DNA of 61,802 bases, the filler included, from Choristocarpus tenellus KU-1152 (lineage: Eukaryota; Protista; Phaeophyceae), in NCBI GenBank assembly GCA_964200185.2. It is 13 parts of 13 records of this genome, joined end to end, with 100 filler letters (N's around TTAATTAATTAA, not from the genome) between each part and the next. Parts side by side here need not be neighbours in the genome. Positions count along the whole stretch, not along the records: positions 49,854 to 53,852 come from CAXNAD020016735.1; 12 more parts are not named here. One strand, 5' to 3'. Positions within the stretch are counted from its first letter, which is position 1. Each line of letters starts with the position of its first letter. Below, piece after piece: positions 1 to 61,802 of this stretch. Position numbers and translations under genes: made by a program. A model generated the notes under the pieces. That model was not told the origin of the DNA, did no database searches, and saw nothing but the letters and a program-made list of their open reading frames with translations.

Positions 1-158
1 CACCCCACTCCCCCCCATAACCACAGTTAAATCAAAGGTTCAATCCAGGGCACAGGCCTCCCCCCTCCCCCTCCAAAAGCTCTCTTTTCCAACTCCAACT
101 CCAACTTCAACTTCAACTTCAACACCAGCAGCATCAAACTATGTACAACAATGTACAC

Positions 159-276
159 CTGGGGAAATGTCACAACGAAGTCCCCCTCCCGCTGAGTAGT
201 GCAAGCCACATTCACGCCTCTTTTGCACAGATCCGATGGGTGTGCCATTGTCACCTTGGGAAGGCGATGTGCGCGC

Positions 277-330
<54 letters not shown>

Positions 331-1769
331 ACGTGCGTGTGCACGCATGCACATCGAGGGGGAGGAGCATAAACACAACAGCTCAAACAAGAGCTAGAGG
401 AACTAGAGGAACAAAAACTGAAATTTTAAAAAGAGTGCCCCCATTCTTGTATCGCCCTTACCCTTACCATTAAAAAAAACAACAGAGGTGATGGGTAGGG
501 AGAGGGGACTGGGTGGGGCAGGGAAAGGACGAACCACTGGTCATCTCACTCACTCTCTTCTCCATGGCATGTTGGAATTGTTAAACAGGAGTTTGAACAG
601 GCGCAATGAAATTTTGTTTGAGGTCTGCAATGTAGGTACGATTACCTGTTCCAGAAATCTACGCTTCTCATCACAACCCAATACCAAGAAGCACCTCACC
701 AGCTGCATGAGGAGGTCCGGATGAGCTTCAAACAACTCCGGAAACATGTCCTGCACTGCCCCCTCAAACCTAACCGCCTCATCCCCCGGCACGCCATACC
801 ACCTCTTGGGAGACCCAGCATGATGGTAGTTGATGGAATACAGGTAATGATCTTCATTGTGCCAGCAGAATGCACTTTTATTGACATTCACATCATGACA
901 ACAGCAATAGGGTTAGGGAGGAGTAAATTTGACAGAAAGAGGTACATTGTGGCCAGGGGTACAAACATAGGTCAACAAGGTGGGGCAGCGGAATGTATAT
1001 TGCCCATGATAATAGTCTTTTGGAATAAGATTTGGAATGAGTTTTTTTTTCAGGTCTCGAGAGAAAACTGCATTTGCATAGAAGAAAGGGTTAGGGAATA
1101 TTTGCATAGAAAAAAAGGGTTAGGGAAAAGAAGGGTAGTTGAGTCAAGCCCAACAACAAGTCCATACAAGCCCCAAACTACACAAGAAAAACAATATAAA
1201 ATAAACAAAAATAATGATAATGATAATGTTAATGAAAAAAAAAAGAAAAAGGCACACGTGTTTAACGTTTAGCTACCCATATGAGGACTAGCACGACCCT
1301 CTCCATAATGCACAGGTTTAAGTTCCCTCCAAGAATCGCCCTAATGCAAGCAAGTACTTGTAGCTCGATTTGGCACGTACACAAAAAAAGACACACAGAA
1401 GACACACAGAAGACACAATCAATCATCAAAGGCTTGGTGGTGCATCAACATTCTACACTAAAAAAAAGAAGATGAATCGAGAGCAGATCAAGCATGTCAC
1501 TCACTGCAGTTTTAAAAAAGCAGTGTATGTAGGGATAGCAATAACAACAACATGAACACCGATAATAATATTAATGATAATAATAATAATAATAGTAGTA
1601 GTAGTAGTAGTAATGAAAGCAATAATCCCAGCAATAGGAACACTAATACTGCTGCTCAAGTATCAATAACAACGTCTGCACAGTAGAAGCAAGAGAAGGC
1701 AGGGGAGACCAGAAACAAAATTTCCACCTCTTTCAGAGATTACAACCTCCCCCAAAAAAGAATAAAACA

Positions 1770-1800
<31 letters not shown>

Positions 1801-2549
1801 GCGGCACAAGTATATTGAAAATACTATCAGAAAATTACAAGAAAAAAAAGAAACAAGCACAGAAAGAAGAATGACAGCCCAGGAGTGGGGTGGGGGGATG
1901 GGAAGCAGAACTGGCTACTAGTACAGGGAGGGGATGCAAAAATACCTGAAAGCCATCCCCACATAAAGCCAAGGAACCATCACCCCCTCAATCTGCTTGC
2001 CAAGGTATTGTAGTAACGACCCATCTGATGTGGGTAAACAGTTAAGATTCCACCTGTCTTGTTCGTAGCAATGCTCCTTAAAACAAGTAACCATTTCCAA
2101 CAAGAGAGGGAAGTGGTGGGGAGGGGGGGGGAGGTGATGGTTATCTCTGGGCTTGCGCTTTTGAAAAAGGTCAGTGAACGATGTAAGAAACACTAGAGGA
2201 CAGAAATTTTCAAAAACACAATGAAATGGTCTAACAATGAATACAACTATTTCAAAACTGTGTATTAATATATATATATATATAGTTGCTAGCTGTAACA
2301 TTTTTTTCTTCATGATCCTCAATTCTCTCAAAACTGATGAAAAATTCCCTTGATAAAAAAAAATGGTAAATACAATACAAAATAAAACCGTCACTGCATA
2401 TTAAAAAAAAAAACTCACCGCCACCCCCTGGTGTCTCCCCCTCTTCCTCCTGTAGTCCTTGAGTCCTTTCCGATGGTATTCACCTTTGACGCCCTTACTC
2501 TTGTTATACCACATTGCATTACATGTATACCAGAGGAGATCATCTTCAA
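159..2549 (-). CDS. JmjC-domain histone lysine demethylase, KDM5/JARID1-like (partial, spliced)
   Basis: Exons 1946-2076, 700-874 and 159-254 join in phase at GT..AG sites: [93 protein letters not shown]. This is the KDM5-type JmjC core with the HxE iron ligands. An upstream exon ending at 2420 (GTGAGT donor, in phase) is likely; its start near 2549 is uncertain. Confidence 0.92.
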
Positions 2550-2560
2550 CTTTGCATTTA

Positions 2561-2652
2561 TGTATGTATTTATTTATGTGTATGTATGTATGTATGTATG
2601 TATGTGTGTGTGTATGAAGAAAAACAACATGAATCAAATGCGTGTAAGTATG

Positions 2653-2686
<34 letters not shown>

Positions 2687-2740
2687 TGTATGGGTATATG
2701 TGTATTTATGTGTATGTGTGTATGAAGAAAAACAACATGA
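2561..2740. repeat. (TATG)n microsatellite with a duplicated GTGTGTATGAAGAAAAACAACATGA block
   Basis: Directly visible; intronic. Confidence 0.85.
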
Positions 2741-2887
2741 GTCAAAAAGTACACAGTAACCCTAACATTATTGTGACAATAGTAACAATTAGAGACATCA
2801 CCAAACTGCAGTACCTCAACCAAGGCACATTAACACATTAACACAACCATCAACATTGACAAGTCTGCATGGTACCCAACTGCCTCT

Positions 2888-3070
2888 GGCTCAAAGTATC
2901 CGGAGGGGGGGTGGGGGTTCTACACCAGTGTGTCCATTTCGGGCCCTGATCAGTAAAAGTTTTCTTAGACTATCCATCCAACGCATGGAACCAAACCATA
3001 CAAAAATCACGACATGGAAAAAGGGCCTCAAATGGACAGCTGCCACCCCTCCCCCGAGATACTTTGAGCC
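2888..3070. mobile_element. MITE, short subfamily B (~180 bp), full length
   Basis: TIRs GGCTCAAAGTATC ... GATACTTTGAGCC; flanked by TCT/TCT; homologous to many other copies in the window. Confidence 0.88.
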
Positions 3071-3260
3071 TCTGACCTCTGAGCAAGCCATGTTACTCCA
3101 TTTCACAGCAATCTACTATCCAGCACCTCAATTGCACCACCTCTAGACACAATTGTAGAAGGTATACCCGTAAAAGGTATACCCATAAAAAGTACACCTG
3201 AAAAAGGTACAGTATGCCAAAACACAAACATACTTGGGCGAATGTGTATACCTCACACCT

Positions 3261-3332
3261 GTACAAAAATCATGTACATAAATCATGTACAAAAATCATG
3301 GTACATAAATCATGTACAAAAATCATGTACAA
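3261..3332. repeat. ~13-bp minisatellite (GTACAWAAATCAT)n
   Basis: About 5.5 tandem copies visible. Confidence 0.85.
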
Positions 3333-3693
3333 ACTCCCTAAAACAAAAACACAAAAAACACTCTCAACACCAAAAACAGTACCCAGTCAAGCCACTGACA
3401 AAGGGACCACAACAAGAGGGCCTTATTAAAAATAAAATACACATGAAACAATCATCAAAAAATGTAGCAATAAAGTTTTAAAAAATATTCTCCAGAAAAT
3501 AATAAAAAATCTAAACAAGCGTAGAAACAAGCAACAAAAACTGAACAACCCACCCTAATCCTACGCAGAACAGTCATGGAACACTCCGAGAACAATCCAC
3601 ATCACAGACCAAAATACAAAAAATAACAAAAAGGTTATATCCCAGAGACCCCTAACAGAAAACGGCCAACACATTTTCTCATCCAAAGGAGTC

Positions 3694-3743
<50 letters not shown>

Positions 3744-3878
3744 AGGAGTACAAGTAGAAGAAATAAATACACATTTTTTCCCAAAAATTCACACCTTTTT
3801 ACACCAAGGAGAGAGAGAGAGAAAGAGAGAGATACAATAGGAGAGGGGGAGGGGGAGGGGGAGGGGGAGGGGGAGGGG

Positions 3879-3978
3879 NNNNNNNNNNNNNNNNNNNNNN
3901 NNNNNNNNNNNNNNNNNNNNNNTTAATTAATTAANNNNNNNNNNNNNNNNNNNNNNNNNNNNNNNNNNNNNNNNNNNN
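3879..3978. other. Artificial contig-joining linker N44-TTAATTAATTAA-N44; also at 11808, 16306, 20198, 24154, 27940, 34886, 37686, 43194, 49754, 53853 and 56870 (100 nt each)
   Basis: Twelve identical 100-nt blocks; the core gives stop codons in all six frames. Confidence 0.99.
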
Positions 3979-5685
3979 CAATCTCGCCGGGTTTATCACC
4001 TTTATCCTCTTTGATGATTTTGGGGATACTTTAACAGCTACTTCATGCATACAACTTCGAACCATCATCTGATGGCAAAAATCCTGTGGGTGTTGCATTT
4101 GACGAATGTCAATATATGTGTAGCGGTTCTTGCTCCCCTACTCAGCCCCCATGGGGTAGTGACATGGGCTGCAGCCTCAGCTAAGGCCAGCACATCAGCT
4201 GCCACAACATCTTCCTCTGACATTACGTTCCCTCCAGTTGACCAGTCAAGATCGACATCTATTCTGACCATCCTTGACGTTTTCCTCTCTTCCTGAACAG
4301 TCCTCCCTGGATCGATGGTATCTCCTGTAACCCCTCCAAGGGTATACTCTCCTGGCGCTACAACATCCTCCTCTGACCTTGTATCCACCCCAGGCCGACC
4401 TCCCAAGATCGACAATTACAAATATACATAGTACTGAATAGGAGTACAAGTATGTATGCCACTTGTATCAACATAATGACGGATATCTTGAAAGGAAACT
4501 GCATGTTATAGTTAGTTCAATGACCAGTAATATTACACACACACACAGCAATAAGCACTAATGATAAATAGAAGGGTTGGAATCTAGCTCTAAGATGATA
4601 CACCGCATGCCAAAAAAGGAACAAAGGTAACAACTTTAGCAACTATGCACCTCTAAACAAGGCCGTTATTCTCACTCAATCAACATGTCACATGTTGGGG
4701 GAACCATGAAGTACTTGCCACAAATCCTCATTCATCATGTCCATGTCGAAACCTGAATCGAATGACACATGCTTTCGTGTGCAATGGGTAGTTTGTGATA
4801 CGAAGAGGTATCATAGTGCCGCAAAGGACCAGTGAATTTGTCTGTTGCAACTGAAGCCAAGGCTTGCTCAGTCAGAAGAAGGGTGATGTGTGTTCGATAT
4901 TCTTCCATGGTACACTCAGGAAGAAATGCATACTCTAAGAAGAGGCTTGTTACCTTGGCGGACAAGGGTTTCTGTTGATGTTTTAACTCTGAATATATGG
5001 CATCCAGGTGTGCATCGGGTACACTTAATGCAGAATGAGCTTGGTGTCTTATGAGGAGGTAATGCCAACCAAGAAAAATAAAAATAAAAATTGACATACA
5101 ACTGGAGTCTTCTGCTGTTAAGAAGAAGGAAGGGAAAAACGAAAAACAAAGAACCAACACAGAAAACTTGAATCATTGTCTGACGTAACTCAAGCGACAC
5201 ATATTATGCCTGTGTGCGTGATTTGTAGGGACTTTTCTTATGCTTCACATGTACTGTGGTTTTCTGGAGATAGTTGCTGGAGTTGTGATGATGAGCTAGT
5301 CGTACAAGGGAAAGTAACGACCAGTACAGCGAACCAATCAACAGTCAGCATGGACTGGTGACACTGAATCGTATCAAGAAAAAACAAATGAGTAGCTTAT
5401 GTTTTAACAATCCACACCTCTACACACTTAAATGCGTCCACTGTCCAACACAAAATGCTCTAACCACACTATTCACAACGTGATGTAATTTATAGTAGAG
5501 CTATTATAGACTCCCCTGCAGCGCATATATCAAACCTCAATATAAACCCAATATATGGCACCGAACGCTGAACACAGTGCCAAAAACTGCCAAAGAAATA
5601 GATTATTCCCCCATTCTACTTTGACAATCCCTCAGCAGAGTCCACAACTCTTTCACATTGAAGAAATCTCACGAGCAGTGCATCA

Positions 5686-8600
5686 TCATATCTCCATCCC
5701 GTCTACCACAACACCAGAAACATCTTCCCCATCATCTTCCCCGTCTGCTCCAAGAAAGAGCATGGGTGAGAACTCAAGCACCCGCCGGTACGCCTTTGCT
5801 GCAAGGAGACTCGGCACCTCCTGCTCGTGGATGGTGGAGGCCACAATAAGGGCAGAACGTTCCATGCGTTCAATTGGATTCACATTTGTCTTCAACAGCG
5901 TATCCATGACAGTGTTATCAAAGCAGTGTGTGGCTGCCACCACCACATGCAGCTGACTGTTGCCTAGTGGGAGATCACCAGAACGTGACAAGGCGTCAAT
6001 GAGGTCCATGGCACTATTCTTCTCGCTTCTTCGCTTCTTAAGGCCCAACGTCTCTGTAGCTGCCTCACGCAGCAGGCCCTTATAGGATTGCCTTGACCAT
6101 ACTTCACCAACCGTTATAGTGGTTGGTCGAAGTGCAGAGTCCTTGTCCAACACCTCAAACCTGGTAATACCCAACAGAGTAAGCGGTGATTAACTTCGTC
6201 AATGCATCATAGCCACGCTGCAAGAATTGTTGTTGGTATGTTCGACGGGACATAATGGTTGGGCTCGATCTTTCATTTTGGTGTTAATCGGGTAGGGACC
6301 TTCCATCTTACCAACACACCCCAGCAACAGCATCACGGAAGGACCCTTGGCAACCATGTCGAAAAGCACAAAAACCGCTATACCAAAATATCTTCGGAGG
6401 GTGCACTTGATGATCTACTGCATGGAAAAGTACAGTTCGAAGGTAATCTGAAAATCGAAACAGAGTCTGAACTGCACCAGGGGTCATACTGACAGATGTG
6501 TATATCAAGAGAAATTTCTTGCCAGCGACAGGGGTATTGTTGTGGTAGGTATTGTAGGTAAGGTTGGCTGAAAGAGGTTTGGATCACAGAAACCATGACT
6601 GTATTCTCGTCGATTTTGACAACACTTGGGGCTCAAAGGGAAAAAATACTCCTAAAGTACAAATTGGAGTTACAGGCAATTTCTGTCAACTAGCATCTGC
6701 TAAAATTATCATCTTTCCTTTTCCATGGTCCGTTCACTGATGTACTTGTGCGTTCAAAAATTGTAGAACCTCAACAGTTGTGGGGATTTGGACAAAAACA
6801 TTCCGTGCGCCTTCCAATATGTCAAACCTAGCTCCAATAAAGACCCTCCTCAAAATGCACTAGCATGCTATAGAATATTCCAAAGGGCAATGAAAGGCAA
6901 TGAAACTCCTTTAACAAGTACGTGTCCAAACTTACACTGGACAAAATAGGATATCAGGTTTGTGTTATTACTTGAATATGCCCATGGGTCGGGATTCCAT
7001 TATGCCAAGATTATCTTAGTCCAACCCCCAGTCCTCTCACCTCCACCACTTTCAAGCAATCCCGCTAGCGTGCCCCCATCCCTGTTTGTACCTCCCACTG
7101 GACCTACCATGTCAATAATTATAAAATACTAATCGGAGTCTTCCGCTTGAACCATGGTGTAGGGTTCAATAATAATCATCGTACCCATTTGTGTTAGTCC
7201 CAAGCAGCTATGCTTTAGTCAACACATTCCAACAAATGACCATGTACACAAGACACGCTGGAGTCGCTGAAGGGGTATATATCGTCAGGGTTCCGTTTGA
7301 CCTCTTTCAACACCCCCTTCTGCACCACGGCACTGGTGCGCTTCCAAAGGATGCATGACGAAGTGAATTCCATTCTTTAACAGTAGTTTTGACAAACTAT
7401 CTGTTCTTCAAATGTTTGGAGTTTTGAGTGTCCATAACTGCGAGAAAATGGCCTATTCTCCCAAGGGGGAATCAATATCCAACACGAAAATGGTCCATCT
7501 CTTCAAGGGGGCACCAAATTCCACACCAAACAGAACCTGGTCGTACTACTACCATCCCCTTACAACCTCCCTACTCTGGAGGGGGAGGACCACTCAATGT
7601 ATGTCATCATTCCTTTATGAACGTTTGTGATGCCTGCGCCATATTCTCTGCCTGGGATGGGAAGCTCAACACAACGGGGAGAACTTCATAGGTACTTTCG
7701 TCTACACCAGATATTGTAGACTACACAGCCCTCCTCTATTACCTTTGGCTCATCCTGAAAGGTTTGTTGCAATATGGCATAGAAAGTAGCCAAGGTACAC
7801 TCACCCCTGCACCCCCACTACGAGTTCTTTTGAGGTTGCAGAGTCTCAAGTGTTCAGAGATACTCGTTTTCTTACGCCTGTCCTTTCTTGTCCTCTTACT
7901 CAAGTAACCACACCACTAACATACATATGACTTGTAATACAAGCTGAGACCGTCACCTAAACGCACCTGTGGTCCATGGCAGCAGGCACTCGGGTGTAGT
8001 CCATGCCACCCTCTGATGAAGCTGCCCTTCCTTCCGTCTCACCACCGACAGGACAATCTGCATGTTCTTTACGGACGCCATGCCTTTCGTCCTCATTCAT
8101 GCGGTAGACCAAGTGTTCAACATTGTACCTGGACCCTTGTTCCCCTCTCCTTCCGATTGTTTGCAGCTGTATCGATCGACCCCTTGTAAAATTGGAAGCT
8201 ATATGCCTTATTCTGCTTCCTTTCCGCTTACCTTCACGTTTTGATGTTAAGCTGCCAACAGTTGGCATCGATGCCTGCTGTTGGGACAGGGAGGACACAT
8301 GGACAAGTTTGAGGTGCCACTCGCTGAGCATTCATGACACTCGTGTGTGGCAATCCCACTCAACTCAAACCCAGATTGCACACAGATAGTACTAGAGATA
8401 TCCCTCAAAATAATACGTTATGGGATGCAAACATGGTGATTCCACAAGCCAAAACCTGACATTGTCGACTATTACAGAACAGTCAAATGACTGCACCTGG
8501 CCGATGTCGTCCAACAATTTTGCCTCTTCAACCTGTAGTACAAGAGGGTTGGGACTGGGGTAAGGATAAGGATAAGGAGAACTAGGGTTGGGAAGAATAC

Positions 8601-10875
8601 GGGATTGATCAAGAGTCAAAGTATCTTAGAGGGTAGAGCCACGTCCGTTTGGGGGCCAAAACCTAATGTTGCGATGTTGATGAGTAGTTTTGGCTATATT
8701 GTGTTTGTTAGGAAGTACCAATACCCTTGTTCTGGACGCAACTTTTCATAACATACCTATTTTTACCTACTCCGTAATGTTTCAGAGTAGGAAAATGTCA
8801 AAAAAATACCGTAGGAAGTCAAGGTCCCAAATGGACAACTGGGCAAACCTCTTGCCCTCTAAGATACTTTCACTCTCAACTTTAGAATACGGGATTGATC
8901 CAAAGTAAACGAGAGGCACCCAGGGTTTGGCCGTTTTGCATTCAAGTCGGTTTTTCAATATTTTGCAGTTCACCCATGATTCTATGCAGGACTTGGCTAA
9001 GTTTGATTTGATACTGATCAATTTCTCTATCGTTTGAAAAATTCGATAGAGTTCGTAAACGTTCCTATAAGCATTCGTACAAAAAAAATCCCCCGCACAT
9101 TTGTCCGAACCCTTGGGTACCTCTCGCTTACTTTGACTCAATACGAAGAGGGGGGGGGAAGGATGACAAAGAAGGTTGGGTGAAGAGGATGGTGAGACAC
9201 TATCAATATAAGGGTTGGTGCTCCCTCTTCTCAGGAACAGCAACCTATCCACCGCTGCTGAGCATTTAGGAGTTGCTGATGCTATGCAAGCCGCATGTGA
9301 AGCCAGGGGCGACATGCAATTCTGATCGCTTGTGCTGGGAAAGCTACCTGCATCATCAATCCATGTTGAAAACCCAAGGGGCTTTTCCTCCTGAATTTCT
9401 ATTTTGCATTGCACCTACTATTCGATACTTCATCGGCAGGACACTGAACACGGTGGTGAAGAAGAATGTTGATGTTCCTGAATTGATGTTGCTGTTTCCA
9501 ACCACAGCGACAAGCCAAACTTCACAAGTGACAACAATCATACACCCACTTGGACCACTCTATCCGTGAAAGCATCCAGTTTTAGCCATTTCACTGTTTG
9601 AACATAATCTACACAAACACATCAGCACAAAAGTGGTAATGTTTCGAGCAACAAACGTTCAAAACAAAACAGAGACCACACTCAACCTCAACTCGAACCT
9701 CCTGGGAGCAACATCGCAATAAACCCTTACAACAGCACCCAAAGAAGAACCCCTTTCAATATGCTATGCATAGAGCAAATGCTACAAAATATATTATCCA
9801 TTTAGTAAACATCCACACTCAGTGTAGGATCTGCAAAAGAGGTCAACAACAACAAGATATCTGAATCTGCCAAAACATGCACAAAATGACTACTGAAGGC
9901 ACATTTCAGCACCTGGCGTTGTTCATCCAGCTCCTGCTTCTTTTGCATCTGTATAGTTGCCTGTAGGTTGGTCACACTGCCCTTCACAGCCAGCAGTTTG
10001 TCTTCCAAGGAGGCATCTTCATGTCCGTCAAACGTAAGCAGGTCTGATGGCACCTGTGAGGATAGGATAGGATAGGTAAGGTCATGTTTCCATTCGGCTA
10101 TGTCCAGATTAAATCGGTGAGCGTACACACAGTACTATGGTAATGTGGGTCATGGAGCAACCCCTGGCAAGATTGTCATATGATAGTTGAATCTATGCAG
10201 GGAAAGTAGGGGGATCACAAAGAGCACCTTCATCTTTAGCCATACAGGGAGGTGTTGACAAATCAGTGTTTTGTCATATACAGTAGTACACATATTTAGT
10301 CAAATTGCACAGAGAAATAATCATAGCACGAGATGGATGCGTTGAGACATCTTGTTTAGTTCAATGGTCTCTCTGCCTGCTAAACATGTCACCTAACCCC
10401 AGTTGTGAATGTCAATTCCACCGTTCACACCATAAAAGATAACATGTCACCCTTGACTATGAGCGTTGAATATGTCCCAAACCAAACCTTATGAGAATGG
10501 TGTAAAAAGGAACATCCAAAAATATCATTGCGCCATCATTGTTCAGCATCCGCACACTTCACGTAAGGAATCCCGTTCAGGCTCTACAGTTAACAAGAAA
10601 ACTATATTACGGAACTAACTAAGACTCACACTTCAAGAAAGAAAAAATCCCACCATTGCCATCTATCTATCACCTGGTATTCAATGAAGAGCTGCATGAG
10701 GTCCTGAGTAAGCTGTATCTCCTTCGTCAATGCACCAGGGGGTAGACGTAGTAGAGTTTCCATTTGTGGCTTGATCTGTATCACCAGCACCCCGAAGAGC
10801 GTAGACTCCAGCTGCATCGCCCTAAATGCCTTGGCAAATCGCTGTTGTTCAGGAGACAGAGACTGGATGGAGTCC
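5686..10875 (-). CDS. Conserved uncharacterised protist protein, 3' part (spliced)
   Basis: In-phase exons 10674-10875 ([52 protein letters not shown]) and 9913-10053 ([10 protein letters not shown]..), a possible exon starting at 8532, an exon ending 7967 (..[13 protein letters not shown]) and terminal exon 5686-6160 ([52 protein letters not shown], stop). From memory it resembles a stramenopile/haptophyte hypothetical family often labelled ubiquitin-domain protein; not verified. Confidence 0.78.
8613..8875. mobile_element. MITE, long subfamily A (~260 bp), full length
   Basis: TIRs GAGTCAAAGTATCTTAGAGGG ... CCCTCTAAGATACTTTCACTC; flanked by TCAA/TCAA; intronic. Confidence 0.9.
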
Positions 10876-11745
10876 CTGCAATTAGTTATTGTTATTGATC
10901 GCATTCTGCATTTTTTAGCTAGGTTGGCGGGGTTTGGTTTTTACTGGGGAAGGTTTGTCGCAAGCTTGTTGTTCGGTGGCCCAATCTCTATCACTTACAT
11001 GAAATATATTGTGGCAGCACTCGCTCATGATACAACCCAGCAACTCCATAGGTTGTTCTTTATCCTATACTTCGTACTGTGTACTAGTATGTTCAAACGT
11101 CTACACAATCTCAAGACAATTTCAAGAGTCATTGCATAAACTTACACCATCAGATCATTCCTCAGCTCATCGCTCGTCGCTAGTGAAACAAGGCTACAAC
11201 ACCTTACGTTGAGCAATCCTGTACTGTCCATTAGTAGTATGTTCAAATGCCTACAAACTATTTTTAAGGCGTTTTCTAGGAGAGTCATTGCATCAACTTA
11301 TACCACCGTGTCATCACTAGCCTTGCCGCTTGCCGTTCTCAATATAAAGCTGCAACCCCTTATGTAGTGCAATCCTATACTAAGCACTATGTAACTAGTA
11401 TAGCAATTGTCTACACATTCCTCAAAAAGATACTTTCTTCAAGAGTCAATTGTGTGAACTTACGCCATCGCATCACCCCTCCCTCACTACATACTCCATT
11501 CAATGTCTCTATTTGTATTATTATACAAAGCGGACCATTTGGAACATATAGAATCAGCTGCTTGTGCCTAAAAGCAAGGACGGGTACATCATAGCAAACA
11601 GGGTGCAGCAGCATCACACATAGAACAGGGGTAGAATACAACAAATTTACATCCCTCAAAACACGAGTTAGTTTACTATATATACTTCAATGTACCAACA
11701 ACACACTATTGTTCTAACACATCAGCGTACCAACAGCACAAAAGT

Positions 11746-11807
11746 GGGTCAAAGTATCTGGGGGGGGGGTGGCCGGCTATCGTTTTGAGGTCAAATTTTT
11801 CATGTCG
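11746..11807. mobile_element. MITE subfamily B, truncated by contig end
   Basis: GGGTCAAAGTATCTG + G-tract + internal sequence shared with full copies. Confidence 0.8.
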
Positions 11808-11907
11808 NNNNNNNNNNNNNNNNNNNNNNNNNNNNNNNNNNNNNNNNNNNNTTAATTAATTAANNNNNNNNNNNNNNNNNNNNNNNNNNNNNNNNNNNNN
11901 NNNNNNN

Positions 11908-11951
<44 letters not shown>

Positions 11952-11955
11952 ACAC

Positions 11956-12037
<82 letters not shown>

Positions 12038-12044
12038 AGCAGAC

Positions 12045-14686
12045 CTGGTCAAACAGGGAGAACATCTCTGCCGAGGGCTGGTGGACAGTGGCGACGACAG
12101 CCCTTTCTCGGGTGACCAAGGTGTTCTTGGCAAGATAGAGGACACCCAGCGCGGCAGCGGAGTCCAGCCCCTTACCATAAAAAAATAAAACGAAGTAACG
12201 ATGATACATATTTTTTAAAAATCGAGTACAATAAAAATTCAGAGGGAAAAAAAAAAAAAAGCATCAAAAGTCCTTCCATTCACTGTGCTTGTGTTACAAT
12301 TATTGTCTCTTACTGCTGCCGTAGCGCTTTGTGGTGCTCTGTACAAGTGATTCAACAGTGCTCTTCCCCGTTTCTTGCTCAACTCAACAACAGTGTCATC
12401 CAAGGTATCCTGCTAGGGCTAGGGTGCATTGGATACTGTCGTGAAAGCTAAAACAAACCATACATACTAAATATACATATATATATATATATATGTATAC
12501 CACTACTTACAGTGGTCGGTTCATCCATAAGCAAGGCGCGAACACTCTCCAGGTCCACTATACCCACACCGATGGACAGGCGCTTCGCCTGACCCCCACT
12601 GATGCCCCGCTCCAGCGAATTCCCCACCCTTACGTCTGCACACGCCTCCAGCCCTAGGTCTGCCAGCAGCTCCTCTACACGAGCTTGTCTATCCCTTCGT
12701 CTTGACGTTTCGGATAGGGTTAGGGTTTTTGGAATTTCATACGAGTACCTTGTAAGGCGAGCAAAAGCTTAAAATGAGCCCTCAAAAAGGAAAAAACAAA
12801 CAAGCAGTACGGGAAAGGAGGGGACTGCATTCCCTAACCTTAACATCGTATCTTGACACTACAGTCTCGGCCCCTAGCCCCTGCGGCAGACTCTATGGCC
12901 ACGCGGTGGATCATCGAAAAGTGGGTGTAAACAATAAATACCTCATCATGCTAGGGAGCAAAGGTCTCACTGTCATGTTAAGATGGCGATGTGCGTGACC
13001 AACCTGCACCATATTTCCGTCTGCATCAACTCGGGCACAATTTTCTGACCTGATTAGTGCGGTCTCTCTTCGAGATGTACATTGTAGTTAACCGTAAGAA
13101 AATAAAAATTGTTGACATGTGTATGTAAAAAATGTTGACATGTGTAGTATGTACACACTCATGCTCAACACAGAACAAACCTCTCTGAGACCCCTTTCTC
13201 CCCCCAAAATGTGCACCCGATTCATACGCCTGACCTACTTTTAGCAATACCGCGTCCAGCAGCAACACAACCATCACTACCAAGTGGTTCTCAATAAAAA
13301 AAATGTGTTGGATCTTGTTTTGTAAAAAATAATCTTATTCCGTTACTACTGTTCCTGGTGTCTGCCTCCCCCCTATCCCTCCAAATCCTCTACCTCCCAG
13401 TGTTCCTGCTACTTTCCCCAACAGCATCTACAGGGAAACCCTCACAAGCCCTAAAACCAGACAATCTGCCACCTCCTTTCATTCTGAACACCCTCCCACC
13501 CTGCAAGATGTGAACAATAAATCACGCACATCAACACACGCACTCCTGAAAAATGTATTCATTTACGTCCATCATGACAAACTTCGTGAAATACTTTCTC
13601 ACCTGGCACGGGAACCCATCTTTAATGCAGCTGCAAACTCAAGTGTTTCCCTTACTGTGAGCTCTGCTACATGGCAGTCCTCCTGCGTGATGTACGCCAA
13701 CGTACGTGAGGATGTCGAGCTGTATGACACGGAGGATGCAGTGACAGAGTCATCGCCGTCGCAACGCCCTCCTTGTTGTTGGAGAACCACCTGCCCTGCC
13801 TGCACACCGTCTTTCTTCCTGCCCGCAATTAGGTCCAAAAGAGTGGACTTGCCAGCCCCTGACGCCCCCTGTACGACGTGGGATTTGCAGGTTACGTGTG
13901 GACAATAAAAAGCGAGACTAGAAGGGAAAACGAAATCTAGTTGGCCCATCAGTTCATGCCATTCAGTTGAGGTTAGGTTATGCAGATGCCCTCCTGGGAG
14001 AGCAAAATCGGCCCTTGTGGAGGGCTCGAATTCCTCGTCGGAGACTATCACAGAAACTAAAGAAATTATGTGAGGCATTTCAATATTCACTCGCAGCATG
14101 TGCCAAATTACTGCTCCGTACACATATTTAAATACAGATAGTCCATAGACAGGGGCTTAAAATAATTCGAACTTAACCTGATCACATGATCCAATCGAAT
14201 GACTCACCATCACCGCGAACATCTCTCCAGGGCGAACGGAGCAACTGACGTGCTGGAGCAATGTTTTCCACTCCTTGCCACCAGCCCTTCGCTTCAGATG
14301 TGAACCCCCACCAGCTCCATCGAATCGACCCTTTCTATTCCCACCATTTCCCTGTTGTCCAATCTCAATCGCGAATGACAGGTCACGGATCTCGAGGAGG
14401 GTTGCTGCACCCTCGACAACCATGTTAGTGGTCAGGTGACTAGGGTCGTCCATTAGCGTGTCTAAACGGGGCTCTGTCGTGCTTGCTTCAACTGTCCTAA
14501 CGCCACGGCCCTCAGTACGGACAGGGGGTGAGGTACCAAAAAGGGTAGCAGTTGTCTGTGCAAGTAAAAACTCCACCTCACTATCTACACTGAAGTCTTC
14601 CCTGCTACTGTCTGATTGGGAAATACTAGTTCCAAGCAATTCGTTGCTACTTCCACCTCGATTCATGCGAGGATTCCCCAAGACGA
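12045..14686 (-). CDS. ABCG: ABC transporter G family (White/ABCG-like), nucleotide-binding domain (partial, spliced)
   Basis: In-phase exons 14208-14686 (..KTLLQHVSCSVRPGEMFAVM), 13603-13868 (Walker A GASGAGKST; YITQED; LTVRETLEFAA), 12511-12748 (signature ISGGQAKRLSIG; Walker B LLMDEPTT) and 12045-12170 (GLDS..VATVHQPSAEMFSLFD). A further upstream exon may end at 15150 (phase-compatible GTAAGG donor). Confidence 0.95.
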
Positions 14687-16030
14687 CTGCAAGAAGAAGA
14701 CCATACTAAGCCCAGATTGATATTCCCCTACGAACTTTATGTCAACACCTTGCAGTGTCTGATATATTACAGAAGACACTAATATAGAGTGTAATAATAC
14801 TAGAGAATAAAGCGAGTTGCCTGCTTCCTTTTGTTGATGTTTGTTTTTGTTGCGTTTCGTTGCCGCGAGCAAACTAGCGCACGGAAGAATCTCCACTTCC
14901 CTCTTTTAAGACCATCAAGGAAGTGATTTAGTGTGGTATACTTAGGTATACCATGGTGCGTCTTGTAGACGGCCAGATTGTTCACGACGAATCCGATTCA
15001 TCAAATGGGGAATCTGGCTTGTGTGGTGACCGCGGTAGGGGTTGGAAAGGATGGACCCTTCCCCTCTTTGGGTTTAGGGTTCCCCTTCCCCTAGGCATGC
15101 TTTTTGCCCTGATGTCATTGATATGGTTTGGGCCTCCAGGGCTCCTTACCCTCCTTGGATTTTATGGTAAGTGACTGAGCTATGCAATGTATAAGGGATT
15201 GGCTTAATTTTCCACACAGTATGTCGAATGCTGAGCCGCCAAACCTCATCCTGTTGGTAGGACCCAAGTCATTTGCGGTAAGAGCTACAAACATCTCCAT
15301 CAAGATTCTGTTATCAGAATCCCATCCAGATGAGTGTACTGCTAGTGGTAAAAAAATGGCGAGCTTCAATGAGATGTGCCAGCGTCAGGTTTTGGTCGGA
15401 CGCCAACATTGTCATGTTGGAATTGAACCAATCGCAAAATACGCTTTTCTTGTTTCTATCACTTTGAGGGGGGTAGAGTATATTATTTTTTCCGCATTAT
15501 TTCCTTCCGCCCTCGACGACACACAGTCCAAGGAGTGCATACAAATATAGGAGTGCAATATATGTTGATATCCCCTTAACCCACATCCGATCCAGGGTTA
15601 AGCGCGTATTTGTGGAGGGAGGACAGTTCATCAGGCGGTGCAAATAGCAGTCGCCGTGGCGGGGGCAATATGAGGAGATCAGGTTAGTGCCGTTGACATA
15701 TGTATTACAGAGGTTGTGCTCGACGGATCATTGGAGCATCCCAGTGGTGAAGGTTGCCTCAGGTGAAGCTGCCGTAGGAAGAGTCAGATATTTCACCCTT
15801 GGGCGGCGAATTGAAGCCATAGTTCCTTGAATGCGCCACGAGAAATCAATAGCAGGCACCCTCTGCTCGATCGAAGAAACAATGATATACAAGCAAATAG
15901 ATAGGTCATCGTAGACTCTTACGGCTGGTATGCATCTGCTTTTCCCCTCAACAGTTTTGTGGCAGACTGCTAGATCCCTAGATAGCTACAGATTATTGCA
16001 CAGTGCACAATATGCCAATACTGCATTGGA

Positions 16031-16305
16031 CCCCATCTTCTTACTTATCCCTTGAGGTTGAGCCAAAAACATATTTTTGCACTCTTCTTCACCACCAAAC
16101 CTTTGCAATATTGTTGACATAACCTGGAGATCTAAACCCTAAAATCATATATTCGTGTATCCCCCTACCTTCCTCCTCTTACACTCCACAACCCACAAAC
16201 CTCCCCCCCCATCTTCTTACTTATCCCTTGAGGTTGAGCCAAAAACATATTTTTGCACTCTTCTTCACCACCAAACCTTTGCAATATTGTTGACATAACC
16301 TGGAG
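16031..16305. repeat. 99-bp exact direct repeat (16031-16129 and 16207-16305)
   Basis: Identical by inspection; the second copy ends at the contig end, so it may be an assembly artefact. Confidence 0.85.
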
Positions 16306-16405
16306 NNNNNNNNNNNNNNNNNNNNNNNNNNNNNNNNNNNNNNNNNNNNTTAATTAATTAANNNNNNNNNNNNNNNNNNNNNNNNNNNNNNNNNNNNNNN
16401 NNNNN

Positions 16406-16776
16406 CTCGCTGACATGCCCCATTGTCATCTCCACGTCACTTGCGAAAGGTCAATGAAAAGCTCTCGCACGTTTTGAAGAAGTGCAGGATGCAAAGCTTC
16501 CATCCAATCGAGCTACCCTCCAGATGCTAGGACGGAAGGCGAGAGATCAGCTCCATAGCAGTGCGAAGTCCGACGAAGAATGCCAGCGGCTCAGCGAATT
16601 CAACGCAAGCGAACACTGGGTAACAAATTTTGTCATCGGCAACAATCTCAAAAGTATGATACTCCACAGTGAAGTGGGCAGCGGCGACGAAAAAGCTATT
16701 CCAGATGGAATGGCGACTGTCCTCAAAGAGTACCAAAATTACGACCTGGATAATATCTTCAACATGGATGAGACAG
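16406..16776 (+). mobile_element. pogo/Tigger (Tc5/CENP-B-type) transposase fragment
   Basis: FNASEHWVTNF..LHSEVGSGD..YDLDNIFNMDET matches the HTH_Tnp_Tc5 F-x-A-S-x-G-W motif, the (H)GE motif and the IFNxDET start of the DDE_1 domain; truncated right after DET. Confidence 0.85.
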
Positions 16777-16779
16777 AAC

Positions 16780-17036
16780 GAGTGAAAGTATCTTAGAGGG
16801 TACGAGTTTTGCCCTGTTTGTTCATTTGGGGCTTGGCTTCCCTCGGGGGTTTTATGACATCATTCTACTCCAAATATTTCGGAGTAGGTAAAATGTATAC
16901 GTTGTGAAAAGGTGTGTCCGAAACAAGGATATTGACACTTCCTAACAAATACGGTAGCCGAAATTACATCGAAATCGCATCATTGGATTTTGACCTCCAA
17001 ATGGACGCCGCTCTACCCTCTAAGATACTTTGGCTC
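16780..17036. mobile_element. MITE subfamily A, full length
   Basis: TIRs GAGTGAAAGTATCTTAGAGGGTA ... TACCCTCTAAGATACTTTGGCTC; opposite orientation to the 8613 copy. Confidence 0.9.
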
Positions 17037-17354
17037 GGAAAGACTTCTGTGGACAGGACCTAATCGTCTCTGTATCCACACTCAAACTCCCTCTTAATAT
17101 AGCTCTTATGGTGTAGCAGTTGGATGAAGGGTGACTCTGTTCAACCTCGAATGGTCTTGTGTTTTGTTTCTGCTTTACCTTGGATGCTCAATCGGGAGAC
17201 TACATGTCATCTTACTATTTTTAGAAAATAATTTCATTATTTTGAGGGGTTCCAAACCAGTGGTCACAAGGACATAATAATCAGAACAAGGCAATACGGT
17301 AATGCACAACACTTGAGAGATAGAACAAGAAGATAGAGTAGTTGTAGAATTAGA

Positions 17355-17607
17355 GAGTGAAATTATCTTAGAGGGTACGAGTTTTGCCCTGTTTGTCCAC
17401 TTGGGGCTTGGCTTCCTGTGGGGATTTTTATGACATTTTCCTACTCCAAAATGTTAAGGAGGAGGTAAAATGTATACATTATGAAAAGGTGTGTCCAGAA
17501 CATGGATATTGATACTTCCTTAACAAACACGATGGCCAAAATTACATCAAAATCGCAACATTGGATTTTGACCACCAAATGGGCGCGGCTCTACCCTCTA
17601 AGATACT
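17355..17607. mobile_element. MITE subfamily A, right TIR tip eroded
   Basis: Colinear with 16780-17036 along its length; ends TACCCTCTAAGATACT. Confidence 0.87.
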
Positions 17608-18739
17608 AAAAAAATGGAGATAAAAAGGGAGAAGGAACTCGTATACCTACGAGGAAATGAAGATAACCTAGGTGTAATTAGCCAACCCTAATATAAATTG
17701 CACCTTATGGTGAAGTATATATTTTAGACATGGCCCTGTATAGGAGCAAGCACAGTCCACACACTCGAGTCAACACTCTCAACTCTTTACACTACATCGT
17801 TTGTGCGTCAAATAGGTACTGAGAGTCACATATTGAATACAATAGTCTTGGGCCAAACCGAGAGGTAGGCAGGGTAGCATTTTAAGGATCAAAGCAAGGA
17901 TAAAAAGGCGCTATTTTGTTCAATTGCAAATGACCCTTTGCTCAATCATGGTGTCACTTGTTTGTGGAAAGGAGGAGCATTTTTTTTTGTACACTATAGT
18001 GCACACGAAGCAATGAAATCGAGTGTATTGCACAGGGTAAGAAATATGGCTTGGAATACGGAAGGGTCCAAACTTGTCTACATCTCAATTGGTTTGACTC
18101 TTTATGGAAAAGAGTATATACATCCCTCCTCCTGAAAGATAGACACCTGATGTTGTGACTGCAATGGTAGGTTGGGCTATGATCTCACTGAATACACTTC
18201 CAGTAGTACGAACTGCTCAGTTGCAAACACTCATGTCACAACCAAATGGCCATTTACAGACGCAGATACCAAACAAGTAAACACACAGATTTTATTCAAA
18301 TTAGCGAGCATTCTGCAAAAGAAAAGACATGAGACAAAACTCTTCCCCCAGTTTTCTTTTTCTCCCTCACTCTCATGTTTGAAGTTCTCAACCAAGAAAA
18401 TACGCAGGTAGAAGTCACACTTTTCATTCATGCAGTCTTTTCTAAAGACTCAGAACTCCTAACATAGTCTGTTCCTTTCTTTCAAGCCTGTTCAAATATG
18501 CCAGCATTCCTAACCTTGATAGTCTACTTCAGCATCACCGGACTGTGAGAGCAAGGCGAACGGAGCATCCATCAAGCGACCATGAGTTGTGATCTCATAG
18601 GTATTATTACCTCGCAGAGGAGGGAATCAAACACGTGAGCGACACCAGGACCTGGAAAAGGATCTAACTCAATTATGAATCCCCGTCATACTTCGTCCGC
18701 CAGTCTCTGAGAAACTATGCATGCGACGAAGGCCAAGAG

Positions 18740-19150
18740 TCTCATGGGGTACCTTGGGTTGGTTTCAGGTCACAGAATGTGGGTTGTAAAATTTGTTGAC
18801 GATTCTTTATGATTTGCCTCCCCCTCCTAACTGTTGTCAGTTGATGTTCCAGTCGTCGTGTATTCACACGGCTAGCTCCTTTGACGGTTTGAGAATAACT
18901 CTTGCATCTCAGGCATGTCCTAGAAGATTGTTGATGTTTAAGCCTTAAATTAGTATAATCTCGTTCGCCCACATGGCTACCACTCCTGTAATAGTCTCTC
19001 TCAAGTAGGACTGGATTGTTTGATCGAAATTGGAAGTGACCTAGGTAAGGCCCAACCTCCACTACTCTCAGACTTCTAGATCTTACCATATGAGAAATCT
19101 AGTACTAAGTGCCCGATCCAAGAACGCTCCCTTTTCTGGACTGTTCTTCT
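18740..19150 (-). pseudogene. Possible heavily degraded Ty3/gypsy integrase relic
   Basis: Frameshifted fragments on the minus strand (FLDRALSTRF; HQQSS; IHDDWN) loosely recall integrase SDRGxQFTSxF / HPQSxG / DDWD motifs in the right order. Weak inference. Confidence 0.25.
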
Positions 19151-20182
19151 AGAACATTATCATTTTAAGGAGTTCCTACTTCGTTCCATTACATACCCTG
19201 TGGAACAATTTCCTGTCAAAATAGTATATTTCGACTTGTTTGTTAACAGCTACTAAAATATATCAACATATGAGTGTCCCTAGTAAGGCTGTTGTAGAGC
19301 ACTCAACACGAACACGGTGGAACACATTATTTCTCATTCAAATGTTTGACTGATTGGGCTGGTCGCATTGGATAGTACTACTAGTTCGTCGTGAAACTGC
19401 AACGTAGTAGTACAAACAACGGCCAATCAGAAACACATACAAATGCACGGGGTGAATCACTCTGAATCTATCTGTGAATCTTTCAAAACAATATGGTTAT
19501 TCTCTATTTCTAATCCCCACACCTTGTGACTCCAATTGTTTTTATTCTGTTTCTACTGTTTATTAAACAGCAGATTTTTTTGCATGATACAAAAAAAACA
19601 TATCGATACTTTCTCCCAGTCAATTTTGGGTCAAGCCCATCCTTAATGGAAAGCTCCATCCTCAATTTTTGAAATCTGCTGTTATTACTCTAACTAGACC
19701 TCAACAACAACAGCAATTGCTGCTTCGCCCTCCTTTTAAGGATCGAGCTTTGGCGTCTTCTACGATTCCTCAAGTGCGACGCTTTATGTAAACCTTGACA
19801 AGAAGATAAACCTACATGTAGTATAGTTGTAGGAGGAAGTTGAACTTTTGTGACTACAAGGAACCGAGAACTGAGGTTCTGAGGAATATCTTTATACAAG
19901 GAAGAAAAACAGACTTTTGGATCCCTGACGAGGTGAGGAGGTGACCTGAGTTCCTACTTTTATTCCCAAACAACAACAGAAGTGAACAGGAGGTTTCCCC
20001 CACTGGCAATCGTCCGCACGCTACGTAGCTAACCCTTGCACTAATATGTTCTGTCTGTGCTGGTGTTGGTGTGAGTGATGATGCCAAGATTTGGGGAGTG
20101 AGGAAATTTCTCGTACCACACCGTGCTGTACTACTGACAGCTAGTTGTGGACATGTGGGGGGTCCCATACATGCACACTCAG

Positions 20183-20197
20183 GGGTCAAAGTATCTG
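20183..20197. mobile_element. MITE subfamily B TIR at contig end
   Basis: GGGTCAAAGTATCTG then linker. Confidence 0.65.
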
Positions 20198-20297
20198 NNN
20201 NNNNNNNNNNNNNNNNNNNNNNNNNNNNNNNNNNNNNNNNNTTAATTAATTAANNNNNNNNNNNNNNNNNNNNNNNNNNNNNNNNNNNNNNNNNNNN

Positions 20298-20317
20298 CCC
20301 CCCAGATACTTTGACCC
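20298..20317. mobile_element. MITE subfamily B TIR at contig start
   Basis: CCCCCCAGATACTTTGACCC. Confidence 0.65.
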
Positions 20318-21275
20318 TGGAGTGTCTTAGCTATTCTATTGATGATGTAATAAATGTATTGACACCTCAGGAGGAAACCACAGGTCTTGAAAAATTATGG
20401 TATCACCTTGTGTTAACTTCGTCGTGGATGGTATGGGTATAACATGTGCTGTATACATATTAGTCTGGAGTGTGGTGGGAAATGACAAGTAGCACAAAAA
20501 CTAAGAGCAAGCATAAAAACCTGGTATATAGTAAGTATTAAGTATATACTCAGTGTGTTATATTTTTTGGGTTGCAGTGTTATAGGATGTCATATGATAT
20601 GTATGTGTTCGAGTGGACGCTTCTGTGATGTTGTACTCCCTCATATTATGAATCTTAGACGGCCTCAAAGTTTCCAAGAACATACACCAACAGTGCACAC
20701 CATGTGCCAACAATCCTAACATCATGTTGTGGGTGTGGTGTACAACAGCAGGACATCAGAAAAATATCATCGGGTTGATCATACACACCCTATTATGTCA
20801 CGTCCCATGGTACTCGATTGAGCAAAAAATATATATACTAGTACCATCTAATGTAATCTATGGTAAACCCTCAAAATACCCCAGTTTCCAAAACAGAATA
20901 CCTAAAATATATCCTGTAACACTCAAATGAAATGATCAGATGCAGTGCATGTGGCACTTCCCAAAATGTTGCTCAACAATAATATCCTTCATTCAGAATT
21001 CCATTATGTGGGGGTTCCTAGGTTCCATAATCCCAATATATTAGACCTTTTGACTGCATACTGTTCATACACGGTTCTGTAATAGATTCTACAGTTCTAT
21101 CTTAATTCCTGACCGTCAAAACTATATGGAATTATGAGTCGAAGCGAGACGTGTCTAGAGGTGAATTTGAAGGATTTCAGCAAATATGTTAAATCGTTTT
21201 CTTTTCAAATGTGAATAGGACATTTTCCGAATATGTCCAAAATGCTTCAAACGATAGAGAAAAACCCCCTCTCAA

Positions 21276-21490
21276 GGATCAAAGTATCTGGGAGGGGGTG
21301 CGGGCGTCCGTTTTTGACCCTGGCTCAAAGTATCTGGGGGGGTGGCGACTGTCCACTTGGCGCCAATTTTTTCATGTCGCGATTTTTGTGTGATTTGGTT
21401 CCATACGTTGGATGGATAATGAAAGTGCACTTTTCCTGGTTTTCGTTTAAATGGACACTCTGGTGTAGACCCCCACAGATGCTTTGGGTC
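21276..21490. mobile_element. Compound MITE subfamily B: extra 46-bp end (21276-21321) plus full copy (21322-21490)
   Basis: Two consecutive CAAAGTATCTGGG starts and one right TIR (AGATGCTTTGGGTC); TCAA flanks the whole unit on both sides. Confidence 0.82.
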
Positions 21491-23011
21491 TCAACTCAAA
21501 GTTAGCACTTCAACCATACAAATACGGATGCACTGGAAAATATTGAAAACTGGCTTATAATGCAAAACGCTCAAAAACTGGGAACCTCGAGTTTACTTTG
21601 ACTCGCTCCAGTACTTCGAAGTACATAACAACGAGAGTGGTCATAGCGATAGTACGTGTGGAAAATAACTACCGAAAAGATAATATTTTCAATACAACAA
21701 TCGTGTGGCAAAAAAGGGTGGGGGTGGAGGGAAACCAGACTATGATTATGCGAGGAGGGGCTCAGGGAGCGTGTGTCTGCGTGTCTTCATTAATACCATA
21801 GAAAATCATACATGGGCTGGAATATTTTTGTATGCGTGTAATTATCTTCCAACAAAAAAAGAGAATGATACTACTGCATATTTTGAGACCACTCTTGTAT
21901 GATATGTTATAGCACGCCCCAAACCTTACCTCCACAGGATGTATAGCTCCAGTCCAGAAGCCTACAGACGGAACTGATGCCTGTACACCACTCCTGCGAT
22001 ACTCCGACAGCCAAAAGGTCGAACGAGGATGGTGAATAAAAGGTCAGCAGATGAGGATATACTCTTTGTCAATGGGATGTTTTCGACATGAATCAGGAGT
22101 AGCAATGTATGTGTTGCCAATCATACATTTATTTCGAGTTTACCACCGTGATACATCTGAAAACATATTATTCAAGTGGAAGATCTTACATTGCAACTTC
22201 TAGCAAATCGGACATCCCCTTTTTGGGGTTCTACGCGCGCGTTTACTGCTTGCACTGGTAAGAGCCCGAGAAGAAATACTTGTACTATTCGCCTGTAACA
22301 GATATCTCAGAGTACATCAATATTTTCCTTCCATAAATGTACAAAAATCACTCAGGTATACTACGATGCAAATATTGAATTAGTTTGATTGCACCAGGGT
22401 GTGGAGATCAAGAACGAGAAAAAATGAACCGTTAGAGAACATAATCACCCATCTCCTGCGCAGGTGGTGTAAGAGGTCCACTACGTACTTATAAACAAGT
22501 GTGATTAAGAAACGTATCCCGTCCAAAGAGCGACAAACCTGTTCGTTGACTCTAACTGAAATCGATATCTCCTCAGCATAAAGGGGCCTTGGATGGCATA
22601 CCCTAACGCACCATGGACGGATCTAATCAGTATGTATGGTAGGGACTTAAGAAACACGGAAAGATGCAACATATTTTAGGCTCGTGTTCTTCTTCTGTCT
22701 ATTCATGTCGGATCCTCAAAAAAACACAGTCTGTAAACACAGAGAGAAGAAAATATGGACACCCAAGAGAATGGACAATCGCCCATCCATTTGATTATCT
22801 ATATCAATTACATATTACTGCTGCCCTTACTGTACTTAGTTGCATTAAGTGCTGCAAGGGGAGATACTTATCCTTTCATCAACCCACACACAGTATTTCC
22901 GAGTTCAAGGGGACACACGTCTATTACCTAGAAGTATTTTTTACAGACATGGCTTAAATCTCCATCAAAGATTTTGTTGAGGAGCGAAGATATCAATCAA
23001 AATAACTCTTC

Positions 23012-23093
23012 CGTCGACGACGGGGTTTGAACCCGCGCGGGCTATGCCCAAAGGATTTCAAGTCCTTCACCTTAACCACTCGGTCACATCGAC
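23012..23093 (-). tRNA. trnS-UGA: tRNA-Ser (anticodon UGA)
   Basis: Reverse complement GTCGATGTGACCGAGTGGTTAAGGTGAAGGACTTGAAATCCTTTGGGCATAGCCCGCGCGGGTTCAAACCCCGTCGTCGACG: acceptor stem GTCGATG/CGTCGAC, anticodon stem AAGGA/TCCTT with loop CTTGAAA, long variable arm GGGC-ATA-GCCC, T-loop TTCAAAC, G discriminator, TTTT about 10 nt downstream. Confidence 0.96.
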
Positions 23094-24125
23094 ACATACT
23101 TTTTCCACAGAGAATTACAAAATATAATTTTTACTCTCCAGGATTTTCTTGAGACAATACCATTCATTAGATGTTCATTAGATGTTTTTGTTTGTGCAAC
23201 AGAATAATTTTTATCTCCCCAAAGTCAGTGGTAGTGGTAAACTAATTGAGAGGATTGAGGGGTCCCACCAACCCCATTTTTCACGAGTAATCCAATTGCC
23301 ACTGTTCCCCACACTCATTCCAACTCCAGATGCATATATTTTCCTGTGAAGCAGGGAGAAATTACCCCACCTATACAATGAATTCTATACTAGTATATTC
23401 TAGGATACCCTACCACTTGTGTGGTTCTTGGACTACATTTCATGTGCTACTGCCCCTTATCGGGAGAAGATTCTACTGCTGGATGTAGCCTTCACTTGGG
23501 TCCAAACAGATTGCCATCTGCAAGACTTGTCTACAAACAATGGTGTCACTGATGCTGCAGGTGAGGCCCAGAAAAACAATCACTGCAAGAGATCTTTTGA
23601 CCCTCGAGGTATTAACTCAACGCCTTCGTTTTAAAAAGCTTTGGGAATCTTGGTATACAAAGAGAATGAGCTTGTGACTCGTGTGTAGTGGGTGGTAGGG
23701 GGGCTAGGGGGTTGGCATGAAGGAGGAAGTGAAGGCTCACCTGCGACATATTGTTGTGTCCGTTTCTGTACGAGGGGAGATATTAAGGTGTGCCAGCGGG
23801 CAAGACAGAGCCTGACAGCATCGTACAACACTTCATTGTTCCTGGATCATCTTCATAGTGCCAGCTTAGGAGTAGTTTCAATTGTATGTGTCATGGTTAG
23901 GTTTCTTGATTGCTTGTTTCAAATACTCCGGAGTACAATACAGCTCTAGCGTTTTTGGTCTATCAGAAGGTCTTTACTTTATACAGTACAGACTTTGTTG
24001 TTGAATTTATCGTATTATTTGCTTTGTACTCCAAGTATATTTCTGCTTGTTCCCTCCAAGACAGCATCCCCAAAACAACAGAGGGGAAAATAATACGTTG
24101 TATACTGTTTGACAACAAAATGCAA

Positions 24126-24153
24126 GACCCAAAGTATCTTGGGGGGGGGGGGG
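24126..24153. mobile_element. MITE subfamily B end at contig end
   Basis: GACCCAAAGTATCTT + poly-G then linker. Confidence 0.7.
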
Positions 24154-24253
24154 NNNNNNNNNNNNNNNNNNNNNNNNNNNNNNNNNNNNNNNNNNNNTTA
24201 ATTAATTAANNNNNNNNNNNNNNNNNNNNNNNNNNNNNNNNNNNNNNNNNNNN

Positions 24254-24312
24254 CATCACTGGATTTTGACCCCCAAATGGACGCGGCTCTACCCTCTAAG
24301 ATACTTTGGCTC
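24254..24312. mobile_element. MITE subfamily A end at contig start
   Basis: GGATTTTGACCCCAAATGGACGCGGCTCTACCCTCTAAGATACTTTGGCTC. Confidence 0.85.
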
Positions 24313-24539
24313 TTTGAAAAATCTCGACGCAATTCAGAAAATATCCTATAGGCATTTGGAAAAAAAAGAATGCATTTGCATATATTTGTCAGCACCCTTA
24401 AAATGGAACTCTCATTTACTTCAATTCTAAACTGTTTCGATTATTTGGATGATAGACGATCGAAACCCAATGATGAGTGACAAACCACTTGATATCATTC
24501 ATTCATTGATACACTAATATACACATTTTTTTTACTGAG

Positions 24540-24711
24540 GAGCCAAAGTATCTAGGGGGGGCAGGGGGCGGTCTACACCATTTGGGTCAAAACCAGGAAA
24601 AGTGCACTTACATCGTCCATCCAACGTATGGAACCAAATCGCCCAAAAATCGCGATATGAAAAAATTGACCCCAAATGGACAGCCGCCACCCCCCCCAGA
24701 TACTTTGAGCC
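24540..24711. mobile_element. MITE subfamily B, full length
   Basis: GAGCCAAAGTATCT ... AGATACTTTGAGCC; flanks TGAG/TGAA. Confidence 0.88.
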
Positions 24712-27700
24712 TGAAGGCGAATTGTGTGAGATTGATAATAAGGATAATGTGATAGCGTTGTCCATACTGAGCCATCTGACAACTTTTAAAACAGGAACTT
24801 TAAGGGAGGTTGTCAGAAATGAAGAATATCTATGGAGATCGATTCAGTTCACAACACCACGACAAGGACTGAGAGGAATTGTTCATTGGTTTATGTTTAT
24901 ACCATCTAATTGTAGCAGAATGGAAGTACTTCATATTTCATAAAGTACATGGTGAGCCAGGTATTGCTGTCGTTGTTGATGATACAGACGATATGTGTGT
25001 ACCAAGGAATATGAGAAATAATCAATGTACGTATGGTGATATTGTTACTAAGGTATTAGACACAATACGTTCTAGTGAGGAAGGTAGGCGACACATCACC
25101 TGCACCACCACTGTTCAGCCATAACAAGTAGAGCATCAATGACAATACAGTAGGGTAATCATTGAACAATCACTATGTCCAAACTTTGACCTGGACCCAC
25201 ACTACTACTGGTACCTCTGTTGACCCTTAATACAACACAAGCTCGATACATTTTCGAACTGTATGGCCTATTTATCTATCTTGACTGGTTGACCTGGCTA
25301 GCTATATTCTTGAAGATTCCAGTCAACCTCTAAAGATTGCAGTGGACACAAGGTTTGATTAAAACACACTCTGGAAGTATGCACTGAAAAAAATCATAGC
25401 AATGTGGTGGGGGGCGAGCATGCAAAGTGAGGCAAAAAAGGCATACATTGAAATTATATATATGAGGGTGCAAGAACCAGTGTGCGAGTAAGCAACCTAC
25501 TTTTGTTTCAATACATGGCAACAAATAGAAAAAAATTCGAAGTAATAAATAATACGTGTATGTAGAGACACCCTCCACTAAAACGTGATTTAGATTTCTT
25601 ACCTCTTACAGCTATTGGTGTGGTATTCCTCAAAACAGAAAAAAACAAAAAGGACAAAAGAGCAAGAGTAGCCGTAGAAGTAATACTATTCTGTAGTTGT
25701 CTAACGACCCTCATCGCTTTCCTGCTTCGAGGTCCTTACGATGCTACAGGACAAGGGTTTGGGAACATTGTCAGGCTACTCCTCCATGTACACAAGAAGC
25801 AACTCTACAATATTTAAATATGTCAAACTTTTACTTGAACTTTGTAGCCACATATAGTGCCTATTCCTTTCCACAGTTCAAATAATACATCCATATTTGA
25901 AAACAATACTCGTCCATTTCCTCTCTGTTTCCACAGTAGCGCTGACTCAGGAAATAGAGTGGCCAATATCCCCATCAATCTCCTCTCTGCTCCAGAATGC
26001 CCCAAGTCATTAGCACGGGTCTGTTCCAACCAAGAGGCTTGCCTGTGATGGCGACTCAGTGATCAGGGTACGTTTGAATAGAGAACACACACCCAAGCAC
26101 CAATCAATGAGGGATTATTGGAGTAATGCAATCTTGGGCATAAAGTGAAGCCAAAGTTAGAAGCTGCATTTGCAGTTGTCCACCTAACCAAAATGGCTGG
26201 AAAACACACCTAACACCCCTCAACCCTCCCACATTTTCCCCAAGCTCTCAAAAAAGGTTATCCACTCTTATGACCCCAGAGTAATACTCTCAGAAATAAC
26301 ACACGCCCAAAATAAAAACAATCCAGGGCCCGGAAAATCCTTGTCCTATCCAGCCAGCTCGAAGTAAAGCCCCCTCCCCAAAGCGAAGAAGGGAGATTAG
26401 AATTGAAGGACTGATCGAGGCAGACACCAACCAACAACGGATTGTTTGAGTATTGCATTCCCAGGCATGAAGTCCAGGTCTGTCACCACATTTGCATCCC
26501 ACCCCCATCGATACAACTATATGGGACAGATGCACCCATGTCAAACCCACAATCTCCCCAAAACCTGAAGAAACCAGAATGACTACCCACACTGGTGGTA
26601 TATTGTCCACGGCAAAATAAAAAATCCAGAGGTGAGCACTATCCACGGCTCGAAACCCTCTTCTTACGTCAGAGTAAGAGCTTGACTCCAGACCTGCTCT
26701 CTATGACATCTCCAACTCAGCACGTACTGGGTCAATCTATGTGCAATGTTCTAGGTTTGACCCTCGAATCAAACCGCTAGATGGGATTAGGGATGGATCA
26801 GCCCTAAACTACAAATTTTCTGAAATTTATAATCGGTAGTGTGTGCAAGGCACTTTAAGAATATACTTCATAAACTCATGAAAGGAAGGTATGGTATTAC
26901 GATGGTAACGAGCTCATCTCTAACAGGGGGTGGTAGTAGGAACAGGCAGGGAATGAAAACTGTGATGAAAACACTCCCAGAATAACCGGCAAAGGTGAGG
27001 GTTCCACAGAAATCTGGTTTTTAAAAGTATCAACAAAGCCCTGGGAGATTACCCATTTTAGAGGGAGAAGTTACTCTCAACTCTTTTTGTGGAAATCTTG
27101 AAAAATGGGGAAAAGCTTTTATTTCTCCTAAGATTCTGTTCTGCCTCTTCTTCTTTTGTGTGCGATATTTTTTTTCTTCTCACTTTTCTACAACATCATA
27201 TTGTGTCCTCCACCACATTTCAACCCGCCCACCGGCCAAATAAAGATTAAAAAAATGATCTCTTGACCTGAGTCTCGGCTTATGTATGGACAAGTCTTCC
27301 AGTCCATAGTATTCTCAAGGGTGGGCGGTGTTTAAACAAGGTTGTCCTTTCAGGACTTGATGGGGTGTTTTAAAATATCCCAGTTCGATTGCCATTTTTT
27401 GGGTGATCCAGCTTCGGATTCGTTTCGGGTAAGGGAATGGAAAGGAAGGTGTATCCAGATGAAGAAAAATGCCTTCAAATCTTGAACATCCACTCAAAGG
27501 GCATGAAAATCACTGCAGGGTCACAAAGGTCCTGAACATACGCCTGACTCGCCCACTAGGATACAACGGGGCTTCCAGCTATGCATGGTCTTACACATAG
27601 CGCACCACACACGATTCACTTCTTCAACGCAGCAGCGGTTGAAGTTTTGAACTAAATTTTCCTCTGTATGTATTGCCAAATAACAGCATGAGATGGTTAA

Positions 27701-28135
27701 TACTTCGCACCAAGCTGTCTCCAAACCCTAGATCTTGTTATTAATTATACGCACTTTGTTAAGCTGTCCTTAACGATCTGTTGTCCCACACAACTAGTTA
27801 TATTATTGTTTATTAGCTTGTACCACAGTTGAGAAGAGATTGAGATACCTTCACTAGGTGGGGCTCACCAGTCCTTACATTGAATGACTCAGAATACCAA
27901 ATGACTCAACGTTTCTCTAGTACACGTCAGAAACACTCCNNNNNNNNNNNNNNNNNNNNNNNNNNNNNNNNNNNNNNNNNNNNTTAATTAATTAANNNNN
28001 NNNNNNNNNNNNNNNNNNNNNNNNNNNNNNNNNNNNNNNCCCCCCCCTTTTCTTTCCTCCTGGTTACATCCCCCCACCACCTCCAACCCGACCTCCCCCC
28101 CCCCCCCAATCCCCAAACTTCCCAACCCTTCCTAC

Positions 28136-28906
28136 CTTGTGACGACGTTTGCGCACTTCTCCATTTTTCTTATCTCCACCTGGCCCCATAGCCTTTCCAT
28201 CTGGCCCAGCTCCCCCGCCCATCCCACCACCGACAGCTCCGTGCCCGCCTATACTCAAACCCCCTGTATCAACGATCCCTGACCTAGGAAGCAGCAGCTT
28301 GTGACCCTTCAAGGCCAAGGCCGCCGAATCAGCTTCATCTGAAGCGGTGGTGGTCAAATCGAAAGTATAACAAGGACAAAAAATAAAATAAAATAAAATA
28401 ATCGTACTACAATTCTACACCTAGAATAAAAAATCCTGGAAAGAATGCACGACTCAACTCCACACCGTAAAGAAAAAACCTCCGCCGATAGCACAGGGCC
28501 AGAAGAAAAATGCAGCATTTTTTTGTTGTTGTTGAACTCAAGCGTCTATGCAGTCGCACCTGACCAGATCTTCGTTTCATCCAACACCAAACCCAGACTC
28601 GTGGATTGTACACAAAACAAAAAAAGATCCACATCACCTCTACTTGTCACTACCCACCCTCAAGGTGCAATGACGATCAACAATCAACTAGTCTTCAAAC
28701 TACTGCCGTGCAATTAGCACTAGCACAGGTTGGATAGGTTGGATAGACGTCCAAAAAGAATCAGGGCACACCGGGAGCAGCTGCTCAGAAAGATTTCACC
28801 CAGGGTTTAAAAAACAAGGTCATGAACAAAACCAACACAAAAAAAACATTTTTTTTCATTATTCAAAATATTTTCTCCTGTTTATACTTCGAGACCTCTT
28901 TCCATC

Positions 28907-28937
<31 letters not shown>

Positions 28938-31900
28938 CCCCTCCTCCTCTTCCTCCCCCCCCCCCCCCCCCCCCCCCCNNNNNNNNNNTTTTTTTTTTTT
29001 TCAAACATTTTTCTCCTTTTTTTTCCTCCCCCCCCCTCCCCCCCCCCCCCCCCCCCCCCCCCCCACTGTCTCCTTCCAGTTCTCTTCAGCATGCACCAAC
29101 CCTGCTCCGTACCATGTATCCCAGCTACCCAGCTCCTAGAAGCCGCACCCGCAGTCACTCCCACCCTATCCTTTGCTGACTTGTTCATATCTGCAGACCC
29201 TCCAGGTCCACCCTGGAGAGATAGGGAGATACAAGTAAATGTTGATCAAGCAGGGAATAATAAAGGTGTGAGTGTGAGTGTGAGTGTGTGTGTGTCGGGG
29301 GGAGGGGGTGTCAGTACAGAGCGCATTGGAGCAAGTGCATACAATCCATAGTCTTTTCAAAAAGAGAGGGACATATGGTGAGTCGATCAATCAAGAAAAC
29401 CAACGCCAGTCAATTGATCCATTCTTTACAATTACATTTAGCACAACCCAAAGCTCTTTTCCCACTCTGTCCCATTGGCTCTTTAAATCTTATTGCTCCC
29501 TTCAGACCCTCTGTAGAAAAAGCACAGCTACCCCTTTCATCTCCCAAACAAAATACTTTCCCCTTATTTTTTTATTTAACATTGCAAAAAGTATTGTATT
29601 AATACACAACCAATCTGTAGGGTTAGGGTTAAGGTATTTTATTAATATAAATCAATCTGCAGGGGGGACTAACACAACAAACCGCACCGCAAAATCGTTG
29701 CTAGATACAAATTTTAAATAAAGGTAATTAACCCTAACCCTAACATTTCTCATCCACGTGAAATGGAAGCTAAAAAAACCTGTTATCTGCCCCTCCGTGT
29801 TTTTTTAGTTAAATACCAACAAAGCGCCGAGATTACAGTGTTATTAGCACACTGTGACAGAACAGATTTGTCCTACTATCCCATCCGCTCTTACAAAGAA
29901 GCTCATAAAAGCAGCCACAAATGTATCATACATAAACATTCCCTGTTTTCCTGACCCTCACAAATCATATTCCTTCTCCTGCCTACAGAGAGGGGACCCC
30001 AAAAGTAGGAAGAAGCAAGCTACACACCCGCCTGCAAGCGTCAACTGCACCTCTCAAGACATTCCACACATACACAAACACACCCAAGAAACACTCCAAT
30101 CTCAAACCACATTCAAAATACCACAACACTCAATCAACCATAACACAATCAAACACCCCTATCTCTCTTCACTCCCTTCAATACTCATCATCCCTCCACA
30201 GTTTCAACCCAAGACTCACAGTTCTCTTCAGAGTGGACCAAGATCCATCAGGCATGGGCATGGTTGATCCCAAGATGCCAAAATTCCCCCCAACCCCCCC
30301 ACCATCACCATTCCCTCCACGGTCTGCCATTGCAGCTGCAGCTGCTGCCACTGCTGCTGCTGCCCTAGACTCTGCTTCCTCTGTCCGCCTCATAGAGTTC
30401 ACTTCTGCCCTTTCTTCCCGCAGTTCTGCTGCCTGTACAAGTGAGGGAAAGAGATGTGGCAGCGCATATTGGAGCCGTTTCTTTCTAAGTCCTTTCTTGG
30501 TGGGGGTAAGGGAGGCACAAGGGAGGTACTATTCTGTGTGGTGCTCTCTTTTTCTGTTCTCAATACTTGTACTCTGTAGCCCCCCCCCCCTCCCTGCCAC
30601 TCCCCCCAAAAGATATCCACTGCGTGACACCACAACTGTAAACAAGTACAGTCAGTCGATTTGTGAGTGTCAAATTGATCTACAATTTGTGCAACAAAAC
30701 AGTCACAAAAGAATTGAGCGCCAGAAGTCGCAAACTTCTTTGAAAGTGGAAGATGAAACAAAGGCCATGACAACAGCTCCAATGGGATGATTCAAACTTC
30801 AACAAAAATATCAATAAGAGAAGACGAAACAGTTATGCTCGTAATTGTCCAGCAATGAGATGCACTATTCAGAATTGATTGGAAACATCTGATGATACAT
30901 TGTTCATGAACATGGCACTACCAATTTTCAGGAACAATCTGTGCACTATCAAAATTATAGTTAATGCACCATAGCTACAAGGATGCACAGACGAGATGGG
31001 ATGGAGTTCACCCTCAGGCTCCACAGTGCCTTCTGGTCTGGCCACAGGTTGCTACAGAGGCACCCAAATGGTTGTGGACCAGACAAACACCAAACTGTGG
31101 TTGATTGCTTAGGTAATAATAATAACAATAACAATAATCTTTTTGAAAGAAATCTTGAAATATTGTGAAGTATATTTTTTGAACAAGTTGTTTCACCTGG
31201 TCGATGGTCGATGTGTGAAACGTCCCTGACCTTTCGAACTAAGTCAATATACGGGGGCCCGACTATTGTGAAATAGTGTTGCATGGACCGTACCCAGCTA
31301 ACACTCTGCAAATGAAGCAGTTTTGTTGTTGACCTAAAGAATTGTTCATCTTTTGCTACTAGGGATCTAGATTGACTTTGACCATCCACGTGTCAATGCA
31401 TCTGTACTCAAGCAGTACTTTTGTACTCTTATTATGCAATACAATGCAAATAGGGCAATCGTTAGTATGCTAGTTCTTGATGCACAACTGAAACAATAAA
31501 TTGCCTACTAAGAAACTTGGGGATGAAGAGGTCAACCACTCTGAGGTCTCTATTTCGGATAGTGCCAACCATTTGGTTTCACCCAAGTGGTTCCTTACCT
31601 TGTGTTCTGTTGGAGGAAGTCTAGACGTGCGGGCCCGAAACATAAAACCAACACGAAATGTCGCACCTTCACCACGCGCCATTCGCGCATCCCACACACC
31701 AGAAGAGGACGCAGCAGATCCACATCCGCAATGTTAGTCAGTGCCATCCACCTAGAAAAAGCAGCGGCAAATGACGATGAGAGCGAGAGAAGGTTCAGGT
31801 TAGGGTTAGGGACAGGGCTAGAGGTCTTATAGATGAGAGGCTGAAACTTGGTATCCTGAATCTTCAACAGGATGAAACACGAGAAAACTTGGGTGTACTG

Positions 31901-32712
31901 AGATGGGGAACAAGCACAGCCTGGAGGAAAACTGAGAGGGGGTACAATGATATCAAAGAAGCGGCTGCACCTTCTATCTGCAAGACATTCTCACAGAGAG
32001 ATTGAGTTGCAAGGCTGCTTCTCTGACCTCACCGTGTTACTGTAGACCGCTCTTTCGCGTGGTAAAAACTAGACTCGTTTCGTGCCGCATTGGCCCACAA
32101 ATGAGATAGATATATAGCAACCAAGAAAATAAATCATGTCTCTTTCGGATGGAAAAGAGAGATGATCAAAATATCTATCACGTGAAAGTGACTTCTGTGT
32201 CTGATCCTACAAAGCCACGACACAAGTAGTCTTCATTCCTACCTTGGTCGTCCATGGGGTCCAGTGGGGCGTTCTTGAGCGAACACAACTCCGAAGGTCG
32301 GCAATATCCAATCCATAGCACCCACAGACTGAAGAAATACATAGTCCTGTCACTCCCACAGCAGGGTCAAGGTCAAGTAAACGTGCAAATTCAAAAGTAA
32401 ATGGGGCAATCCCGTGCTTGAATTCGTCACAGCACAATCAAAAGTAATGGGTATCGAGCGTATTATCCGGGGTGGTCAAAAAATCACCTCTGTGGCATCC
32501 GCGAGGGCACCATACTTGAAGGAAGCGAAGAGGGCTTGGAAAGATGTGAGGGCCTGAGCTGGGACCCTGATTGGCACAGGAGCGGGGGCATAGTCATTCT
32601 GGGAGACTCGATCTGGGCTAACCAAATCCACGCAAATAGACACATCAGAGGCCACCGGACGAGGGTCAGGTGCCCCTGACCCAACGTTGGGGGTGTTGTT
32701 TAGGGCTTCCAT
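28136..32712 (-). CDS. Hypothetical multi-exon protein, 5' part
   Basis: ATG exon 32488-32712 (MEALNNTP..ALADATE, GT donor), probable exon ending near 32243 (..WTPWTTK|GTAGG), exon 30220-30432 (CAG..GTGAGT, Ala/Gly-rich, 71 codons) and exon ending 28136 (..VRKRRHK|GTAGG). No family recognised; that all exons belong to one gene is an inference. Confidence 0.5.
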
Positions 32713-32887
32713 TCAAGTTCGATGGTTTCTCGTCAGGTTATGTATAACGTATTGACGGTATGAGGATGTTGACACACACAAAGGTGGAGTCAGTCAATTT
32801 CCCTAACCCTAATTTCCAAGTTCATAACGGATAAGCGAACCCTCTCAAGTTTTTTCCACACGATGGTTAGGTTCAGATTGTGAAGCG

Positions 32888-34704
32888 ATGTTGATACGGT
32901 TTACCTTCGCCCAACATGTCTGGTAAGTTAAAGAGAGATAGCTTCCGTAAACATATTTTACAGTCGCTTGTAACTCTGCCTTACTCACTTTGAGCATGTG
33001 AAGGTCAAGTGGAAATATGCTCTCTTTTTGGAAGTACCAAATCGTTGGAACCTTCTTGATACGTTACCTTCGGAAAGACGAATACTTGCGTCTGAGTCCT
33101 ACCACCTAAGCCTTGCCGATGGACTTTTAAAATGAAGACCGCTATTGTAAGCTTTTTCTCTCTATATATATATATCTGTGTGGGTGGGTACCCTGATTCC
33201 CTTTTCCCTACATTTTCTCTTGCCCAGCACTATGTTGGGGTACGCCTACCCCGCCCTTGCTAGTGCCAAGGCCGCTGTGCAAGAGGATGAGACAGCGTTT
33301 ACACAGTGGATGACGTACTGGTGAGTCGTATTGTTGTTGTCGAAGTGTGATCGCAAGGTGATCACAATTACAAGGATTGAGCTCTGTCGTAATCAGTCGA
33401 AAAATGTCTCATGTTCCGTCCAGCAAGATCGAAGTTAAGCCGATGCGCGCCAGGTCATTCTGAGTGGATTGCGGTAGTCCATGAGTCTGCTTGCGATGGA
33501 AAATGAAAAAAAACTCCTTGTATGCGACAATTGTACATGTTAGATGGTTCGTACTCACAGGACTCCAGGAACATTCGAGAGGGTTGGAGGCAAAGCTTGT
33601 TCCCACGCGTTGTGCTTGCTGACGGACTTCAAATATATATATATATATATATATCCCCGATAGAGAAGAGGGGGATGATTGTAAGGACTAGCGCAGGATG
33701 GGTAGTGTCGCCCCCTGCTTCAACACAATACTGGAGGAATGAGGTTCTGCAGCGCAACATCTGACTGACAAACACCTTTACTCCGTCATGTTAACACCCA
33801 CCTCCCCCTTTCATGATTGCCTTCGCTCACTTTCGACCCGTTATGGGAAGGGTGGTGATTTCAGTGTTTGCGGTGGTGGAGACCTTTCTGGACCTCTTTG
33901 TTTCGTGGTGAGTTCTTGGTCCATGATTGACAATTCGTCATATTGGGTAGATCTTTATCGAAAGTACGAAGTTCAATGTTTGTTCTCCACCTACTCTGAC
34001 GTTTTCAATGCGTATGGGAGTCTATGGATATTGTTTCCGCAGGGCAGTGCACAGAAAATAATGTTTGTATACCTGTCCCCATATCCACCTTGGAAAGCCT
34101 CGTACAGATTCACTTCATACATCGATACAAACTAGGAGACGTTCAATTGGGCAAGAACAGAATAACATAATGTAAAACTGCCACTTGACGGAAATTTTTT
34201 TTTTTTTATAAAATTCACCTGTTGATGTGCCTTGAACTATTTCCATTCTTGTGAATGTGCTGATCATGTTACGTCATACTGGAAACGTTTGAAACACTGC
34301 AAGAAGGATGAACACAGGAGAGAGGAGCCATGAACTTCTTGATGGTGTATGCATATGCTATGCCTTACGTCCTTTTATTCTATTAGAACAAACTCGCACG
34401 TTCCATGCACTCTCCACGTCCGTGTTACATGTTCAAGTGTCGCGTCTCCTAGAACAGTGGGCGATCCACAAAGCATAACACCGGTGTTTGTACATCCATG
34501 CGCACAAACACACACACAATACCCATCTCACACCACTCTTCCTCCTCAATCAACTTGCTGGATATACTTGCGTGGATGGCGGATGGATGGATGGCTTGAT
34601 GGATGGGCACTCCCATAACTTTGTTGCTCTTTGTCGCCAGGCTTCCCTTGTATTTTGAAGCCAAAATTGTGTTCATTTTGTGGCTTACACTGCCGAGGTA
34701 TCAG
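32888..34704 (+). CDS. HVA22: HVA22 / TB2-DP1 (REEP/Yop1-like) ER-shaping protein, 5' part (spliced)
   Basis: Exons 32888-32922, 33228-33320, 33851-33907 and 34641-34704 join in phase: MLIRFTFAQHVCTMLGYAYPALASAKAAVQEDETAFTQWMTYWVVISVFAVVETFLDLFVSWLPLYFEAKIVFILWLTLPRYQ. It carries the GYxYP / QWxxYW / WxPxYxExK family motifs and is missed by the ORF track except for exon 4. Confidence 0.95.
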
Positions 34705-34721
34705 GTCAGTGACAGCAAGGA

Positions 34722-34885
34722 GACCCAAAGTATCTGTGGGGAGGGGGGGGTCTACACCACGGCGTCCATTTTGACCCCAAACCAGGAAAAGCGCACCTAC
34801 ATTATCCATCTGACGTATACAACCAAATCACCCAAAAGCCGCGATATGAAAAATTGACCCTCAATGGACAGCCAGCCCCCCCCCC
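34722..34885. mobile_element. MITE subfamily B, truncated at contig end, in HVA22 intron 4
   Basis: GACCCAAAGTATCT.. through the terminal C-tract. Confidence 0.85.
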
Positions 34886-35319
34886 NNNNNNNNNNNNNNN
34901 NNNNNNNNNNNNNNNNNNNNNNNNNNNNNTTAATTAATTAANNNNNNNNNNNNNNNNNNNNNNNNNNNNNNNNNNNNNNNNNNNNTCTTTTTTTTCGTTC
35001 TGCCCCCCCCCCCCCCCCCACCCTGTCAGATACGCCGATCTGCATTTATCTATTTTCTCGGGCAAGTTGTTGGACTTGTAACACATCGCAGTGGGCGAAC
35101 GGGTCAAGGGGTAGGTGGGAAGCAGTCGAGGGACACACACAGCAGGCAGTAGTGAGCAACATGTTGCTGTCGACAGAAAGACCACAAGGGATAAAAAAGA
35201 TCAACAGCGAAAAGATCAACAATGGGCTGACTGAGGATGAACCAAACAAAGGAAACTCGGTAACAACTTGGTAGATCAGAAGATTCATCAGGCGATCATG
35301 GAACGACGACAACACTCCA

Positions 35320-35766
35320 TCACCCACCGTTGGCAATTAGCCTCTCTTCTGCTTGGTTGAACTCCATGTAGACCCGCATCATGAAAGGGCATTCGGGATC
35401 AAACTCTCTCTCCAGCACCGCTATTCTATGGTTTCCGTCCAGTGTTCGTCCTTGAATGGCAAGCGCAGTTTCGGCGGTGAACTGGTTCCCGTTGCCTGAG
35501 CAGTCTCGTTGGATGACGACAGACGGAGCAAACTGCTCCAGCCAGCCTTTTTCATGGATGGACTTGCTGATGTGCACAAGGCCACGCTCGCTCAGGGGAC
35601 GCACCATCTCCGTGCATGTGATGTTGCCGAGTTTCATCTGATATGTGCCGAGGTAGTGATGCTCTAGGAGCGAGGACATGCCCTTCAGATTGCTGTACCA
35701 CGTTCTTGATCCGTGGGCAGCGCAATCGACGGGCGGGTGGGTTGTTGTTGAGTGAATGCTGGACAT
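35320..35766 (-). CDS. ParB/Sulfiredoxin-superfamily N-terminal-domain protein (probably first exon)
   Basis: 148-aa ATG ORF with VRPLSERGLVHISKSIHEKGWLEQFAPSVVI ... TLDGNHRIAVL ... EERLIAN, matching the ParBc pattern (R..; l..SI...G...P..V; DGxHR; E..liA). Probable donor G|GTGGGT near 35327 and a phase-compatible CAG acceptor near 35165. Confidence 0.72.
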   Translation of the reverse strand: MSSIHSTTTHPPVDCAAHGSRTWYSNLKGMSSLLEHHYLGTYQMKLGNITCTEMVRPLSERGLVHISKSIHEKGWLEQFAPSVVIQRDCSGNGNQFTAETALAIQGRTLDGNHRIAVLEREFDPECPFMMRVYMEFNQAEERLIANGG

Positions 35767-36019
35767 TGTGAAGATTGGGAGGGTGTGATGGGGATCGATA
35801 AATAACAGGTGCGCGTGGTATGTACGGAAGGGAAGGAATTGAAATGAGGAGCGAGGGCTGGGAGGTGCTGCTTTATTTCATCTGGTCGGTTGGTCCTCAA
35901 AACTCAGATTTATCTTTCCATTGATCATTGTGTTATAAAAAATACGAATATCAAACAGCATACGATTTCATATTGAAAAGAGATAGAGAGTAACTGTTTT
36001 CTTGTTATCTTTTCGTTTC

Positions 36020-36665
36020 GTACGTTTGAAACGTATTGGATCAATGAAGGATGTGGTTAGTATTTTATTTGTTGATATAAAGATTAGAATATTATTATTA
36101 TTTCGTAAAAACCCTAACGCACGTGTTTTGGGTCTTCAAGGGTTTAGACGATCAGATCTGATCTTTAAAACTCTATATCCACTTTTTTTGTCGTCTCTAG
36201 TATATTAAGAATACTAAAGTCGCCAAAAAGCGGTTTTAGTATATAACTAAATTGTCGGTACCAGTTGGAAGTGACCTTTTAGTTTCTGAAAATTGGAAAC
36301 GTGTGAGACCCATAAAGTGCGTGCTTTGTATCTTCAAAAATTGCAAGAACGGTTATTACTGGATTTACTATTTCTAAAATCCTAATGCACATGTTTTGGG
36401 TGTTCAAGGGTTTAGCGGATCAGATTCTGATCCGCTAAACCCAAACAACCTCGTTTAGTCATCTCTAGAGTATTTTCAAGAATGTAAATGTCCAACAATT
36501 TAAGATTTTGTACTTCAAAAAATTAGAGGGTGCCAGTTTTTTGTTACCTTTTGGTTTCTGAACATTGGAAACGTACAAGATCAATGAAGTATGTGATTTG
36601 TATTTTAAAAATTTTGTGTGTACGTATATAATCGGATTTACAACTTTCGAAACCGTAATCCGCGG
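36020..36665. repeat. Diverged ~270-bp tandem repeat (~2.4 copies) with central palindrome
   Basis: GAAACGT anchor at 36028, 36296 and 36568; GTTTTGGGT-TTCAAGGGTTTAG at 36125 and 36393; CCTTTT-GTTTCTGAA-ATTGGAAACGT near 36275 and 36547. Perfect 17+1+17 palindrome at 36408-36442. Confidence 0.88.
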
Positions 36666-36758
36666 ATTTTCAGGATCATGGATCTCAGGGTGGTCCCACG
36701 GATAGCCCAGAGCTCAAACAAAGTTCATACGCCTGCCTTCGAATCTAATCACTCCTAG

Positions 36759-37285
36759 ACCTTCTCACTGCCCAAGACCGCCTGTTGCCCCAAAACACCG
36801 TGACAGTTGCTTCCACAGCAAGGGGGCGGCTTTTGTCGCCTACGTCTCCCTCTGTGTTGCCCCCTCACCAGCCCGCCAACAATGATGCGCTGGGGCTTTC
36901 TACCAATGACGCTTCAGCGACCGGCGCCAAGCTTCGCCAAGGATGGGCTCAACCCATCCTGGTCAACGAACAGGGTGACTGCTGCAAGCGCTTAGCCTGT
37001 GTGAAGAAGTTCGCGGCAGATAGCGAGTCCTTCCTTGCACGCATGTTGGCCAAAGAGCAGGACATCATCCGGGCGTATGAGAACCGCCGCGATCACAAGC
37101 ACTTCGTTGGTGACTGTGTACCTGTATTTAAGTTGGGACCTGGAGGCGGATCTATGCTCGCGGCCAGCATTCCCGTCTGTATGCAGTTTTTCAAGGCATT
37201 GTTCGGAATATCCAATCATGTCATCGACGCTTGCAAAGGCACACCTAACGCAAGAGCATCCACCGGCGTGGAGAGGTGGGTTTGA
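36759..37285 (+). CDS. Cys-rich hypothetical protein, possibly the N-terminal region of a Sola-like/DUF7869-type transposase
   Basis: Open for about 175 codons, GC-rich coding-like composition; motifs CCKRLACVKKF and IPVCMQFFKALFGIS. Start codon unresolved (possible acceptor CTAATCACTCCTAG ending 36758); probable donor AG|GTGGGT near 37275. Family assignment is from memory of the VCxxFFxxxxGIS motif. Confidence 0.5.
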
Positions 37286-38977
37286 TGTATGTACACAGTG
37301 TTTTTTGTACCCGGTATATTTTCCCACCTGCTTGATGATTGAAAAGTAGTCCTATCTCAGAACAATGTAATCCGACTGTACTCACCACTTTCACTTTGCA
37401 GTTACCACGCCTAGATGTCTGATATTCAAAGTTAGAGATCCCTCCAGCGAGGAGTTATGTGTTACCTATGTCTGTATATACACGTGCAATATGTTTTTTT
37501 ATGCTTCAGCAATATCATCTCATCCGGCCGCCCCCGTACTGCTGCAGTAGTTATCACGCGTAAATATATACAGAATTAGAGATCCACTGCTGGCATACGA
37601 TCCCTCTAGGATTCCATCCCCCGTCCCTTGTATCCACCTCCAACACATCTCCCATCCATTTATGTACATACGTGCGCTACTACAANNNNNNNNNNNNNNN
37701 NNNNNNNNNNNNNNNNNNNNNNNNNNNNNTTAATTAATTAANNNNNNNNNNNNNNNNNNNNNNNNNNNNNNNNNNNNNNNNNNNNCATCCCCCAAAAAAA
37801 AAAACAAAACAACACCCCACACGCAAATAAATATAGGCCCCCCCCCCCCCCCCCTCCCCCGTCGATCCCCCCTCGCCTACCCCTTGCATAAGTTTCATTT
37901 CTAGTCCCTCTGATAATCGAATCCTCTGTACTCCCTCCCCTAACACAGGAACAATACTGACCTGTGAGTCAAAACACCAAAAGTATGCAAGGAATGTATA
38001 ATCATTGTTCTCTAATAGGTTAGGTAGAAATAATACCTGTGGGATTTCCTCGCCGCAGGCGGTGTTGGTATGCCGTTAATAAGAAACACACAGCCAGTAC
38101 AACAAGGGGAAACCTGCCAAGCAAAACACACAACTGAGATGCATCAATCATAAACCTCTACACACTGATGAACACATCGCCATCTCACACACCCATCACA
38201 CACCCCTCAATAAATATATCTACTTCACTTCCAAAGTCCTTGGTCTAGCTCTGATATGATCCATCCTATCACGTGAGAAGGTAATCACACATTGCCCACA
38301 AAAACCGACAGAGGTCCATCCAATCATCTGACAGAGATAGGGAACAAGGTACCAGGTATCTGTTTACTCCCAAACCCTCATCTCCAAACTCTCCAGCAGC
38401 CAGCAGCCCCATTTCCCCCCTTCACCTCTTTGTTGCATCTCTGTCCAATCCTTGCAGTTCTCAGACAGCCCCAGCTCATTGTACAACAATCCCAACCCCT
38501 CCCCACCCCCCAGTATGCACCTCTTCAGTCTACTATCTCCTCTAGTTACTAGCTACCCCTTCTGAAAAGCTCCAGACACAAAATCCACCAAAAACATACA
38601 CTCCAAATACGGCATGGACTATTTTACCCTCCAAAACTCACGTAGAGAAACATAACAATGACGGCAATGGAAAGAGTGGGGGCCATTGACATCATCATCT
38701 CTTTCTCATCATACCCCCCAAGGTTTTTCTAACATCAAAATATAACAGGATGTGCTCCAGGACAAGGGAGTCATTTGACACACCAGGCTCGCTCTTACGC
38801 AATCAATGAGAGGGTTGAGGCAAACGGAAGTGGGAGGTCACTACTGAAGCCCTAAAGTCCGGTACTCGAACATTCTTGTTCCGAAACCGTTTGTTTTTTT
38901 TACTATCCACGCAAAATCGCCACCAACTCATTCCACTTCCGCAACACACATCTCGCTTCACATCCATTTTGTGAATG

Positions 38978-39745
38978 TCACTCCCTGACTCCAATAACAC
39001 CATTACTCCCCCCCACCAACACCGAGAACGTAGAAGACGTCCCTTCACTAGTGGAAGCAGTACTTCTCACACCAGTCTCGGGAGAGCTAAGGGTACCTGT
39101 AGACATAACGGAGGATGAGCGATGACTCTCAGAGGAGGCGTTCACGGGGAGCAGATGACGCTCCCGCCCAACAGTAACTAGCCTAGACAGGAACTCTGCC
39201 ACCTCGACCGGGTTCTTCAGCGTGTAAGCGGCATTAGTCTCACGGGACTCTTCCGAGACGAGAATTCCGATGCCCGCATGGTGACGCTGGTAGGGGTAAG
39301 GGCGGCCGCATTGACGCTGACCAGAGGAGGACGTGTCCGACGGATTGTCCATGAAGACCTTGAACGCGTTCTGCCATCAAGAATAACAGAATTGAGAACA
39401 CGTTTTTCGGGAGGGGGAGGACTCGAGTGAACAGACCAAGGTGGTGTAGGAGGGAGGGAGCGAATAAGCGGGCGTGTTCAAGACGCAGGCGTTTGCTGCA
39501 TGGGTCTTTGACAAGGGCATTCACTGCGGGGTAGTGATGAAATGTAACGTGGCGTAGAGCCATATGTTGGTGATTTAGGAAGAGGTTCTCTTTTTCCAGC
39601 GGTGAACTTTAAGCCTGGTGCAAACAAACACCCCCCAAGCACACAAACACACACACACACACACACACACACAAGCCCGCACAAGACAAAGTAGCAACCA
39701 TCGATATTTCAAAAAGAAACACTCAAACCACACAGTAGTAGTAGT

Positions 39746-39783
<38 letters not shown>

Positions 39784-42010
39784 AAGACGAAAAAGACAAC
39801 CCAAGACAAATATGGATAGAGCACATGCACGTGTGCGTGCGACTGCCATTACCTCGTCGGTCTTGTCATCCCCAATGAAAATCGTAAATACTCCGTCATC
39901 GTCGTCGCCGCCGTCACCACCTCCATTCTCGGGTCCATCCCTTCCACTCTTGTCTGCACCCACCACGATACCATCAAGACCTTGACCGACGCCACGGACA
40001 GGGGGCACAACCAGCTTTTCGAGGAGCCAAACCACGGCGTTTCCCTTGTTCCACTTGATGTCCGGCTGGAGTTCGTACACCTTGCTCGGCGAGAGAGGTG
40101 TGCATAGAAGAGAGTTGATCAGAGCGAAACGTTACAGACAGTACAAACGGCGCGTTTCAGTGGAACAGCCAATAAAAGCAATGGGGTATATTGTCTAGTA
40201 CTACACCAACGGCAGTACATCCATGTCCTTTTGCTTGGTGTACCGCACACGGCTTAAGGCATTCGGCCCGTCATTGCCGTCTCTGACTTACGACAGTACA
40301 CGCCACCATCTTCACGAGCGTAGCATCGGGCCGATTCTTTCGACTCCAGAGGACTCTGCCACGCCATACTACTGTCGTTGCTTCAGAATATTTTTTGCAT
40401 CGCCCACGACAAGATCCGCCGCTTACAGAAAAGTGTGCGAGCAAATGGAACAGTAAAGAGGGAAAGGTGTTGTAGCTGTTCTGGCAACGTCGTTAGCACA
40501 CCACCGAGATATAATCCTGAGCCGTACCATACCATTGAAATTTAGTACAAGTACAAGTACCAGACCCCTCGGTTCTGCAGCAGTACGTACGGTCCACGCC
40601 GTCCTACTACCGAAAAGAACCACGGTAGTATTCCCACAGATCAACGGCGTAAGAACCGCTGCACACCATGATACAAACCGAATGAACCCATGAGTTTCCT
40701 TAATTGATTCACTCGAAACGATCCATTTAACGCTGTTGAACTGCAGTCCGTGTACAGTAATGGGGGCAAGAGGTGCAAAGCGCACGCCGTTGCTGAGAAG
40801 CACAAATCGAATCATGCATGCATGCAGTTCATACACAAAGCAACAAAAATTAACAGCAAATCGAAAAGCCTTCAGTTTAAGCTGTCGATCAGTGCGCCAC
40901 GGTTCGGAACACTGAAACAGTGGGACTACGCTGGTTGGTTCCACACAAGTATGTACTGTCCATATATCTCAGACCTCATTGCTTCAATACTCCCCGGTAC
41001 TTGGAAGTACAACTCTTTCGAGTCCACTATAAACGCAAGTACCATCGCAACCGGTTCTACACCAGAAAGCCCGGTCTGTACCTTACACTAACGGCCGCAA
41101 ACTCCTTCTTTACTCCCCACAGGTTCAACAACGTTGAAATATGATTCAAAGGTAGTACAAGTACCGTGTCAGTCGGTTCTACAAACAGAATTCATGGTCC
41201 GCCCCTTGAACCACTGTGGCAATCTACTCCAGTACTCCACAGCACAACACTGCTAAATCCATTATTACTACAGGTGCTCTCGCTATCCAGTTCAAAAGCA
41301 GTACTCCCCAGTACAACCTGGTCAAGCCATACATCTCGTACAAATAAAGCTACCAAACTGGTCAGTTCAACAGCTGTACTCCCCAGTGCAAGACCACGAA
41401 ACCCACTGCTCGCTTCTAACTCTAACCTAAGGATGTACAGCCCACGCCTCACTACACAAACTACTCCAGTGCTCCCCAGTTCAACACTCCACGGAAGCCC
41501 CATGTCCATAGTACCTAGTCCTACCAAAACAAACCATCACGGTCGTACTTTCCAGGTACTTTGCCCATACTGCTACAACTCTCCACCAGGCACCACATGT
41601 GTATGTCACAGTCACAATAATCTTGACAATGTGGTGGTCCAGTGGGTCCCACACCACCCCATATACTAGTACCTCACCAAGAACATGTCAACACACCCGC
41701 CGAACATGTTCCTCTCGCTAGGAACCTCTACTCCATCAATGAACTCGGCATGGGTTGGAGGTTTCTAGCGCGCCCCCCCCCGTAATACTATTCTGAAAAG
41801 GAGTCTGTGCCCCTCTGGTGGAATTCAAAGCTGCAATTCTGAAAAGGGCTTGCTTGCACTTCTCACCTCCTTTCCTGAGTTCATTCTAATCTTCTGCTCC
41901 ACGCCTTGCCTCTCTGCCTGCACCCTCTTGACAATCTCCGTCACGACCGGTACCAACGGCCGGGGACAGTTCCGGTAGTGTACCGAGATGGAAAACACAT
42001 TGTCTTCAAC
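38978..42010 (-). CDS. TPP: Trehalose-6-phosphate phosphatase (HAD-IIB), 3' part (spliced)
   Basis: In-phase exons 41867-42010 (VEDNVFSISVHYRNC..SGKE), 39853-40080 (VYELQPDIKWNKGNAV..IFIGDDKTDE) and 38978-39370 (NAFKV..GIGILVS..ETNAAYTLKNPVEVAEFLSRL..stop); all typical TPP/OtsB motifs. Confidence 0.95.
39734..39782. repeat. (GTA)n(GCA)n microsatellite, intronic
   Basis: Directly visible. Confidence 0.9.
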
Positions 42011-43293
42011 CTTTCGATAAACGTACATCACCACGGCGGTCACATTTTGCGGTGAGGTCGATTGGATTGGTTTTAGGCTTTCAAACCACACCACGCATGC
42101 AACAATAAAAAGAATTAACATGCATATTTTGAGTACTTACGAAAAAAAAAAAAAAACTCTCCTTCTTGCCTTGCACGCTAGGATGGAGAAGAATGGACAG
42201 AACGTGTACTTTATTATTTATCATGGGTGTGTTACAGTGTGATATATTATTTTTAGCAGTACGTGTTAAAGGGGCATGCATGCATTCGCTCCTAGTGCGT
42301 CCTCTTCCGCCCAGTCAAGTCTGTGTATTCACACACACACACACACACAAAGAAAGTCCTAACAAATAGCTGACTACACAAAAACGACCAGTATGCCTCC
42401 CTTATACTACAAAATCTGAAATATTAATACATAGTACTCCTCTTACATAATTCCATTCAGCTTTGGAAATCAGAAATCAAGGAAACACTTTTTCTTTTCT
42501 GATGGTCAATCAGAAGAGTCCAATCAGAAGAGTCTGCCAATGCAGTTTCAGAAACAAACTAAAACACTATCAATAGTAGTTACTAGTCATCAACATGAAG
42601 TGACATTTGAAGGGAGATTATAATGTATCAGTGCATCAGCAAATCATTTCTTCCTGTTCCAGCCCCTAGCCCTAGCCCTAGCCCCTCTTTTTCCAAGACA
42701 TGATTGTTCCACCATCCACAAATTCAATGTGTTTCCCACTACACGAGGAAATTTCTCCAAAAGAAAAAGCAAACACGGAAGTTCATACATATTTACTCAA
42801 CCAGGAAATTTCTTCACAGGCAATAAATACATGAACATATATATATATATATATATATATTTACACATTTTTTACTCCAATATAACCACCAAGCTCAAAT
42901 CTCTCCCATACGATGTGTGAGAAATGAGTAGATCAAAAATCACAAATACATGAAAGCAGTTTTTCCCATTTTTTTTTACATGTAGTCGATTTGGGTGGAC
43001 AGAGTTTTGGGTTGTCAACGGTGAGTGAAGCACCTAGTATCTATGCCATATCTGAGAAGTCATTACAAAAAATAGGTAGGTATGTTCATAACGATAATAT
43101 ACAACATACGTCCCCAACCAACCCCACCCCACCCCCCCCCCCCCCCCACACCAACCCCACCACCTACTCCAAACCAAAAAACAAATCTCACACNNNNNNN
43201 NNNNNNNNNNNNNNNNNNNNNNNNNNNNNNNNNNNNNTTAATTAATTAANNNNNNNNNNNNNNNNNNNNNNNNNNNNNNNNNNNNNNNNNNNN

Positions 43294-46200
43294 CCCCCCC
43301 ACCTCTTCCACACCCTGAACATCTTTTCGAGGCTTCTTCATTATGATGTTACCTCCCCCCTCATTGCCAGCATCATCACCATCTGACTTGCCCAATTTCT
43401 CTTCATTACTCCCAGCTACATGACCACTCAAGAATGAGAAAGAGAAGCTTTTCCTTTCTACACCATCCTCTGCTTGTTGGCTGTCCTCTATTCCAACCTC
43501 TTCCTGCCCTCCCTCCCCAGCCCCACCACCACTACCTGATGCATTCTGTCCCCCACTGTCACTAGCATCTAGTGGTGCATGAGATTCAATCAACTCTTGG
43601 GCCCGTACAATTAATCTCTGGGATTGGCACGCAGGGGAAGAGAGGGTAACAATAGATGAGCTTGTCTTCGTTAGTAAGGATTCTTTCTTTTGAGGGAATG
43701 CACAACAGTTATCATAATGAGGCCCTGCAAACTCACCCTCACAGGAAAGGATGCTGTTGGAAGGACAGTTGTAGGAAAGATGTCTTAGATAGACCACCTA
43801 CTACGAAGGATATGTAATTCCTGCATATTGAAATTTGGAAGGCCAACCTCGAAACTTGGGGATCAACCCAAATCATCACCATTTCTTACACCTCAAAAAA
43901 AAAAATGCGACTAACACCGTCAGAGTTTAATTAAAACATTTGAGCATTCCCTCATGGAAATGACATCAGTAGAGGGCAGAAATACTCTGCATTAGTTCCT
44001 CTCTTCAGCCTTTTCAGGAAGCATAAGGTAACTAATCATGCGGTGCTGAGCTGCGTCATGGTGGCAAGGGGTTTGGGAGAGAAGTCACCAATCGATCTAT
44101 TTAATTTTCGTACAATCAAAAATAAATAGTTCCCGAACCCTTGCAGATCTACTTTTACTGGTCTTCCTTTCCGAGGGCCTAATGCCTTCATCTCTTTCAC
44201 AGAAGCACGGTCAACATGGATAAAAAAACCCACCATTTACTAATTAATTAACTAGTGAGGCGTTGTCACACTGCAATAAAAAGGGTAGAAGAGGGGGCAC
44301 ATGACATCCGTCAGAGAATACCAACTTGTGGACATTCATAGGGAAGGCCACAGGTAGAGGCGCACAAGGATTCTCATTCACACTCTCCCTGTCCCTTCCA
44401 GTCAGATGGTTATATTTTCATCATCCGAAGGCCAAGAACCCAACCCAGCGCTTGTAGAGAGACAACAGTGTACACAGGCACAGGGTGTACGCTTCATTGC
44501 ACTTCAAGGGAGTGCTCATACACATATGACATTTTTTTCAATACCTGTCACGATAGTGATTTCACACCTCAACAATACGGTTGCGATAACGGTTGCTGCA
44601 AAACTATTATACGGACAGGAAATTCTGCAGTCGTTGAGATTCACAAGATTTGGGGTTGGGACTCTGTACTAGATGTCATATGCAGTCAGTTTAAGTTGAA
44701 GTAAATAGATAGGGTCGTATCCCACCCCAGAATCTTTTGTAAGTTCAGCTGCAAGGGCGTGCACAATAAAGCCTTTCACCCACTTTGACAACTCAACCAA
44801 GAATCTAGTTATAAAGTATTTAGGTGTGCGGATTCAAAAACATGCCCTGTAGGAAGCCTCGCACAAACAGTTCAAACATACGCACCATGCCCTACAGAGC
44901 TCAAGATGATCGCACACTGTATCACAACAAGGCTATACATCCCACCCGCTGTAAAAATTACCCCAGGAGATTACAATATTTGCCACAGTACCTATATTTG
45001 GATGGAATGCCAAGGTTTTCCTAAGATTGACCACAATACTTTGAGAAGCATTGTGCTACTATAACATTCATATATGCTCTAATTCCATACAGAAATATCA
45101 CGATCAAGCTGATCCTTGCTTTTCTTAGTTGATAAACCATAGAGGACATACAGAACTACCGGAACAGAAGGTATATACTGGCATAAAAACAAGGAGATCT
45201 AGAGGGTTTTTTTCTCTAAACATGCTCAGGACAACTCTCATACATTTTTACCACAGACAGTGCCCACTGCAAGAGTATTTCTAACTAAACAACCACTTCA
45301 ACAGCCATTAGATGCCTAAGGTTCACAAATAGAAACAACCTCACTGCACGCCACACAGTAGCACAATATTCATATACAAGAACGGATACAATAGGGATGA
45401 CAAGGGTACAGTTCACGCCTCCTCTGCGTGGAAAAACGTGACATTACTGTCTATTACCCCAGACCAAGAAACAAAACCTACACTCTAGAACTGCCATCCA
45501 CCGTAGAGCGTAACTTTGTGGACTTGATTAGAACAAAAAAGAAGTTTATCAACACATGTTGTACTGTCAAAGAACCTCACACACACTGCTCAGAACAAAT
45601 AGTACAAAGAAGGTGGGGATAATTTGTCAAGTGCCTTGCGCAGACCACTTGAATGGCATGTTCAAAATGGCGTTAAAAAACCACAAACCTTCGGGGTCAA
45701 TGAAATCAAGCACAGGGCGTCACAGCAATGAATAGGTCAACAACAATCAATCGAACTGCCACATGGAACACTTCACGACTCCTCTTTAGTTCAAAGCTGT
45801 GCAATCTGGCTAAGCACAGACACTGCCTCAAAACAAAATCACGGGAGGAAGAAAAGTTAAGGGAGCTATCATCAGTTGGGGAGGGGGGACGAGAGCAAGA
45901 AAAATAATACTCGTTCTCAAGAGTACCTGGCGGCTGCCACCTTGTAGGCCTTCCAGGTAAACGCACAACCTGCGGAAGGAACATTCATCCACCTTTTTTT
46001 ACAAATAAAAGGAACAAGAGGGTTGCAGTGAGATAAAAAAAGTTTGTTATTAATTCTGATGCAATTATCATAACTACGCATACGCATCAAACGCTACGAT
46101 GTGCACTTGCTTCAAAGACGCCTTCCACATCAGGACAAACCAAAAGTGCAGTCTGGAGAGCAACAACAACCAGACAAACGGGTGGGTTGCTCCATGCTAA

Positions 46201-47700
46201 GTATATACTACCAATAATTTGGAGGGGAGCACGGTAGAAAAACATTACACTCAGGATCTTCCGTGCCTTGCATGCTAACTCTGACCCCCTGACAGTGAAT
46301 CCACCTTTATTGAACTTGACTAATATTGAGGACGTCACACCCTACGCTTGTTGAGAAGATAGTACCTTTCCGGTCCGAAGCTTGTTGGTGTACGTCGGCA
46401 TGATTTTTCGGACCCAATCTACTACATTTGGACTCATGTTGTGTCACTTTGAACCTACATTAAACCACTCTACGGGGGTGCAAGGTGGGACAAACTCAGA
46501 CACTACAAACCCAAATATCACGTATAGCGCCAAAAGCGTCATGTTCATACACGTTATCAGAAAGGGAGTCGACGCACCTCTGCCTCAGAAAACATATTGC
46601 GGAGAAGCCACGCCTGGGTGTTCTTGTTGAATTTCCACGGTGTTGCGCCGATTTCTGCTCCAGTCTCTTTCTCAGTCGTCTTTCGCGTGGACCACCACGC
46701 CTGAATGACAATATATAACCACAACCACAATACCCCAAAGGAAAAGCGGAATGTCATTTTGAGCCGCTCTCTTGACTTTTTGAGTACCTTGTCAAAGCAC
46801 ACGTACAGCGGGCATAACCGCAGTGACGAGTCCACCCCATACTGTTATTGGAAAATCAGCTCCAGCCATCGAATGAACGATTAGGGGCCTGTGATTGAAG
46901 ACGAAGCCGGAGCTCCCACAGTTCCAGCCCACGCATGCTTAAGCCATCACGGTTCAGGACAATCTATTTTCACTGCATGCATCTAGCCCAAAAAATTCTT
47001 GACCAAATTGCACTGGTCACATGCACGCCTCCAGCGCCCTCAATGCGAACGAGTATTAAATCATCACCTGGAGATAGGCGCTTGCCTCTGTTCTGTCTCT
47101 TTCACAGCGTCCTCTATCTATTGGAGGGGGAGCTTCCGACGTCACGTAACACAAGAGCGACATTAGGAGGGACGAAGAAAGGGAGGAGAGAGTATGATGG
47201 CAATGGAGTCAGTTGCTCCATATGCTGTCTCTACATCTCTCGATGTTGAGGATGTACATGCGAGGAGAATTAGAAATAGAACACGAGGGTGATCCAATAA
47301 ATACACTACAGTACCCAAGCTATATGGCGGGTAAGTTGTACAGAAGAGCGCGACCCACTTGTGACGACCAAACTGCGGTCTTATCCCTGTCCACACACTA
47401 CATAATATTCTTTGGGCCTCCTTTCTAATAAGGAAAGGTTTCAATAGTGCTTGCTTATCGACAAAGGGAGGGAAATAATACCTATCTCTCTTTTACGCTT
47501 AGGCTTGCCCACCCCAAGGGGAGAGGCCAACGCTGGCGAGCTGAGTCCTCTCCCACCCTCTGTCTCCTTGGCCTTGATCTTGTTTGCCGCTTGTTTAATG
47601 TGTTGTGCTACTCGTTTTCCCTTTTTCCTTCGAGACCCTTGGCTCTTCGCCATCTTTTATTCCAGCAAGATGGTGACGACCTGCTTGCAAGGTTTTAGGG
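43294..47700 (-). CDS. Probable exons of one or more hypothetical minus-strand proteins
   Basis: Coding-like open stretches at ~43310-43797 (acidic/Gly-rich), ~44037-44236, ~45706-45970 and ~47480-47690 (basic, NLS-like). No family recognised; exon chain not resolved. Confidence 0.35.
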
Positions 47701-48623
47701 CATCCCAAAGGCCAACCTCCTGCCTTCAGTCTGTTCGATATGGTCTGTGTGTTGTATAATACTGGGGTGGAAAGAGAGGTGGGATGGTAGACGGTTGGAT
47801 GGTCGGATGTGTGGAGGAAGAAGGGGAAAAATATGTACATAATATACATATATTGATAAAAAAAATGATAGTACGTACATAATACACATATATTGATATA
47901 TCCAGTTCTAAATCTTGATACTTTTGAAATGATTGACTTAGAAGAAAAGAAAACATTCAAAAAGGAAAAGTGTGGGGGGGCGGGGGAGTGGTAGACAGGA
48001 AACAGTGAATTTTCAGCTATCACGTGTAACCTATCCGTTCCAGAAAACGCCAGCACCAGTACCAAGGTTCTATATATTTTGAGAAAGAAGGAAAAGCAGG
48101 TCCAAGCAAGGTCCACCACTCACTCAAATAATACAAGTTGGAACCACAACAACAATAATAATAGAAGGAAAAACGAACGGTAAGAAGCAAATAATATATA
48201 TTATGTAGGTAGTTGTCCTACTACACATCCCAGTACTACTTCCTAGGAGGAGGTGCGGTCAAGGCAAGTTTCACGTAATGCCAATCACCTGCGAAGTTCT
48301 GGGGTACCACTGCCACGAGAGTATTGCACCTCTCACAAGAAAATCCTCGCCAGATTATTAGCAGTGATTAAGGTATATAGAACATATCCATCAAATAGAA
48401 ATTGGAAATAGCAACACAACAACAAGGAGAAAAGAAAAAAGGAGAGAAAGTTAGAAAAAAAATCCATGGACAGGCACGTACATCCCTATACTACGTCACA
48501 TACCATCGCCGCTACCAAGGAGGGAAAGTTTCTTCATGTAATGCCAATCAGTCAGTCAATAATACGTTCTTAACACACCACCACACACACGTCGTTATTA
48601 TGTGTTGCACCTCCCGTATGATG

Positions 48624-48800
48624 GACTCAAAGTATCTGGGAGGGGAGGTGGATGTCCATTTGGGGTCAATTTTTTCATCTTGCAATTTTTGGGTGATTTG
48701 GTTGCGTACGTCGGATGGATAATGTAAGTTCATTCTTCTTGGTTACGGCCAAATGGATACCCTGGTGTAGACCCCCCCCCCCCCACAGATACTCTGAGTC
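48624..48800. mobile_element. MITE subfamily B, full length
   Basis: GACTCAAAGTATCTG ... CAGATACTCTGAGTC; flanked by ATG/ATG. Confidence 0.88.
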
Positions 48801-49692
48801 ATGGAGTAGCTGTGAAGGCAGATAGTGTACTCGTGGACTTCTTTTGTTTTCGCTTGTCACTCCATTCCCCCCTGAAACTCCTTGACATTCATTCGAGGAG
48901 TAAATCATACTCAACAGTGGGGGCCTCATCGGTGGGATGTGCATCACCTCCAGCCTGAGGAACCCTTCCTATCGTTGATCTCCTCATCCAGTCCTAGCAA
49001 GCAAATTGACTTGAGAAGTTCGATCGGTATAATAGGTAGTACGTATTATACTGTGGTCCGATTCCAAAGTGTGGTTGACTGTTGACACGTTGAGGTGTGG
49101 TTGACGTGTGAGGATGTTATTTGAGACAACGGAGTCTGATCTATCCTCACCTTGCTGTCCAAACATATGATGAGTGTGCTGAAAAAAGTGTTGATTAAGA
49201 TAATACCATTCATCTGTGTACACCTCTGTCTACTGGCAGGTACCATTTTCATTGCTTCACTTTATCTTGGTCACGTGCCCCATGAACCGACCTGTCTCTT
49301 TATGCTTCTCTCTGTCCGTAGTAAACAGGCTTTCATGAGTAGCTTGTTTTTGGACTCTACCTCGGGTTCCGCTTAGATTTCTTAGAAACGGCTCCTTTAT
49401 TTCAAGCTGTCCCATTTCCTTCCTTGCCCCCACTGAAGTAGACATCTTACATACCCCTGGTCCGCAATGGAAGGCGATTAATCTTGCCTTGCCTCCTGGA
49501 GTCCATGACACCACATCCTACTGCCCACTTCCGTTTAAATTACAATGGATAGGAACTAGAGAGTGCTACATAGATGTATTGACCCCTCCAGGACTGGCCT
49601 GGACTGACCACTTGTTATGGCGTGTGCGCATGAATTTGGTGTTGAAAGAAGCAAGAGGTGTGATAGTTGAGTTTGAAATTGAGGCAGGATCA

Positions 49693-49753
49693 GGCTCAAA
49701 GTATCTGGGAGGGGGTGGCGGCTGTCCATTTGGTGTCAATTTTTTCATGTCGC
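49693..49753. mobile_element. MITE subfamily B, truncated at contig end
   Basis: TCA|GGCTCAAAGTATCTGGGAGGGGGTGGCGGCTGTCCATTTGG. Confidence 0.85.
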
Positions 49754-50889
49754 NNNNNNNNNNNNNNNNNNNNNNNNNNNNNNNNNNNNNNNNNNNNTTA
49801 ATTAATTAANNNNNNNNNNNNNNNNNNNNNNNNNNNNNNNNNNNNNNNNNNNNCCCCCCCTCTAGACTGGTATGGACACACCATAGTGTTGAGAATGACA
49901 TTACGGACATGACATCCTATATTGTACAGTCAAGGTCTAAAAAATAAACATTGTTGTGAAGAACTAACAGGGTGATTAAAATAGCATTGGAATAGTCAAG
50001 ACCATGGTGGTTGAATGATGGTATGACAACAACAGATGCAATTCTTAATACTGCAGTGATGAAGTGTGGGTGAACAAGGGGTGTTACAACCCATCCACCA
50101 ATTTTCGTAACATTGGGCAAGGATCTAATTAATACAGGACATGGTCTAGTTGTACACACCAAACAAAAGGTTACTGTGAGGGGGTGAAGCCCTGTTCGAG
50201 CAGCCTACCGGTTGATGGGAACAACAACGCCCTCAATACACAGGTATCAACATTAACAAACAGAAAAACCATAAACAAGGAAAGTCAGGATCAGCTAGCT
50301 CAGAGTAAGTTATGAAGGATACCCCTTGCCCCCTCTTCACAGTAAAACATGATGGCATGCAGAAATAAGAGAATTAGCCTTTTTGAACGAAATAGAGCTG
50401 GAGAAATATCTCAAACGTATCACTGCTTGGAAGCAACTCAATTAAACTAATGCTTGCATTTCTTACACAGCCTTCCTGCACCTGTGCGATAGCATGAGGT
50501 TGATCCATCTAGTGATGCCAAAATCAACTCTTAGTGTTCACAAATGTCACTGGGACCAAAATGGGAGTCTCTCTGACTGAATATGTCACAACTTGACTTG
50601 CAGGTCACAATGACATTCGTCTTCTGAGTTGTTTTTTTACACCTTTGAGACCGCCTGAAATAAAAACTCAAGAGGGAAGCAGAAATGAAGGATGTGTGAT
50701 GTATGGTGATCGCAGAGGGTTTCCAACCAGGGAGGGAGGTAACAGTAAAATTCATAGAAAAGGCTGGCCAGTACAAGATCCTTTTAAAACATGATGTGAC
50801 ACCAAATTATTCCTTTCCTACCTCAATACTCAAGACAGAATAAATGACTTAAACATAGAACCATTGATATCTGCCCAAAAATCACACAC

Positions 50890-53644
50890 CTTAGAAATCT
50901 TGGCATAAAGTCCCTTGAGGTCTGCCCCAGCTTCATAGGGCTTCACCTCGAGCACAATCTGTGACCTGTGGCCGCCATAAATAGATGTTCACCATGGATA
51001 GACATGATACCAACACTCACATATTCTACCAACAGTGTTTAAACAATACTTCATGCCATCATTCATTGGTTTCTTTTAAAGTCATACCATTCCATGAACT
51101 CTACCACTTGGACATAAATCAATTTCCTGGAAGGATCCCATCGCTCCATAAACTCACACTAAGGACTACAACTCCTTTCTGAGGAAGGGGTAACAGATTT
51201 TGGAATCCTATTTACTACTCATACACTTATCCACTGGAAGTGTAGCTCCTTCCTCTGCCATCACAAAGAAAGCCAATGACACATGAAACACTGCAATGCA
51301 TAACATGCACCTACAGTGTATGTTTTGTGCAGGATTTGTAAGGGTTTGGGGGCAGATTGTCAACGTCAATAGGGAAACAATCTCTGGAAGTAATCTTCAG
51401 TTGCCCTCAGGCAATAATTGTACATATTATGTAGCTCTACAAATCACTCAGCTCCTCGGCCTTGAGGAAATACACAGGCAATACATACCTCCCCTGCTTG
51501 TGGTTGGGTTCTTAAGGTGTGGTACAAGGATTTTAATAATAATAATTATAATAATTGCATTATCTTATGAATATTATTAACTGGCTCAGCTTGGGCAACA
51601 TGTATCTCTATACTAAAAGCAGGGATATATCAAACCTCGGAGAGGAACTTAAAAAAAATGTCTGACACCCTTACTGCACTTTGCTGCAGATTAGAATAGA
51701 ACCTAGCCACACACATGTCCATATGGTATATGTTCCTCTTTTTTTTTTCTTCTCGAATACAAAGGTACAGACCACTCTTGAACAAGACTCTACCAGACAC
51801 ACCCTCTTGACCCTCTCAACCCTGTTGTTTCAATAAACCATCAAAAAATCAATATCAACATCAATGTCCACAAGATATTTGCACAGAGCTAAGGCGTGAG
51901 GTTTATCTATCTCAGCATTGCAAATCTCTCACCTGAAAAAAAGTAGAAAGTGGGGTCAAATATATCACATTTTAAGATGGAAACACATCTAAGCTATGCC
52001 TGACAAGACTATCTCGGTTGTCTATACCTGGCAACTTTCTTCTTAGCATCCTTGGCTGCCTTAGCTGCTGACATAACCTCTGCACGACTCGGACCCTTCT
52101 TTTCCTCCTTCTCCTCATCTCCAAAGAGGTCATCCATATCATCGTTGTCCTCCCCCTTCTTCTCCTCCACCCCAACAATTGCCACCTTAGCCACCTTCTT
52201 TTCCTTGGCTCCTTTCTTCTTCCCTGTTGCATCTCCTGCACCTGCACCTGCTCTTGCCCCTGCCCCTGCCCCTGTCCAGCTTGCACGCACCGCTGGTGAA
52301 AATATCCCCACAGTGTTGAGCCACCCTTGTACCCCAGGACATGTGGTTGAGGACAGCACCCCCATAGGAATGCTTCGTGCTGTCTCATACACAGCAGCAT
52401 CGTCTGGGCCTGGCACAGAGCCGCATAGGAACCGGGACCCCTTCAGCTTCGCCTGCAGGGCACAGGAAAAATTTGTTAGCACAGATAACACAGATGAGGC
52501 GATGAATGACTTCTGATGAGCTAAGAGATTAAGAAGAAATAGGGAAAAGGCCTAGCTGTCAACAAGTGTATCATCCAACAGTTACAAACTAGAGGTGCAA
52601 TGAATAAAAAACAAAAGGTTACTGAGGTGATGAATATAATACAGAGTTTAAAACTTGTAAAATAAAACTCTCCCTTTTTGGTTGTGAGAATATTGACTGA
52701 GGGGGGGGGGGAGGATAGCGAGTCAATACTAAACTATGAAAAATTGGACGGAAGAAGGAGATAGCAGCAGGGGTGTGTGGAAAGTCTAGCCCCCATCACA
52801 AAACACTGTATAATGTCTAAACACAATCAAGCAACTGCTGTTTATCAAATGGGTACTATTGACCAGCATAACAGCACACCATCATATGCATGTAAGTAAT
52901 AAATTACTACAAAAAACAGGTGACACAGGTTATCAGATGCATACAAACCAGAGCATTTCACCAAAAGGGAACACAAAATAAAATATTACCCATAAGATAT
53001 TTGTAGATACCCTTACAACTTACATGAAATCGATGATCACTACTGTGGATAGCAGAGTCATAAAGACCAAAATCGTTCCATACTGATAAACAAATGCTGG
53101 ACAAGTGGAGAATAGTAGTGAAAGCATACCCCCATTCCATATTCAATATCCATTCTTTTACCACACATCAATCTTCCATTACCATCCCCCCCATACCTCT
53201 ACCGCGAATGCAATACCCTAAGAGACAAGTGACATCATCAATAATCACATTCAATACACATCCAAAAATTCCCTTACAACGGCTGCCCACTGCCCACCAC
53301 ATAACAGCAAATCAAAAAGCTAAGACAAGGAGGCAGGCCGCCATGATCCACCTACTCAAAGTTGGAAAACTACTTCCCCCTCTCTCCCCCACCAGTGTTG
53401 ACCACCTCTATCCCTCATCCTAGACACACTGTACCTCCAATTTCTGAAGGCCTGCTGCTGTGCCAAGGTCAACTCCATCCAGTGACGTACAGTCCTTGAC
53501 TACAAATGCCTTCGAGACAGGAGACCCTTTCCCTGCCCCCGAAGCAGTGGGTGTTGCCACAGGAGTTGTTGCTTGTCGTGCGGAGGCTACAGAGTCTTCT
53601 GATGGCTTCATAGCAGGAAACAGGAGCACTTCCTTTATGTTGTT
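50890..53644 (-). CDS. KARS: Lysyl-tRNA synthetase C-terminus fused to an elongation factor 1-beta (EF1B)-like module (partial, spliced)
   Basis: Exon 53435-53644 begins NNIKEVLLFPAMKP (class II LysRS C-terminal signature) and runs without a stop to VDLGTAAGLQKLE. Exon 52028-52452: AKLKGSRFLCGSVPGPDDAAVY..GVQGWLNTV..DDMDDLFGDEE..AKKKVAR. Exon 50890-50965: SQIVLEVKPYEAGADLKGLYAKISK (start of the EF1 GNE domain). All GT..AG and in phase. Confidence 0.88.
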
Positions 53645-53952
53645 CTTTACAGGCAAATCACAAGGAAGAAAATAACAAAGGGGATCAAGTTAGGAAAGTT
53701 CAAGAGGTGTCCTGGTGAGGTAAGGGCAAGTCAGCAAGGAGTACAGAGGTTGGTGTATATGTGTGACGAAAGGGGGGGGGGGGGGGGGGGGAAAAGAGAG
53801 AAAAAAGGGGGAAATATTCGGTGGATTTTTTTTATAAAAATTGTTTCCCCCANNNNNNNNNNNNNNNNNNNNNNNNNNNNNNNNNNNNNNNNNNNNTTAA
53901 TTAATTAANNNNNNNNNNNNNNNNNNNNNNNNNNNNNNNNNNNNNNNNNNNN

Positions 53953-54077
53953 CATAACCAGGAAAGGTGCACTTACATTATCCATCCGACATATGCAACC
54001 GAATCACCTAAAAACCGCAAGATGAAAAAATTGTCCCCAAATGGAGAGCCACCACCCCCTCCCAGATACTTTGAGCC
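53953..54077. mobile_element. MITE subfamily B, truncated at contig start
   Basis: Internal sequence plus CCCAGATACTTTGAGCC. Confidence 0.85.
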
Positions 54078-55161
54078 AGTACTTCTCTGGAACAATTGAA
54101 GTTAGGTCAATTCAGGTAAGAATATATCGAGTCCTATCCAAATTTGCACCTATTAATCCTGTCGCTCTAAGATCTCCTCCTTTCAAATAATTGATTTAAG
54201 TTTGATATATTTAATTGTTTTCCGTTAAAGACTTGTAACACGTCATTTTACACAGTGACTTGTCGAGGAAAACAAATGGAGAAGGGTTCCACAATATAAT
54301 GTAATAATCTTCAACCTCATTTTATACTAAACAAAGGAAACTCCATAATGGGTTTTGTGTGTTACGTCATTGGCCAAAAGCATTATGTTAACACCTTATT
54401 CCTTACCCCTTCGCTATTTATTTCTGAACCATACACCAATATTTTATACTTCCAAGTACTACATATTATTAATTGCTCGCAAGTTTTTTTTTCCAACGTG
54501 GGACACTTTTTCAATTGCTTTGATTCCAGATGTGATGTGTATTTATTCAGACAGAGGTGGAATAGTCGTGTGATAGTCAGCGCTCAATACGAATCATTGA
54601 GCTATTCCTGCACAAAAAAAAGTAGATTAAATTCTGTGCATTGATGTTGCTAACAGTGTGAAATTAGGAGGGTAAGGTAGACGATTTTTCTAACCACACA
54701 GACAGGGATTTTGTTTTAAAGACAGTTCACTCTTCTTTGCTGCTCATTTTTGATTTCGCTGCAGTCGTATACTCCTTGCACGCATCATATGGAATTCAAC
54801 TCAGGTACAACAACATCCTGCTCATCCGGTGCTACTGCCTTCTTGAACACAATTGAAAAGGACAATGTTCTGGAAGATGCTGTATGACTATCTAGTGCCT
54901 ACATGAACAACACTGGAAAGGAAAGAGGGAATCCTGGAGTTTTTTTTTATGATGCAAATCAGATATTTTATATCTATTGCTAACGTGGAAGCAACAGTTG
55001 CACATATTTATTGTTGCTCAGTGAGAAAAGAGGAATGCCTTGAAAAGCAGCTCTCTAAATAATTGGGTTTTGACAGCAAATAATAATGGGATGCGTGGAA
55101 CGAGAGAAAGCCAAACCAATTGGGACGTAGGCAGGTTTGGACCCTCTTGTATTCTATGTCA

Positions 55162-55421
55162 GGGTGAAAGTATCTTAGAGGGTATGAGTTTTGCCCGGTT
55201 TGTCCGTTTGGGGCTTGGCTTCCCATGGGTTCCTTGTGACAATTTTCCTAATCGGAAATGTTTCGGAATAGGTAAAATGTTTACGTTACGAAAAGATTTG
55301 TTTGGAACAACGAGATTTTACAACGAGATAACAAACACGATAGCCAAAATTACATTAAAATCGCAACATTGGATTTGGTCCCCAAACGGACGTGGCTCTA
55401 CCCTCTAAGATACTTTGACTC
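55162..55421. mobile_element. MITE subfamily A, full length
   Basis: GGGTGAAAGTATCTTAGAGGGTA ... TACCCTCTAAGATACTTTGACTC; flanked by TCA/TCA. Confidence 0.9.
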
Positions 55422-57010
55422 TCATCTATCTCACCCTATCCGATACCTCTATTTCATTGCTCCTTGTACATCATACTAGTGTACGCAATATTGATATTCT
55501 CCTTTTCAAACAGAAAGTGACTCCACAATTCAGCAAAGAAGGCTCTTTCTGTGATCGTACAAAAAAATATTCCCTTCTCGGGACCCTTGCATTGCAACCC
55601 TGCCTACCTCTCGCTTGGTTTGACTCAAACACCACTAGTGCGTTGAAACACACATGTAGTAGTATAAATGACATCGTACATTACATGTGAATACTTCAAA
55701 ACGTTTTACCTTAGGTAAAAAACAAAGTCAGTATTGAAACATTAGGGTGTATTGCAGGACGATTGCATCTGAATAAGTCACTATGATAGACAAGCTATCA
55801 ATATGTTGGATTTCGAATAGTGTCTGATCCTCCCTTGTTAAAGAAGTTTTCGTTTCCCAAGACTTCTGTATATAATTGTATTGAAAAATTCTTTGTTGAG
55901 TTGGACAGGATGTAGATGAAGTAAGGGAGGAGAGAGGAGTAGAGCTTCAAGCCTAATGGGGGAGTGCCCTCATCACCAAATCAATCCTATTACATCGATC
56001 ACTAACCAGTAGTCACTAACTACAAATCACAATCATCACTTACTTCCTACGCTGTTTCCTATTCCTATCTCTTTCCATATTTTAGTTCATTAACCCATAC
56101 ATATCTTCTAGTATTCAGGATACAACCATCTTCTCTTCCATCAACTAGTTGTTTCTTACATAAAATACTTCTAAACGGATATTGAAACCACATTCTTGAC
56201 ATCCCCCAACCCTGGCAATGCTTCAACGTGATAAGCAGTAATTTGGAGTAAGACTGTTTCAGGTATTATGTTGTTTTCTAGCTGTGCAGTGCATGGATGG
56301 TCGACACAAACAAAATATACCTATATCTTTCAGATGCCTGCACATAGGTCTCAGAAAGGGGTAGGTTCTGTAACGAGCCTCGACATCAAAGTCTACATGC
56401 ATGTGTGTGTGCTTTTGTTTTTATTTTTGCCTCACTTCCAGATTAGCCATCTGCACACGGCTGGACTTTGGAGTGTCTGGCTTCACTTGGTAATCAATGT
56501 CACGTCCAGTGGCACAAAAATTCTCGCAACCTTCAACCAGTTGTCATTTTTCAGTCTGTCGAGTGAGTAAGGATGGCATATGCGCACACTGAAAATAAGT
56601 ACATCTATCTGCAAAGTGACAGAATCAATAATACACGGTGTGAAGTTTGTCCTAGATTTTGTACACACTGCAGTGAATAGTACGAGCACAAAAAAAAGTA
56701 TGCTAATATATACGCAGGCACAACCGTTTGTTATTTCCTAGAACAACGCAAAGCCAAAATGAAGACAACAACTAATTGATGCTCAGAATGTATTTTTTTT
56801 CTATGAGGTTGCAATACTCCATTATCAAAGGCCTCTTGTGTGAGAGCCACATTCCACAGAAGGTATACCNNNNNNNNNNNNNNNNNNNNNNNNNNNNNNN
56901 NNNNNNNNNNNNNTTAATTAATTAANNNNNNNNNNNNNNNNNNNNNNNNNNNNNNNNNNNNNNNNNNNNATACTTTGAGTCTTGGAATTGGTCTGGACAA
57001 ATTAATGAAA

Positions 57011-57190
57011 GGCTCAAAGTATCTGGAGGGGGGGTGGCAGCTGTCCATTTGAGTCCAATTTTGTCCATGTCGCAATTTGTGGATAATTTGGTTGCATTTG
57101 TCGGATGAATAATGTAAGAGCACTTTTCCCAGTCAGGGACCAAATGAACACCCTGGTGTAGAACCCCCCCCCCCCCAGATACTTCGAGCC
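57011..57190. mobile_element. MITE subfamily B, full length (a further TIR tip at 56970-56981)
   Basis: GGCTCAAAGTATCTGG ... CCAGATACTTCGAGCC. Confidence 0.88.
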
Positions 57191-58301
57191 TTTTTGGTGA
57201 AAGAAATAGAGCACACAGACCAATTCCCTTCATACTACGTTCCCAGCCAGAAAAAAAGCTCTGTTTTTTTTTTACGTGTATGGGTGTGTTGACTGTCTTG
57301 TGGGAATCTTCATCACTTAGTAGTTGAAGAGGCTGTTCCGTGCATGAATTTTACGGGCTCGAACCCCATCAACACCACACTTCTCTTGAAAGAACGTTGG
57401 TTCCAATAATCCAATTCCATGTGGGAAAAACAACGGATAGTACATTAGTGTACTATTCTGTCTGTGGCTATACCACGAAATCCCTGGACCAAGATTGAGG
57501 TGGTAAAGTCAAGACGGGTCCATCACGAGATTTGAGAGATAAGGCAAAGCAATGAGGAGGGGGATTGCTGAACCCAACCAACTTGCTGAACCCAACCCGA
57601 AACAAAAAGGCATGAACAGGGCCACTACAGTTTGCATACTGCAACGGTTGGTCTTAGTAGTTAGTATTCATGATGAGAAGTAGTATGGTGTGTAGCGCCT
57701 CTGTTAGGATAGTCCTCAGACTAACGCAAAGACAATAAGAGAGCAATAAAAGCAGCAGCAATGATGAGAAGATTAAGTCTGTCCTCAATGGGTCATGCAG
57801 CTATCATATGTTTTTAGAGAGGGGAGAGGATAGGAGGAGGAAGGAGAGCAGAGGAGAGGAGGAGAGAGGACATGCTCATGTGTTATTGAACAGGTAGCAT
57901 ATGGACGCAATCGTGCTGCAACCGGGAGAGCAAAAAGTGCAAAATAAAATCAAATGTGATGAGAAAAAAGAAGCTCGTGCATGAGTAGTGTGTACAGTGC
58001 ATGTTATCAATACATACATAACATTTGTTGCTGTAAGGCAAGAAAAAATAAATGGACATCTGAATTCGGTGGCCAGTTGTGAAGGGGGGGTGGAGTAGCC
58101 GAGGGCTGTGCAATGACTTTCAAAACTATCCTTCAAGGCCTGAAACATTCTCAGTCAAAAAAAGTAAAAGAGGTTTCCAAAGGTTTGGCAAGAGGATGCT
58201 TTGACCTCCTTGAATACACATTTTGACCATTAAAAAAGAAAAAAGAGGAAAAAAGAGGAAAAAAATAATAATAATAAGTACATGCACTCAAAAAAACAAA
58301 C

Positions 58302-58472
58302 CTCGTTTTGTCGATCGACACTGGTGCTCAGCAGGCCCTTCAGGCTATCCACTTCCCGTGCAGGGAGGGGCTGTCCCTGTTTAGATCCGATTAGTCTCGC
58401 AGCTGCAACACACTCTTCCACTACCTGCAGATGGGACACACCAGCCTGACGCAGCAGAATGCTGAGCTTGTT
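58302..58472 (-). CDS. Probable internal exon of an unknown protein
   Basis: Polypyrimidine tract-CAG acceptor, 57 codons (NKLSILLRQAGVSHLQVVEECVAAARLIG..DRQNE), GAG|GT donor; GC-rich island in low-complexity surroundings. Confidence 0.55.
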
Positions 58473-58494
58473 CTGGAAAAAGAAATTAACAAAT

Positions 58495-58655
58495 GGGTGA
58501 ATGGATGGGGTGATTGGATTAATGGGATGATTCGAATGAATGGGATGGATGGGATGAATGGGATGAATGGGATGGATGGGACGAATGAATGAATGAATGG
58601 GCGGATGGGTGGACGGGCAGACAGACGGACGGGTGGATGCGTGGATGGATGGGTG
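58495..58655. repeat. Degenerate (GATG/GAAT)n simple repeat
   Basis: Directly visible; gives spurious HPIHPI ORFs. Confidence 0.85.
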
Positions 58656-60246
58656 CATAGTGCTAGTCGCAGTGGGCATACAGGCAATGTGAGGGAGAGA
58701 ATAGAGGAGATAATACACAACCGTCACAATAGTAAATATTGTCAAATCTGTGTAGGTTGTTTTCAGGGGGTAAACCAAACAGTGACAGGCACATGAAGAA
58801 AAGAGTGTCTAGAAAAGTCAGGTTGGGGTGGGAGGGTAGTTTATCCGAAAAATGTGAATAAAAAATAATCAAACCGTGTCAAAAAATGTCAATTCAGAAA
58901 AAAAAAAATACTAGCCCATTTCAGCATTCCCCTCATGTTGACGGCATTGTCTCTGTCTATAAATGAAGAATGTACATCCACATACTTCATGTTTTCTGAC
59001 CCAGATGCACCTGCATTACGCAGTACTATGCATAGTCTACTGTTGTTTGTCTTGTCTTTTTTTCATCCAATCACAACATCAAAAAAACTCCTCTCTGTTT
59101 ATCATTTTTTTTTTGCATACACGCCTGACTTTTTTTTTCAAAGTACCTCCCACATTCTCCTGTACATTACATCGCCCATAGCTGTGCTGCATGCTTATAG
59201 TAGAGTACACTTTACTGAAAAAAAAAGAAGAAGAAAAAAAGTATGGCACAAATGAAATATTCTTTAAAATGGTAGTGTTCTTTTTTGGAAATGGTATTAG
59301 CCGCAATCCTCCTACACTAAATTACATTACATTTTGGAGCACGGAGCGTGTAGATCTCAACCTAGAAGGTGCAAAGAACAAGCAGAACGATAAAAATGAA
59401 TAGAAACTAAACAAAAAATACATTTAAGAAAAAAAATAAAAAAAACACCTTTCTTTTTTTTCTGGACTAGTTGGTTATGTTTCAGTAATAATACTGTCAC
59501 TGCGTTAGACAAGCAGCAGTCTACGTGCGCCAGCTAAGAACTTGTAAAAAAAAAATGTGCACATAAACGCGCGATTTAACACAGGTACGGTTCCGAGATC
59601 GTTCCTTTGGCCATGGAAAGAACACTCTACTTTTAATAAATAAATGGAGAGATAGAGAGGCTTCAATTAACCTTCATTAATTAAATGAACTGTAAGAGTC
59701 ATGTGACATAGTGCAACTAACTGTATTGCCCCATTCTCACCCTAACCCTCACCTAAATTTTAACCCATTTTTCTCAATGAGCAATACAAACAAAAGCCCT
59801 CACACTAAACCAATAGTTAAAATCCTAAGGTCAAGCCTGCTGATGAGGAACGAGAAAAGCATAGACCCGACATGCTGTGTACCTCAACAAATTTCGAAGA
59901 GGTTCGACTCCTATTAAGACCCCCTTAATAAGAACAAGGATACACCTGCAAGGAGACCATTGCCTGAGGAGGACAAAAAAGTCTCAGCCGAGCCAGAACC
60001 TGTCCCATCCATCGCACACATAACAAGAGAGAGAGGGAGAGAGAGAGAGGAAATAAGCGTTACATTAAAATTACATTAAAATTACATTACAATTACATTA
60101 AAAAAGACTTTTAAATATGACCACACGAAAATAAAAAAGTGCCTCTTTATATAGACTTTAACATCGTTTGGCAGGGGGCAGGGGGGAAGTGGGAGGGAGT
60201 TCCAACAAGCATGAGTACAAAACCCCTAACAAAACACACACACATA

Positions 60247-60303
<57 letters not shown>

Positions 60304-61802
60304 GGATTAGGATAGAAATATAAACAAATACAACATGCTAATTTCTGCTATTACTTACTACCACATCTACATGTATCAAAAAATATAAATGCAAATATGC
60401 AACCCTAACCCTAAATACATTCCACAAACATGTCCATTTTAACAAGCTCACAGGTGACCCTCATGCATGCACTTCACAATAAAAAGAAGCGATTTCAATC
60501 CCTTGATCTTTCCATCCACCTCTGCATCGCCAGAACCGGCCGGGCCTCTTTAATATTCAGAACAAATTCAACTTAGGTCGCCTTGAACCGGCTCTAGTTC
60601 ATCGCCATCAGCGATTCTCCTCTTTATCGTGCGTCCGCTCGCCATCTCCCACCTCACGTGTTCACATCACAGATACTGGTCGTAATTATTGTTGCATGTG
60701 CTTGCGCTATCAAGCCGCCCACGCCTCCCATGTGACCTGAAGGGCCTGTCTTGCACCGGCTCTATCTTTACCACCTGTATGCCGCTGCGTGCATCGCCTG
60801 TACCTCAATCTTCGGTCTCGCGCGTCTGCTCGCTGTCTCGCATCTCATGCGTTCCAATAATACTACATAGCTCTGCAAGATCGTTCCACGGCACTACCGG
60901 GTACAGAACATTTTTTTAAAATAAAAAGTAGCTTTTCTCGGGCAGCAAATTTTCGTTCACTCAGGACGCATGAGCTCCTACGCAAAACTCCTCCCACTGC
61001 AGAGGGCAACATCGCACTGGACAGCAAGAGAGAGCATAGGAGCAGGCCCTACCTCAACATCATCAGCTGCCAGATGCTCTTTGCCACACACACACACACA
61101 CACACACACACCATATAAACCGGATGGAATCGTATGTACCCCATATAACATATGACTCCAACACCCCTCATTGCCACTGGCCCTCTCTTTCCTCTCTCTC
61201 CCTTTTTGTGGCAGAGGTCACATCAATCGGGCCGAGCACACTTCATTCTCACCAATGCGTCGCAAGAAGAAGGCAAGAAGGCTGCCGTCTCCCAGCGGGG
61301 GAGGCTATTCGCTCGTTAAAGTTTATTTCTATATTTCTCTTACTCATTTTTTTATTATTTATTTCCATACTAATTTATCAATTTATCAATTCATCAATTT
61401 ATTTTCATGTCAATTTATATATTTTTTGTTGCTTTGCTTGTTTGTTCATGACGCTCGCTGTGATGTTCACAAACTGCCGTTACAAACAAAGGGCACAACA
61501 CACAGACACACAGAGAGTTATTGCAACAGCAGCGTATGCCTTCTCAAACCCCCGGCGTGTGACGCAATAAGGTACAGAACTGCAGCACAGCAGTGAGAGT
61601 ACCTTTTTTTTATACAATTATTAAAATTTGGAAAAAAAAAAGTTTTTTCTGGCGTTTTTTTCTCGGCAAAGAGAAAAAATTACAATTCCACCTGACAACA
61701 TTTTTTTGTTAATATATATTCTGAGGTTTGAAAAAAGGGGGGTGTATCGTTTTACGTTTTGCTCTTTCCTACTGTTTCGGAAAAAAATTCTGAGACGGTT
61801 CT

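Follow-up and report, generated by a model that had tools for sequence, protein, structure and literature searches.

In brown algae and in the Xanthophyceae and Chrysoparadoxophyceae, which are closely related to them, a conserved gene encodes lysyl-tRNA synthetase (LysRS) fused to the translation factor eEF1B. The fusion polypeptide consists of a complete class IIb LysRS, with its anticodon-binding OB fold and catalytic domain, the tail motif FPAMKP, a flexible linker and then a complete eEF1B-alpha-type protein, in which a GST-C-like N-domain, an acidic DDxDxLFG region, a Lys-rich helix and the guanine-nucleotide exchange (GNE) domain follow one another in this order. The window, a stretch of 61,802 nucleotides of DNA from Choristocarpus tenellus, carries on the minus strand at 50890-53644 three GT-AG exons (53644-53435, 52452-52028 and 50965-50890), which very probably represent the 3' half of the orthologous nuclear gene, truncated on either side; its product would comprise ~840-860 residues and would act in docking and eEF1A recycling as discussed below. 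Because this piece holds just 14 residues of LysRS and 25 of the GNE domain, and contains neither the exons for the LysRS catalytic domain nor those for the remainder of the GNE domain, the decisive evidence comes from the orthologues, and the full architecture in Choristocarpus is an extrapolation from proteins that are 40-57% identical. A reading of this DNA from sequence alone had claimed that LysRS continues in frame into an exchange factor of eEF1B type, and both the orthologous loci and the full-length proteins support it.

The junction lies within a single exon. Exon A (53435-53644, minus strand like all features described here) has 70 codons, is in phase 0 at both ends and was identified by translation and by phmmer search of the PDB. 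It is preceded by the 3' end of an intron (53645-53852), in which a polypyrimidine tract and an AG acceptor stand right before NNIKEV and within which the contig ends; an intron occupies the same position at four orthologous genomic loci (L001-L004). The exon opens with the LysRS C-terminal tail NNIKEVLLFPAMKP (53644-53603), continues with a linker of 40 residues rich in Ser, Ala, Thr and Pro (53602-53483), and closes with the first helix of the eEF1B-type N-domain, LDGVDLGTAAGLQKLE (53482-53435). It contains no stop codon, and is bounded by an acceptor ending in CCTGTAAAG and a donor beginning with GTACAG. The translation thus agrees with the sequence-only reading, which placed the LysRS tail, the linker and the start of eEF1B in one stop-free exon; the same exon is found at all four loci, identical in layout from the AG before NNIKEV to the GT after KLE.

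An intron of 982 nt (52453-53434, GT...AG, 40% G+C) separates exon A from exon B (52028-52452), which was recognized by translation and protein search and comprises 141 codons and 2 nt. Exon B encodes the rest of the GST-C-like N-domain (52452-52276), a low-complexity stretch of Gly, Ala and Lys (52275-52150), the acidic motif DNDDMDDLFGDEEKEE (52149-52102) and the Lys-rich helix KKGPSRAEVMSAAKAAKDAKKKVA (52101-52030), and ends with the first 2 nt of a split Arg codon (52029-52028). After a second intron of 1062 nt (50966-52027, GT...AG, 39% G+C), exon C (50890-50965) supplies 1 nt and 25 codons, (R)SQIVLEVKPYEAGADLKGLYAKISK, which correspond to the first strand and helix of the GNE domain, and is followed by GT. 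The phases agree throughout, being 0 at the first intron and completing an Arg codon, AG/G, at the second. Exons have a G+C content of 50-56% versus 39-41% in introns, and the boundaries of exon C match those at L001-L004. The two exons downstream of the junction had been predicted to be in phase and to encode GST-C-like, acidic, Lys-rich and initial GNE segments, and these were found where predicted on the minus strand; for the third exon the GNE start stands, while its beginning is corrected to 50965 with the split codon and its content amounts to the first 25 GNE residues only.

The LysRS identity of the tail is apparent from the PDB, in which all 11 best phmmer matches of exon A are lysine-tRNA ligases and residues 1-14 of the exon are identical to residues 562-575 of human LysRS. 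The conserved class IIb tail that closes the catalytic domain is therefore present at 53644-53603. Along its full length, exon A shares 53% identity with the corresponding exon of the brown alga Discosporangium, the nearest relative, which bears out the stramenopile origin supposed in the sequence-only reading. For exon B, 25 relatives were found at E<=0.001 among 1.84 billion proteins (best E=3e-24). The PDB matches of exon A and the relatives of exon B place the resemblance to the LysRS tail and to eEF1B beyond chance. The exons of the window were searched one by one rather than as a joined model; in Pfam, exons A and B gave chance-level matches only (FAP, Bindin), and the PDB phmmer search with exon B was uninformative, so that the eEF1B module is recognizable only through its relatives and through profiles.

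The N-domain of eEF1B-alpha type is distributed over exons A and B (53482-53435 and 52452-52276). The window copy shares ~50% identity with its fused orthologues, and exon B shows 45-52% identity when compared with the corresponding part of the fusions P0170, P0165, P0157, P0162 and P0181, as well as with that of the incomplete Discosporangium model P0001. A profile of the appended N-domains aligns with that of the stand-alone eEF1B N-domain with an hhalign probability of 98.9% (E=2.8e-17), and the P, D, F, R and W columns conserved in the alignment (A1) are kept in the window. As a Foldseek search with the whole model of the 256-residue tail picked up the GNE domain only, the N-domain of Discosporangium was folded alone. 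The AF2 model (pLDDT 90.9) finds its best match in the human eEF1B-alpha N-domain (5dqs_D; Z 8.2, rmsd 2.0 A over 70 residues), with the GST-like domains of Arc1p, AIMP3, GluRS and EPRS scoring Z 7.4-8.1; Foldseek E-values for the isolated domain are weak (0.14 to 0.8).

The central acidic DDxDLFG region and the Lys-rich helix that follows it are both present in the window. The Pfam EF-1_beta_acid profile gave no report on this acidic region, and the combined acidic and Lys-rich stretch matches eEF1-delta (2mvm) weakly (E=2.1). Exon C aligns with positions 2-27 of the Pfam EF1_GNE profile (PF00736) at E=0.12, below the gathering score of 20.8 bits, and shares 67-82% identity with its counterpart in brown-algal eEF1B, both fused and stand-alone. 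We also note that the usual VKPW motif reads VKPY in the window. The intron after exon C starts with a GT donor at 50889-50888 and measures at least 1036 nt, its 5' part occupying 49854-50889; six candidate frames in this interval are without Pfam match, and tblastn with the Discosporangium protein returned nothing for the rest of the GNE domain. Since these 1036 nt hold no further exon, the remaining two GNE exons, known from the orthologues, lie beyond the contig edge. The domain search called for by the sequence-only reading thus succeeds with full-length orthologues for both tRNA-synt_2 and EF1_GNE, and stays below threshold for the GNE fragment in the window.

The position of the contig edges bears on a very improbable alternative, namely that the window copy does not belong to a functional LysRS gene and is an isolated 3' remnant (a truncated duplicate or a pseudogene) made up of the LysRS tail exon together with some exons of eEF1B. 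On the 4-kb contig, 208 nt remain upstream of exon A and 1036 nt downstream of exon C, so that the catalytic exons and the last GNE exons are out of view, and Tyr replaces the Trp of VKPW. Nevertheless, with introns of ~1 kb, the absence of neighbouring exons at 0.2 and 1.0 kb from the edges is expected. None of the three exons is interrupted by a stop, their phases agree, and their canonical splice sites coincide exactly with the orthologous positions; in addition, their G+C content is raised against the AT-rich introns and the conserved N-domain residues are retained, all of which speaks against decay.

The complete fusion is seen in other species. The upstream exons were expected to encode the LysRS catalytic domain, and tRNA-synt_2 ORFs do lie upstream on the same strand at L002, L003 and L004; at L001 (Discosporangium), the preceding LysRS exon was found by direct translation. 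L003 is collinear from the end of the LysRS OB fold through the catalytic exons, the junction exon and the eEF1B exons to the C-terminal ...MNRL and stop. Both downstream GNE exons are present at L001-L003, and the first of the two at L004. Full-length proteins are available from Ectocarpus sp. 6 (P0170, 851 aa), Pylaiella (P0165, 858), Cladosiphon (P0162, 846), Chrysoparadoxa (P0181, 835) and Tribonema (P0178, 839), each of which carries tRNA_anti-codon (PF01336), tRNA-synt_2 (PF00152, ~1e-90) and EF1_GNE (PF00736, ~1e-25); in P0001 the complete GNE domain scores E=1e-28. P0178 is a Trinity transcript whose complete 839-aa ORF runs from Met1 of LysRS to the C-terminus of the GNE domain, and it clusters at >=90% identity with the Tribonema minus protein KAG5186932.1 of the same length. 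A second transcript isoform from Tribonema stops short of both the acidic region and the GNE domain, and some Tribonema protein may therefore be without the exchange domain.

These data leave hardly any room for the view that adjacent LysRS and eEF1B genes have been misread as one through read-through or merging of gene models. Several public brown-algal models do fall short of the whole fusion, containing the eEF1B half alone or just some portion of it (e.g. P0001, P0157, P0263 and P0264), which implies that annotation pipelines are unsure at this locus. Against two genes, the LysRS tail and the first eEF1B helix share one exon in five genomes, and neither a stop nor an in-frame Met separates them; many proteins of diatoms and oomycetes, like the environmental single-ORF fusions P0056 and P0059, are encoded by unbroken ORFs that cross both halves; and the Tribonema transcript spans both halves completely. 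The LysRS-eEF1B fusion is real and conserved.

The sequence-only reading had suggested a comparison of architectures across ochrophytes and oomycetes, and the proteins compared fall into two groups: the full fusion occurs in brown algae, Chrysoparadoxa and Tribonema, while diatoms, the bolidophyte Triparma, oomycetes and Platysulcus have LysRS with the eEF1B-N-like domain only. The latter proteins, of ~650-680 aa, end right after this domain, without the acidic region and the GNE domain. A protein search with Ectocarpus residues 600-851 returned five proteins and missed Tribonema, its candidate list having been filled by low-complexity words, and does not amount to a taxonomic survey. Brown algae also keep stand-alone eEF1B genes. 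In a tree of GNE domains, which is based on 95 columns and contains several long branches, the fused copies are spread over more than one clade; this might reflect either gene conversion or repeated fusion.

The model of the fused GNE domain superposes on yeast eEF1B-alpha (1f60_B) with TM 0.95, rmsd 0.9 A and 44% identity, which shows, at the level of a predicted structure, that the module has the eEF1B-alpha fold. The two catalytic positions considered, F163 and K205 of yeast, have equivalents that fall outside the window and were read from the orthologues. The Phe of (A/G)FG(I/V)KKL aligns with F163 in yeast GFGIKKL and is kept. K205, located by comparing the wild-type chain with the K205A chain 2b7b_B, aligns with the Arg of ...MNRL in the brown-algal fused copies; K205 is the Lys that yeast eEF1B-alpha inserts into the nucleotide site of eEF1A. 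The replacement was considered as a sign of a dead exchange domain, and this reading was rejected because most stand-alone eEF1B sequences of the same algae also carry Arg at this position.

We infer that the eEF1B module allows LysRS to dock on the eEF1B complex and to recycle eEF1A locally. The N-domain would attach the LysRS dimer to eEF1B-gamma at the GST-like domain of that subunit, as suggested by its structural match, the human eEF1B-alpha N-domain, which was solved together with the gamma GST-like domain (PDB 5dqs). The GNE domain would then exchange GDP for GTP on eEF1A beside the site of Lys-tRNA(Lys) release, and the charged Lys-tRNA(Lys) could be handed straight to eEF1A-GTP. In this way the fusion may be the covalent equivalent of animal ValRS-eEF1H, a complex held together non-covalently.

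Alternatively, the module could serve for docking or scaffolding only, with the GST-C-like domain joining eEF1B-gamma or an Arc1p/AIMP-like multisynthetase network and the GNE domain not acting as an exchange factor here. This is unlikely, albeit less so than the alternatives weighed above. It would fit the presence of the N-domain alone in most stramenopile LysRS (diatoms, Triparma, oomycetes and Platysulcus), several of which have weak Pfam Arc1p_N_like matches (one at threshold, others below it), as well as the near-tie in VIA-align, where the GST-like domains of Arc1p, AIMP3 and GluRS come within 1 Z unit of eEF1B-alpha. The Arg at the K205 position and the Tribonema isoform without the GNE domain point in the same direction. 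However, dN/dS is 0.01-0.03 in the fused GNE exons and 0.14-0.34 in the N-domain exon; judged by these values, the GNE exons are under strong purifying selection, tighter than the part that would do the docking. Furthermore, the predicted GNE fold superposes on the catalytic yeast protein, and the Lys-to-Arg change is shared by most stand-alone eEF1B of these algae, which must be active. Docking combined with eEF1A recycling remains the favoured proposal for its function.

An extended form of the recycling proposal is offered tentatively, being doubtful as a whole. LysRS might be a covalently attached, stoichiometric exchange-factor subunit of eEF1B in brown algae and relatives, each dimer bringing two active GNE domains and passing Lys-tRNA directly to freshly reloaded eEF1A. 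Gene conversion could keep the GNE exons like those of stand-alone eEF1B, and the choice between alternative transcripts might decide whether the protein carries the exchange domain or is limited to docking, as in diatoms and oomycetes.

No paper describing a LysRS-eEF1B fusion was found in the literature searched; public databases already contain such proteins, though under names that do not reveal the fusion. The idea that aminoacyl-tRNA is channelled from synthetase to eEF1A, with no free diffusion in between, has so far drawn chiefly on complexes such as animal ValRS-eEF1H, which are non-covalent and difficult to dissect, and the fusion is a natural single polypeptide linking a synthetase to the catalytic exchange domain for eEF1A. 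It is conserved in brown algae, xanthophytes and Chrysoparadoxa and flanked in evolution by lineages with the docking domain only. This offers a clean experimental system, in which charging, GDP release and hand-over could be followed with one protein, natural comparators lack the GNE domain, and stand-alone eEF1B paralogues are present in the same cell. LysRS also joins the synthetases carrying GST-like assembly domains, which bears on multisynthetase and eEF1 complexes beyond animals and fungi.

The fusion shares its domain order with eEF1B-alpha (yeast EFB1, human EEF1B2) and the paralogues eEF1B-beta/delta. Free eEF1B-alpha is a protein of ~220 residues, whereas the fusion copy is a C-terminal extension of a full LysRS; compared with eEF1B-alpha, the brown-algal proteins have Arg at the K205 equivalent and the window has Tyr for the Trp of VKPW. 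The N-domain-only stramenopile LysRS match the fusion in their LysRS part, in the placement of the linker behind FPAMKP and in the appended domain, which is homologous (alignment A1); they differ from it in being without the acidic region and the GNE domain. The LysRS of Entamoeba histolytica (PDB 4up7, 777 aa) also extends well past the FP(A/T)M(K/R)P tail. This extension is presumably an EMAPII-like tRNA-binding/cytokine domain, unrelated to eEF1B. The helical GST-C-like fold of the fusion N-domain recurs in synthetases and cofactors with GST-like domains (MetRS, GluRS/EPRS, CysRS, ValRS, Arc1p, AIMP2 and AIMP3). LysRS is absent from the listed GST-domain synthetases (AARS Online, PMC11580382), none of which has an exchange-factor domain, unlike the fusion. 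A further parallel is animal ValRS-eEF1H, where a synthetase is coupled to eEF1B through GST-like domains and transfer of aminoacyl-tRNA to eEF1A has been discussed (PMC4394549). In that complex, the coupling is non-covalent, and ValRS binds eEF1B-delta and has at its N-terminus a GST domain like that of eEF1B-gamma; in the fusion, by contrast, it is LysRS that carries the addition, at its C-terminus, and this addition includes the actual catalytic exchange domain.

The LysRS-eEF1B gene of the piece 49854-53852, in which lysyl-tRNA synthetase (LysRS) is continued C-terminally into an eEF1B-alpha-type module, lies on the minus strand and is represented by three exons whose splice signals are canonical and whose phases match. 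Exon A (53644-53435, minus strand, 70 codons) has a pyrimidine-rich tract and AG directly upstream of it and GTACAG directly downstream. It opens with NNIKEVLLFPAMKP, continues through a 40-residue linker rich in Ser, Ala, Thr and Pro, and reaches LDGVDLGTAAGLQKLE without a stop, which bears out the sequence-only reading of a single exon joining a LysRS tail to an eEF1B-type start. Exon B (52452-52028, minus strand, 141 codons plus 2 nt) extends from ...CCCTGCAG to GTATAG and encodes a 59-residue segment with the end ...FSPAVRASW, a Gly/Ala/Lys low-complexity stretch, DNDDMDDLFGDEEKEE, and a Lys-rich helix. The (Gly-Ala)n stretch that separates the N-domain from the acidic motif is the product of a hexamer repeat at 52235-52274 (6.7 copies of CCTGCC, plus strand), and it varies widely among species in length and composition. 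Exon C (50965-50890, minus strand, 1 nt plus 25 codons) runs from ...GCCACAG to GTGTGT and is translated as SQIVLEVKPYEAGADLKGLYAKISK; the codon split between exons B and C (AG/G) gives Arg. Translation and phases uphold the claim that two further in-phase exons carry a GST-C-like segment, the acidic region, a Lys-rich helix and the start of the EF1 guanine-nucleotide-exchange (GNE) domain. The GNE part is present in exon C as proposed, with the exact exon start corrected and the exchange domain limited to 25 residues. In the VKPW(D/E) motif at the GNE start, the near-invariant Trp is replaced by Tyr in exon C (VKPYE, codon 50938-50936); the Trp is present in the brown-algal, Phaeothamnion, Chrysoparadoxa and Tribonema sequences read over the motif.

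The two introns, of 982 and 1062 nt, have a G+C content of 39-41%, against 50-56% for the exons. No other gene-like feature was found in the piece besides exons A-C, a tRNA search of the piece returned none, and its longest plus-strand ORF is the antisense of exon B. The contig edge is situated 208 nt upstream of exon A, and the piece includes neither the catalytic LysRS exons nor the bulk of the GNE domain. A run of 20 G (53772-53791) near the right contig end and a C run (49854-49860) at the left end appear to be end artefacts of sequencing or assembly, not biological features. In a PDB-wide phmmer search the 11 best matches of exon A were all lysine-tRNA ligases, and its first 14 residues show full identity to human LysRS 562-575, a stretch just short of the C-terminal end of the enzyme. 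A match of 14 residues is too short to demonstrate attachment of a complete synthetase.

Homology searches were made with each exon singly, never with a joined model. Exon B gave 25 matches among 1.84 billion representative proteins, the best being P0001, which comes from the brown alga Discosporangium mesarthrocarpum and carries no protein name. P0001 starts MFLSDKNNIKEVLLFPAMKP and continues with linker, N-domain and acidic motif as in exons A and B, followed by a complete exchange domain (EF1_GNE E=1e-28). The Discosporangium contig ends soon upstream of the junction exon, yet retains the preceding LysRS exon. Three further assembled contigs (L002-L004) hold an exon B homologue together with upstream same-strand ORFs matching tRNA-synt_2. 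In L003 the stop-free frames form the whole collinear series, beginning with the end of the OB fold and ...TRYRQRYLDL, passing through catalytic exons that include ...FRNEGIDLTHNPEFT... and ...CNAYTELN..., the junction exon and the exon B and C homologues, and reaching two additional GNE exons that terminate in ...VQSVDMTTMNRL and a stop. The junction exon has the bounds AG/NNIKEV and KLE/GT in five of five genomes. The exons of the piece are most similar to those of Discosporangium (52-57% identity in exon B), and the two linkers are recognisably alike; identity is 45-49% in other brown algae, 47% in Chrysoparadoxa and 40-41% in Tribonema. These values point to a brown alga, or a close relative of one, as the source of the piece. 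The gene in the piece is one more member of a LysRS-eEF1B fusion family.

Full-length proteins were gathered by a length-ladder search. Annotated proteins of 835-858 aa occur in Ectocarpus sp. 6, Pylaiella littoralis, Cladosiphon okamuranus (plus Nemacystus) and Chrysoparadoxa australica, and the Ascophyllum model is N-truncated at 730 aa. All of these, Ascophyllum included, match tRNA-synt_2 (~1e-85 to 1e-92) and EF1_GNE (~1e-25 to 1e-29) in Pfam, and all except the truncated Ascophyllum model exceed the threshold for tRNA_anti-codon. The environmental single-ORF sequences P0056 and P0059 carry PF00152 and PF00736 together. The continuous reading frame has transcript-level evidence in a relative, Tribonema gayanum, where the ORF of a Trinity transcript (P0178) is complete at 839 aa; KAG5186932.1 of Tribonema minus, a protein of equal length named 'Lysyl-tRNA ligase', falls in its cluster at >=90% identity.

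Comparison of the appended-domain profile (A1) with that of stand-alone eEF1B N-terminal domains (A2) by hhalign gave a probability of 98.9% (E=2.8e-17). The AF2 model of the Discosporangium N-domain (pLDDT 90.9) matches solely GST-C-type folds; the best VIA-align match is 5dqs_D, the human eEF1B-alpha N-domain in complex with eEF1B-gamma (Z 8.2, rmsd 2.0 Å over 70 residues, 27% identity), with which the GST-like domains of Arc1p, AIMP3 and GluRS tie within one Z unit. In the whole-tail model (pLDDT 79.5) the low-complexity middle is disordered, and the C-terminal domain superposes on yeast eEF1B-alpha bound to eEF1A (1f60_B) with TM 0.95, rmsd 0.9 Å and 44% identity. Alignment to the yeast chains indicates that the Phe of yeast GFGIKKL is conserved, and that the Arg of ...MNRL stands opposite the Lys mutated in the K205A chain. 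The ...MNRL end is found in nearly all retrieved brown-algal eEF1B, whether fused (P0001, P0157, P0162, P0165, P0170) or free (P0026-P0043), and the Ascophyllum copy P0043 retains ...MNKI. A defect of the fusion was rejected, since most brown-algal stand-alone eEF1B carry Arg too; by this alignment the Arg is a lineage trait.

Brown algae also possess stand-alone eEF1B, both canonical (~232 aa) and in a short form (~183 aa), and therefore the fusion adds to their exchange-factor genes instead of being the sole one. The short form (P0027, P0028, P0033, P0034) has the N-terminus MATCD.SFDEMA.ALSY.SLG... in place of the GST-C-like domain, and the Scytosiphon model P0026 (367 aa) has this motif twice. 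In a GNE-domain tree of 95 columns the fused copies fail to group as a single clade, and several stand beside stand-alone copies of their own lineage; the Cladosiphon fused and stand-alone copies pair, P0056 and P0059 fall inside a clade of stand-alone environmental sequences, and, given the starred branches, no fewer than five changes are needed. The pattern suggests gene conversion or repeated exchange via the shared N-domain, between which a 95-column tree does not choose, and hints likewise at repeated fusion or chimeric gene models.

One gene in one reading frame encodes LysRS and then a complete, constrained eEF1B-alpha-like module. LysRS is a dimer, and the GNE domain releases GDP from eEF1A (PDB 1f60, 2b7b). 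The appended N-domain probably binds the GST-like domain of eEF1B-gamma, because structure 5dqs shows that domain complexed with the human eEF1B-alpha N-domain. From these properties of the parts, the fusion would anchor a LysRS dimer on the eEF1B complex and would regenerate eEF1A-GTP next to where Lys-tRNA is released. The main rival is that the eEF1B module serves for docking only, as a shorter stramenopile form would suggest. Dozens of LysRS from diatoms, Triparma, many oomycetes and Platysulcus, MMETSP transcripts among them, continue past FPAMKP into the homologous N-domain and then end, at ~650-680 aa; Pfam gives weak Arc1p_N_like or GST_C matches, one at threshold and the others below. 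Docking alone would also suit a second Tribonema gayanum isoform (i2, P0262; 743 aa), which is identical to i1 (P0178) to residue 699, through LysRS, the eEF1B N-domain and part of the linker, then diverges, lacks the acidic region and GNE, and so resembles the short architecture; the divergence could arise from alternative splicing or a retained intron. Against docking alone stands the very low dN/dS of the fused GNE exons, 0.01-0.03 among L002, L003 and L004, compared with 0.11-0.18 for the junction exon and 0.14-0.34 for exon B, figures that are rough because dS is ~1 or more. In several lineages, some diatoms and Pythium among them, loss of eEF1B-alpha has been tied to the substitution of EFL for eEF1A (PMC3938643). 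The LysRS extension might likewise lose its GNE part where EFL is present; a simple link is disfavoured because Phytophthora keeps stand-alone eEF1B genes and yet has LysRS without the GNE domain.

Public sets already contain fusion proteins, under the labels 'unnamed protein product' and 'Lysine--tRNA ligase'. Full-text searches of the literature outside subscription journals turned up no account of a fusion between LysRS and eEF1B, and an earlier description may exist. In the AARS Online domain table (PMC11580382), GST domains are given for CysRS, GluRS, MetRS and ValRS only, and the one fusion mentioned in a survey of eEF1B-alpha across eukaryotes joins eEF1B to a kinase (PMC3938643). We rate the fusion as belonging with synthetases bearing appended assembly domains and with synthetase-eEF1B coupling. 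Such coupling is represented by the ValRS-eEF1H complex, reviewed in PMC4394549, of which the fusion, in its proposed role of tether and regenerator, would be a covalent analogue.
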